A stretch of DNA of 64,000 nt, taken from assembly GCF_030384885.1 (NCBI RefSeq), contig NZ_CP128613.1; one strand, written 5' to 3'. Both the position numbers and the translations under genes were made by a program. This stretch comes from Escherichia coli (GTDB lineage Bacteria > Pseudomonadota > Gammaproteobacteria > Enterobacterales > Enterobacteriaceae). Positions 1-64,000 of the stretch are shown piece after piece. Positions within the stretch are counted from its first letter, which is position 1, and every line of letters begins with the position of its first letter. The notes below the pieces were generated by a model, which saw only the letters and a list, made by a program, of their open reading frames with translations, was not told the origin of the DNA and did no database searches.

Positions 1-372
1 ATCGGCGTGGAGATAAAGCTGATACAGAAACTCATGTTGATAGAGTGTATCGCCGGTTGCTCCCGGAAAACTGTCATCAAAGGTCCAGCCGTTTTCCAGC
101 ATTAACGGGTTCACTACGGAAACGGAAATAAACGGTTCCAGTCCTTTGAGTTTACGCATGATCAGCGTGCGGTGCGCCCACGGGCAGGCGAGTGAAACAT
201 AGAGATGATAACGATCTTTCTCTGCGGCAAAACCGCCTTTGCCAGTGGGGCCTGGCGCGCCATCGGCAGTGAGCCAGTTACGAAATGCGGAAGCTGAACG
301 TTGAAATTTACCGCCGGTGGATTTGGTGTCGTACCAGGTGTCATGCCAGACGCCGTCAATCAGTTGACCCAT
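1..372 (-). CDS. yqjG: glutathionyl-hydroquinone reductase YqjG, N-terminal 124 codons (3' part lies beyond the window)
   Basis: My own minus-strand translation from the ATG at 372 gives MGQLIDGVWHDTWYDTKSTGGKFQRSASAFRNWLTADG...SLACPWAHRTLIMRKLKGLEP. This matches my memory of YqjG (Xi-class GST, CPWA motif). It is missing from the ORF track because it runs off the window. Confidence 0.85.
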   Translation of the reverse strand, partial: MGQLIDGVWHDTWYDTKSTGGKFQRSASAFRNWLTADGAPGPTGKGGFAAEKDRYHLYVSLACPWAHRTLIMRKLKGLEPFISVSVVNPLMLENGWTFDDSFPGATGDTLYQHEFLYQLYLHAD

Positions 373-442
373 TTTTCTCTCCTCGAATAGCAAAAACGAG
401 GAGCGTTTCTCCTCGTTTGAGACTGATGGCAAACGCAAAACT

Positions 443-543
443 GCCTGATGCGCTATGCTTATCAGGCCTACGAGGTTTCTGCAATGTATTGAATTTGCAT
501 GTTTTTGTAGGCCGGATAAGGCGTTCACGCCGAATCCGGCATG
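443..543. repeat. REP/BIME pair (two inverted REP palindromes)
   Basis: gcctgatgcgctatgcttatcaggcctac and gtaggccggataaggcgttcacgccgaatccggcatg are classic enterobacterial REP consensus sequences. Track ORF 285..755 is a translation artefact across them. Confidence 0.85.
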
Positions 544-619
544 AACAACGCGCACTTTGTCAACAATCTGAAACGAGGAGTGTTCCCCCTCGTTTTTTAT
601 CGTTAAGTATAGCGCGTAC

Positions 620-1012
620 TTACCACTTTTTATTCAACAGACGGTCGATGCTATACGCGCCCGGACCGGTAATCGCCAGCAGCAGGAATCCGCCAGAAAT
701 AGTCAGGTTTTTCATAAACATCAGCGAGTTCATGCCTTCTGCAAAATTGCTGTGAAATAAAAATGCCGTCAGCAGCGTAAAGCCCGCAGTAAACAGGACA
801 GTGGTACGTGTCAGGAAACCGAACAGGATTGCCAGACCACCACCAAACTCAAGCAGAATCACCAGTGGCAACATAAAGCCAGGGACACCCATCGCTTCCA
901 TATATTGTTGCGTACCCGCGTAGCCAGTAATTTTTCCCCAACCTGCCGTAATAAACAGAATCGGCATTAAAATGCGTGCGACCAGTACCCCAACATCTTC
1001 TAATTTTTTCAT
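620..1012 (-). CDS. yqjF: DoxX-family inner membrane protein YqjF (130 aa)
   Basis: The track ORF 620..1102 is trimmed to the internal ATG at 1012 (MKKLEDVGVLVARILMPILF...). This gives the remembered 130-aa YqjF. The protein is hydrophobic and multi-TM. Confidence 0.85.
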   Translation of the reverse strand: MKKLEDVGVLVARILMPILFITAGWGKITGYAGTQQYMEAMGVPGFMLPLVILLEFGGGLAILFGFLTRTTVLFTAGFTLLTAFLFHSNFAEGMNSLMFMKNLTISGGFLLLAITGPGAYSIDRLLNKKW

Positions 1013-1198
1013 CTTACTCTCCACTGCGCCGCTCAGGCTGCTGATTGTTTTTTTGTGCAAGGGCGCGGTATTAGCGTCGTTGCTTTCGATGGAGAGAATC
1101 ATAAACGTGGCGAAGCGTGATTGTTAGCAAGTAAAACTGTCAAATATTTTCAAAAAATTTGAGGAATAAGGCCGGAATGTCTCCGGCCAGAAAGGAAG

Positions 1199-1498
1199 TT
1201 AACCGCGAAGCTGTTGTTGCTTGAGGGTTGTTTTCACCAGACGCCAGGCGCTCCATACACCAAAACCGCGTCTGGCCCAGCGGACCAGCATATTGGGATG
1301 ACGAATCGTCCAGATAGCCATCACACTACTGCCAACCAGCGCCCAGGAGCGCAGACTCAGCAGCATATTCCAGCGACGATCATAAGCGCCTGTCGCCTCC
1401 AGCCATTCACGACGACTGGCGGAAAGATCCAGCCGTTGTTGCTGGATCTGGCTAAGCAGTTGCGCCTTACGTCGTTCACGTTCGACTTTACTGCTCAC
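1199..1498 (-). CDS. yqjK: small membrane protein YqjK (99 aa, GTG start)
   Basis: The frame of track ORF 1199..1636, started at the GTG at 1498 (VSSKVERERRKAQLL...), gives 300 nt, which is 99 aa plus stop. It overlaps the yqjE stop by 11 nt, consistent with operon coupling. Confidence 0.75.
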   Translation of the reverse strand: MSSKVERERRKAQLLSQIQQQRLDLSASRREWLEATGAYDRRWNMLLSLRSWALVGSSVMAIWTIRHPNMLVRWARRGFGVWSAWRLVKTTLKQQQLRG

Positions 1499-1892
1499 GG
1501 GACTCCTCCTCGAGCAGTTGCCGATCGTTTGCCAGCTCATGGCGCGTATGGCGCAGTAAGGTGGATTTACGCGATTTACGTAACGTCCAGATACCGCCAA
1601 TGAGTGCCAGTAGCAGCAACACCACGGTGGTGGCAATCATCGCATTCAGGCGATATTGCGGATCAACCGCCCAGATAATCAGCACCATCAGGCTCATAAG
1701 ACCAAATGCAGCGAAAAGCATCGTCAGGCCCAGCATCAGTAAAAGCTGAAAGAGATTGGCTTTTTCCTCTTCCAGCTCCACCACCGCCAGCCGCAGACGT
1801 GTCTCCACCATTTCAACCATGATGGAAACAATTCGCTGCCCGATGCCCAGAACGCTTTTACCGGGCCCTTGCGCGTGATGAGTGTCCGCCAT
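1488..1892 (-). CDS. yqjE: inner membrane protein YqjE (134 aa)
   Basis: The ATG at 1892 (MADTHHAQGPGKSVLGIGQRIV...) lies within track ORF 1488..1961. The length matches the remembered YqjE. Confidence 0.85.
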   Translation of the reverse strand: MADTHHAQGPGKSVLGIGQRIVSIMVEMVETRLRLAVVELEEEKANLFQLLLMLGLTMLFAAFGLMSLMVLIIWAVDPQYRLNAMIATTVVLLLLALIGGIWTLRKSRKSTLLRHTRHELANDRQLLEEESREQ

Positions 1893-1894
1893 AA

Positions 1895-2200
1895 TTAACG
1901 ACGCGACAGCAGAACGCCGAGCACTACACCGATTGCAGCGCCAATGCCTACGCCCGTCCACGGATTTTCACGCACATACTCATCGGCACGCGCCGCCGCG
2001 ACACGGGTTTGTTTGGCAATGGCATCACCGGTTTCACCCAGGCGATAACGGCTCTGTTTCAGTGCCTGCTCCGCTTTGCTACGAATCTTACTCAACTCTT
2101 CTTTCGACTTCTCGCCAGATGAGCTAAGCACCTCTTCCAGCGTATCGGAAAGGGATTTCAACTCAGCACGCAGATGTTCCGTAGTGTGTTCTTTCGACAT
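1895..2200 (-). CDS. yqjD: ribosome-associated membrane-anchored protein YqjD (101 aa)
   Basis: Track ORF MSKEHTTEHLRAELKSLSDTLEEVL... with a C-terminal TM segment. Matches the ElaB/YgaM/YqjD family. Confidence 0.9.
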   Translation of the reverse strand: MSKEHTTEHLRAELKSLSDTLEEVLSSSGEKSKEELSKIRSKAEQALKQSRYRLGETGDAIAKQTRVAAARADEYVRENPWTGVGIGAAIGVVLGVLLSRR

Positions 2201-2237
2201 AGTTTTCTCCAGGTGAGTAAGTAGTGACTATTGTGAG

Positions 2238-2606
2238 TTAGTAGTCGCGCGCTTCCAGCTTTTTCAGCTCTTCCTGCGCTTCTGCCAGTTTCCGTTCGCG
2301 TTTGGCAATCTTATCGGCATCGCCTTTTTGCTTCGCCTCGGCTAAATCTTGCTGGCGTTCCGCCACCTCATCTTTCTGCTTTGCGATTTTCTTCTGATGA
2401 TCGGCACGCAGCTGGCTATCTGAACAGTTGGCCCGGACTTCACTCAGGGCTTTATTCAGACCGTCAATACGATTCTGGTTTTGGTGTTTTTCGGCATAGC
2501 TGATCTCCTTAAGGATATTTTGCTCCTTTTCCTGACACAGGGTAGTGGCATAACTACCGGTACTAAGAGCAAAAAGAGAAACAGCTAAAGCGATGCGGTA
2601 TTTCAT
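2238..2606 (-). CDS. yqjC: periplasmic protein YqjC (DUF1090, 122 aa)
   Basis: The ATG at 2606 (MKYRIALAVSLFALSTGSYA, signal-peptide-like) lies within track ORF 2238..2621. Confidence 0.85.
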   Translation of the reverse strand: MKYRIALAVSLFALSTGSYATTLCQEKEQNILKEISYAEKHQNQNRIDGLNKALSEVRANCSDSQLRADHQKKIAKQKDEVAERQQDLAEAKQKGDADKIAKRERKLAEAQEELKKLEARDY

Positions 2607-2752
2607 TCTTGAACCTTCCATTGTGATTCGGACCTATTACAAAGGAACGATTGTCCAGACAACGAAGCGGTAGTGTTGACCACCGCCTCATTAATCATAG
2701 ACAGTTACGGTGAAATCACCAAAGTGAGTGATCTGTTTCGGATAACAGGAAG

Positions 2753-3136
2753 TTATCCGAAGCGATGAGAGTTATCCCGCAATCGGGTTAGCCACTGCAT
2801 AGCCTGACTATTATTGTCCTGCTGCGCAATGATGTAGCCATGGGGCAATGTTCTGTCGAGAACCGCTTTTGCTGCGGCACTCTGGTCGCTGGAGTCAAAC
2901 GTAATTAACAGAGTGTCGTTTTTAGGGGTGATGCTTTTGAAAGGAATGCCGTGAGCGTCAAGGTGATGCCAGATTGAAAAACCGTCTGGCATCGTTGTGC
3001 CTTGATGAACGGCACGAATCGCCAGCGTAGACTCTTGCTGGCGAACCGCGGACCAGGCCAGCAACAGCGTGCCGACCAGAAGTAAAACAGCGCCGGACCA
3101 GGTTAGCTGGCGAAGCGACATGCGAGGTATTTGCAT
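2753..3136 (-). CDS. mzrA: MzrA, modulator of the EnvZ/OmpR system (127 aa)
   Basis: Track ORF of 127 aa with an N-terminal TM segment. Position and length match yqjB/mzrA, immediately downstream of yqjA. Confidence 0.85.
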   Translation of the reverse strand: MQIPRMSLRQLTWSGAVLLLVGTLLLAWSAVRQQESTLAIRAVHQGTTMPDGFSIWHHLDAHGIPFKSITPKNDTLLITFDSSDQSAAAKAVLDRTLPHGYIIAQQDNNSQAMQWLTRLRDNSHRFG

Positions 3137-3139
3137 CCC

Positions 3140-3802
3140 TTACCCCCGATTTCCATATTTCTTTTTCCATAACACGACCAGAGAACCTGCCAGGCCAAAC
3201 ACCAGCAGCACCACCGGGAGCAGCATCAGGCATGACATCAGCTGGTCCTCGTACTTTAAAAATACCGGCGTTTTGCCGAGCATGTAACCCAGAGTTGTCA
3301 GGATTAATACCCACAGCAGACCGCTCATCCAGTTGAAGAACTGAAAGCGCGCGTTATTCAGCCCTGATAACCCGGCAATCGTCGGCAGCAGTGTTCTGAC
3401 AAACGCAATAAAGCGACCAATTAACAGCGCCGATAAACCGTGTTTATGAAAAAGATGGTGTGCGCGTTGATGATAATGCGCGGGTAAATGAGATAGCCAG
3501 TTTTGTACGGTGCGGGTATTGCCCAGCCATCGCCCCTGAATATAGCTGACCCAGCAGCCGAGGCTGGCGGCAACGGTCAGAAGCAGAATCGTTTGCGGAT
3601 AGCCCATCGCGCCTTTCGCAATCAATACGCCGACCAACACCAGTAAACTGTCGCCCGGTAAAAAGGCCGCCGGAAGCAAGCCGTTTTCAAGGAACAAAAT
3701 TACAAATAAAACAAAATAGAGCATGCCAATCATCGACGGATTGGCCAGGGTTTCAAAATCCTGCGCCCACAGGGCTTGCAGCAATTGGGTCAAAAGTTCC
3801 AT
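3140..3802 (-). CDS. yqjA: DedA-family inner membrane protein YqjA (220 aa)
   Basis: Track [36 protein letters not shown]... is a multi-TM DedA-family protein of the expected length. Confidence 0.92.
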
Positions 3803-4146
3803 TCATTATTCCTGGTGAATCGGTTAACGCCACGCTGGTTTTAAAAGATGCACTACCGCAATGTTATTGCTGTTTTGGTATGTTCTGCGGGTTTGATACA
3901 TCAACACAGCCTGAACTATTCCCTGTTAAATCGTGAGATAAGAAAGCATTCAAAAGCATAAATTCAAATTGAATCTAATTGTAACAAAGGTCAACGTTGT
4001 TCGTTATCAAAATTACATGTCCGTGGAGTCTGATTTTGCTGAATGCAGGGGAGGGTGGCGAGAGGATTTACACAGGCTGACACTTTATACTTTTCGCTTA
4101 CCGACGAGGCAAACAGGCGCGTCGTTGCGCCTGCCGAATGGGGATT

Positions 4147-4923
4147 TCATTTGCTGCCGCTGGTGGCCGTATCAAGATGCACAACGGGATTTTCGGCGAA
4201 CAGATAGCGGTCGGCATTGAACTCGAAATCGTCGCTGGTTTCGTTAAATAACATGATCTTGGTGTTTTCCAGATGCTGCCACATTGCCAGCTTCGCGGCA
4301 TGGGGATCTTTGCGAATTAACGCTTTGAGGATCTGATCGTGGTCATCGCACCAGTTATCGACAGTACGGGCATCAATATGCTCGTGCAGTTTTTTCCAGT
4401 ATGGGTTATGGCTACGTTGGGTCCACATTTTTTCAACGATGGCTGCCAGGGCGGAGTTCTGCGTCGCCAGGGCAACCTGAATATGGAACTGCAAATCCCA
4501 CTCGGAATCACGGAAGCATTGTTCGCCGCGCGCCTGCTCCTGGATGGCCATCAGTTTCATGATGTCCTGTTTGGTTACCTGGGTCGCTGCGAACTCGGCA
4601 ATATTACTTTCGATGAGCTGACGTGCCTGAAGCAGCTCAAACGGACCGTAATTGGCGAATTCCATATTAGTGTCAGCTGACTGCTGATGGCGCGGCTGGT
4701 TGGAAACCACATGAATACCCGAGCCTTTACGCACCTCTACATAGCCTTCAACTTCAAGCATGATGATGGCTTCACGAACCACGGTGCGACTGACGTTCTT
4801 TTCATCGGCAATAAAGCGTTCAGCAGGCAGTTTATCACCCACCAGATAGACGCCCTGTTCGATGCGCTCTTTCAGATCAGCGGCAAGTTGTTGATACAAA
4901 CGGCGTGGTTCAGTGATTTCCAT
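4147..4923 (-). CDS. exuR: GntR-family hexuronate regulon repressor ExuR (258 aa)
   Basis: The ATG at 4923 ([26 protein letters not shown]...) begins a GntR HTH followed by an FCD domain. The gene is adjacent to exuT. Confidence 0.93.
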
Positions 4924-5052
4924 ATGCGCTCCAGGCATGATACGGCAGACTATATTTGTTATACCACTTTTGCGAGTTTAGCTCTACTCGCAGTGATGAA
5001 AAAGCCGCCTGAGAAGGCGGCTTTGAAGGGAAACTAAAACTTACACGAAGCC

Positions 5053-6351
5053 TTAATGTTGCGGTGCGGGATCGTTATGTGATTCCTGCGCCACCTCAAT
5101 AGCCGGTTTGTTCTGCAACACAGTCCAGATAACCAGCGCACCCAGCAGGTCGAATACTGCCAGAACTGCGAACAGCGGGCTGAAGCCGATGGTGTCAGCC
5201 AGTGCACCGACTACCAGTGCAAACAGCGTACTTGCCAGCCATGCGGACATCCCGGTTAAACCGTTCGCCGTCGCCACTTCGTTACGACCGAACACGTCAG
5301 AAGAGAGCGTAATCAGTGCGCCAGACAGGGCCTGGTGAGCAAAACCACCGATACACAGCAGCATAATCGCGACATACGGGTTAGTGAACAGACCGATCAT
5401 ACCTGGGCCAATCATCAGCACCGCACCCAGCGTTACTACCATCTTACGGGAAACGATCAGGTTCACGCCAAACCAACGCTGGAACAGCGGCGGCAGGTAA
5501 CCACCGAGGATACAACCAAGGTCAGCAAACAGCATCGGCATCCAGGCGAACATCGCGATCTCTTTCAGGTTAAAGCCGTAAACTTTAAACATGAACAGCG
5601 GGATCCACGCGTTAAAAGTACCCCAGGCCGGTTCAGCCAGGAAACGCGGTAGCGCGATACCCCAGAACTGACGGTTACGCAGGATCTGACCAACGGACAT
5701 TTTCTTCGCTGTGTCAACCTGGTGCTGGGCTTCCTGACCATTAATAATGTAGTCACGTTCTTCATCGGTCAGATGTTTCTGGTCGCGCGGATGCTTGTAG
5801 AAAATCAGCCATGCCATCGCCCAGATAAAGCTCAACGCACCGGAGATGATAAATGCCATCTGCCAGCTGTGCATCACGATTGCCCATACCACCAGCGGCG
5901 GCGCAATCATCGCACCAATCGAAGAACCTACGTTAAAGTAGCCGACCGCGATGGAACGCTCTTTTGCCGGGAACCATTCGGAACTGGCTTTCAGACCCGC
6001 CGGGATCATCGCCGCCTCTGCAGCACCTACCGCACCACGAGCAACCGCCAGGCCACCCCAGCTACCTGCCAGCGCGGTTGCGCCACAGAACACAGCCCAC
6101 AGTACAGCAAACATTGCGTAACCGATTTTCGTACCCAGCACATCCAGTACATAACCTGCTACCGGTTGCATGACCGTATAAGCAGCAGAATAGGCTGCGA
6201 TGATATAGGAATACTGTTGGGTGGAGATGTTTAACTCTTCCATCAGAGTTGGCGCAGCTGCCGCCACAGTGTTACGCGTCAGGTAACCAAGCACGGTGCC
6301 GAGCGTCACCAGTGCGATCATATACCAACGTAACCCTTTAATTTTACGCAT
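5053..6351 (-). CDS. exuT: hexuronate:H+ symporter ExuT (MFS, 432 aa)
   Basis: The ATG at 6351 (MRKIKGLRWYMIALVTLGTVLGYLTRN...) gives 1299 nt. The longer 472-aa track ORF is an upstream extension. Confidence 0.93.
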   Translation of the reverse strand: MRKIKGLRWYMIALVTLGTVLGYLTRNTVAAAAPTLMEELNISTQQYSYIIAAYSAAYTVMQPVAGYVLDVLGTKIGYAMFAVLWAVFCGATALAGSWGGLAVARGAVGAAEAAMIPAGLKASSEWFPAKERSIAVGYFNVGSSIGAMIAPPLVVWAIVMHSWQMAFIISGALSFIWAMAWLIFYKHPRDQKHLTDEERDYIINGQEAQHQVDTAKKMSVGQILRNRQFWGIALPRFLAEPAWGTFNAWIPLFMFKVYGFNLKEIAMFAWMPMLFADLGCILGGYLPPLFQRWFGVNLIVSRKMVVTLGAVLMIGPGMIGLFTNPYVAIMLLCIGGFAHQALSGALITLSSDVFGRNEVATANGLTGMSAWLASTLFALVVGALADTIGFSPLFAVLAVFDLLGALVIWTVLQNKPAIEVAQESHNDPAPQH

Positions 6352-6582
6352 GTAAAACCTCATCGTTTTGTTATATCCGCAGGAAGCGCGGCCATCATCC
6401 CGCCAGAGGCTGAAGATGTTAGTTACGACCGGGTAACCGAAAAAAAACCGGCACGCCCCGAACGTTGCCATGAAAGTTTCGTGCTAATTCGGCTTCCGTA
6501 CCGGTTAACCCGATTCATCTAACAAATGAATGAATCGGCAATTTGCATTCCGTCGACTTATGATTTGCGACGGCAGAAAGAT

Positions 6583-6599
6583 AACTTGTCATACAACTT
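6583..6599. promoter_or_regulatory. candidate ExuR/UxuR-type operator in the exuT-uxaC divergent control region
   Basis: The near-palindrome aacttgtcatacaactt (TTGT..ACAA arms) lies between the divergent exuT and uxaCA genes. It resembles the GntR-family hexuronate operator as I remember it. It is not verified. Confidence 0.4.
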
Positions 6600-6731
6600 T
6601 AAAAGGTGAGAGCCATCACAAATGTGGGAATATTTGTAGGGACATTACCTGATGACAGCGAGGCCAGTACTGGCGCGGCTTGCAGCGAGATTTACCACTT
6701 TGAGAGTAATTTTTTTAACTACGTTTATTGA

Positions 6732-8246
<1,515 letters not shown>

Positions 8247-8260
8247 GGTCTGGGGTTGAT

Positions 8261-9748
8261 ATGCAATACATCAAGATCCATGCGCTGGATAACGTCGCGG
8301 TTGCTTTAGCAGATTTGGCGGAAGGCACAGAAGTCAGTGTCGATAACCAGATTGTTACGCTGCGCCAGGATGTTGCTCGTGGACATAAATTTGCGTTAAC
8401 GGATATCGCAAAAGGGGCCAACGTCATTAAATATGGCCTGCCGATTGGTTATGCATTGGCGGATATTGCGGCGGGGGAACACGTTCACGCCCACAATACG
8501 CGCACGAATCTGAGCGATCTGGATCAGTATCGCTATCAACCTGATTTTCAGGATCTGCCTGCGCAAGCGGCAGATCGTGAAGTGCAGATCTATCGTCGCG
8601 CGAACGGCGATGTCGGGGTGCGTAATGAGCTGTGGATCCTGCCAACCGTGGGTTGTGTTAACGGCATCGCGCGGCAGATCCAGAACCGTTTCCTGAAAGA
8701 GACCAACAACGCCGAAGGTACTGACGGCGTGTTCCTCTTCAGCCACACCTACGGCTGCTCGCAGCTGGGCGACGATCACATCAATACCCGCACCATGCTG
8801 CAAAATATGGTGCGCCACCCGAACGCGGGCGCAGTGCTGGTGATTGGTCTGGGCTGTGAAAACAACCAGGTTGCCGCATTCCGTGAAACGCTGGGTGATA
8901 TCGATCCTGAACGCGTTCATTTCATGATCTGCCAACAGCAGGATGATGAGATCGAAGCCGGGATCGAGCATTTGCATCAGCTGTATAACGTGATGCGCAA
9001 CGACAAGCGTGAGCCAGGCAAACTCAGCGAACTGAAGTTTGGTCTGGAGTGCGGTGGTTCTGACGGTCTTTCTGGTATTACTGCTAACCCGATGCTGGGG
9101 CGTTTCTCTGACTACGTGATTGCTAACGGCGGTACTACCGTACTGACCGAAGTGCCGGAGATGTTTGGCGCAGAGCAGTTGCTGATGGACCATTGCCGCG
9201 ACGAAGCAACGTTTGAAAAACTGGTCACTATGGTCAACGACTTCAAACAGTACTTTATTGCCCATGACCAGCCGATCTATGAAAACCCATCGCCGGGGAA
9301 CAAAGCGGGCGGTATCACCACGCTGGAAGACAAATCACTTGGCTGTACCCAGAAAGCGGGTTCCAGCGTCGTGGTTGACGTGCTGCGTTACGGCGAGCGT
9401 CTGAAAACGCCGGGGCTGAACTTGTTAAGTGCGCCGGGTAACGATGCCGTAGCGACCAGCGCCCTGGCGGGTGCGGGCTGCCATATGGTGCTGTTCAGTA
9501 CTGGTCGTGGCACGCCGTATGGTGGATTTGTGCCGACGGTGAAAATCGCCACCAACAGTGAACTGGCGGCGAAGAAAAAACACTGGATCGACTTTGACGC
9601 GGGTCAGCTGATCCACGGTAAAGCGATGCCGCAGTTGCTGGAAGAATTTATCGACACCATCGTTGAGTTTGCCAATGGTAAACAAACCTGCAACGAGCGT
9701 AACGACTTCCGCGAACTGGCGATCTTTAAAAGCGGCGTAACGCTATAA
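8261..9748 (+). CDS. uxaA: altronate dehydratase UxaA (495 aa)
   Basis: Track ORF MQYIKIHALDNVAVALADLAEGTEV... has an SAF domain and a dehydratase domain. It lies 14 nt downstream of uxaC. Confidence 0.96.
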   Translation: MQYIKIHALDNVAVALADLAEGTEVSVDNQIVTLRQDVARGHKFALTDIAKGANVIKYGLPIGYALADIAAGEHVHAHNTRTNLSDLDQYRYQPDFQDLPAQAADREVQIYRRANGDVGVRNELWILPTVGCVNGIARQIQNRFLKETNNAEGTDGVFLFSHTYGCSQLGDDHINTRTMLQNMVRHPNAGAVLVIGLGCENNQVAAFRETLGDIDPERVHFMICQQQDDEIEAGIEHLHQLYNVMRNDKREPGKLSELKFGLECGGSDGLSGITANPMLGRFSDYVIANGGTTVLTEVPEMFGAEQLLMDHCRDEATFEKLVTMVNDFKQYFIAHDQPIYENPSPGNKAGGITTLEDKSLGCTQKAGSSVVVDVLRYGERLKTPGLNLLSAPGNDAVATSALAGAGCHMVLFSTGRGTPYGGFVPTVKIATNSELAAKKKHWIDFDAGQLIHGKAMPQLLEEFIDTIVEFANGKQTCNERNDFRELAIFKSGVTL

Positions 9749-9772
9749 AGTCGAAATGAGTTGTTAATAAAA

Positions 9773-9803
9773 AACGGCGTTTCATAATGTGAAGCGCCGT
9801 TTG
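9773..9803. terminator. hairpin terminator between uxaA and ygjV
   Basis: aacggcg-N15-cgccgtt is a stem flanked by an A-run and a T-run. Confidence 0.6.
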
Positions 9804-9830
9804 CTTTTCCATACCTGCTAAGGATTTATC

Positions 9831-10382
9831 ATGACCGCGTATTGGCTGGCCCAGGGCGTGGGTGTCATCGCCTTTCTGATTGGTATCACAACATTTTTCA
9901 ATCGTGACGAACGTCGCTTCAAAAAGCAGCTTTCGGTCTATAGCGCCGTTATTGGCGTACATTTTTTTCTTCTGGGCACCTATCCCGCTGGTGCCAGTGC
10001 CATCCTTAATGCCATTCGTACGCTGATTACCTTACGCACGCGCAGCTTATGGATAATGGCGATCTTCATCGTGCTGACGGGAGGAGTTGGCCTGGCGAAG
10101 TTCCATCATCCCATGGAGCTGCTGCCGGTTATCGGCACGATTGTCAGTACCTGGGCGCTGTTCCGTTGTAAAGGGCTGACCATGCGCTGCGTGATGTGGT
10201 TTTCTACTTGTTGCTGGTTAACTCACAACATTTGGGCCGGGTCGATTGGTGGCACAATGATTGAAGGCAGTTTTCTGCTGATGAATGGCCTGAATATCAT
10301 TCGTTTTTGGCGTATGCAGAGAAGGGGAATTGATCCGTTTAAAGTGGAGAAAACCCCTTCCGCCGTAGACGAAAGGGGCTAA
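9831..10382 (+). CDS. ygjV: inner membrane protein YgjV (183 aa)
   Basis: Track ORF MTAYWLAQGVGVIAFLIGITTFFNRDERRFK... is multi-TM and matches in position and length. Confidence 0.88.
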   Translation: MTAYWLAQGVGVIAFLIGITTFFNRDERRFKKQLSVYSAVIGVHFFLLGTYPAGASAILNAIRTLITLRTRSLWIMAIFIVLTGGVGLAKFHHPMELLPVIGTIVSTWALFRCKGLTMRCVMWFSTCCWLTHNIWAGSIGGTMIEGSFLLMNGLNIIRFWRMQRRGIDPFKVEKTPSAVDERG

Positions 10383-10385
10383 GTA

Positions 10386-11630
10386 TTAGTTACGCAGGGC
10401 GCTATTTGCCAGACGATCGTCTTCCGCCTGGCAAGCTGCTGCAGTGAACAGCACGTCAGTTGAAGAGTTCAGCGCGGTTTCGCAAGAGTCCTGCAATACG
10501 CCGATGATAAAGCCGACGGCAACCACCTGCATGGCGATATCGTTCGAAATACCGAACATATTACAGGCCAGCGGGATCAGCAGCAGAGAACCACCTGCCA
10601 CGCCGGACGCACCACAGGCGCACAGAGAAGCCACTACGCTCAACAGCAGCGCCGTTGGTAGATCCACCGGAATACCCAGCGTATTAACCGCAGCCAGCGT
10701 CAACACGGTAATGGTGATTGCTGCGCCCGCCATATTGATCGTTGCACCTAGCGGAATAGAAACGGAATAGGTATCACGATCCAGATTCAGCTTTTCACAC
10801 AGCGCCATATTCACCGGAATGTTCGCCGCAGAGCTGCGGGTGAAGAAGGCGTACACGCCGCTTTCGCGCAGGCACAGCAGCACCAGCGGGAACGGGTTAC
10901 GACGAATTTTCCACCACACCAGCAATGGGTTAACCACCAGCGCCACCAGTAACATACAGCCAACCAGCACGACCAGCAGTTGCGCGTAGCCCCACAGTGT
11001 GGAGAAACCGGTGGTAGCCAGGGTAGAAGAAACCAACCCAAAAATACCGATCGGTGCGAAGCGAATGACCAGTTTCACCATAAAGGTGACGGCATTCGAC
11101 ATATCGTTGATCAGGTTTTTGGTGGTCTCGTTACCATGACGCAGTGCGAAACCGAGGCCAATTGCCCACACCAGAATCCCGATGTAGTTACCTTTCAGCA
11201 GCGCGTCGATGGGGTTGGAAACCATGCTCATTACCAGCCCGCGCATCACTTCGACAATGCCTGACGGCGGCGAAATATCACCCGCGCTACTGGACAAGTG
11301 CAGGGTAGAAGGGAAGGCAAAGCTGAAGACTACTGCGGCCAGAGCAGCAGAGAAGGTGCCCAGTAGATAGAGGAACAAAATAGGACGGATATTGGTTTTC
11401 TGCCCGTGCTGGTGGTTAGCAATAGACGCCATTACCAGCATCAACACCAGGATGGGGGCAACGGCTTTCAGTGCGCCGACGAACAAAGTACCTAACAGAC
11501 CGACAGCTTCCGCCGCCGGTTTTGAGATCCATGCCAGAAGAATCCCCAGAACAAGGCCGACCAGGATTTGTTTTACCAGGCTGCCATGAGCCAGACGCCG
11601 GAATAGCCCCGGTGAACGTTGCGTAGTCAT
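10386..11630 (-). CDS. sstT: Na+/serine-threonine symporter SstT (414 aa)
   Basis: Track [32 protein letters not shown]... belongs to the DAACS family. Confidence 0.95.
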
Positions 11631-12099
11631 TTTTCGATCCTTTCATTGTGTTGTCGCACATCCCTGGTGCGTTCTGTCGACGCATCTTTCAGGATGTAAC
11701 AAAGTGTTTGCAAGGTCGAGTATAAGGAAAGTTACAGCTTCGGGAAGCGAAAAATGCTGGATTTTAAAGAGATGTCATATTTTGCAACTTAATGGTTACA
11801 TTTGTTTGACATAAACAGAGGGAAGGACTGGCTGCTGAGACTGATTAGATAACATATAGGCAAAACTATTTGGCATATGAGAACTGTTGCGCTCCTGTGA
11901 TGTGCTATGCCATATAAAGTCACTGGCGCAGGGAGCGGCCAATCGCCGCTGCCCCGGCCTCCAGGGCACGCTTCGGTGATTTTGACGCCACTAACACCCA
12001 AGCGATCTTTTTGTAAAGAGCTATAAGTCGGTTACATACTTAATCGCTCATCTTTGTCTGGAATGAGTTATCACCCGTAGTGGCTTAATATACAGCGAA

Positions 12100-13065
12100 T
12101 TATCCCACCCGCTGCTTATCATGCCGATAATTCACCCAGGCGTTGATAATAAACGTCATCACCAGAATGCCAAACACCACGCCCAGCGAAACGGCGATCG
12201 GAATATGGTAGAAATCGACAATTAGCATCTTGATACCGATAAACACCAGAATCACCGCCAGACCATATTTGAGCATCGAGAAACGTTCTGCTACGCCCGC
12301 CAACAGGAAATACATCGCACGCAGGCCGAGGATCGCAAACAGGTTTGAGGTCAGCACAATAAACGGATCGGTGGTCACGGCGAAAATAGCCGGAATGCTA
12401 TCCACGGCGAAAATCACGTCGCTCAACTCCACCAGAATCAGTACCAGCATCAGCGGCGTGGCATACAACAAACCATTCTTACGCACAAAGAAATGCTCGT
12501 TGTCGATGGTGTCGGTCATGCGCAAATGACCGCGCAGCCAGCGCACCAGCGGCTTGTCACCAATACCTGATTCATCTTCATGAGCCAGCGCCATCTTCAC
12601 GCCAGTAAACAGCAGGAAGGCACCGAAGATATACAGGATCCAGTCGAACTGCGAAATCAGCCAGCTGCCAGTGAAGATCATGATGGTACGCAGAACAATC
12701 GCCCCGAGTACGCCATACACGAGCACGCGGCGTTGTAATGCCGCCGGAACAGAGAAATAGCTGAACAACATCAGCCAGACGAAGACGTTATCGACCGCCA
12801 GTGATTTCTCAATCAGATAACCCGTGAGGAAGGCCAATGCCTGAGGGTCCGCGACTTCGCGCCCCTGTGTCTGCGCCAGATACCACCAGAAAGCGGCATT
12901 AAACAATAACGACAGTGTCACCCAGACCAGCGACCAGGCCGCAGCCTGTTTCATGGTCATGGCATGTGCCCCGCGACGCCCCTGCAACAACAGGTCGATA
13001 GCCAGCATAATGACGACAACAACAGCGAATCCGCCCCATAGCAACGGCGTGCCGACAGTATTCAT
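12100..13065 (-). CDS. alx: TerC-family membrane protein Alx (321 aa)
   Basis: Track [37 protein letters not shown]... belongs to the TerC family. Confidence 0.95.
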
Positions 13066-13275
13066 AGAAGTTCCTTACACATAAAAAAACGGCCAACGTC
13101 GGAAGACGTCAGCCGCTGCTTTTTATGCATAGACCTCGCCTTCCGGCAAGGTCTCACTTACAACAAAAAAGGAATACGTCTGCGTATTCCTTTCGGGTTG
13201 CCCGGTGACCGGATGTGGTTTTTCACACATCGTAATGACGATCGACCGGCAATGAAGTTACTCCCCTTTGCAGGT
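13066..13275 (-). promoter_or_regulatory. sraF: alx 5' leader: yybP-ykoY (Mn2+) riboswitch / pH-responsive element (SraF region)
   Basis: The minus strand reads ...caaaggggagtaacttcattgccggtcg... This contains the conserved GGGGAGUA core of the yybP-ykoY motif and is followed by several hairpins that end at the alx RBS. The 5' limit is approximate. Confidence 0.75.
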
Positions 13276-13347
13276 AACAAAGTATGACAGACCATTCGGT
13301 CAGTCAATGGTCTGTTACATACCTTTTACACTGTTTTACTTTGGCTA

Positions 13348-14334
13348 TTATAGTTTTACGCTATCTGCCGGAAAAATCACCCCGGTCTGGCGGCGGATCT
13401 CGGTCAGCAGCCTGGCGGTGATACGACTGACCGCCAGCCCTGGATGATCTACCAGATGTTCATCCACCAGGGTAGCGAACAGCTCTGCTTCGTACAGCAT
13501 GGTATTAATATGCTGCGGCTGGGTAAGATCCTGCATCTGGCTGCCGCGCGGCACATAGCAAACTTTCTGGCATTCAGACAGTTTTTCAATCACCAGCGAT
13601 CCCGCTTCGCCCTGAATCTCACTTGCCAGCACAGAATCACTGACCTTTGAGTGCTGCAAGGTAACGCTGAAATCACCGTAATCCATCACCACCACGCCGT
13701 GGGCATCCACACCACTTGCCAGCAAACTGGCGGTTGCCTGCACGCTTTTCGGTTCACCAAATAACGCCACCGCCGACGCCAGGCAGTAAAAGCCGATATC
13801 CATAATTGAACCGTTAGAGAATGCTGGATTAAAGGTGTTGGGATTCTCGCCGTCCAGATAACGCTGATATCGCGAGGAATACTGGCAATAGTTGAAAAAG
13901 ACTTTACGCAATTTGCCAACTTTCGGCAGTACCTGGCGTAACAAATGGAAATTCGGTAGGCTGGCGGTTTTAAATGCCTCAAACAGCACCACCTGATTTT
14001 CCCGCGCACAGGCAATGGCGGCATCCACTTCCGCCAGATTCGACGCCAGCGGTTTCTCGCAAATCACATGAATTTTATGGCTAAGGAAAAGTCGTGTCTG
14101 GGGAAAATGCAGGGCATTCGGGCTGGCAATATACACCGCGTCAATAGCATCACTTTCTGCCATCGCTTCCAGCGATGTAAACAGATGCTCGACAGAAAAA
14201 TCATTGGCGAAGTGCTGGGCCTGTTCAAGGCTGCGGGAATAGACAGCGGTTAACTTGTATTTACCGCTCTCATGGGCGGCCTCGACGAACTGGCGGGTGA
14301 TCCAGTTCGTGCCAATCACAGCGAAACGTATCAT
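13348..14334 (-). CDS. ygjR: Gfo/Idh/MocA-family oxidoreductase YgjR (328 aa)
   Basis: The ATG at 14334 (MIRFAVIGTNWITRQFVEAAHESGKY...) begins an N-terminal Rossmann motif. The span is 987 nt. Confidence 0.88.
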   Translation of the reverse strand: MIRFAVIGTNWITRQFVEAAHESGKYKLTAVYSRSLEQAQHFANDFSVEHLFTSLEAMAESDAIDAVYIASPNALHFPQTRLFLSHKIHVICEKPLASNLAEVDAAIACARENQVVLFEAFKTASLPNFHLLRQVLPKVGKLRKVFFNYCQYSSRYQRYLDGENPNTFNPAFSNGSIMDIGFYCLASAVALFGEPKSVQATASLLASGVDAHGVVVMDYGDFSVTLQHSKVSDSVLASEIQGEAGSLVIEKLSECQKVCYVPRGSQMQDLTQPQHINTMLYEAELFATLVDEHLVDHPGLAVSRITARLLTEIRRQTGVIFPADSVKL

Positions 14335-14412
14335 AACGCGTGGATACTCCATAAAGGGATTCTGCCGTCAATGTAGCACGCCTTTTTCATCTTCGACGTG
14401 CGCAGATACGCA

Positions 14413-15105
14413 TTATTCTTTCGCCGGACAGCCATGCTCGCTAAACGGCCCAATCATGACCGACGGCCCGAGATATTTCGGCTGTCGATGGAGGATTTTC
14501 GCGTCAATCACTGCGCTGACGCGAGCGAGTTTCTCCCGCAGCTGAGTATAAAAACCATGTTTCATATTCAGGTCTGGTGCGTTAAACCCGATGGCATCGA
14601 TGCCGTACTGTTTTGCCAGCCAGATGGCGCGTTGGTTATGAAATTCTTGCGAAATAATAGTGATATGGCTTTCACCAAACACCTTTTTGGCACGCACCAC
14701 CGAATCAAGCGTTGAGAATCCGGCATAGTCGCAGAAGATGACTTTTGCGGGTACGCCTTTAGCGATCAAAGCCTGCTGCATGCCTGAGGCTTCATCGTAA
14801 TTTTTACGTCCGTTATCGCCGCTCACTAGTAGCCATTTCACTTTTCCGGCGTGGTACAACTCTGCTGCGGTATCAATACGTCGGGTAAAGTAGCGATTAC
14901 CCGGCCTCGCCCCCAGCAATAAACCCACGTTACGCGCCGGAACGGCGTTGACATCGCTCCTGGTCAGCTGCTTGCTGGCGTTGACCATAACGCGATCGGC
15001 AATAAAAATGGTCGCTCCTGCTATAAGCAACAATAAACAGCCAAGCTTTAGAGTCCGGCGAGAAAAACAAATACGGAGAAGAAGGCGGGCAAAGGCGCGC
15101 AGCAT
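14413..15105 (-). CDS. ygjQ: DUF218 (SanA-like) protein YgjQ (230 aa)
   Basis: Track ORF of 230 aa with an N-terminal TM segment. The length matches. Confidence 0.85.
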
Positions 15106-15181
15106 GGTCGTTATCCTTAACGAAAGGGGGGAGGTCGATTTTAGGCGCTAAAGGAAGAAAAGATAACGCCTGATATCATTT

Positions 15182-15684
15182 TCAGATTTTGTCCTGCCCA
15201 AGCGACAACTGCGTTAGCCACAGACGAGTGTCGAATTCAAGCTGGTGGTACTGCGGCTCCATATGACAGCACAATTGATAGAACGCTTTGTTGTGCTCTT
15301 TCTCCTTCAGGTGCGCCAACTCGTGCACCACGATCATGCGCAAAAACGGTTCCGGCGCGTTGCGAAACACGGTAGCGACGCGGATCTCTGCTTTTGCTTT
15401 CAGCTTGCCGCCCTGCACACGCGAAACAGCGGTATGTAACCCGAGCGCGTTTTCAGCACATGGATCTTGTTGTCATACATCACTTTATTGATCGGCGGGG
15501 CATTGCGCAGAAACTGATTCTTCAGATCCTGAGTATATTGCCAGAGGGCTTTATCGGTGGCGTAGTCGTGCGTTCCTGGATAGCGTTTTGCCAGCACATC
15601 GCCCAGACGCTGTTCATTAATCAGCGTGCGCACCTGGGAAAGCAACTGTTCGGGATAACCCTGAAGATAAGTAAGATTGCTCAT
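15182..15684 (-). pseudogene. ygjP: ygjP (DUF45/WLM-type metal-dependent hydrolase, HELAHL motif) interrupted by a 1-nt frameshift
   Basis: Two track ORFs in different frames cover this gene: 15400..15720 and 15182..15418. The span from the ATG at 15684 to the stop at 15182 is 503 nt, one short of 504 nt (167 aa plus stop). The frames switch at the T4 run (A4 on the coding strand) at 15450..15453. One extra A would read ...IHVLK|[25 protein letters not shown]... continuously. Confidence 0.8.
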
Positions 15685-15768
15685 AACCGCCCACGAAAAA
15701 GAGAAAAAGGGTATACTCACGCACCCTTTTCAGGGGCAACGTCGAAATTTTATCATTCAGGAGGGCCG

Positions 15769-16905
15769 ATGAGCCACTTAGACAACGGTTTCCGTTCACT
15801 GACACTACAACGTTTTCCGGCGACGGATGACGTTAACCCGCTACAGGCGTGGGAAGCGGCAGATGAATATTTGCTGCAACAGTTGGACGACACAGAAATC
15901 CGCGGCCCGGTGTTAATCCTGAATGATGCCTTTGGGGCGTTAAGTTGTGCGCTGGCGGAACATAAGCCGTACAGCATTGGCGACTCATACATCAGCGAAC
16001 TGGCGACGCGCGAGAATTTACGCCTCAACGGGATTGATGAATCGAGCGTGAAGTTTCTCGACAGCACCGCTGACTACCCGCAACAGCCGGGCGTGGTGCT
16101 GATCAAAGTGCCGAAAACACTGGCATTGCTGGAACAGCAACTGCGCGCATTGCGCAAAGTAGTCACGCCGGATACACGTATTATTGCTGGTGCTAAAGCC
16201 CGTGACATTCACACCTCCACGCTGGAACTGTTCGAAAAAGTGCTCGGCCCGACCACCACCACACTGGCATGGAAGAAAGCGCGCCTGATTAACTGCACTT
16301 TCAACGAGCCGCCGCTGGTTGATGCACCGCAGACCGTTAGCTGGAAGCTGGAGGGTACTGACTGGACTATCCACAACCATGCGAATGTCTTCTCACGCAC
16401 CGGGCTTGATATTGGCGCGCGCTTCTTTATGCAGCATCTGCCAGAGAATCTCGAGGGTGAGGTTGTCGATCTCGGTTGTGGTAACGGCGTTATTGGCCTG
16501 ACGCTGCTTGATAAAAACCCGCAGGCGAAAGTGGTGTTTGTCGATGAATCACCAATGGCGGTTGCTTCCAGCCGTTTGAATGTTGAAACCAACATGCCAG
16601 AGGCGTTGGATCGCTGCGAGTTTATGATCAACAACGCGCTCTCCGGCGTGGAGCCGTTCCGCTTTAATGCTGTGCTCTGCAACCCGCCGTTTCACCAGCA
16701 ACATGCACTGACCGATAACGTTGCCTGGGAAATGTTCCACCACGCGCGCCGCTGCCTGAAAATCAACGGCGAGCTGTATATCGTTGCCAACCGTCATCTG
16801 GATTACTTCCATAAACTGAAGAAAATTTTTGGCAACTGCACCACCATTGCTACGAATAATAAATTTGTGGTGCTGAAAGCGGTGAAACTGGGGCGTCGTC
16901 GGTAA
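15769..16905 (+). CDS. rlmG: 23S rRNA m2G1835 methyltransferase RlmG (378 aa)
   Basis: The ATG at 15769 is preceded by AGGAGG at 15758..15763 ([36 protein letters not shown]...). The span is 1137 nt. The 503-aa track ORF is an upstream extension that overlaps ygjP antisense. Confidence 0.95.
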
Positions 16906-17017
16906 GTCTTGTTTGTAATGCCGGATTGCGGTTGAAATGCCCGATCCGGTAAATAAGTTCATCGCTATATCATTATTTCTAATCTATTTTTCAGAATAAA
17001 ATTGTTCTAAATACGAA

Positions 17018-17039
17018 AGGTCCGTTTAAGGACTTTTTT
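17018..17039 (+). terminator. rho-independent terminator downstream of rlmG
   Basis: The hairpin aggtcc-gtttaa-ggactt is followed by a T-run (tttttt). Confidence 0.6.
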
Positions 17040-17100
17040 GTCAATTTGCTACTCTATATTATTAACAATCTTTTTCAGCATTACATCGAACGGAATAATT

Positions 17101-17898
17101 ATGGATAAATATACTTTGCTAGGACTTGCTGTTACTGTTCCTGTTGCTCTTACATGGGCTTGGTTAGATGTAAAAAGAAAACGTAAAAAAAGAGATAATG
17201 CTCCGTTGTTAAATGATACGATGCGATTTGTTAATGGAACGCACCTTGTAATCACTGTATTAAACGGCGGTGATTATCGGTTATTAGCGGGCCATGAGTA
17301 TAATAAAGATAACCGCCTTACTGCAAAAGGTCGTTGTAAACGCTTCTGGGGAGTAGAAGACATATCAGCGGGTATGGAGATGCTCCAGTCGCTTGTTGAT
17401 GGTCGACATAACGAACAATTTCTTCAAGAGCTTAAACACATAACTGAAAATGTCATAAATTTAGAGACAGAGCAAAACTGGCAAACATTATTCACAAATA
17501 TCACTGATAAAAAAATGCTTACTAAAATGAGAGTAATGCATGATGCGCATCTTGATTTTGGCAATAATGCGATTCTTGCATGGGATTTAAGTCGGGCAAA
17601 TCATTTATTAGCAGATTATTATTTGGCTGGGTGGATAGATGAACAACGTTATATAAAAGAAGTCTTTGATGTAACATCGAAAATTCAGAAAAATTTTTCT
17701 TCATGGGACGAGTTTAATAAAAGCTATTTATATGGTTATCTTTGGTGGAGTGGGGAAGATCAACAACATGATCTTAAAAAATTAGGCTGCTATCATAATA
17801 GGGTAATGATTATAAATAAACAGAAGGATGTGGCTAATAGTCCCTTTAAATTAGACTGGGATACACCATTAAAAATAGAAACGTCACCCTACGCTTGA
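17101..17898 (+). CDS. membrane-anchored protein with a DUF1266-like C-terminal domain (265 aa from ATG 17101; the track uses TTG 17038)
   Basis: The sequence is MDKYTLLGLAVTVPVALTWAWLDVKRKRKKRDN... It has one N-terminal TM helix followed by a polybasic stretch. The C-terminal part ...AILAWDLSRANHLLADYYLAGWIDEQRYIKEVFDVTSKIQKNFSSWDEFNKSYLYGYLWWSG resembles my memory of the DUF1266 signature (AWDxxR ... SWxEF ... YxxGxxxW) of YbeR/YbeU. By eye the gene is far more AT-rich than its flanks. It occupies the position of higB. Confidence 0.7.
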   Translation: MDKYTLLGLAVTVPVALTWAWLDVKRKRKKRDNAPLLNDTMRFVNGTHLVITVLNGGDYRLLAGHEYNKDNRLTAKGRCKRFWGVEDISAGMEMLQSLVDGRHNEQFLQELKHITENVINLETEQNWQTLFTNITDKKMLTKMRVMHDAHLDFGNNAILAWDLSRANHLLADYYLAGWIDEQRYIKEVFDVTSKIQKNFSSWDEFNKSYLYGYLWWSGEDQQHDLKKLGCYHNRVMIINKQKDVANSPFKLDWDTPLKIETSPYA

Positions 17899-17919
17899 GC
17901 CAATTACATAAGGGCGAAA

Positions 17920-18336
17920 ATGATTGTGATTTCCAACATTTTGCAAGAAGGAGAAAAAATAACCGTGGTGGCACCTTTTCTGGCGGGTATTCAGAACGAG
18001 GAACAATACACCCAGGCGCTGGAACTGGTAGATCATCTGCTGCTCAACGATCCTGAAAAACCCTTGCTGGATCTGGTGTGTGCCAAAATAACCGCGTGGG
18101 AAGAATCAGCGCCCGAATTTGCTGAATTTAATGCCATGGCTCAAGCCATGCCTGGCGGTATAGCTGTGATTCGTACCCTTATGGATCAATATGGTTTAAC
18201 CCTTTCCGATCTGCCGGAAATTGGCAGTAAATCGATGGTGTCACGCGTTTTGAGCGGGAAGAGGAAATTAACGCTGGAACACGCTAAAAAACTGGCAACG
18301 AGATTCGGCATTTCTCCCGCCTTGTTTATTGATTAA
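17920..18336 (+). CDS. higA: HigA antitoxin / XRE-family HTH regulator (138 aa)
   Basis: Track ORF ...APFLAGIQNEEQYTQALELVDHLLLNDPEKPLLDLVCAKITAWEESAPEFAEFNAM...SMVSRVLSGKRKLTLEHAKKLATRFGISPALFID matches my memory of E. coli HigA (YgjM). The exception is a cluster of substitutions in the first 16 residues. Confidence 0.9.
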   Translation: MIVISNILQEGEKITVVAPFLAGIQNEEQYTQALELVDHLLLNDPEKPLLDLVCAKITAWEESAPEFAEFNAMAQAMPGGIAVIRTLMDQYGLTLSDLPEIGSKSMVSRVLSGKRKLTLEHAKKLATRFGISPALFID

Positions 18337-18344
18337 CGCGACGT

Positions 18345-18365
18345 GCCGGATGCGGCGCATCCGGC
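18345..18365. terminator. GC-rich hairpin between the convergent genes higA and fadH
   Basis: gccggatgcg-g-cgcatccggc is a perfect palindrome. Confidence 0.5.
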
Positions 18366-18380
18366 GCTTCAAACAACGAT

Positions 18381-20402
<2,022 letters not shown>

Positions 20403-20514
20403 TTATCCAGTATGTAAAATAATTGTTATGTGGTCGGATGAGTTCTAATTTAGCCGTCGCCGGGGAAAAGGGAAAAGGGGAATGCGGGGTTTGTGATGGG
20501 AATCAAAAAGAATA

Positions 20515-21012
<498 letters not shown>

Positions 21013-21020
21013 GTTGCAAA

Positions 21021-26072
<5,052 letters not shown>

Positions 26073-26084
26073 ATGCCGCCGTAA

Positions 26085-30966
<4,882 letters not shown>

Positions 30967-30999
30967 TTTTTTGCTATAGTTTAGTAAAATTTTACTTGA

Positions 31000-31344
<345 letters not shown>

Positions 31345-31385
31345 AACAATCGGATGGCGACATCGTATCGCCATCCGATTTGATA

Positions 31386-32876
<1,491 letters not shown>

Positions 32877-33106
32877 TTACGCAATATTTAATGCTATTTG
32901 TTAACATTTGCTGTTATTTTGCACGGTCTATATTGGGTATGGATGTGGCGATCGCTGCGCAAATGCACGCTTTCAGGACAATAAATGCCTGATTTTTGGG
33001 CAAGATAATTAACGTTTTCGTATAGTAACAGAGTGAAAGTATTTTAAATCAAGGAATTAGATTTGTGCTTTAATCGCAAATTGCGATCTAAATCAAATTA
33101 ATCGGT

Positions 33107-33133
33107 TAAAGATAACCGCAGCGGGGCCGACAT
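33107..33133 (+). promoter_or_regulatory. candidate sigma-28 (FliA) promoter of aer
   Basis: TAAAGATA-N11-GCCGACAT compares well with the consensus TAAAGTTT-N11-GCCGATAA. It lies about 50 nt upstream of the aer ATG. Confidence 0.6.
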
Positions 33134-33182
33134 AAACTCTGACAAGAAGTTAACAACCATATAACCTGCACAGGACGCGAAC

Positions 33183-34703
33183 ATGTCTTCTCATCCGTAT
33201 GTCACCCAGCAAAATACCCCGCTGGCGGACGATACCACTCTGATGTCCACTACCGATCTGCAAAGCTATATCACTCATGCTAATGACACTTTTGTGCAGG
33301 TGAGCGGCTATACCTTGCAGGAGTTACAGGGGCAGCCGCACAATATGGTGCGTCATCCCGATATGCCAAAAGCGGCGTTTGCGGATATGTGGTTCACCCT
33401 GAAAAAAGGGGAGCCCTGGAGCGGCATCGTGAAAAATCGCCGCAAAAATGGCGACCATTATTGGGTGCGGGCCAATGCGGTACCGATGGTGCGCGAGGGA
33501 AAAATCAGTGGCTATATGTCGATTCGTACCCGGGCGACGGATGAAGAGATTGCGGCGGTGGAGCCACTGTACAAAGCGTTGAACGCCGGACGTACCAGTA
33601 AGCGTATTCATAAAGGCCTGGTGGTGCGTAAAGGCTGGCTGGGAAAACTGCCTTCATTGCCGCTTCGCTGGCGGGCGCGTGGAGTGATGACGCTGATGTT
33701 TATCTTGTTGGCGGCTATGCTTTGGTTTGTTGCTGCCCCGGTGGTGTCGTATTTCCTCTGTGCATTAGTGGTATTGTTAGTAAGCGCCTGTTTTGAATGG
33801 CAGATTGTGCGCCCGATAGAAAATGTCGCCCGTCAGGCACTGAAGGTGGCGACCGGAGAACGTAATAGTGTTGAGCATCTGAATCGCAGCGATGAGCTGG
33901 GGCTGACATTACGCGCGGTAGGGCAGCTTGGCCTGATGTGCCGTTGGCTAATTAACGATGTCTCGAGCCAGGTGTCCAGTGTCAGAAACGGCAGCGAGAC
34001 GCTGGCGAAAGGCACTGATGAACTGAACGAACATACCCAACAGACGGTTGATAATGTTCAGCAAACGGTGGCGACCATGAACCAGATGGCGGCGTCGGTG
34101 AAACAGAACTCTGCCACGGCGTCGGCTGCCGATAAACTTTCGATCACCGCCAGTAATGCGGCCGTGCAGGGCGGGGAGGCGATGTCCACGGTGATCAAAA
34201 CGATGGACGATATTGCTGACAGTACCCAGCGCATTGGCACCATTACTTCGCTGATTAACGATATTGCGTTTCAGACCAATATTCTCGCCCTGAATGCGGC
34301 GGTGGAAGCGGCGCGTGCCGGAGAACAAGGCAAAGGTTTTGCAGTGGTGGCAGGGGAAGTGCGTCATTTAGCCAGCCGCAGTGCTAATGCCGCCAACGAT
34401 ATTCGCAAGCTGATTGATGCCAGTGCTGATAAGGTGCAATCCGGTTCGCAGCAGGTACACGCCGCCGGACGGACGATGGAAGATATTGTGGCGCAGGTAA
34501 AAAACGTCACCCAGTTGATAGCTCAGATTAGCCATTCAACGCTGGAACAGGCCGATGGGCTTTCCAGCCTGACCCGTGCGGTGGATGAGCTTAACCTGAT
34601 CACCCAGAAAAACGCCGAGTTAGTGGAAGAGAGTGCGCAGGTGTCGGCGATGGTGAAACACCGCGCCAGCCGACTGGAAGACGCGGTGACGGTGCTGCAT
34701 TAA
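33183..34703 (+). CDS. aer: aerotaxis receptor Aer (PAS-FAD, HAMP, MCP signalling domain; 506 aa)
   Basis: Track ORF MSSHPYVTQQNTPLADDTTLMSTTDLQSYITHANDTFVQVSGYT... Confidence 0.96.
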   Translation: MSSHPYVTQQNTPLADDTTLMSTTDLQSYITHANDTFVQVSGYTLQELQGQPHNMVRHPDMPKAAFADMWFTLKKGEPWSGIVKNRRKNGDHYWVRANAVPMVREGKISGYMSIRTRATDEEIAAVEPLYKALNAGRTSKRIHKGLVVRKGWLGKLPSLPLRWRARGVMTLMFILLAAMLWFVAAPVVSYFLCALVVLLVSACFEWQIVRPIENVARQALKVATGERNSVEHLNRSDELGLTLRAVGQLGLMCRWLINDVSSQVSSVRNGSETLAKGTDELNEHTQQTVDNVQQTVATMNQMAASVKQNSATASAADKLSITASNAAVQGGEAMSTVIKTMDDIADSTQRIGTITSLINDIAFQTNILALNAAVEAARAGEQGKGFAVVAGEVRHLASRSANAANDIRKLIDASADKVQSGSQQVHAAGRTMEDIVAQVKNVTQLIAQISHSTLEQADGLSSLTRAVDELNLITQKNAELVEESAQVSAMVKHRASRLEDAVTVLH

Positions 34704-34710
34704 TCGATAT

Positions 34711-34818
34711 GCCGCATCCGGCGGTTGGCGAACAATGCCTGATGCGATGCTGGCGCATCTTATCAGGCCTACGGGGGCGTAGGCGGATACGGCGTTCATG
34801 CTGCATCCGGTGGTTGGC
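34711..34818. repeat. REP/BIME cluster between aer and yqjI
   Basis: gcctgatgcgatgctggcgcatcttatcaggcctac is flanked by further REP-like palindromes (gccgcatccggcgg, gctgcatccggtgg). Confidence 0.8.
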
Positions 34819-34820
34819 GA

Positions 34821-35444
34821 TTAATCCAGTTGGGTAATATCAAAAGCGGCGCGGTCGATCACCGCAATGATCTTTTTTATTTGTGCATCAGTGATATCGC
34901 TCTGGTTGACGCGTAAATCCAGCACCGCTTTAAAATTATCCAGCGCCCGCTTCATTTGCGGGTTCTGGCGCAGCGCAGCGCCAACGCAACGCGCTTTGAT
35001 GCGCTCTTCAATCATCTCCACCTGTTCGCGGTTTTCTTCCAGCCACTGCGCGCCTTGTTCGGTCAGCGCAATCTGCTTCTTACCACCTTCCTCTTCGCGG
35101 ATGGTAATCAGCGACTGCTCCTGCAGAAAATCCAGCGTCGGGTAGATGACGCCCGGGCTTGGGGTGTAATTTCCCTGGGTCAGATTTTCAATCGCTTTAA
35201 TCAATTCGTAACCGTGGCTGTCATCGCGCGAGAGAATATCCAGAATCACCAGACGCAATTCGCCGTGACCAAAGAAACGTTGCCGACGACCGCCGCCGCG
35301 ACCGTGGCGACCACCACAGCATTGACCGTGTTCATGCTGGTGACCGTGTCCACAGTGTTCATGTTCTGATTTCTCACCTTTGCAGCAGCCTTCATGGCGT
35401 GGCTGGCCTTCATGTTTACAACACCCTTCGTGATGATGGCTCAT
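34821..35444 (-). CDS. yqjI: PadR-family Ni/Fe-responsive repressor YqjI (207 aa)
   Basis: Track ORF MSHHHEGCCKHEGQPRHEGCCKGEKSEHEHCGHGHQHEHGQCCGG... has a His/Cys-rich N-terminus followed by a PadR winged helix. Confidence 0.92.
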   Translation of the reverse strand: MSHHHEGCCKHEGQPRHEGCCKGEKSEHEHCGHGHQHEHGQCCGGRHGRGGGRRQRFFGHGELRLVILDILSRDDSHGYELIKAIENLTQGNYTPSPGVIYPTLDFLQEQSLITIREEEGGKKQIALTEQGAQWLEENREQVEMIEERIKARCVGAALRQNPQMKRALDNFKAVLDLRVNQSDITDAQIKKIIAVIDRAAFDITQLD

Positions 35445-35464
35445 ATCAGCCTCCTTTTGCTTAA

Positions 35465-35708
35465 TTAGATATATCTAATTTATATCTGATGTAAGCATTA
35501 GTGCAAGTGTAAAAATGATTTTTAAACGTGGACTCATCTCACACGTAGGCCGGATAAGGCGTTCACGCCGCATCCGGCGTTGAGTAATGATGCCTGAGAA
35601 GAGGCGGTTCGTCTTATCAGACTATAGACATATCAGTTCTACAAATCGCTTGCATTTATCACGATTAACAATCATTATCATTTAATAATTTTATTTAGAT
35701 ATATCTGA
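35465..35708. promoter_or_regulatory. yqjI-yqjH divergent control region: two TTAGATATATCT[AG]A palindromes plus a Fur-box-like site
   Basis: There is a perfect palindrome ttagatatatctaa at 35465..35478 and a second copy ttagatatatctga at 35695..35708. The segment acgattaacaatcattatc at 35661..35679 matches 13 of 19 positions of the Fur consensus GATAATGATAATCATTATC. A REP element lies at 35545..35579. Confidence 0.65.
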
Positions 35709-35731
35709 TTATCATCACGAAGGCGATAACA

Positions 35732-36496
35732 ATGAATAACACCCCCAGCTACCCACAGCGCGTTCGCAATGATCTGCGCTTCCGTGAACTGACTGTGTTA
35801 CGCGTTGAGCGTATCAGTGCCGGTTTTCAGCGCATTGTCCTCGGCGGCGAGGCGCTGGACGGTTTTACATCGCGCGGCTTTGACGATCACAGCAAACTCT
35901 TCTTTCCTCAATCTGACGTTCACTTTGTGCCGCCAACGGTAACGGAAGAGGGGATCGTCTGGCCGGAAGGACCACGCCCACCGTCGCGTGACTATACGCC
36001 ACTGTATGACGAACAACGTCATGAACTGGCGATCGATTTCTTTATTCACGACGGCGGAGTCGCCAGCAGCTGGGCAATGCAGGCGCAACCGGGCGATAAA
36101 CTCACGGTGGCAGGTCCGCGCGGTTCGCTGGTGGTGCCGGAAGATTACGCGTATCAGGTGTATGTTTGCGATGAGTCCGGAATGCCGGCACTGCGCCGCC
36201 GCCTGGAAACGTTGAGTAAACTTGCCGTTAAACCGCAAGTTACCGCGCTGGTCAGCGTACAGGATAACGCCTGTCAGGATTATCTCGCGCACCTTGATGG
36301 TTTTAATATCGAATGGTTGGCGCATGATGAGCAGGCGGTAGACGCACGCCTGGCGCAGCTGCAAATCCCTGCCGATGATTACTTCATCTGGATAACCGGC
36401 GAAGGCAAAGTCGTTAAGAATTTAAGCAGCCGCTTTGAAGCGGAACAGTATGACCCACAGCGGGTACGCGCAGCGGCTTACTGGCACGAAAAGTAA
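35732..36496 (+). CDS. yqjH: NADPH-dependent ferric-siderophore reductase YqjH (254 aa)
   Basis: Track ORF MNNTPSYPQRVRNDLRFRELTVLRVERISAGFQRIVLGGEALDGF... belongs to the siderophore-interacting protein family. Confidence 0.93.
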   Translation: MNNTPSYPQRVRNDLRFRELTVLRVERISAGFQRIVLGGEALDGFTSRGFDDHSKLFFPQSDVHFVPPTVTEEGIVWPEGPRPPSRDYTPLYDEQRHELAIDFFIHDGGVASSWAMQAQPGDKLTVAGPRGSLVVPEDYAYQVYVCDESGMPALRRRLETLSKLAVKPQVTALVSVQDNACQDYLAHLDGFNIEWLAHDEQAVDARLAQLQIPADDYFIWITGEGKVVKNLSSRFEAEQYDPQRVRAAAYWHEK

Positions 36497-36514
36497 CTGA
36501 TATATAAAAAGAAA

Positions 36515-36541
36515 AAGGCTGACGATTTCTCGTCAGCCTTT
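36515..36541. terminator. bidirectional terminator shared by yqjH (+) and ileX (-)
   Basis: aaggctgacg-atttct-cgtcagcctt. On the minus strand it is followed by tttttcttttt. Confidence 0.75.
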
Positions 36542-36549
36542 GCTATATC

Positions 36550-36625
36550 TGGTGGCCCCTGCTGGACTTGAACCAGCGACCAAGCGATTATGAGTCGCCT
36601 GCTCTAACCACTGAGCTAAGGGGCC
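36550..36625 (-). tRNA. ileX: tRNA-Ile2 (anticodon CAU, lysidine-modified), 76 nt including CCA
   Basis: The reverse complement is ggccccttagctcagtggttagagcaggcgactCATaatcgcttggtcgctggttcaagtccagcaggggccacca. It folds as a cloverleaf with a CAT anticodon and has a T-loop GGTTCAAGT. Confidence 0.93.
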
Positions 36626-36749
36626 ATGGTAGCGGATTATAAAGTAACTCCGTGTCGCAATCCAGCCATTACCGCTCGCCTGCTGTTTTTATAAACAATG
36701 TATTTTCAATCCGTTATACTTTTCCTGGTGATGTTAGAAAGGAGTAAAT

Positions 36750-37256
36750 ATGGTTGAGGATATTTTGGCTCCAGGGTTACGGGTTGTGTTTTGCGGTATC
36801 AATCCTGGTCTTTCATCCGCCGGAACTGGTTTTCCCTTTGCTCATCCGGCAAATCGCTTCTGGAAGGTGATATATCAGGCTGGGTTTACCGACCGTCAGT
36901 TGAAGCCGCAGGAGGCACAGCATCTGCTGGATTATCGTTGTGGTGTCACCAAACTGGTAGACCGTCCAACGGTGCAAGCCAATGAAGTTTCAAAGCAGGA
37001 GCTGCACGCAGGCGGGCGTAAGCTGATTGAAAAAATTGAGGATTATCAACCACAAGCGTTGGCGATCCTCGGCAAACAGGCTTATGAGCAGGGCTTTAGC
37101 CAGCGCGGCACGCACTGGGGGAAACAAACGCTCACTATTGGTTCGACGCAGATTTGGGTACTGCCAAATCCCAGCGGTTTAAGTCGCGTTTCACTGGAGA
37201 AACTGGTTGAGGCGTATCGGGAACTGGACCAGGCGTTGGTAGTGCGTGGGCGATAA
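36750..37256 (+). CDS. mug: G/U mismatch-specific uracil DNA glycosylase Mug (168 aa)
   Basis: Track [49 protein letters not shown]... Confidence 0.95.
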
Positions 37257-37285
37257 AAAACGCCACCGAAAAGGTGGCGTTTGTG
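37255..37285. terminator. bidirectional terminator (rpoD operon end / mug)
   Basis: aaaaaa-cgccacc-gaaaa-ggtggcg-tttgtg. A REP-like element follows at 37297..37331. Confidence 0.8.
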
Positions 37286-37334
37286 CAAAGGGAAAAGTGC
37301 CGGATGTGGCGTAACGCCTGATCCGACCTACCGA

Positions 37335-39176
37335 TTAATCGTCCAGGAAGCTACGCAGCACTTCAGAACGGCTCGGGTGACGCAGTTTACGCAGCGCCTT
37401 CGCTTCGATCTGACGGATACGTTCGCGGGTAACGTCGAACTGTTTACCCACTTCTTCCAGCGTGTGGTCGGTGTTCATGTCGATACCGAAACGCATACGC
37501 AGAACTTTCGCTTCACGCGCGGTCAGGCCAGCCAGCACGTCGTGCGTTGCCGCACGCAGGCTTTCAGTGGTCGCAGAATCCAGCGGCAGCTCGAGGGTGG
37601 TATCCTCGATGAAATCCCCCAGATGCGAATCTTCATCATCACCGATCGGCGTTTCCATGGAGATTGGCTCTTTGGCGATTTTCAGCACTTTGCGGATCTT
37701 GTCTTCCGGCATCAGCATACGTTCAGCCAGTTCTTCCGGCGTCGGCTCGCGGCCCATCTCTTGCAGCATCTGGCGAGAAATACGGTTGAGCTTGTTGATA
37801 GTCTCAATCATATGCACCGGAATACGGATGGTGCGCGCCTGATCCGCGATAGAGCGGGTGATCGCCTGACGGATCCACCAGGTTGCGTAGGTGGAGAACT
37901 TGTAACCACGGCGATATTCGAACTTATCTACCGCTTTCATCAGGCCGATGTTACCTTCCTGAATCAGGTCAAGGAACTGCAAGCCACGGTTGGTGTATTT
38001 CTTGGCGATAGAAATAACCAGACGTAAGTTCGCTTCAACCATCTCTTTCTTCGCACGGCGGGCTTTCGCTTCACCGATGGACATACGACGGTTGATATCT
38101 TTAACCTGCTCGATGGTCAGGCCTGTTTCTTCTTCAATCTGCTGCAGTTTCTGCAGGGCGCGATGCACTTCTTCAGAGACATCGTGCAGTTTTTCCGACC
38201 ACGGCTTGTTCATTGCAATTGCCGCGTTGAACCAGGTATCGCTGGTTTCGTTGCCGGTAAACAGGGTAATGAAGTTTTTCTTCGGCATTTTGCACTGTTC
38301 AACGCAGAGCTTCATGATCAGACGTTCTTGCGTACGAACGCGGTCCATCATGACGCGCATGCTGTTGACCAGGTAGTCAAACTGCTTCGGCACCAGGCGG
38401 AACTGTTTGAATACTTCAGACAGTTTCAGGATCTCTTCCTGAGCGGCAGCGTGACTGCGACCTTTCGCTTTGATGGTGTCACGCGTTACAACGTACTGAG
38501 CGCGCAGTTCCGCAAATTTTTCGCGAGCCAGTTCCGGGTCGATGCTGTTGTCATCATCGGCGCTATCGTCATCGCCATCTTCTTCGTCTTCATCTTCGTC
38601 ATCGTCCAGATCTTCCTGGGAAAGCTCAGAACCGACGTGAGTGGCGGTAGGTGCCAGATCTTCTTCTGCGTTCGGGTCAACAAAGCCGGTGATCAGATCG
38701 GACAGACGCGCTTCTTCTGCTTCAACACGATCGTACTGTTCCAGCAGATAGGTGATCGCTTCCGGATATTCAGCAACGGAGCATTGAACCTGGTTGATCC
38801 CGTCTTCAATGCGCTTAGCGATGTCAATTTCGCCTTCGCGGGTCAACAGTTCAACGGTGCCCATTTCACGCATGTACATGCGTACCGGGTCAGTCGTGCG
38901 CCCGATTTCAGATTCCACGCTGGAAAGCACCTGCGCGGCGGCTTCGGCAGCATCTTCGTCCGCGGTGTTTTCAGCCAGCATCAGATCATCGGCATCCGGT
39001 GCTTCTTCCATCACCTGAATGCCCATGTCGTTGATCATTTGGATGATGTCTTCGATCTGATCTGAATCGACGATATCTTCCGGCAGATGGTCATTGACCT
39101 CGGCATAGGTCAGATAGCCTTGCTCCTTACCACGGGTGACAAGAAGTTTCAGCTGTGACTGCGGGTTTTGCTCCAT
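37335..39176 (-). CDS. rpoD: RNA polymerase sigma-70 RpoD (613 aa)
   Basis: Track [58 protein letters not shown]... Confidence 0.99.
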
Positions 39177-39370
39177 AAGACGGTATCCACACTTATTTCA
39201 TGAGGTTGGTGTTGGGCGATTGACCCGCTGTCCTTCAGCCGTTAACGCTGAAATCCAACGGTTATTTACCGCCAACGATAATTACGAGGGCGTACTTATA
39301 TATTTGCCGCTGCCTCTCAGTGCGGCTGTCGGGGGCTTCCCGATCGCTCTTCGGCACTTAAGCCGTTAAA

Positions 39371-41116
39371 TTACTTTTTCGCCAGCTCTTGGTTTAATGT
39401 CCAGAGCTCCAGGCGTTCTTCGTTGCTTAAACCATGCGTGCGCTCACGAGCGATTAACTCTTCCTGGCGCAGTTCAAGCAGCGAATCAAACATATGGTTG
39501 AGTGAGTCGGTGAAGGTTTGCTCAGCAATATTCCTATCTGCTATATCGTCCCACATCGACAGTTTTTCAAGGGTGGCAGCATTATTTGTACCACGATAGT
39601 GCTCTAAAAGTTGCCCGGTGGTCAGACCTGGCTGAGAGAGACAAGTGTTGACCAGTTCTCTGAATAAGCCAAGTCCAGGGAGCTTATTTTCATCCAGATT
39701 CTCAAGCGGCGGGACCAACGTCGCTAATTCTGGATTTTGCACCAGCAACCCTATAAGTATACGCATGGTCGTGCGTTTTAGCTGTGGAACAGGGCGAGAA
39801 ACGCTGCTCTCCGCCGCTTTTGGCATTAATCGTTCAAGCTGGCTGTCATCAAGTATGCCTAATTTGTTGCCTAATTCCTGACGAAGATATATTCGCAGCG
39901 TTTCGCCCGGCACCTGCGATATCAATGGCAGTGCCAGCGTACTCAAACGTGCGCGCCCGTCAGGGGTACTCAGATCAACTTGCGGCATCAGACTGTTAAA
40001 CAGAAAAGCGGAGAGCGGCATCGCCTGCTCCATCCGCGCTTCAAACGCTTCTTTACCTTCTTTGCGCACCAGCGTGTCAGGGTCTTCGCCATCAGGCAAA
40101 AACATAAAACGTAGCTGCCGTCCGTCTGTCATGTAAGGCAACGCCGTTTCCAACGCTCGCCAGGCAGCATCGCGACCTGCACGGTCGCCGTCATAACAGC
40201 AAATGACATTGTTGGTCGCGCGGAACAACAACTGAATGTGATCGGCAGTGGTTGACGTGCCTAACGACGCGACAGCGTAATTAATGCCGTATTGCGCCAG
40301 CGCCACCACGTCCATATAGCCTTCGACCACAAGCAGACGATTGGGTTCAGCGTTATCCTGCTGCGCCTCATAAAGACCGTATAGCTGGCGGCCTTTATGG
40401 AAAATATCGGTTTCCGGCGAGTTCAGGTATTTGGGGGTATCGTTGCCCAGCACGCGCCCGCCAAAACCAATTACCCGACCGCGTTTATCGCGAATGGGGA
40501 ACATCACCCGCTCGCGGAAACGATCGTAACTACGCCCCTGATCGTTGGTGACCAACATGCCCGCATCAATCAATGACTGACGATTTTCTGGATTACCGCC
40601 AAACCGTTTCAGGACGTTGTCCCAGCCGGGGGGCGCAAAACCAATCGCAAAGCGGGCGATAACCTCGTGGCTTAGTCCGCGTTTTTCCAGATACTGGCGC
40701 GCAGACGTGGCAACAGGTTGCTGTAAAGATTGTTGGTAAAACGTATTCAGACCGTCCATCAACTGATAAAGCGTTTGCCGTTGATGGCGTTCGATCTGAC
40801 TGGGGCCGCTGCCTGCTTCAAATGGCACTTCAAGATTGTGCATTGCCGCCAGCTCTTCGACCGTTTCGACGAACTCGAGCTTGTCATAGTTCATCAGGAA
40901 GTCGATCGCGTTGCCGTGCGCGCCACATCCAAAGCAGTGGTAAAACTGTTTCTCACCGTTAACGGTGAATGACGGGGTTTTCTCGTTGTGGAATGGACAA
41001 CACGCGTGAAAATTCTTGCCCTGCTTTTTCAGCTTTACACGGGCATCGATCAGATCGACGATGTCAGTGCGTGCCAGCAGATCATTAATGAATACGCGTG
41101 GGATTCGTCCAGCCAT
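39371..41116 (-). CDS. dnaG: DNA primase DnaG (581 aa)
   Basis: Track ORF MAGRIPRVFINDLLARTDIVDLIDARVKLKKQGKNFHACCPFHNEKTPSF... Confidence 0.99.
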   Translation of the reverse strand: MAGRIPRVFINDLLARTDIVDLIDARVKLKKQGKNFHACCPFHNEKTPSFTVNGEKQFYHCFGCGAHGNAIDFLMNYDKLEFVETVEELAAMHNLEVPFEAGSGPSQIERHQRQTLYQLMDGLNTFYQQSLQQPVATSARQYLEKRGLSHEVIARFAIGFAPPGWDNVLKRFGGNPENRQSLIDAGMLVTNDQGRSYDRFRERVMFPIRDKRGRVIGFGGRVLGNDTPKYLNSPETDIFHKGRQLYGLYEAQQDNAEPNRLLVVEGYMDVVALAQYGINYAVASLGTSTTADHIQLLFRATNNVICCYDGDRAGRDAAWRALETALPYMTDGRQLRFMFLPDGEDPDTLVRKEGKEAFEARMEQAMPLSAFLFNSLMPQVDLSTPDGRARLSTLALPLISQVPGETLRIYLRQELGNKLGILDDSQLERLMPKAAESSVSRPVPQLKRTTMRILIGLLVQNPELATLVPPLENLDENKLPGLGLFRELVNTCLSQPGLTTGQLLEHYRGTNNAATLEKLSMWDDIADRNIAEQTFTDSLNHMFDSLLELRQEELIARERTHGLSNEERLELWTLNQELAKK

Positions 41117-41226
41117 AGGCCCCGATTTTTAGCAATTCATAAACGAAAATAAGCCGCGCATTCCTTTCGGAAGCACGGCCTTACAACTACAACTCGGTCT
41201 GATCGGAGAGCAACGCTCTCGGGGAA

Positions 41227-41481
<255 letters not shown>

Positions 41482-41679
41482 TCAACGCCAGCTTATTTCA
41501 AAATGGTGCGGAATTTTACTGCAATTGCTGCTGCTTTGTAAAGCACCGCGGCCTTTTTTGAAAGGGACTTTTATAAGGGTGAGGAGTATACACGAGGCTT
41601 TCTCCAGGGGCGAACAAAGTTTTACATCAACCCGCATTGGTCCTACACTGCGCGGTAATAAAGCGAGGTAAAACAAGTC

Positions 41680-42693
41680 ATGCGTGTACTGGGTATTGAA
41701 ACTTCCTGCGATGAAACCGGCATCGCCATTTACGACGATGAAAAAGGTTTGTTAGCCAACCAATTGTATAGTCAGGTGAAATTGCACGCTGACTACGGCG
41801 GCGTCGTGCCTGAACTGGCCTCCCGCGATCACGTGCGTAAAACCGTACCGTTGATCCAGGCGGCGCTGAAAGAGTCCGGTTTAACGGCAAAAGACATTGA
41901 CGCCGTGGCCTATACTGCAGGCCCTGGATTAGTCGGTGCGCTGTTGGTTGGCGCAACGGTCGGGCGTTCGCTGGCATTTGCCTGGGGCGCTCCGGCGATC
42001 CCGGTACACCATATGGAAGGGCATCTGTTAGCGCCGATGCTGGAAGATAACCCACCGGAATTTCCGTTTGTCGCGCTGCTGGTTTCCGGCGGTCATACGC
42101 AGTTAATCAGCGTGACTGGCATTGGTCAGTACGAGCTGCTCGGCGAGTCTATCGATGATGCCGCCGGGGAAGCGTTTGATAAAACCGCGAAGCTGCTGGG
42201 GCTGGATTATCCTGGCGGGCCATTACTGTCGAAAATGGCGGCTCAGGGTACTGCCGGGCGCTTTGTCTTCCCGCGTCCGATGACCGACCGTCCGGGGCTG
42301 GATTTCAGCTTTTCTGGTCTGAAAACCTTCGCGGCAAATACCATTCGTGATAACGGCACCGACGACCAGACGCGTGCTGATATCGCCCGCGCCTTTGAAG
42401 ATGCGGTGGTCGATACGTTGATGATTAAGTGTAAGCGAGCGCTGGATCAGACAGGCTTTAAGCGACTGGTAATGGCAGGCGGCGTGAGTGCTAACCGCAC
42501 GTTACGGGCGAAGCTGGCTGAAATGATGAAAAAACGCCGTGGCGAAGTGTTCTACGCGCGTCCGGAATTTTGTACTGATAACGGCGCGATGATCGCCTAT
42601 GCCGGAATGGTGCGGTTTAAAGCAGGCGCGACGGCGGATCTCGGCGTTAGCGTGCGTCCGCGCTGGCCGCTGGCAGAGTTACCGGCCGCGTAA
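41680..42693 (+). CDS. tsaD: tRNA N6-adenosine threonylcarbamoyltransferase TsaD (337 aa)
   Basis: Track [54 protein letters not shown]... Confidence 0.98.
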
Positions 42694-42735
42694 AACTATT
42701 AGGTGCCGGAGAGTCACTTCCGGCACCGTCCTCAC

Positions 42736-44199
42736 TTAAAGCAACACCACGGGCATCCACAGTAAGCCGGTAATCACCAGCAACACGAGGAATATCAGCC
42801 CAAAAATTGCACCCAGTCGCCAGTAATCCACCGTTGGCAGATAACCACTACCGTAGTAAATCGGACTGGGTCCGGTGGCGTATGGTGTAAGAATGCTCCC
42901 CAGACCAATGGCCGCGCCAACCATCAGGCAGAACACGGGAAGCGGGATTTCCGGCATCGCCAGCGCGGCGGCAATCATCATCGGCGCGAGAGCGGAGGTA
43001 TACGCCGTGGCGCTGGCAAAGAAGTAGCGTAGCAGATAAAAGACCACAATCAACGCCACCATCACCATCGTTGGCGAATAACCGCTTAAGCTGCCTGCTA
43101 ACAGTTTGCCAAACCAGCTAATAAAACCGGTGTTGTTGAGTCCGGTAGCGAGGGTGATAAGCGAGGCCAGCCAGAAGAAAACGTTCCACGCCGCTTTATT
43201 ACTGACAATATCGTCCCAGCAGATAATGCGCAGAAGCAGCATCAGTGCCACCACGCTGTAACCGACCATCGCGGCATCGATATAATCACCGCCGAAAATC
43301 CACAGCATCAGTGCGCCTACCATCAGCCCCAGCATCCGTTTTTCACGAGAACAGAGCGGGCCCATTGCGTGCAGTTCCGTCTCTGCCCAGCGCGGCACCT
43401 GATCACCAGACTTCAGTACCGGCGAGTACAGCACGTAAGCCAGCCAGGGAACCAGCAGAACCAGTAAAATGCTGAGCGGCAACATGCCGAGAAACCAGTC
43501 GCCCCAACTCAGCGTGGCGTGAGATGCGCTTTTCATCAGTCCAATTAACAGCAAGTTTGGTGCCATCGCCGTCAGGAAAATGGCGCTGGTCACGCAGTCG
43601 GCAACAATCCCCATCCACATGATGTACGAGCCAATGCTGCGCGAACTGCTGTCGTTTGGTTGTGATTGATAGAGCGGTGGCAGGTTACGGATGATGGGAT
43701 AGATAATCCCCGCACCGCGCGCCGAGTTGGACGGTGTTACAGGTGCCAGGATCAGCTCGGAGAACATCACCGCATAGCCGAGAAACAGCGTACGATGCCC
43801 CATTTTTTTCACCAGAATCAGCGCGATACGTCGCCCCAGCCCGGTTTTTTCATAGCCTGTGCCAAACATAAAGGCGGCGAAAATCAGCCAGATAACCGAA
43901 TTAGAAAAACCAGAAACCGCCCAGGAGAGGGATTTGGCGGTGAACTTAAAACCTGGCTGGGCGAGCTGCTCCGGGCTAAACAGCAGCCACGGCGAGAGAA
44001 TGGCGATAATGGAGATACCCACCATCGCCACCACGGCACCCGGCACGGGTTCGAGGATCAGTCCAACGATCACGCCAGTAAAAACGGCAAAGTAGAGCCA
44101 GGTATGACTCTCCAGCCCTGCGGGAACCGGAATTAGAGCAATAATGGCGATGACCGCCAGCGGCGCAAGGTATCGCCACCATTCAGTGGAAGGTTTCAT
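42736..44199 (-). CDS. ttdT: L-tartrate/succinate antiporter TtdT (DASS family, 487 aa)
   Basis: Track ORF MKPSTEWWRYLAPLAVIAIIALIPVPAGLESHTWLYF... Confidence 0.93.
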   Translation of the reverse strand: MKPSTEWWRYLAPLAVIAIIALIPVPAGLESHTWLYFAVFTGVIVGLILEPVPGAVVAMVGISIIAILSPWLLFSPEQLAQPGFKFTAKSLSWAVSGFSNSVIWLIFAAFMFGTGYEKTGLGRRIALILVKKMGHRTLFLGYAVMFSELILAPVTPSNSARGAGIIYPIIRNLPPLYQSQPNDSSSRSIGSYIMWMGIVADCVTSAIFLTAMAPNLLLIGLMKSASHATLSWGDWFLGMLPLSILLVLLVPWLAYVLYSPVLKSGDQVPRWAETELHAMGPLCSREKRMLGLMVGALMLWIFGGDYIDAAMVGYSVVALMLLLRIICWDDIVSNKAAWNVFFWLASLITLATGLNNTGFISWFGKLLAGSLSGYSPTMVMVALIVVFYLLRYFFASATAYTSALAPMMIAAALAMPEIPLPVFCLMVGAAIGLGSILTPYATGPSPIYYGSGYLPTVDYWRLGAIFGLIFLVLLVITGLLWMPVVLL

Positions 44200-44247
44200 C
44201 GTGTTATGCCTGCGAAAAAGGAGAGGGGGTGAGCCTCTCCGGGAGGG

Positions 44248-44853
44248 TTATTTGATGTAGTGGACGTGCTCGCAAATCTCTTCCACGATGGGATCGCGGC
44301 GTTCGGCGAACAGCTTTTTGTTTTCGGCTATCAGGTTGTTGCCGTGGGTATCAATAGAGACAATCAGCGGACCGAACTCTTTGACCCGGCAGACCCACAG
44401 CGACTCCGGCATCCCGAGTTCTGTCCAGTGCACCTCTTCAATCTCTTCCACCTGGGTTGCCGCCAGTACTGCGCAGCCTGCCGGGAAAATCACATGCAGC
44501 GCCTTGAATTTCTGGCAGCCTTCTTCGGTCAGCGGCCCCATTCCGCCTTTGCCGACCACCAGTTTCACGCCGGTCTGTTCGATAAATTCACGTTCAAAAC
44601 TTTCCATACGCATACTGGTTGTCGGGCCGACGGATACCATCTCCCATTTGTCGCCGTTTTTGCGCACGATGGGGCCAGCGTGGAAAATCGCTTTGCCGTT
44701 GAGATCGTAAGGGATCGGACGTTTGAGTTCGATCAAGCGACGGTGACAAACGTCACGGCAGGTTACCAGCGTACCGGTCAGGTAGATCACATCGCCGACG
44801 CGAATATCTTGCAGATCTTCAGCTTTGATCGGGGTTGTCAGGATCTTTTTCAT
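44248..44853 (-). CDS. ttdB: L(+)-tartrate dehydratase beta subunit TtdB (201 aa)
   Basis: Track [45 protein letters not shown]... overlaps ttdA by 4 nt. Confidence 0.95.
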
Positions 44854-45761
44854 AACGCGCTCCGGGTGTGAGACAGATTTTCAAAGGTGAGATCGGCATG
44901 AACCAGCAGTGTGCCGCGACGATGCGCCCAGCAGCCGGTAGAAACAGCAACGCCGATGGTTGACGGATGGCGGGCGGCAGATTCGATATGTACGCCCATC
45001 ACTGAACTGTTGCCAGTCAGCCCCTGTGGACCAATCCCCAGACGGTTGAGTCCTTCTTCCAGGCGTAGTTCCAGCTCTGCCGCTTTTGGATTGGGATGGC
45101 GGCTGCCAATCGGGCGCAAAATGGCTTTACGTGAGAGCACAGCGGCGGTTTCCACCGAGGTGGCGATGCCCACGCCTACCAGTACCGGTGGACAGGCGTT
45201 TACGGCGAGGGTGGAGATATTTTCGAAGACGAATTTCACTACGCCTTCGTAGCCTTCCGACGGCATTAACACTTTCGAACGACCAGGCAACGTGCAGCCG
45301 CCGCCTGCCATGTAAACTTCGATTTCCGCATCGTCACCGTCGGGGACGATATCCCAGGTGACCCACGGTACGCCGCTGCCGGTATTTTTGCCGGTGTTCA
45401 CTTCGTCAAAAATTTCTACCGCATTGTGACGCAGTGGCGCTTTGACGGTTGCCTCTTCCACGGCTTGCTTAAGAATGCTTTGCAGCTCGCCAAGCAGTGG
45501 GAAACGGGAACCAACCTTAACAAAAAACATGATTTCGCCGGTGTCCTGACAGGCAGGACGATTCAGGTCGATTGCTTTTTGCATGTTGTCGAACATCGTG
45601 TGGTAGATGATTTTCCCCATCGACGACGTTTCGGCATCCTTTAGCTGTTTTAGTTTGTCCACCACGTCATCGGGCATTCGGGTAGAAATCATGGCGGTAA
45701 AGTTAGCGACAATCTCCGTCAACTTATTCACTGCCTGTTGCTTATTACTTTCGCTCATCAT
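44850..45761 (-). CDS. ttdA: L(+)-tartrate dehydratase alpha subunit TtdA (303 aa)
   Basis: Track [53 protein letters not shown]... Confidence 0.95.
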
Positions 45762-45967
45762 GGCAACTCCAGTTTATGTATTTGTCTGGAAAAATTCACC
45801 GCCACAAACTACCACTAAAAATGTGGTTTTATATTTTTTGCCGCCGTGAATATGTAATTCACAGTTCGTGAATCAACGCGAAAATAAGAATGAATATTGC
45901 GCCAGAGCAGGGAATGGCAATGTTTTGCGAAATACACTGCGCTTATCACAACTGCGGATAATTAACG

Positions 45968-46900
45968 ATGCTGAATAGCTGGCCTTTAGCCAAAGATTTG
46001 CAGGTACTGGTAGAAATCGTCCACAGCGGGAGTTTTAGTGCTGCAGCGGCGACGCTTGGGCAAACGCCTGCATTTGTCACCAAGCGGATCCAAATCCTTG
46101 AAAATACGCTGGCAACAACGCTGCTGAACCGCTCCGCCCGCGGCGTGGCGCTGACTGAAAGTGGCCAACGTTGTTACGAGCATGCGCTGGAAATCCTCAC
46201 CCAATATCAGCGACTGGTCGATGACGTCACGCAAATCAAAACGCGCCCGGAGGGGATGATTCGTATTGGCTGTAGTTTTGGTTTTGGGCGCAGCCATATT
46301 GCGCCAGCTATTACCGAACTGATGCGCAATTATCCTGAGTTACAGGTGCATTTTGAATTGTTCGATCGGCAAATTGATTTAGTGCAGGATAATATTGATC
46401 TGGATATTCGTATTAATGACGAAATTCCTGATTATTATATTGCGCATCTTTTGACAAAAAATAAACGAATATTATGTGCAGCACCTGAGTATCTGCAAAA
46501 ATATCCGCAGCCACTATCCTTGCAGGAATTAAGTCGTCATGACTGTCTTGTGACCAAAGAGCGTGATATGACCCACGGAATATGGGAGTTGGGGAACGGT
46601 CAGGAGAAAAAATCGGTGAAGGTAAGCGGGCACCTTTCCTCCAATAGCGGCGAGATTGTGCTGCAATGGGCGCTGGAAGGAAAAGGAATTATGCTGCGTT
46701 CTGAGTGGGATGTTTTACCGTTTCTGGAGAGTGGCAAACTGGTGCGAGTATTGCCGGAGTATGCACAAAGCGCCAATATCTGGGCTGTTTACCGGGAGCC
46801 GCTCTATCGCAGCATGAAATTACGTGTCTGCGTGGAATTTCTGGCGGCATGGTGCCAGCAGCGGCTAGGCAAGCCCGACGAAGGCTATCAGGTTATGTAG
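45968..46900 (+). CDS. ttdR: LysR-family activator of ttdABT, TtdR (310 aa)
   Basis: Track [48 protein letters not shown]... is divergent from ttdA. Confidence 0.93.
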
Positions 46901-46912
46901 ACTCGCGAAAAA

Positions 46913-47530
46913 TCACTCAGGATCCTTTTCGCGCTTTCTTTTGAATTTCGTCCAGATTTTTGTCTCCTGACGACGCCACAGACGCTGGATGTTGTCATGA
47001 TGGCGCAGCAGGATCAGGCATGAGAGCATCGAAACCGGGAAGGTGAATTGTGGCTTAAACCACCAGACGTAAAATGGAGCAATCAGTGCGCTGACAATCG
47101 CTCCCAGCGACGAGTATCCGCTCAATAGCACGGTCAGTAACCAGGTTCCCGCCATTACTCCGGTGAGATCCCAGCCAATTGGTGCGATGGCACCAAAAGC
47201 GGTAGCAACGCCTTTTCCTCCTTTAAAACCGAAGAAAACGGGCCAGATGTGTCCAAGGCAGGCGGCGATGGCAATTAAGCCTAGCCAGAAGGGGCTGACA
47301 CCTAATTCATACGCGCCCCAGACGGGCAACATTCCTTTCAGAACGTCGAAAATCAGTACTGCTACGGCTGCTCCCTTGCCACCGATACGTAACACATTGG
47401 TTGCGCCAGGATTACCGGAGCCGCTGGTTCGCGGATCGGGCAGCCCACACAAGCGGCAAACCAGAATGGCACTGGAAATGGAGCCGCAGAGGTACGCGAT
47501 GAGGATCATTCCAGGCGCGATTGCACTCAT
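46913..47530 (-). CDS. plsY: acyl-phosphate:glycerol-3-phosphate acyltransferase PlsY (205 aa)
   Basis: Track [54 protein letters not shown]... Confidence 0.96.
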
Positions 47531-47634
47531 AAGCTGTTCCGTTTTGAAAATTCGTGTTCAACGATGAATCTGTGGATAATACGCACATTTCGCCGGAAGT
47601 GGTATCCGGTTAGCCAAAAAGCAGGCAGGACGTG

Positions 47635-48003
47635 ATGGATATTGTATTTATAGAGCAACTTTCGGTAATCACCACTATTGGTGTTTACGACTGGGAACAG
47701 ACCATCGAACAGAAGTTAGTGTTCGATATCGAAATGGCGTGGGATAACCGTAAAGCGGCGAAAAGTGATGATGTGGCGGATTGCCTCAGTTACGCTGACA
47801 TTGCAGAAACGGTAGTCAGCCACGTCGAGGGCGCGCGTTTTGCGCTGGTGGAACGTGTGGCGGAAGAGGTGGCGGAGCTGCTGTTAGCACGCTTCAACTC
47901 GCCGTGGGTGCGTATCAAACTCAGCAAGCCAGGCGCAGTGGCGCGGGCGGCGAATGTTGGCGTCATCATTGAGCGTGGCAATAATCTGAAAGAAAATAAT
48001 TAA
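47635..48003 (+). CDS. folB: dihydroneopterin aldolase FolB (122 aa)
   Basis: ATG at 47635 (MDIVFIEQLSVITTIGVYDWEQTIEQKLVFDIEMAWD...). The track begins one codon earlier, at a GTG. Confidence 0.95.
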   Translation: MDIVFIEQLSVITTIGVYDWEQTIEQKLVFDIEMAWDNRKAAKSDDVADCLSYADIAETVVSHVEGARFALVERVAEEVAELLLARFNSPWVRIKLSKPGAVARAANVGVIIERGNNLKENN

Positions 48004-48093
48004 TTTTACAGCTGTTAAACCAAACGGTTATAACCTGGTCATACTGCAGTAGTTTGGACAAGCGTTACATTTTTATAATTTAGGGGTTTATTG

Positions 48094-48915
48094 ATGAGCG
48101 ATATGCACTCGCTGCTGATAGCGGCAATATTGGGTGTGGTCGAAGGATTGACAGAATTTCTGCCGGTATCCAGCACGGGCCATATGATTATTGTCGGTCA
48201 CTTGTTGGGATTTGAGGGCGACACGGCGAAAACCTTTGAAGTCGTGATCCAGTTAGGATCAATTCTGGCGGTAGTAGTGATGTTCTGGCGGCGTCTGTTT
48301 GGCCTGATTGGCATTCACTTTGGTCGTCCGCTGCAACACGAAGGAGAAAGCAAAGGCCGTTTAACGCTGATCCACATTCTGCTTGGCATGATCCCAGCGG
48401 TAGTACTGGGGCTGTTGTTCCACGACACGATTAAGTCGTTGTTTAATCCAATAAATGTGATGTATGCGCTGGTCGTTGGCGGTCTGTTGCTGATTGCCGC
48501 CGAATGCCTGAAACCAAAAGAACCGCGTGCGCCGGGTCTCGATGATATGACCTATCGTCAGGCGTTTATGATTGGCTGCTTCCAGTGTCTGGCGCTGTGG
48601 CCAGGTTTCTCCCGTTCCGGGGCGACCATTTCAGGTGGGATGCTGATGGGTGTGAGCCGTTATGCGGCTTCTGAGTTCTCGTTCCTGCTGGCGGTGCCGA
48701 TGATGATGGGCGCAACGGCGCTCGATCTCTACAAAAGCTGGGACTTCCTGACAACCGGCGATATCCCGATGTTTGCCGTTGGGTTTATCACCGCTTTTGT
48801 GGTGGCGCTGATAGCGATTAAAACCTTCCTGCAATTGATTAAGCGCATTTCGTTTATCCCTTTCGCCATTTATCGCTTTATTGTGGCGGCTGCGGTGTAT
48901 GTCGTGTTCTTTTGA
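48094..48915 (+). CDS. uppP: undecaprenyl-diphosphate phosphatase UppP/BacA (273 aa)
   Basis: ATG at 48094 ([40 protein letters not shown]...). A REP element lies at 48929..48960 downstream. Confidence 0.96.
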
Positions 48916-48995
48916 TTGAGGAATAGTGTCGGATATGACGCTTGTGCGTCTTATCCGACCTGGCCGGTGTTTGCAATAAATTGAAATTCAAGTGC

Positions 48996-50234
48996 TTAAT
49001 CAGGCTTTGGACAACGTTGTTCCTTCCAGCTGGCTACCGCCGCAATCCGCCGTCGGGTCAGCTCCTCGCGAATCTCCACACCTTTAAATCCCGCTTCAAC
49101 GACGGCTTTTGTCGGCACTGACTGTGCCACTTCCCAGGCTTCGCGCAACCAGCGGCCTTGCGGGTAGTCCGCTGATTCAAAACCGGTTCTGCCGCGCACA
49201 TCAGCCTCGCTGGTCAGCGCCAGTTGCTCGACACGCTGCGGTTTACGCCAGGCGTCGATGGAATCAAATAGTTTGACGATGGTTTTTGGGTTCAGCATTG
49301 GGAAGGTGTGGATGAGATCGTGAAACTCAGCCACCAGTCTGGCTAAATCGCGAATTTCATTTGGCACGCGCAGACGCTGGCATAGTTGTTCCACTAACTT
49401 CACACCCGCCGGGCCATGACCATGATGACGCGGCCAAAGTTCTGGCGGCGTCAGTCCTTTACCGAGATCGTGGCATAGCGTTGCGAAACGGACATCGACC
49501 TGCGGACTTAGCATCGCCGCCATTGAGAGCGTCATTAAGGTGTGAATACCGGTGTCGATTTCCGGATGCCACTTGGCAGGGGCCGGAACGCCAAACAGGG
49601 CGTCAATTTCCGGGAATAAAACGCGCAGTGCGCCGCAATCGCGCAGTACCTGGAAGAACACCTGGGGATTGCGGGTAGTGAGGGCGCTTTCCGTCTCTTT
49701 CCACACCCGTTCAGGCGTCAGGTGTTCCAGTTCACCCGCGTGGGTCATCTCGCGCATCAGCGCCAGCGTTTCATCGGCAATACGAAAACCGAGGTGGGCA
49801 TAACGCGCAGCAAAACGCGCCACGCGCAGTACGCGTAACGGATCTTCGCCAAAAGCGGGGGAAACATGGCGCAACAGACGATTTTGCAGATCGCCCAGAC
49901 CGTTGTACGGGTCGATAATCTCGCCGTTATCGTCCTGGGCCAGCGCATTAATGGTCAGATCGCGCCGCTTAAGATCATCTTCCAGCGTGACATCCGGTGC
50001 GGCATAGCAGGTAAAACCGGTGTAACCGGAACCGGATTTCCGTTCGGTACGTGCCAGCGCATACTCTTCATGCGTTTGCGGATGCAGAAAAACAGGAAAA
50101 TCGCGGCCTACCTGCTGGTAGCCCGCGTCGAGCATCTCCTGTGGCGTACTACCGACTACCACCCAATCTCTGTCTTTGACCGGTAGCCCTAACAATGCAT
50201 CCCGAACAGCACCACCGACCAGATAAATCTTCAC
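48996..50234 (-). CDS. cca: tRNA CCA-adding nucleotidyltransferase/phosphohydrolase Cca (412 aa)
   Basis: Track [55 protein letters not shown]... Confidence 0.97.
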
Positions 50235-50297
50235 GCCATCATCCCTTCGTCAAATACACAATTCCTAATAATAAGACAGTGCAACGAAGAAGGCGAT

Positions 50298-50918
50298 TTA
50301 GTTCATCCAGCGATCTTTACGTTTGCGCGTTGGGATCAGGTGCGGCAGTACCAGACCGAGCAGCAAGCCAAGCCCCAGCACGCCGCCACCATACATAAAC
50401 CACTGCATGATGATGGTGCGCTGTTTGTCATCCAGCTGTACGCTGGCGGCATCGACCTTTTTCTGCGCGACAATCAGCTCGTTTTTCAGTTTCTGATTTT
50501 CTTCTTTTAACCCGTTGATCACGCTGTCGCTCTGCGCCACTTTTTGCTGCATTTCTGCGGTGCGCTGATTCCAGGTGTTATCGATATTGGTGAGCTTATC
50601 GGTCAGGGTTTTGACCTGATTTTCCAGATCTGGCACACGGGAGCGCAGGCTTGGCTCTGTGCTAAGTTGTTTCAACGGGATCCAGGCGGTACGGCCAGAG
50701 CTGTCTTTCACCTGGGCATAATTGGTGTTGGCATCAGTTTGTAATAAGGTCACTTCCTCGCCGGCGTTAACCGTGCCCACGAGGCGATAATGGTCTCCCG
50801 GACCGCTACGGACCCAGGTATTCAGTTCGTCGGAAACATAGCGCGTTTCTTCAGCGTGTGAGACGGCAGTCGCGCTAAGTGCGAGTAAAGTTAATCCGAT
50901 CAGGCGTAATTTTGGCAT
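50298..50918 (-). CDS. ygiM: SH3-domain protein YgiM with a C-terminal membrane anchor (206 aa)
   Basis: Track ORF MPKLRLIGLTLLALSATAVSHAEETRYVSDELNTWVRSGPGDHYRLVGTV... Confidence 0.9.
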   Translation of the reverse strand: MPKLRLIGLTLLALSATAVSHAEETRYVSDELNTWVRSGPGDHYRLVGTVNAGEEVTLLQTDANTNYAQVKDSSGRTAWIPLKQLSTEPSLRSRVPDLENQVKTLTDKLTNIDNTWNQRTAEMQQKVAQSDSVINGLKEENQKLKNELIVAQKKVDAASVQLDDKQRTIIMQWFMYGGGVLGLGLLLGLVLPHLIPTRKRKDRWMN

Positions 50919-51139
50919 CAGGCTGTCGTTATTGTCATGGAAAGTGGAACGATAGTAGTGGCATCAGTGTCGCTACGCAAAGCATTCGACATCAATCGGA
51001 ATCCTCTGTGTCAGGTCTTGCCACTGCTTCAAACTTTTACGCCCGTCAAATTGCCCGTTGCATGGCAATTTGGCGCAAAATACTATCTACTGACAAAAAA
51101 GATCGCATTAAGTTCGCCGTTCATCGTCACTTATGTGAC

Positions 51140-51380
51140 ATAACCGATAAGTAAAGGCTTTGACATCCTCCCCCACCTTCGCGCAAAGCGACTCAGGAGG
51201 GGGATTCCCTTGTCAGGGTAGCAATACGTTGCCGCATTGCCCGGTTCCTCGCTCGACGGCTTACGCCGCCTTACGGGCGCGTCCTTTACGGACTGACGGC
51301 AATATTTGTCCTGCCGCCATGACTTCAAAACCTGCTGTTAATATATTTCGAGCGCCGTTTACATCGGCGTTTGCCGTATA
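51140..51380 (-). ncRNA. predicted TnpB-associated omega/right-end RNA (scaffold overlapping the tnpB 3' end, plus guide in the flank); limits are guesses
   Basis: Downstream of the tnpB stop, the minus strand carries stacked hairpins (gcaat-N10-attgc, ccct-gaca-aggg, and the atccccctcc...gggggaggat right-end hairpin). TCAA and flanking DNA (agcctttacttatcgg...) follow. The placement follows established IS200/IS605 TnpB biology. The RNA itself is not demonstrated. Confidence 0.3.
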
Positions 51381-52466
51381 GCCGCACGCGGTACAGATAA
51401 AGCTCGCCTGCGCCCTGCGGTTAATTTTCGATGTATGCCCACAACATGCGCATTTCTGACTGGTGTACGCCGGATTAATCGCCAGCACATCACCGCCGCG
51501 CCATGCCTGCTTATATTCGAGCTGGCGGCGCATTTCTGCCCAGCCCTGATCCAGTATCGCTCGGTTAAGACCTGATTTTGCCGCGACGTTGCGCCCCGGC
51601 TGGTCTACCGTACCCGCTGCTGATTTTGACATGTTCGAAACCTTTAAATCCTCAATGACTATCATCGCGTGGTTTTTGCTGATCGTCGTCGTGGTTTTAT
51701 GAAGGTAATCGCGGCGGATGTTTGCGATATGAGAGTGGAAACGGGAAATCTTCGCTTTCTGCTTTTTCCAGTTGGCGGAGAATTTAACCTTCCGGGCCAG
51801 ATGGCGCTGTAAGCGAGCCAGCTTATCCTGATTTTTTTTAAAGCTGTTTACCGGTTCAAAGATCGTGCCGTCTGAAAGTGTTGCCAGCTTCGTTATACCT
51901 GCATCCAGGCCTATTGCGCTGGTCGATGCGTGAATCGGATCGGTAACAGCTAATTCGACCTGAAAAGACACATACCAGTGTCCGGCATGCTGGCTGATGG
52001 TGCAATTTTTAATGACGCCTTCAATCTTCCGGGACTGACGAAATTTAACCCAGCCCAGTCCTGACGGGAGTTTCACACGGCCATAATCCAGCCCACAATA
52101 TTTGCTGAAATTGACGAACCGGATAGAGTCGCAGCCTTTGGTTTTCTTTTTGAAAACGGGCTTTTCAGCCGTCAGGGATTTATCAAAACAGCGATCCCAT
52201 GCGCTCCGCAGGTCTTTCAGTTTCTGCTGGAGGTTGTCAGTGTAACCCTCAGCAAGAAAGGCCAGCTCAGGGAGTTTTTTCCAGCCCGTAAGTCGTTTAT
52301 TCAGGTCGAAAGCTGACGGAATTTTTCCGCCCGCGTCATGAATGCTCAGTGTTTCATTCAGTGCATAGTTCCAGACAAAGCGAGCGCAACCGCACAACTG
52401 ACGCAACCTTTGCGCCTGCTGGTCAGTGGGGTAGAGCCTGTATTTATATGCTTTCTGGATTAACAT
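51261..52466 (-). CDS. tnpB: TnpB (OrfB_IS605) RNA-guided endonuclease, 401 aa, catalytic residues apparently intact
   Basis: MLIQKAYKYRLYPTDQQAQRLRQLCGCARFVWNYALNE... The RuvC-I region is IGLDAGITKLATLSDG and the RuvC-II region is MIVIEDLKVSNM. The zinc finger is CACCGH...CTACGY and the RuvC-III region is ADVNGARNI. Confidence 0.9.
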   Translation of the reverse strand: MLIQKAYKYRLYPTDQQAQRLRQLCGCARFVWNYALNETLSIHDAGGKIPSAFDLNKRLTGWKKLPELAFLAEGYTDNLQQKLKDLRSAWDRCFDKSLTAEKPVFKKKTKGCDSIRFVNFSKYCGLDYGRVKLPSGLGWVKFRQSRKIEGVIKNCTISQHAGHWYVSFQVELAVTDPIHASTSAIGLDAGITKLATLSDGTIFEPVNSFKKNQDKLARLQRHLARKVKFSANWKKQKAKISRFHSHIANIRRDYLHKTTTTISKNHAMIVIEDLKVSNMSKSAAGTVDQPGRNVAAKSGLNRAILDQGWAEMRRQLEYKQAWRGGDVLAINPAYTSQKCACCGHTSKINRRAQASFICTACGYTANADVNGARNILTAGFEVMAAGQILPSVRKGRARKAA

Positions 52467-52532
52467 TTTGCATTCAGTATGTGGTTATTTAGAATGTACA
52501 ATATATCCACATTTTTTTGGGAGGATCAATAC

Positions 52533-52931
52533 GTGTGCGAAATCAATCGTTCACGCTATTCAGCTTACCTGTTGCATGTTCACGTTGTTTTTATGACAAA
52601 ATACCGCCGTCCAGTTTTTGGTGAATTGCATCATGCAAACATGCGTCAGTATGTAGCGGAGGTATGCGCGGACTTTGGCGCCGAGTTAAAGGAATGTGAC
52701 GGCGAGGCAGATCATGTTCACATGCTGATTGAATACCCACCGTTGGTGCAACTCACAAAGCTGGTAAACAGCCTTAAGTCCGTTACCAGTAGGCGGCTGC
52801 GGAATGATTTTATTGATTTGCGCGCCGCGTATTCAAAGCCCGTACTCTGGTCACGCTCTTATTTCATCGGTTCATGTGGTGGAGCACCGCTGGAAGTTGT
52901 GAAAAAGTATATTCAGAATCAGCGTGGCTGA
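52533..52931 (+). CDS. tnpA: IS200/IS605 TnpA, Y1 HUH single-strand transposase (132 aa from GTG 52533; the track ORF starts at 52479)
   Basis: ...YLLHVHVVFMTKYRRPVF...GEADHVHMLIEYPP (HUH motif) ...WSRSYFIGSCGGAPLEVVKKYIQNQ (catalytic Tyr). GGGAGGA at 52518..52524 sits 8 nt before the GTG. Because the start codon of the divergent tnpB lies 12 nt from 52479, a start at 52479 is unlikely. Confidence 0.85.
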   Translation: MCEINRSRYSAYLLHVHVVFMTKYRRPVFGELHHANMRQYVAEVCADFGAELKECDGEADHVHMLIEYPPLVQLTKLVNSLKSVTSRRLRNDFIDLRAAYSKPVLWSRSYFIGSCGGAPLEVVKKYIQNQRG

Positions 52932-53001
52932 TAAACTGCGGGCTTAACAGCCCAAATTCCCCTCCCGCCTACGTTGGGGGGGAGTACCCAGTGGAGGAAG
53001 G

Positions 53002-54303
53002 ATGGCTCAGGAAATCGAATTAAAGTTTATTGTTAATCACAGTGCCGTTGAGGCGTTGCGTGACCATCTCAATACGCTGGGCGGCGAGCACCATGACCCC
53101 GTGCAGTTGCTGAATATTTACTACGAAACGCCGGATAACTGGTTGCGTGAACACGATATGGGCTTACGTATTCGTGGCGAAAACGGCCGCTATGAGATGA
53201 CCATGAAAGTCGCTGGAAGAGTGACTGGCGGTTTACACCAGCGCCCGGAATATAACGTGGCGTTGAGCGAACCGACGCTCGACCTGGCGCAGTTACCGAC
53301 GGAAGTCTGGCCGAACGGCGAATTGCCTGCCGATCTCGCTTCCCGCGTACAACCGCTGTTCAGCACCGATTTTTATCGCGAAAAGTGGCTGGTGGAACTC
53401 GATGGCAGCCGAATTGAAATCGCTCTCGATCAGGGCGAGGTGAAGGCGGGCGAATTTGCTGAGCCTATCTGCGAGCTGGAACTGGAGCTGCTTAGCGGCG
53501 ACACGCGCGCGGTGCTGAAACTGGCGAACCAACTGGTATCGCAAACCGGATTACGCCAGGGCAGCCTGAGCAAAGCGGCGCGTGGCTATCATCTGGCGCA
53601 GGGCAATCCCGCGCGTGAAATCAAACCCACCACCATTTTGCATGTTGCGGCAAAAGCTGATGTGGAACAGGGGCTGGAAGCGGCGCTCGAGCTGGCGTTA
53701 GCGCAATGGCAGTATCATGAAGAACTCTGGGTCCGCGGCAACGATGCGGCGAAAGAGCAAGTGCTGGCTGCCATTGGCCTGGTCCGTCATACGCTGATGC
53801 TGTTCGGTGGCATTGTGCCGCGTAAAGCGAGCACTCACTTACGTGACCTGCTGACTCAATGCGAAGCGACCATCGCATCTGCGGTATCTGCCGTGACGGC
53901 GGTCTACTCTACCGAAACGGCGATGGCGAAGCTGGCGTTGACCGAATGGCTGGTAAGCAAAGCCTGGCAGCCGTTTTTAGATGCCAAAGCGCAGGGCAAA
54001 ATCAGCGATTCCTTCAAACGCTTTGCCGATATCCATCTTTCCCGCCATGCCGCTGAACTGAAAAGCGTTTTCTGCCAGCCGTTGGGCGATCGCTACCGTG
54101 ACCAGCTGCCACGCCTGACGCGTGACATTGACTCAATATTGTTGCTGGCGGGTTACTACGATCCTCTTGTCGCGCAAGCCTGGCTGGAGAACTGGCAGGG
54201 ACTGCGTCATGCCATTGCGACCGGGCAACGCATTGAAATTGAACATTTCCGTAATGAGGCAAACAATCAGGAACCGTTCTGGTTGCACAGCGGAAAACGT
54301 TAA
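53002..54303 (+). CDS. ygiF: inorganic triphosphatase YgiF (CYTH + CHAD, 433 aa)
   Basis: Track [52 protein letters not shown]... Confidence 0.94.
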
Positions 54304-54325
54304 TCAGCCAAGGATAAAATCGCTT

Positions 54326-57166
54326 ATGAAGCCGCTCTCTTCACCGTTACAGCAGTACTGGCAGACCGTTGTTGAGCGGCTGCCAGCGCCTTTAGCCGAG
54401 GAATCACTTAGCGCACAGGCGAAGTTAGTACTTACTTTTAGTGATTTTGTGCAGGACAGCGTAATTGCGCATCCAGAGTGGCTGACGGAACTGGAAAGCC
54501 AGCCGCCGCAGGCCGACGAATGGCAGCATTACGCTGCATGGTTGCAGAAGGCGCTCAGTGATGTAAGCGACGAAGCAGGGTTAATGCGCGAGCTGCGTCT
54601 GTTCCGGCGGCGCATTATGGTGCGCATTGCCTGGGCGCAAACGCTGGCACTGGTTACTGAAGAGAGCATATTGCAGCAGCTCAGCCATCTGGCGGAGACA
54701 TTGATTGTCGCCGCGCGTGACTGGCTGTATGAGGCCTGCTGTCGCGAGTGGGGAACGCCGTGCAATGCGCAGGGTGAAGCGCAACCGCTGCTGATTTTAG
54801 GCATGGGTAAACTGGGCGGCGGGGAGCTGAATTTTTCCTCAGATATCGATCTGATTTTTGTCTGGCCGGAACATGGTTGCACGCAGGGCGGACGCAGGGA
54901 ACTGGATAACGCTCAGTTCTTTACCCGCATGGGTCAGCGGCTGATTAAAGTGCTGGATCAACCAACGCAGGATGGTTTTGTTTATCGCGTGGATATGCGA
55001 CTGCGTCCGTTTGGCGAAAGTGGCCCGCTGGTGCTGAGCTTTGCGGCACTGGAAGACTATTACCAGGAGCAGGGGCGCGACTGGGAGCGATACGCCATGG
55101 TCAAGGCGCGGATTATGGGCGATAGCGACGGCGTCTATGCTAACGAGTTGCGTGCGATGCTGCGCCCGTTTGTTTTCCGCCGTTACATCGATTTCAGCGT
55201 CATCCAGTCGCTGCGCAACATGAAAGGGATGATTGCCCGTGAAGTACGTCGTCGTGGTTTGACCGATAACATCAAACTTGGCGCGGGTGGCATTCGCGAA
55301 ATTGAATTTATCGTTCAGGTGTTCCAGCTCATTCGCGGTGGGCGCGAGCCGTCGCTGCAATCCCGCTCTTTACTACCCACTCTCAGCACCATTGCCGAGC
55401 TGCATCTGCTTTCTGAAAACGATGCCGAACAATTGCGAGTGGCGTATCTCTTCCTGCGGCGTCTGGAAAATCTGCTGCAAAGCATTAACGACGAACAAAC
55501 TCAGACGCTTCCTTCTGATGAGCTTAACCGTGCGCGGCTGGCGTGGGCGATGGACTTTGCTGACTGGCCGCAACTGACCGGGGCGCTGACCGTACATATG
55601 ACCAATGTGCGCCGGGTGTTTAATGAATTGATTGGCGACGACGAAAGCGAAACTCAGGAAGAGTCGCTGTCGGAACAGTGGCGTGAGCTGTGGCAGGATG
55701 CGTTGCAGGAAGATGACACTACGCCAGTGCTGGCGCATCTTAGCGAAGATGATCGCAAACAGGTGCTGACGCTGATTGCTGATTTCCGCAAAGAGCTGGA
55801 TAAGCGCACTATTGGGCCGCGAGGACGTCAGGTGCTCGACCATCTGATGCCGCATCTGCTAAGTGATGTCTGTGCGCGTGAAGACGCTGCTGTCACGTTG
55901 TCGCGCATTACCGCCTTGCTGGTGGGGATTGTCACCCGTACGACCTATCTTGAACTGCTTAGTGAATTCCCTGCGGCGCTTAAACATTTGATTTCGCTGT
56001 GCGCCGCATCGCCGATGATTGCCAGCCAACTGGCGCGTTATCCGTTATTACTGGATGAACTGCTCGATCCAAACACTCTCTACCAGCCGACGGCGACCGA
56101 TGCTTACCGTGATGAGTTGCGCCAGTATTTGCTGCGCGTGCCGGAAGATGACGAAGAACAACAGCTTGAGGCGCTGCGTCAGTTTAAACAGGCGCAACTG
56201 TTACGTATTGCGGCAGCGGATATTGCGGGTACGCTGCCGGTAATGAAAGTGAGCGATCACTTAACCTGGCTGGCAGAAGCCATGATAGATGCTGTCGTAC
56301 AACAGGCATGGGTTCAAATGGTTGCCCGCTACGGTAAGCCAAATCACCTGAACGAACGCGAAGGGCGTGGTTTTGCGGTGGTCGGCTACGGCAAGCTGGG
56401 CGGCTGGGAGTTAGGCTACAGTTCCGATCTTGACCTGATCTTCCTCCATGATTGCCCAATGGATGCGATGACTGACGGCGAGCGGGAAATCGACGGGCGA
56501 CAGTTTTATCTGCGTCTGGCGCAACGCATTATGCATCTGTTCAGTACGCGAACCTCTTCCGGCATTTTGTATGAAGTGGATGCTCGACTGCGTCCGTCCG
56601 GGGCGGCGGGAATGCTGGTCACCTCTGCAGAAGCGTTTTCCGATTATCAGAAAAACGAGGCCTGGACGTGGGAACATCAGGCGCTGGTGCGTGCGCGTGT
56701 AGTGTACGGCGATCCGCAGCTCACCGCGCACTTTGACGCGGTGCGTCGCGAGATTATGACGCTGCCGCGTGAAGGTAAAACTCTGCAAACGGAAGTGCGG
56801 GAAATGCGCGAGAAAATGCGCGCTCATCTCGGCAATAAACATCGCGATCGCTTTGATATCAAAGCCGATGAAGGCGGAATTACCGATATCGAATTTATTA
56901 CCCAATATCTGGTGTTGCGCTACGCTCATGAAAAACCGAAGTTAACGCGCTGGTCAGACAACGTGCGTATTCTGGAGCTGCTGGCGCAAAACGACATTAT
57001 GGAAGAGCAGGAAGCGATGGTGCTGACCCGTGCTTACACTACGCTGCGCGATGAACTTCATCATCTGGCATTACAGGAATTGCCGGGCCATGTGTCGGAG
57101 GATTGCTTCACCGCAGAGCGTGATCTGGTGCGGGCAAGCTGGCAGAAGTGGCTGGTGGAAGAATGA
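54326..57166 (+). CDS. glnE: glutamine synthetase adenylyltransferase/adenylyl-removing enzyme GlnE (946 aa)
   Basis: The ATG at 54326 ([33 protein letters not shown]...) gives 2841 nt. The 1014-aa track ORF is an upstream extension into ygiF. Confidence 0.97.
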
Positions 57167-57213
57167 AGTATGGTATTATCGCGCGCAAATTTTGAATCTC
57201 TCAGGAGACAGGA

Positions 57214-58647
57214 ATGAAAGTAACGCTGCCAGAGTTTGAACGTGCAGGAGTGATGGTGGTTGGTGATGTGATGCTGGATCGTTACTGGTACGGTCCCACC
57301 AGCCGTATCTCGCCGGAAGCGCCGGTGCCCGTGGTTAAAGTGAATACCATCGAAGAACGTCCGGGCGGCGCGGCTAACGTGGCGATGAATATCGCTTCTC
57401 TCGGTGCTAATGCACGCCTGGTCGGGTTGACGGGCATTGACGATGCGGCGCGCGCGCTGAGTAAATCTCTGGCCGACGTCAACGTCAAATGCGACTTCGT
57501 TTCTGTACCGACGCATCCGACCATCACCAAATTACGGGTACTTTCCCGCAACCAACAGCTGATCCGTCTGGATTTTGAAGAAGGTTTCGAAGGGGTTGAT
57601 CCGCAGCCGCTGCACGAGCGGATTAATCAGGCGCTGAGTTCGATTGGCGCGCTGGTGCTCTCTGACTACGCGAAAGGTGCGCTGGCAAGCGTGCAGCAGA
57701 TGATCCAACTGGCGCGTAAAGCGGGCGTTCCGGTGCTGATTGATCCAAAAGGCACCGATTTTGAGCGCTACCGCGGCGCTACGCTGTTAACGCCGAATCT
57801 CTCGGAATTTGAAGCTGTTGTCGGTAAATGTAAGACCGAAGAAGAGATTGTTGAGCGCGGAATGAAACTGATTGCCGATTACGAACTCTCGGCTCTGTTG
57901 GTGACCCGTTCCGAACAAGGGATGACCCTGCTGCAACCGGGTAAAGCGCCGCTGCATATGCCAACCCAGGCGCAGGAAGTGTATGACGTTACCGGTGCGG
58001 GCGACACGGTGATTGGTGTGCTGGCGGCAACGCTGGCTGCGGGTAATTCGCTGGAAGAAGCCTGCTTCTTTGCCAATGCGGCGGCAGGCGTGGTGGTCGG
58101 CAAACTGGGGACATCCACGGTTTCGCCGATCGAGCTGGAAAATGCAGTACGTGGACGTGCAGATACCGGCTTTGGTGTGATGACCGAAGAGGAACTGAAG
58201 CTTGCTGTAGCGGCGGCGCGTAAACGCGGTGAAAAAGTGGTGATGACCAACGGCGTCTTCGACATCCTGCACGCCGGGCATGTCTCCTATCTGGCAAACG
58301 CCCGTAAACTGGGTGACCGTTTGATTGTCGCCGTCAACAGCGACGCCTCCACCAAACGGCTGAAAGGGGATTCCCGCCCCGTTAACCCTCTCGAACAGCG
58401 TATGATTGTGCTGGGGGCACTGGAAGCGGTCGACTGGGTGGTGTCGTTTGAAGAAGACACGCCGCAGCGCTTGATTGCCGGGATCTTGCCAGATCTGCTG
58501 GTGAAAGGCGGCGACTATAAACCAGAAGAGATTGCCGGGAGTAAAGAAGTCTGGGCCAACGGTGGCGAAGTGTTGGTGCTCAACTTTGAAGACGGTTGCT
58601 CAACGACCAACATCATCAAGAAGATCCAACAGGATAAAAAAGGCTAA
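57214..58647 (+). CDS. hldE: bifunctional D-beta-D-heptose 7-phosphate kinase / heptose 1-phosphate adenylyltransferase HldE (477 aa)
   Basis: Track [59 protein letters not shown]... Confidence 0.97.
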
Positions 58648-58726
58648 CCGGAAAGCGGTTCACAGATCTCGCTTCGAACCAGGCAGGCCTATTGACGCTG
58701 TTGTTTTTTCAACCTAAAGTAAAGGA

Positions 58727-58872
58727 ACAAGGGTAAGGGAGGATTTCTCCCCCCTCTGAATTGGTTGTTAATAAGCCTGGAAACTTACTAGTAACAACAC
58801 AATCAGTATGATGACGAACTTCATCATAACCCTTTCCTTATGCAAGGCCCCTTCCTCGGGAGGGGCTTTCCC
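58727..58872 (+). ncRNA. sibE: Sib antitoxin sRNA, copy 1 (probably SibE); ends approximate
   Basis: A promoter is formed by TTGACG (58692..58697), a 17-nt spacer and TAAAGT (58715..58720). The terminator hairpin gcccct-tcctcggg-aggggc (58847..58866) is followed by tttcccgttt. The RNA is fully antisense to the ibs ORF. The length of about 146 nt fits known Sib RNAs. Confidence 0.7.
58768..58827 (-). CDS. ibsE: Ibs type I toxin peptide, 19 aa (MMKFVIILIVLLLVSFQAY)
   Basis: Hand translation of the minus strand gives atg atg aag ttc gtc atc ata ctg att gtg ttg tta cta gta agt ttc cag gct tat taa. The peptide is hydrophobic and Ibs-like. It is too short for the ORF track. Confidence 0.75.
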   Translation of the reverse strand: MMKFVIILIVLLLVSFQAY

Positions 58873-59103
58873 GTTTCAGCCCCTTGCTGGCTCCCCGATT
58901 GTTGATGAGCGCCGGACCCCGCGCAATGCTTTCCCTGATGCAGTTTTCTCTTCCCCGAGTCGGCTCGCAAAACGCTGTAACAACCTGATCATTTGCAGTT
59001 TTTTGTGGAACACAGATATAAAAAATCCCCGGTTTTTTGGGCCAGGGATATGTGTTAATGAAACCTTCTTGACGCTGATTTTTTTTCAACCTAAAGTAAA
59101 GGA

Positions 59104-59250
59104 ACAAGGGTAAGGGAGGATTTCTCCCCCCTCTGAATTGGTTGTTAGTAAGTCGGGAAACTTAACAGTAACAACACAATCAGTATGATGACGAACTTCA
59201 TCATAACCCTTTCCTTATGCAAGGCCCCTTCCTCGGGAGGGGCTTTCCCG
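59104..59250 (+). ncRNA. sibD: Sib antitoxin sRNA, copy 2 (probably SibD); ends approximate
   Basis: The architecture is the same as copy 1. TTGACG lies at 59069..59074 and TAAAGT at 59092..59097. The terminator hairpin lies at 59224..59243. Confidence 0.7.
59145..59204 (-). CDS. ibsD: Ibs type I toxin peptide, 19 aa (MMKFVIILIVLLLLSFPTY)
   Basis: Hand translation of the minus strand gives atg atg aag ttc gtc atc ata ctg att gtg ttg tta ctg tta agt ttc ccg act tac taa. Confidence 0.75.
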   Translation of the reverse strand: MMKFVIILIVLLLLSFPTY

Positions 59251-59443
59251 TTTCAGCCCCTTGCTGATTCCCCGATTGTTGATGAGCGCCAGACCCCGCG
59301 CAATGCTTTCTCTTATGCAGTTTTCTCTTCCCCGAGTTGGCTCGCAAAACGCTGTAACAACCTGATCATTTGTACTTTTTAGCGGAACGCAGATATAAAA
59401 AATCCCCGGCTTTTTGGGCCAGGGATTATTCATAGAAGAGGGT

Positions 59444-61105
59444 TTATTCTGTTTTTTCTTCGACGGGAGTTGTTGAGGTTAAGGGGGAAGTCAATGCCGC
59501 CAGTGAGCCGCCTGAAACACCAATTTCATTGAGCAAGGAGTCAATCAGCGGTGCCTGTGTGCGGTAAGAAAGGGCGGCAGACAATGCCTGTTCTGCCAGG
59601 TTTCCGCCACTAACGCTGCCTGATGCCGCATCCCCCGCAGCACCACCTCGGTTTAATCCATCGACCTGAATAATCTTGATGCCGTCAATGGACTTCATCG
59701 GCTCAACGGATTTCTCTATTACTGCAGGTAACGACTGTAATAGCGCCAGTTTGAATTTAAGGCTGGTTTGCTCGTCAGAAAGTACGTTGATAGCGTCGTT
59801 CAGCGCACGTTGCGCTTCTGCTTCCGCCAGGCCTTTTTTGCGTGTTGCTTCGGCTAACTCAACGATCGCCGCCGCCTGCATCTCTGCGGCTTCTTTCTCT
59901 GCTTTCGCCCGCACGGTCAGTTCAACCGCTTTGGTTTCTGCATCCTGCGCGGCAGCGATTAGGGCAACTTGTTTAGCACGATCGGCTTCTGCGGTCTGGC
60001 GAGTGGTTTCTACGTTTTGCTGGGCGCTTACCGCTTCTGCAAGTGCAAGGTTGGCACGCGCTTCCGCTTGTGACTGCTGTTCCGATTTGGCGGCAATAGC
60101 GATCGATTTCGTCTGGTTGGCGATTTCGGTGACCTGCTGCTGTTCAATCTCTTTAATGCGAACTTCACGTTCAGCTTCAACTTTTCTGGAACGGACGGCC
60201 TGTTCGCGGTCGATTTCCGTTTCCTGAATCTGTCGTTCAGCCAGAATTCGCGTCTGCTCTGCTTCCCGACGACGCTCGGCCTCAAAAGCCGCAATTTTCG
60301 CATTCTGCTCAGCGGTACGGGTTTTAACCTGCTGCTCCTGCTCAAGCGTCATAAACGCTTCTTGCTGTTCAATCTCCAGCTTCCGCGAAAGCGCATCACG
60401 GTTTTTCTCACGCACCGCAACTTCTACATCCTGTTCAACTTCGTTACGTTCGCGACGACGGCGCTCCGTCTCCTGCGTCAGCTTGGTTAAACCTTCGGCG
60501 TCAAAGGCGTTGTTAGGATTGAAATGTTCTTTCGACGTCTGGTTAAAGTTGGTAAGTGAAACGCTTTCCAGTTCCAGGCCGTTTTTCGACAGATCTTCAG
60601 CAACGGTATTTTGTACGCCCTGCACGAAGTTCTCGCGGGTATCCTGTAACTCATGCATGGTCATTTGTGCAGCTGTTGCACGGAGGGCATCGACAAATTT
60701 ATCTTCAACCAACATACGTAAGTCTTCAGGCGACAGGGTGCGTTGCCCCAGCGTCTGGGCGGCGGTGGCAATACCTTCCACTGACGGTTTTACCCGCACA
60801 AAGAAAGCGACCACGACATCGACGCGCATACGATCTTTCGTAATCAGGCTATCAATGGTTGAGCGGCTGACTTCCAGTTTCAGGGTATTCATATTGATGG
60901 GAATTATTTCATGGAAGATTGGCATCACGATTGCGCCACCGCTCATCACCACTTTTTGACCACCTAAACCAGTACGAACAAATGCTTGCTCTGCCGAAGC
61001 GCGACGATAGAGCCTGGCGAAAATAATCCCAATAATAAACAGAACGCATACGGCAATAATTGCGGTAAACATCCAGGAGGGCATAGAATTAACAATATCA
61101 TCCAT
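59444..61105 (-). CDS. yqiK: SPFH/flotillin-like membrane protein YqiK (553 aa)
   Basis: Track ORF MDDIVNSMPSWMFTAIIAVCVLFIIGIIFARLYRRASAEQAFVRTGLGGQKVV... has a long E/A/Q-rich coiled coil. A terminator hairpin ccctggc-ccaaaaa-gccgggg followed by a T-run lies on the minus strand at about 59399..59427. Confidence 0.93.
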   Translation of the reverse strand: MDDIVNSMPSWMFTAIIAVCVLFIIGIIFARLYRRASAEQAFVRTGLGGQKVVMSGGAIVMPIFHEIIPINMNTLKLEVSRSTIDSLITKDRMRVDVVVAFFVRVKPSVEGIATAAQTLGQRTLSPEDLRMLVEDKFVDALRATAAQMTMHELQDTRENFVQGVQNTVAEDLSKNGLELESVSLTNFNQTSKEHFNPNNAFDAEGLTKLTQETERRRRERNEVEQDVEVAVREKNRDALSRKLEIEQQEAFMTLEQEQQVKTRTAEQNAKIAAFEAERRREAEQTRILAERQIQETEIDREQAVRSRKVEAEREVRIKEIEQQQVTEIANQTKSIAIAAKSEQQSQAEARANLALAEAVSAQQNVETTRQTAEADRAKQVALIAAAQDAETKAVELTVRAKAEKEAAEMQAAAIVELAEATRKKGLAEAEAQRALNDAINVLSDEQTSLKFKLALLQSLPAVIEKSVEPMKSIDGIKIIQVDGLNRGGAAGDAASGSVSGGNLAEQALSAALSYRTQAPLIDSLLNEIGVSGGSLAALTSPLTSTTPVEEKTE

Positions 61106-61131
61106 TATTAAATTTCCTTTTGATTAATAAA

Positions 61132-61761
61132 TTACAGTATTTGGGGCCAGGGATTTTTTTCCGCCAAATATCGCGTTGCAGAAAGTCGGCAAATAATTAA
61201 TACTTTGTCTCCTTTAGTGAAAGTTTTTTCTTCTTCAGGTTCCAGTAGTAAATAATGTATTTGGCCAAATTGATCGGTGAGTTTTCCTTCACAGGGGTTA
61301 CCTGAAGTGGCCTGATGTCCGGTAATTAATGCCATGCAGCCAATATAATCGTCTTCTGTAATAGCAGTGCTATGATCTCGTGGTAACCAGGGCGCAATTA
61401 CTTTACCGGTATAATGCACTGCAATAATCGTTAGCAGTAAACTGACAGGAACCACAAACAGATTTGTGAGTGGTGATTGCCAGACCATGATGCAGACCTG
61501 CTGTAGCAGGATGCCAATAAGGCCAAAAAAACCAGCATGTAAGCAGAGAACGACGAGAGCTGGCAATCTTCCAAAATTGAGATAATGAAGTGCCTGGCTA
61601 ATATGGCCTGTGGTTATGGAATCATAATGGTCAAGATGTGCATCAAGAGCACCGGAAAGCATGTGACCGCAGATAAGTGCAAAAATTTCTAAAAGGCCGA
61701 TCAAAAGTACAAAAGAAATAGCGAAAAGATAAGGGGTGTTATAGTCAGCGAATAAAATCAT
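61132..61761 (-). CDS. yqiJ: NfeD-like inner membrane protein YqiJ (209 aa)
   Basis: Track [38 protein letters not shown]... lies upstream of yqiK and is co-oriented with it, a classic NfeD-SPFH pair. Confidence 0.9.
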
Positions 61762-62029
61762 ATGTCACTCCAATGTCCATTTAGTGACGCAATATTTATT
61801 TTGCGATAATTTCCTTGCTTACATTTATCTTTGTTAATAATAACACATGTTAGAGAAGTTCTGGAAGAGAAAGTCTTTTAATATGGTTTTTTATTTTTCA
61901 CTAAAAAGTGTGATCGGGGACAATATATTTACGCACGTTATGTTTAAAGGCACTACACTGATTGGGGAATACTGAAATCAGAAAAAGCATATGGCCTTAA
62001 AAGGTATGCGATAACCGGAGGATGTGCTT

Positions 62030-62230
62030 ATGGATCATAGTCTTAATTCTTTAAATAATTTCGATTTCCTGGCGCGTAGTTTTGCCAGAATGCACGCAGA
62101 AGGTCGCCCGGTCGATATTCTGGCCGTTACTGGTAACATGGATGAAGAACATAGAACCTGGTTTTGCGCACGTTATGCCTGGTATTGCCAACAAATGATG
62201 CAAACCAGAGAACTTGAATTAGAACACTGA
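62030..62230 (+). CDS. glgS: GlgS (surface composition regulator, 66 aa)
   Basis: ATG at 62030 ([66 protein letters not shown]). Confidence 0.93.
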
Positions 62231-62234
62231 TATT

Positions 62235-62257
62235 ACGGGCCGTCTGGCCCGTTTTTG
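62235..62257 (+). terminator. glgS rho-independent terminator
   Basis: acgggcc-gtct-ggcccgt is followed by ttttgtg. It fills almost all of the 34-bp gap before the ubiK stop codon. Confidence 0.8.
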
Positions 62258-62264
62258 TGTTGCT

Positions 62265-62564
62265 TTATTCTGCTTTATCAACCGGCGGGATAGCTGGAGG
62301 AGATTGAAGTTCTGCTACCGGATTATTGCGCGCTTCCAGTTCGCTGATGCGTTGTTCCAGTAACGCCAGTTTTTCACGAGTCCGTAACAGGACTTGCGTC
62401 TGAACGTCGAATTCTTCGCGGCTTACCAGATCGAGACGCGTCAACTGCGCTTGTAGGGTTTGGCGGATTTTTTTCTCCACATCTTCCCCGAACTCCCTGA
62501 TTCCTTTAGGCATTGATTCGTGAACCTGGCGAGCGATTTGCTCAATTTTTTTCGGGTCAATCAT
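62265..62564 (-). CDS. ubiK: ubiquinone biosynthesis accessory factor UbiK/YqiC (BMFP family, 99 aa from ATG 62564)
   Basis: [79 protein letters not shown]... The track ORF extends 12 codons further upstream. Confidence 0.88.
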
Positions 62565-62685
62565 TGTAGTTTCCCTGTACTGATAGGTGTTGAGTTCCAT
62601 TGTAGTGCGATAAGGTTAAGTCATAAACCAGAATAATGTGAAGCTATGCGTTGCTGCCGCTAATCATTAGCGTTATAGTGAATCC

Positions 62686-62900
62686 GCTTATTCTCAGGGC
62701 GGGGCGAAATTCCCCACCGGCGGTAAATCAACTCAGTTGAAAGCCCGCGAGCGCTTTGGGTGCGAACTCAAAGGACAGCAGATCCGGTGTAATTCCGGGG
62801 CCGACGGTTAGAGTCCGGATGGGAGAGAGTAACGATTCTGTCGGGCATGGACCCGCTCACGTTATTTTGGCTATATGCCGCCACTCCTAAGACTGCCCTG
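62686..62900 (+). promoter_or_regulatory. sroG: FMN riboswitch (RFN element, SroG region) in the ribB leader
   Basis: gcttattctcagggcggggcgaaattccccaccggcggtaa...agcccgcgagcg...ggacagcagatccggtgtaattccggggccgacggttagagtccggatgggagagagtaacg matches the conserved RFN aptamer, which spans about 62686..62834. The expression platform follows. Confidence 0.92.
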
Positions 62901-62937
62901 ATTCTGGTAACCATAATTTTAGTGAGGTTTTTTTACC

Positions 62938-63591
62938 ATGAATCAGACGCTACTTTCCTCTTTTGGTACGCCTTTCGAACGTGTTGAAAATGCACTGGCT
63001 GCGCTGCGTGAAGGACGCGGTGTAATGGTGCTTGATGATGAAGACCGTGAAAACGAAGGCGATATGATCTTCCCGGCAGAAACCATGACCGTTGAGCAGA
63101 TGGCGCTGACCATTCGCCACGGTAGCGGTATTGTTTGCCTGTGCATTACTGAAGATCGCCGTAAACAACTCGATCTGCCAATGATGGTAGAAAATAACAC
63201 CAGCGCCTATGGCACCGGTTTTACCGTGACCATTGAAGCGGCTGAAGGTGTGACTACCGGTGTTTCTGCCGCTGATCGTATTACGACCGTTCGCGCAGCG
63301 ATTGCCGATGGCGCAAAACCTTCTGATCTGAATCGTCCTGGCCACGTTTTCCCACTGCGCGCGCAGTCAGGTGGTGTGCTGACGCGTGGCGGCCATACTG
63401 AAGCGACTATTGATCTGATGACGCTGGCAGGCTTTAAACCAGCTGGTGTGTTGTGTGAGCTGACTAATGACGATGGCACGATGGCGCGTGCACCAGAGTG
63501 CATTGAGTTTGCCAATAAACACAATATGGCGCTCGTGACTATTGAAGACCTGGTGGCATACCGTCAGGCACATGAGCGTAAAGCTAGTTAA
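62938..63591 (+). CDS. ribB: 3,4-dihydroxy-2-butanone-4-phosphate synthase RibB (217 aa)
   Basis: Track [59 protein letters not shown]... Confidence 0.98.
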
Positions 63592-63617
63592 TAACTCAAA
63601 ATATTGAAGATGAAAAC

Positions 63618-63643
63618 GCCGGGATATTCCCGGCATTTTTCTG
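63618..63643 (+). terminator. ribB rho-independent terminator
   Basis: gccggga-tatt-cccggc is followed by attttt. Confidence 0.8.
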
Positions 63644-63644
63644 G

Positions 63645-64000
63645 TTAGTTGTAGTTGATTTTAACGATCAGGTCTTTCTGGAACGGACCATAGACCAGAG
63701 AGTCACCTGGTTTTTGGCTTAATTCGGCATGATAATTGCGGGTTGCTATTGCTGCACTTTGTCCGGGAATATAAGCGCTAAAAAATTTGAATTGGTTAAA
63801 TTCAATATCTTCTTGCGTTTTTTGATCGGTAATTCGCATGAGCAACCCGTTACCCATTTCCAGATGCGTGTTATCATATAATGTATCCGAAGTAAAGAAA
63901 TTGGTGGCAATGTCAAATTTTTCAGTACAATTGGCTGCCACATCTCTTATAGTAGAAACGCTGAATGCCGCTTTAGGTGCGAATGTTGAAATGGAATTCA
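63645..64000 (-). CDS. C-terminal part of a fimbrial-like (chaperone-usher subunit/adhesin-like) protein; the ORF is open to the window edge
   Basis: The frame stays open from 64000. My translation is ...NSISTFAPKAAFSVSTIRDVAANCTEKFDIATNFF...SLVYGPFQKDLIVKINYN*. The C-terminal G-x-F-x(8-9)-Y pattern is typical of pilin-fold subunits. The ORF is AT-rich. The assignment is weak. Confidence 0.4.
   Translation of the reverse strand, partial: NSISTFAPKAAFSVSTIRDVAANCTEKFDIATNFFTSDTLYDNTHLEMGNGLLMRITDQKTQEDIEFNQFKFFSAYIPGQSAAIATRNYHAELSQKPGDSLVYGPFQKDLIVKINYN

Follow-up and report, generated by a model that had tools for sequence, protein, structure and literature searches.

A RefSeq-labeled ISEc41-family insertion at the ygiF start codon of Escherichia coli and its predicted TnpB guide RNA

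Introduction

Between ygiM and ygiF in an Escherichia coli chromosome (assembly GCF_030384885.1, contig NZ_CP128613.1; "the window" is the 64,000-nucleotide stretch that we analyzed), two divergent transposon genes occupy a locus that carries no such element in K-12. What is this insertion, where exactly does it begin and end, does its right end encode a guide RNA, and is it still moving? A preliminary description made from the sequence had proposed an apparently intact IS605-like element with divergent tnpA and tnpB, absent from K-12, probably recent and possibly active, with a candidate omega-RNA at the ygiM side.

Results

Identity and boundaries of the element

The main features of the locus are as follows.

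51160-53001, minus strand: complete IS200/IS605 element (IS605 group, ISEc41-family label in RefSeq), 1842 bp
53002-53005, minus strand: target tetranucleotide CCAT in host DNA, read on the plus strand as ATGG (the ygiF start codon and its next base); predicted TnpB target-adjacent motif
51261-52466, minus strand: tnpB, 401 aa, RNA-guided endonuclease family
52479-52931, plus strand: tnpA as annotated, 150 aa; HUH motif H79-V-H81 and catalytic Y144 in the 150-aa numbering

The insertion is very likely an intact single copy of a catalogued insertion sequence of the IS200/IS605 family, IS605 group, assigned to the ISEc41 family by its RefSeq label. The element is already known and of an ordinary kind: the RefSeq product names at the locus, "IS200/IS605-like element ISEc41 family transposase" and "RNA-guided endonuclease InsQ/TnpB," recur at the same locus in 2013C-4282 (100% identical), CFT073, Nissle 1917, ATCC 25922, and others. 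ISEc41 is an ISfinder name, applied to this TnpA by RefSeq/PGAP. A literature search for functional work on ISEc41 found none and met the name in lists only.

The functional "top" strand of the element is the minus strand, with the left end at 53001 and the right end at 51160, and the element extends to the ygiF ATG at 53002, which places the insertion exactly at the ygiF start codon. Comparison with empty E. coli sites shows a clean insertion that follows CCAT on its 3' side (minus strand) and brings no target duplication, as is characteristic of a family that inserts 3' of a specific tetra- or pentanucleotide. The product expected from precise excision, flank joined to flank, equals the empty-site sequence at 80/80 positions in ~455 E. 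coli genomes; the empty site of K-12 has the same length and differs by one SNP. An earlier reading, in which the K-12 junction lacked one base, was ruled out by related copies and an 80-mer search, which showed that the insertion is clean and that position 51159 is polymorphic (C/T). We set the boundaries at 51160 and 53001 because empty sites match the excision product and because homology with 15 to 17 independent related copies is lost at both points. The preliminary description had the element end at 51160 and 52985; the former stands, and the latter, by both comparisons, falls 16 bp short of the true boundary at 53001. Searches of the window with the right-end and left-end motifs (at most 3 mismatches) found no further copy or remnant besides the element itself.

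Two genes with intact catalytic residues

TnpB matches HTH_OrfB_IS605 (5.1e-19), OrfB_IS605 (1.9e-30), and Cas12f1-like_TNB (1.6e-23) in Pfam and the NCBIfam guided_TnpB model at 355 bits (cut-off 100), and its alignment with ISDra2 TnpB covers the full length (8exa/8h1j; E 7e-49). In that alignment D188, E272, and D368 form the RuvC D-E-D triad and C339/C342...C358/C361 form the zinc finger, bearing out the three acidic motifs and CxxC...CxxC pair first read in the 401-aa protein. Among seven copies tnpB differs by 13 nonsynonymous and 8 synonymous changes, for a dN/dS of roughly 0.5 (low power), and from these sequences it appears to be under relaxed constraint.

TnpA is a Y1 HUH transposase (Pfam Y1_Tnp, E 1.4e-39; NCBIfam IS200, 139.5 bits against a cut-off of 55). 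Its alignment with IS608 TnpA (2a6m; E 1.5e-20) sets HVH (H79/H81) on the HUH motif and Y144 on the catalytic Tyr, as had been proposed. Translation of tnpA probably begins 18 codons downstream of the annotated start, at GTG 52533, for a product of 132 aa: the NCBIfam IS200 profile begins at TnpA residue 23 and relatives encode a shorter TnpA. Downstream of that GTG, the seven copies show no nonsynonymous change in tnpA. Between the two genes lies a putative divergent promoter region, for which the promoter-like sites come from a consensus scan only.

52467-52532, both strands: divergent promoter-like region, from the tnpB ATG to the probable tnpA start
52467-52495, plus strand: promoter-like TTTGCA-17-TAGAAT
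52529-52500, minus strand: promoter-like TTGATC-18-TATATT
52520-52525, within the divergent region: GGAGGA

Ends, internal guides, and target

The element has no terminal inverted repeats. Each end carries an imperfect C-rich/G-rich subterminal hairpin, the two being related and both on the minus strand, as is typical of the family and as the preliminary description had noticed.

51160-51163, minus strand: right-end cleavage tetranucleotide TCAA, the last bases of the element
51170-51203, minus strand: right-end subterminal imperfect hairpin CCCCCTCC...GGTGGGGG, with a T.T mismatch
51204-51207, minus strand: GAAT preceding the right-end hairpin
52952-53001, minus strand: left end, tip CCTTCCTCC (plus strand GGAGGAAGG at 52993-53001)
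52962-52984, minus strand: left-end imperfect hairpin CTCCCCCC...GGCGGGAG
52985-52988, minus strand: presumed left guide GGTA

The suspicion that TCAA after the tnpB-side hairpin marks the cleavage site proved right: all 17 of 17 related right ends finish in ...GGAGGATGTCAA and then lose homology in unrelated flanks, and the same terminus recurs in 44 distinct right ends, down to ~45% TnpB identity. The right-end hairpin folds as DNA at -13.3 kcal/mol (z -2.55), and relatives show compensatory changes in it as they do in the left-end hairpin.

Each base of the presumed left guide GGTA complements the base at the same position in the cleavage site CCAT. Related insertions sit 3' of CCAT in 14 of 15 independent cases, the exception being CCAC with a GGTG left guide, and a second clade uses TTAC/TTAT with left guides AAAG/AAAA. 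Left guide and target thus covary across clades (GGTA:CCAT, GGTG:CCAC, AAAG:TTAC, AAAA:TTAT), a pattern that points to cleavage sites read, as in the family generally, by internal 4-nt guides adjoining the hairpins.

A candidate guide RNA at the right end

TnpB proteins are RNA-guided nucleases, and we placed the predicted guide according to established TnpB biology (PMC8612924).

51160-51325, minus strand: predicted omega-RNA scaffold, comprising the tnpB 3' end and the 101-nt untranslated right end (5' limit approximate)
51144-51159, minus strand: predicted 16-nt guide AGCCUUUACUUAUCGG, assigned by position only as the host flank directly 3' of the right end

The scaffold region folds as RNA at -80 kcal/mol (z -5.1) into six hairpins, and a plasmid relative has a scaffold region with the same architecture. 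In an alignment of 11 related sequences, a region that is partly coding and whose terminal hairpin is a DNA signal too, 94.4% of cells pair against 38 to 47% in slid controls, and both-sided pair changes number 9 against 0 to 2. Nucleotide conservation after the tnpB stop codon exceeds that in the coding part, and the motif GAAGCAGGAACC of the right-end region is conserved across clades. A permissive Rfam scan of 50800-53300 gave no match. The right-end region is probably a guide (omega) RNA carrying the guide AGCCUUUACUUAUCGG with CCAT as its predicted target motif, and the flank that had been named as the guide, AGCCTTTACTTATCGGTTAT at 51140-51159 on the minus strand, is the correct one. The expectation that this region encodes a guide RNA accords with its conservation, strong structure, and compensatory changes, a case made from position and sequence. 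Position 51159 is T in the window and C in six other carrier genomes and K-12. No CCAT-flanked self-target was found in the window, and a literature search found no paper combining TnpB, TAM, and CCAT.

Distribution in E. coli and context at ygiF

Of 5426 complete E. coli genomes, 146 carry the same insertion, CFT073, Nissle 1917, and ATCC 25922 among them, and every listed carrier has it in one place, as one copy. The 146 interrupted sites equal the 146 copies at >=99% identity, so that matching counts place all of them at the ygiF site; no copy at this identity lies outside the ygiF locus in the 5426 genomes, and none is on a plasmid. E. coli plasmid matches are relatives at 60 to 90% identity; the best full-length plasmid match is 77% identical, and phage matches reach at most ~70% over the full length. 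Copies of the element differ by 0.2 to 0.9%, while the sequences around them diverge by as much as 3.25% on the left and 5.3% on the right, and the ygiF haplotypes of carriers are mosaic from ~130 bp past the left end. A comparison of 1.2 kb of CFT073 flanking sequence with empty-site genomes gave no exact match, the best being LF82 at 99.8%. Among the matches listed, only 2013C-4282 has the ygiF-glnE allele of the window at >=99% identity; the 146 listed carriers consist mostly of CFT073/Nissle/ATCC 25922-like strains.

These data do not support the supposition that the insertion is probably recent and possibly active. Multiple copies or sites, by which mobility is recognized in the family, were not seen in the 5426 E. 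coli genomes; the behavior of the element in this species is that of a stable, single-copy insertion tied to lineages and not actively spreading. We regard the family as mobile because relatives occupy several different sites in other genera (Aeromonas media, "Ca. Pantoea multigeneris," Yersinia ruckeri, Erwinia tracheiphila).

At its left end the element abuts a host gene. Immediately upstream of the ygiF ATG, the tip GGAGGAAGG (plus strand) is invariant in the seven copies and unlike the tips of relatives, and it probably serves as the ribosome-binding sequence of ygiF. A consensus scan found no plus-strand promoter-like site between the tnpA promoter-like site and ygiF.

Comparison with known systems

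IS608 (ISHp608, from Helicobacter pylori), the mechanistic model of the family, likewise has a Y1 HUH TnpA, no inverted repeats, and no target duplication. It shares with our element the one-strand subterminal imperfect hairpins, the right-end order GAAT...hairpin...TCAA, in which the IS608 GAAT (the same 4 nt here) guides right-end cleavage, and a left guide complementary to the target position by position. The two genes are co-directional in IS608 and divergent in the present element, an arrangement that IS605 itself has as well; IS608 pairs a TTAC target with an AAAG guide, whereas the present element pairs CCAT with GGTA and its sister clade keeps TTAC/AAAG.

ISDra2 of Deinococcus radiodurans (PDB 8exa, 8h1j, 8bf8) provides the closest parallel for TnpB, in the full-length alignment with triad and zinc finger kept and in the equivalent place of the candidate RNA (tnpB 3' end plus right end, guide in the flank). 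The differences are a ~15-aa insertion between the E motif and the zinc finger, the divergent orientation of tnpB to tnpA, an RNA that is only predicted here, and a predicted motif of CCAT rather than TTGAT. Nearer relatives reside on large Klebsiella/Escherichia/Citrobacter plasmids and on Aeromonas, Ca. Pantoea, and Xenorhabdus chromosomes. They share architecture, CCAT target, and right-end terminus at 74 to 77% nucleotide and 71 to 79% TnpB amino acid identity, too low by the customary cut-offs to count as one IS species with our element; in contrast to the single, site-fixed copy on the E. coli chromosome, they occur on plasmids or in several copies.

Discussion

We hold with high confidence that the best explanation of the locus is an intact catalogued element that would work by its family's mechanism. 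By that mechanism the single DNA strand that TnpA excises and inserts would be the minus strand ("peel and paste"). The tnpB transcript would yield, from its 3' end, a guide RNA that TnpB binds, made up of the scaffold at ~51160-51325 and ~16 nt of flank (AGCCUUUACUUAUCGG), and the complex would cut the vacant site CCAT+AGCCTTTACTTATCGG left by excision, after which sister-chromosome repair would restore the element and thereby retain it. Vacant-site cutting and element retention by TnpB have been described (PMC10055086).

The distribution in E. coli could instead be that of an immobilized, effectively fixed relic that no longer transposes in this species, with TnpB and its RNA as decaying passengers, persisting either neutrally or because the left end has become the 5' untranslated region and ribosome-binding sequence of ygiF-glnE, perhaps with a promoter supplied by read-through from tnpA. 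The single copy, by matching counts at one site, in all 146 genomes, the lack of an empty-site genome with flanks identical to those of CFT073, the 13 nonsynonymous to 8 synonymous changes in tnpB, the invariant tip before ygiF, and the promoter scan all agree with this account. We nevertheless consider it unlikely, though the most serious of the alternatives: catalytic residues, both hairpins, cleavage sites, and reading frames are intact in every copy examined, tnpA is free of nonsynonymous change downstream of its probable start, ygiF would regain a normal upstream region on precise excision and so has no obvious dependence on the element, and TnpB-mediated retention itself predicts a stable single copy. 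The same distribution might arise if TnpB and its guide RNA cut the vacant allele and the element were copied from incoming DNA, a chromosomal gene drive that would spread it at one site across divergent E. coli lineages, as reported for plasmids (10.1101/2025.02.20.638934). Such a drive would explain element copies <0.9% apart in flanks 3 to 5% apart and would suit both the mosaic haplotypes and a vacant site (CCAT + GGCC/AGCCTTTACTTATCGG, a 16-nt match) conserved species-wide with both 51159 alleles. We think it improbable, since ordinary recombination in a hypervariable region yields the same pattern, as the scarcity of the window's ygiF-glnE allele among the matches listed illustrates; the predominance of CFT073/Nissle/ATCC 25922-like carriers fits clonal descent, and TnpB activity here is a prediction.

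Least probable of all, in our view, is that the right-end region serves only as single-stranded DNA for TnpA and yields no functional guide RNA. The terminal hairpin and TCAA are what TnpA needs in IS608 and are the most conserved part of the region, the need of TnpA for single-stranded DNA could by itself explain the conservation of that hairpin, and Rfam offered no match. Conservation and compensatory pairs nevertheless reach past the subterminal hairpin for >100 nt in the upstream direction, into the untranslated region and the 3' end of tnpB (helices 2 to 5), and GAAGCAGGAACC persists across clades. IS608 TnpA reportedly requires only the subterminal hairpin and a short adjoining sequence at each end, and these short needs count against a purely DNA-based role. 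TnpB, moreover, is catalytically intact by sequence and aligns over its full length with ISDra2 TnpB, a user of such RNA (PMC8612924).

Preferring the intact element with its family's mechanism, we see little discovery value in the locus itself: the element has been catalogued before, and what TnpA, TnpB, and the guide RNA do in this family is established. What is now defined, for much-used strains (CFT073, Nissle 1917, ATCC 25922), is the ends, the target CCAT, and the predicted guide, and a native RNA-guided nuclease that targets the vacant ygiM-ygiF site is therefore probably present in them. In carriers, translation of ygiF-glnE, and perhaps its transcription too, would start from element-derived sequence. 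The clade shows insertion retargeted from TTAC to CCAT through a change in the 4-nt left guide. A less far-reaching possibility than a gene drive is that TnpB recognizes the predicted CCAT, an unusual, non-T-rich motif; such a TnpB would slightly enlarge the choice of target motifs for genome editing.

The element and its boundaries

The element, an IS200/IS605 insertion whose functional strand is minus, sits in the gene order bacA-cca-ygiM-element-ygiF-glnE, its right end at 51160 facing ygiM and its left end at 53001 against ygiF. The minus-strand sequence across the two junctions is ...CCTGAGCCAT / CCTTCCTCC...GATGTCAA / AGCCTTTACTT..., where slashes mark the element boundaries. An 80-mer made of the two joined flanks matches exactly (80/80) in about 455 genomes with an empty site, a figure obtained by subtracting from 603 records at at least 99% identity the 146 carriers, which match the 80-mer in halves only; the insertion is therefore clean, spans 1,842 bp (51160-53001), and lacks a target duplication. 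The empty-site alignment proposed in the preliminary description thus reveals a real insertion, for which the left coordinate of 51160 given there was exact and the right coordinate of 52985 was 16 bp short. K-12 lacks the element at ygiM-ygiF, as the preliminary description stated, and its empty site has a single SNP relative to the 80-mer. Related right ends terminate in ...GGTGGGGGAGGATGTCAA and continue into unrelated DNA in 17 of 17 cases, and at the left end 14 of 15 related copies have CCAT preceded by flanks without similarity to one another; these independent copies confirm both ends. Strain 2013C-4282 is 100% identical to the window over the element and adjoining flanks.

Two divergent ORFs lie between ygiM and ygiF.

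51261-52466, minus strand: tnpB, 401 aa, with three TnpB Pfam domains
52479-52931, plus strand: tnpA, Y1 HUH transposase (Pfam, 1.4e-39)
within 52467-52535: divergent promoter-like hexamers, between the tnpB ATG and GTG 52533
52520-52525: GGAGGA, upstream of the in-frame GTG at 52533
minus strand, right end: imperfect hairpin CCCCCTCC...GGTGGGGG
minus strand, left end: related imperfect hairpin CTCCCCCC...GGCGGGAG

TnpB scores 355 bits against the NCBIfam guided_TnpB profile and aligns end to end with ISDra2 TnpB (E 7e-49), which places the RuvC triad at D188, E272, and D368; the zinc finger is C339/C342...C358/C361. Two amino acid changes, both noncatalytic, are private to the window among the seven E. 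coli copies: I instead of N at codon 348 (51424), between the zinc-finger CxxC pairs, and I instead of V at codon 202 (51863). In an alignment with IS608 TnpA, HVH of the window TnpA falls on the HUH motif and Y144 on the catalytic tyrosine. The annotated tnpA ATG at 52479 is only 12 nt from the tnpB ATG, and the NCBIfam IS200 profile match starts at residue 23 of the 150-aa product; together with the hexamers, the GGAGGA, and the in-frame GTG, this profile start suggests that the true TnpA may be a 132-aa protein beginning at GTG 52533. Domains, residues, hairpins, and empty sites all bear out the earlier observation of an intact IS605-type element with divergent tnpA and tnpB.

Target recognition by the left guide

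In IS608, published structures established that a left guide pairs with the target cleavage site. The window element and its relatives fit this rule: each base of the left guide GGTA, directly 5' of the left hairpin, is complementary to the corresponding base of the target CCAT, the single relative inserted after CCAC has GGTG, and a sister clade (Yersinia ruckeri, Morganella, and Erwinia tracheiphila) combines TTAC with AAAG and TTAT with AAAA. Guide and target thus covary across clades (GGTA:CCAT, GGTG:CCAC, AAAG:TTAC, and AAAA:TTAT) while the right end, GAAT...TCAA, stays constant. The left hairpin itself carries compensatory changes among relatives.

L013, 1973-2078: covarying left guide and target in a locus with a related element (sequence comparison)
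L017-L026, near 1984-1999: the same at the left ends of further such loci

This comparison shows that the CCAT-using clade switched its target from TTAC to CCAT via a changed left guide. The right end of IS608 pairs GAAT with TCAA, and the window right end likewise has GAAT before its hairpin and TCAA at its tip.

The left end directly adjoins the ygiF start codon (52993-53005), where the target CCAT reads ATGG on the opposite strand, so that in carriers the ygiF ribosome-binding sequence and whole 5' region are element derived. The tip immediately 5' of the ygiF ATG reads GGAGGAAGG; it is invariant in seven E. coli copies and unrelated to the tips of relatives (CTTTTCTTC and CTTAAATGC, minus strand).

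Distribution and age in E. coli

Copies at at least 99% identity occur in 146 of 5,426 complete E. coli genomes, in one place per genome among the matches listed and never on a plasmid in this set, and the ygiM-ygiF site is interrupted in exactly 146 genomes, including CFT073, Nissle 1917, ATCC 25922, and ABU 83972. Pairwise differences among seven copies are 0.2 to 0.9% in the element, 0.25 to 3.25% in the left flank, and 1.25 to 5.3% in the right flank, and over 1.2 kb the CFT073 flanks have no perfect match among genomes with an empty site (LF82 comes closest, at 99.8%). The insertion, missing from 97% of genomes, is therefore nevertheless not strain specific, and nothing points to present-day movement in E. 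coli. The earlier view of it as "probably recent and possibly active" is thus wrong or at least unsupported, with 146 carriers that, by matching counts, share one site and hold one copy each.

TnpB-assisted homing is a less likely way for the element to have spread among E. coli flank backgrounds. Carriers have mosaic ygiF haplotypes, starting ~130 bp beyond the element, and the insertion is younger than the deep flank alleles, recombination having unlinked the two; homing is not required for this pattern. The seven copies differ in tnpB by 13 nonsynonymous and 8 synonymous changes (dN/dS roughly 0.5, with low power), and in tnpA by no nonsynonymous change downstream of GTG 52533. The ygiF-glnE region (53002-56001) is unusually variable in E. 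coli, with mosaic haplotypes: identity to the window is at least 99% in one genome (2013C-4282), 95 to 99% in 4,012, and 90 to 95% in 1,412.

A candidate guide RNA

The 101 nt from the tnpB stop codon to the right-end tip are untranslated and, in a comparison with a plasmid relative ~75% identical overall, show much higher conservation than the coding part. As RNA, minus-strand 51160-51325 is predicted to form six hairpins (-80 kcal/mol; z, -5.1), a fold also predicted for the plasmid relative. In a small sample of 11 related sequences, with part of the region coding, 94.4% of cells are paired in the consensus structure versus 38 to 47% with partners slid, and 9 pairs are changed on both sides versus 0 to 2 in these controls. 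Even at TnpB identities as low as ~45%, right ends (44 distinct ones) keep both the terminus GGAAUCC-hairpin-GGAGGAUGUCAA and, upstream, a GAAGCAGGAACC motif, although the terminal hairpin doubles as a DNA signal for TnpA. No Rfam family matches the region, which looks as a TnpB guide RNA should and is predicted to be one; conservation, structure, and covariation agree with where the preliminary description had placed it.

In established TnpB biology, the guide is the flank next to the right end and the natural target is the vacant site (PMC8612924; PMC10055086). By analogy, the window TnpB would use the flank AGCCUUUACUUAUCGG, as previously proposed, with CCAT as its target motif and the site vacated by excision as its natural target. 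The first base of this predicted guide, 51159, is polymorphic: T (plus strand) in the window and in about 455 empty-site genomes, and C in six other carriers, in K-12, and, we assume, in most other empty sites. The scaffold is modular, since its middle hairpin is swapped between relatives: the E. coli element (51160-51260) and the copy on plasmid pYS1718-1 share GGACGCGCCCGUAAGGCGGCGUAAGCCGUCGAGCG (columns 80-125 of A4, the alignment of relatives), in place of which other relatives have a GCCUGUGGAG...CCGAUGAAGC module.

Relatives and prior knowledge

The nearest other elements are 74 to 77% identical and reside on plasmids, with TnpB 71 to 79% identical in other genera; relatives occur on >2,000 plasmids, mostly of Klebsiella. 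Those in other genera are multicopy and at different sites, so the element family as such is mobile. The large plasmid pYS1718-1 (locus L003, 1461-3790) holds a complete related element beside a second related tnpB, which has a right end of its own, and a zinc-ribbon fragment, an arrangement that suggests repeated or nested insertions. Escherichia phage If1 (U02303.1/NC_001954.1, 5318-7137), a filamentous, single-stranded-DNA phage, carries a relative ~70% identical over 93% of the element length; its annotation there gives nothing beyond ORF348 and intergenic regions.

Neither the element nor its kind is new: RefSeq labels the TnpA at this locus "IS200/IS605-like element ISEc41 family transposase" and the TnpB "RNA-guided endonuclease InsQ/TnpB family protein." In the literature searched, we found ISEc41 only in lists of insertion sequences, and a search for TnpB, TAM, and CCAT together returned no paper. 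To this we add the element's precise boundaries, its CCAT target and the left guide that covaries with it, and its distribution and divergence across E. coli genomes.
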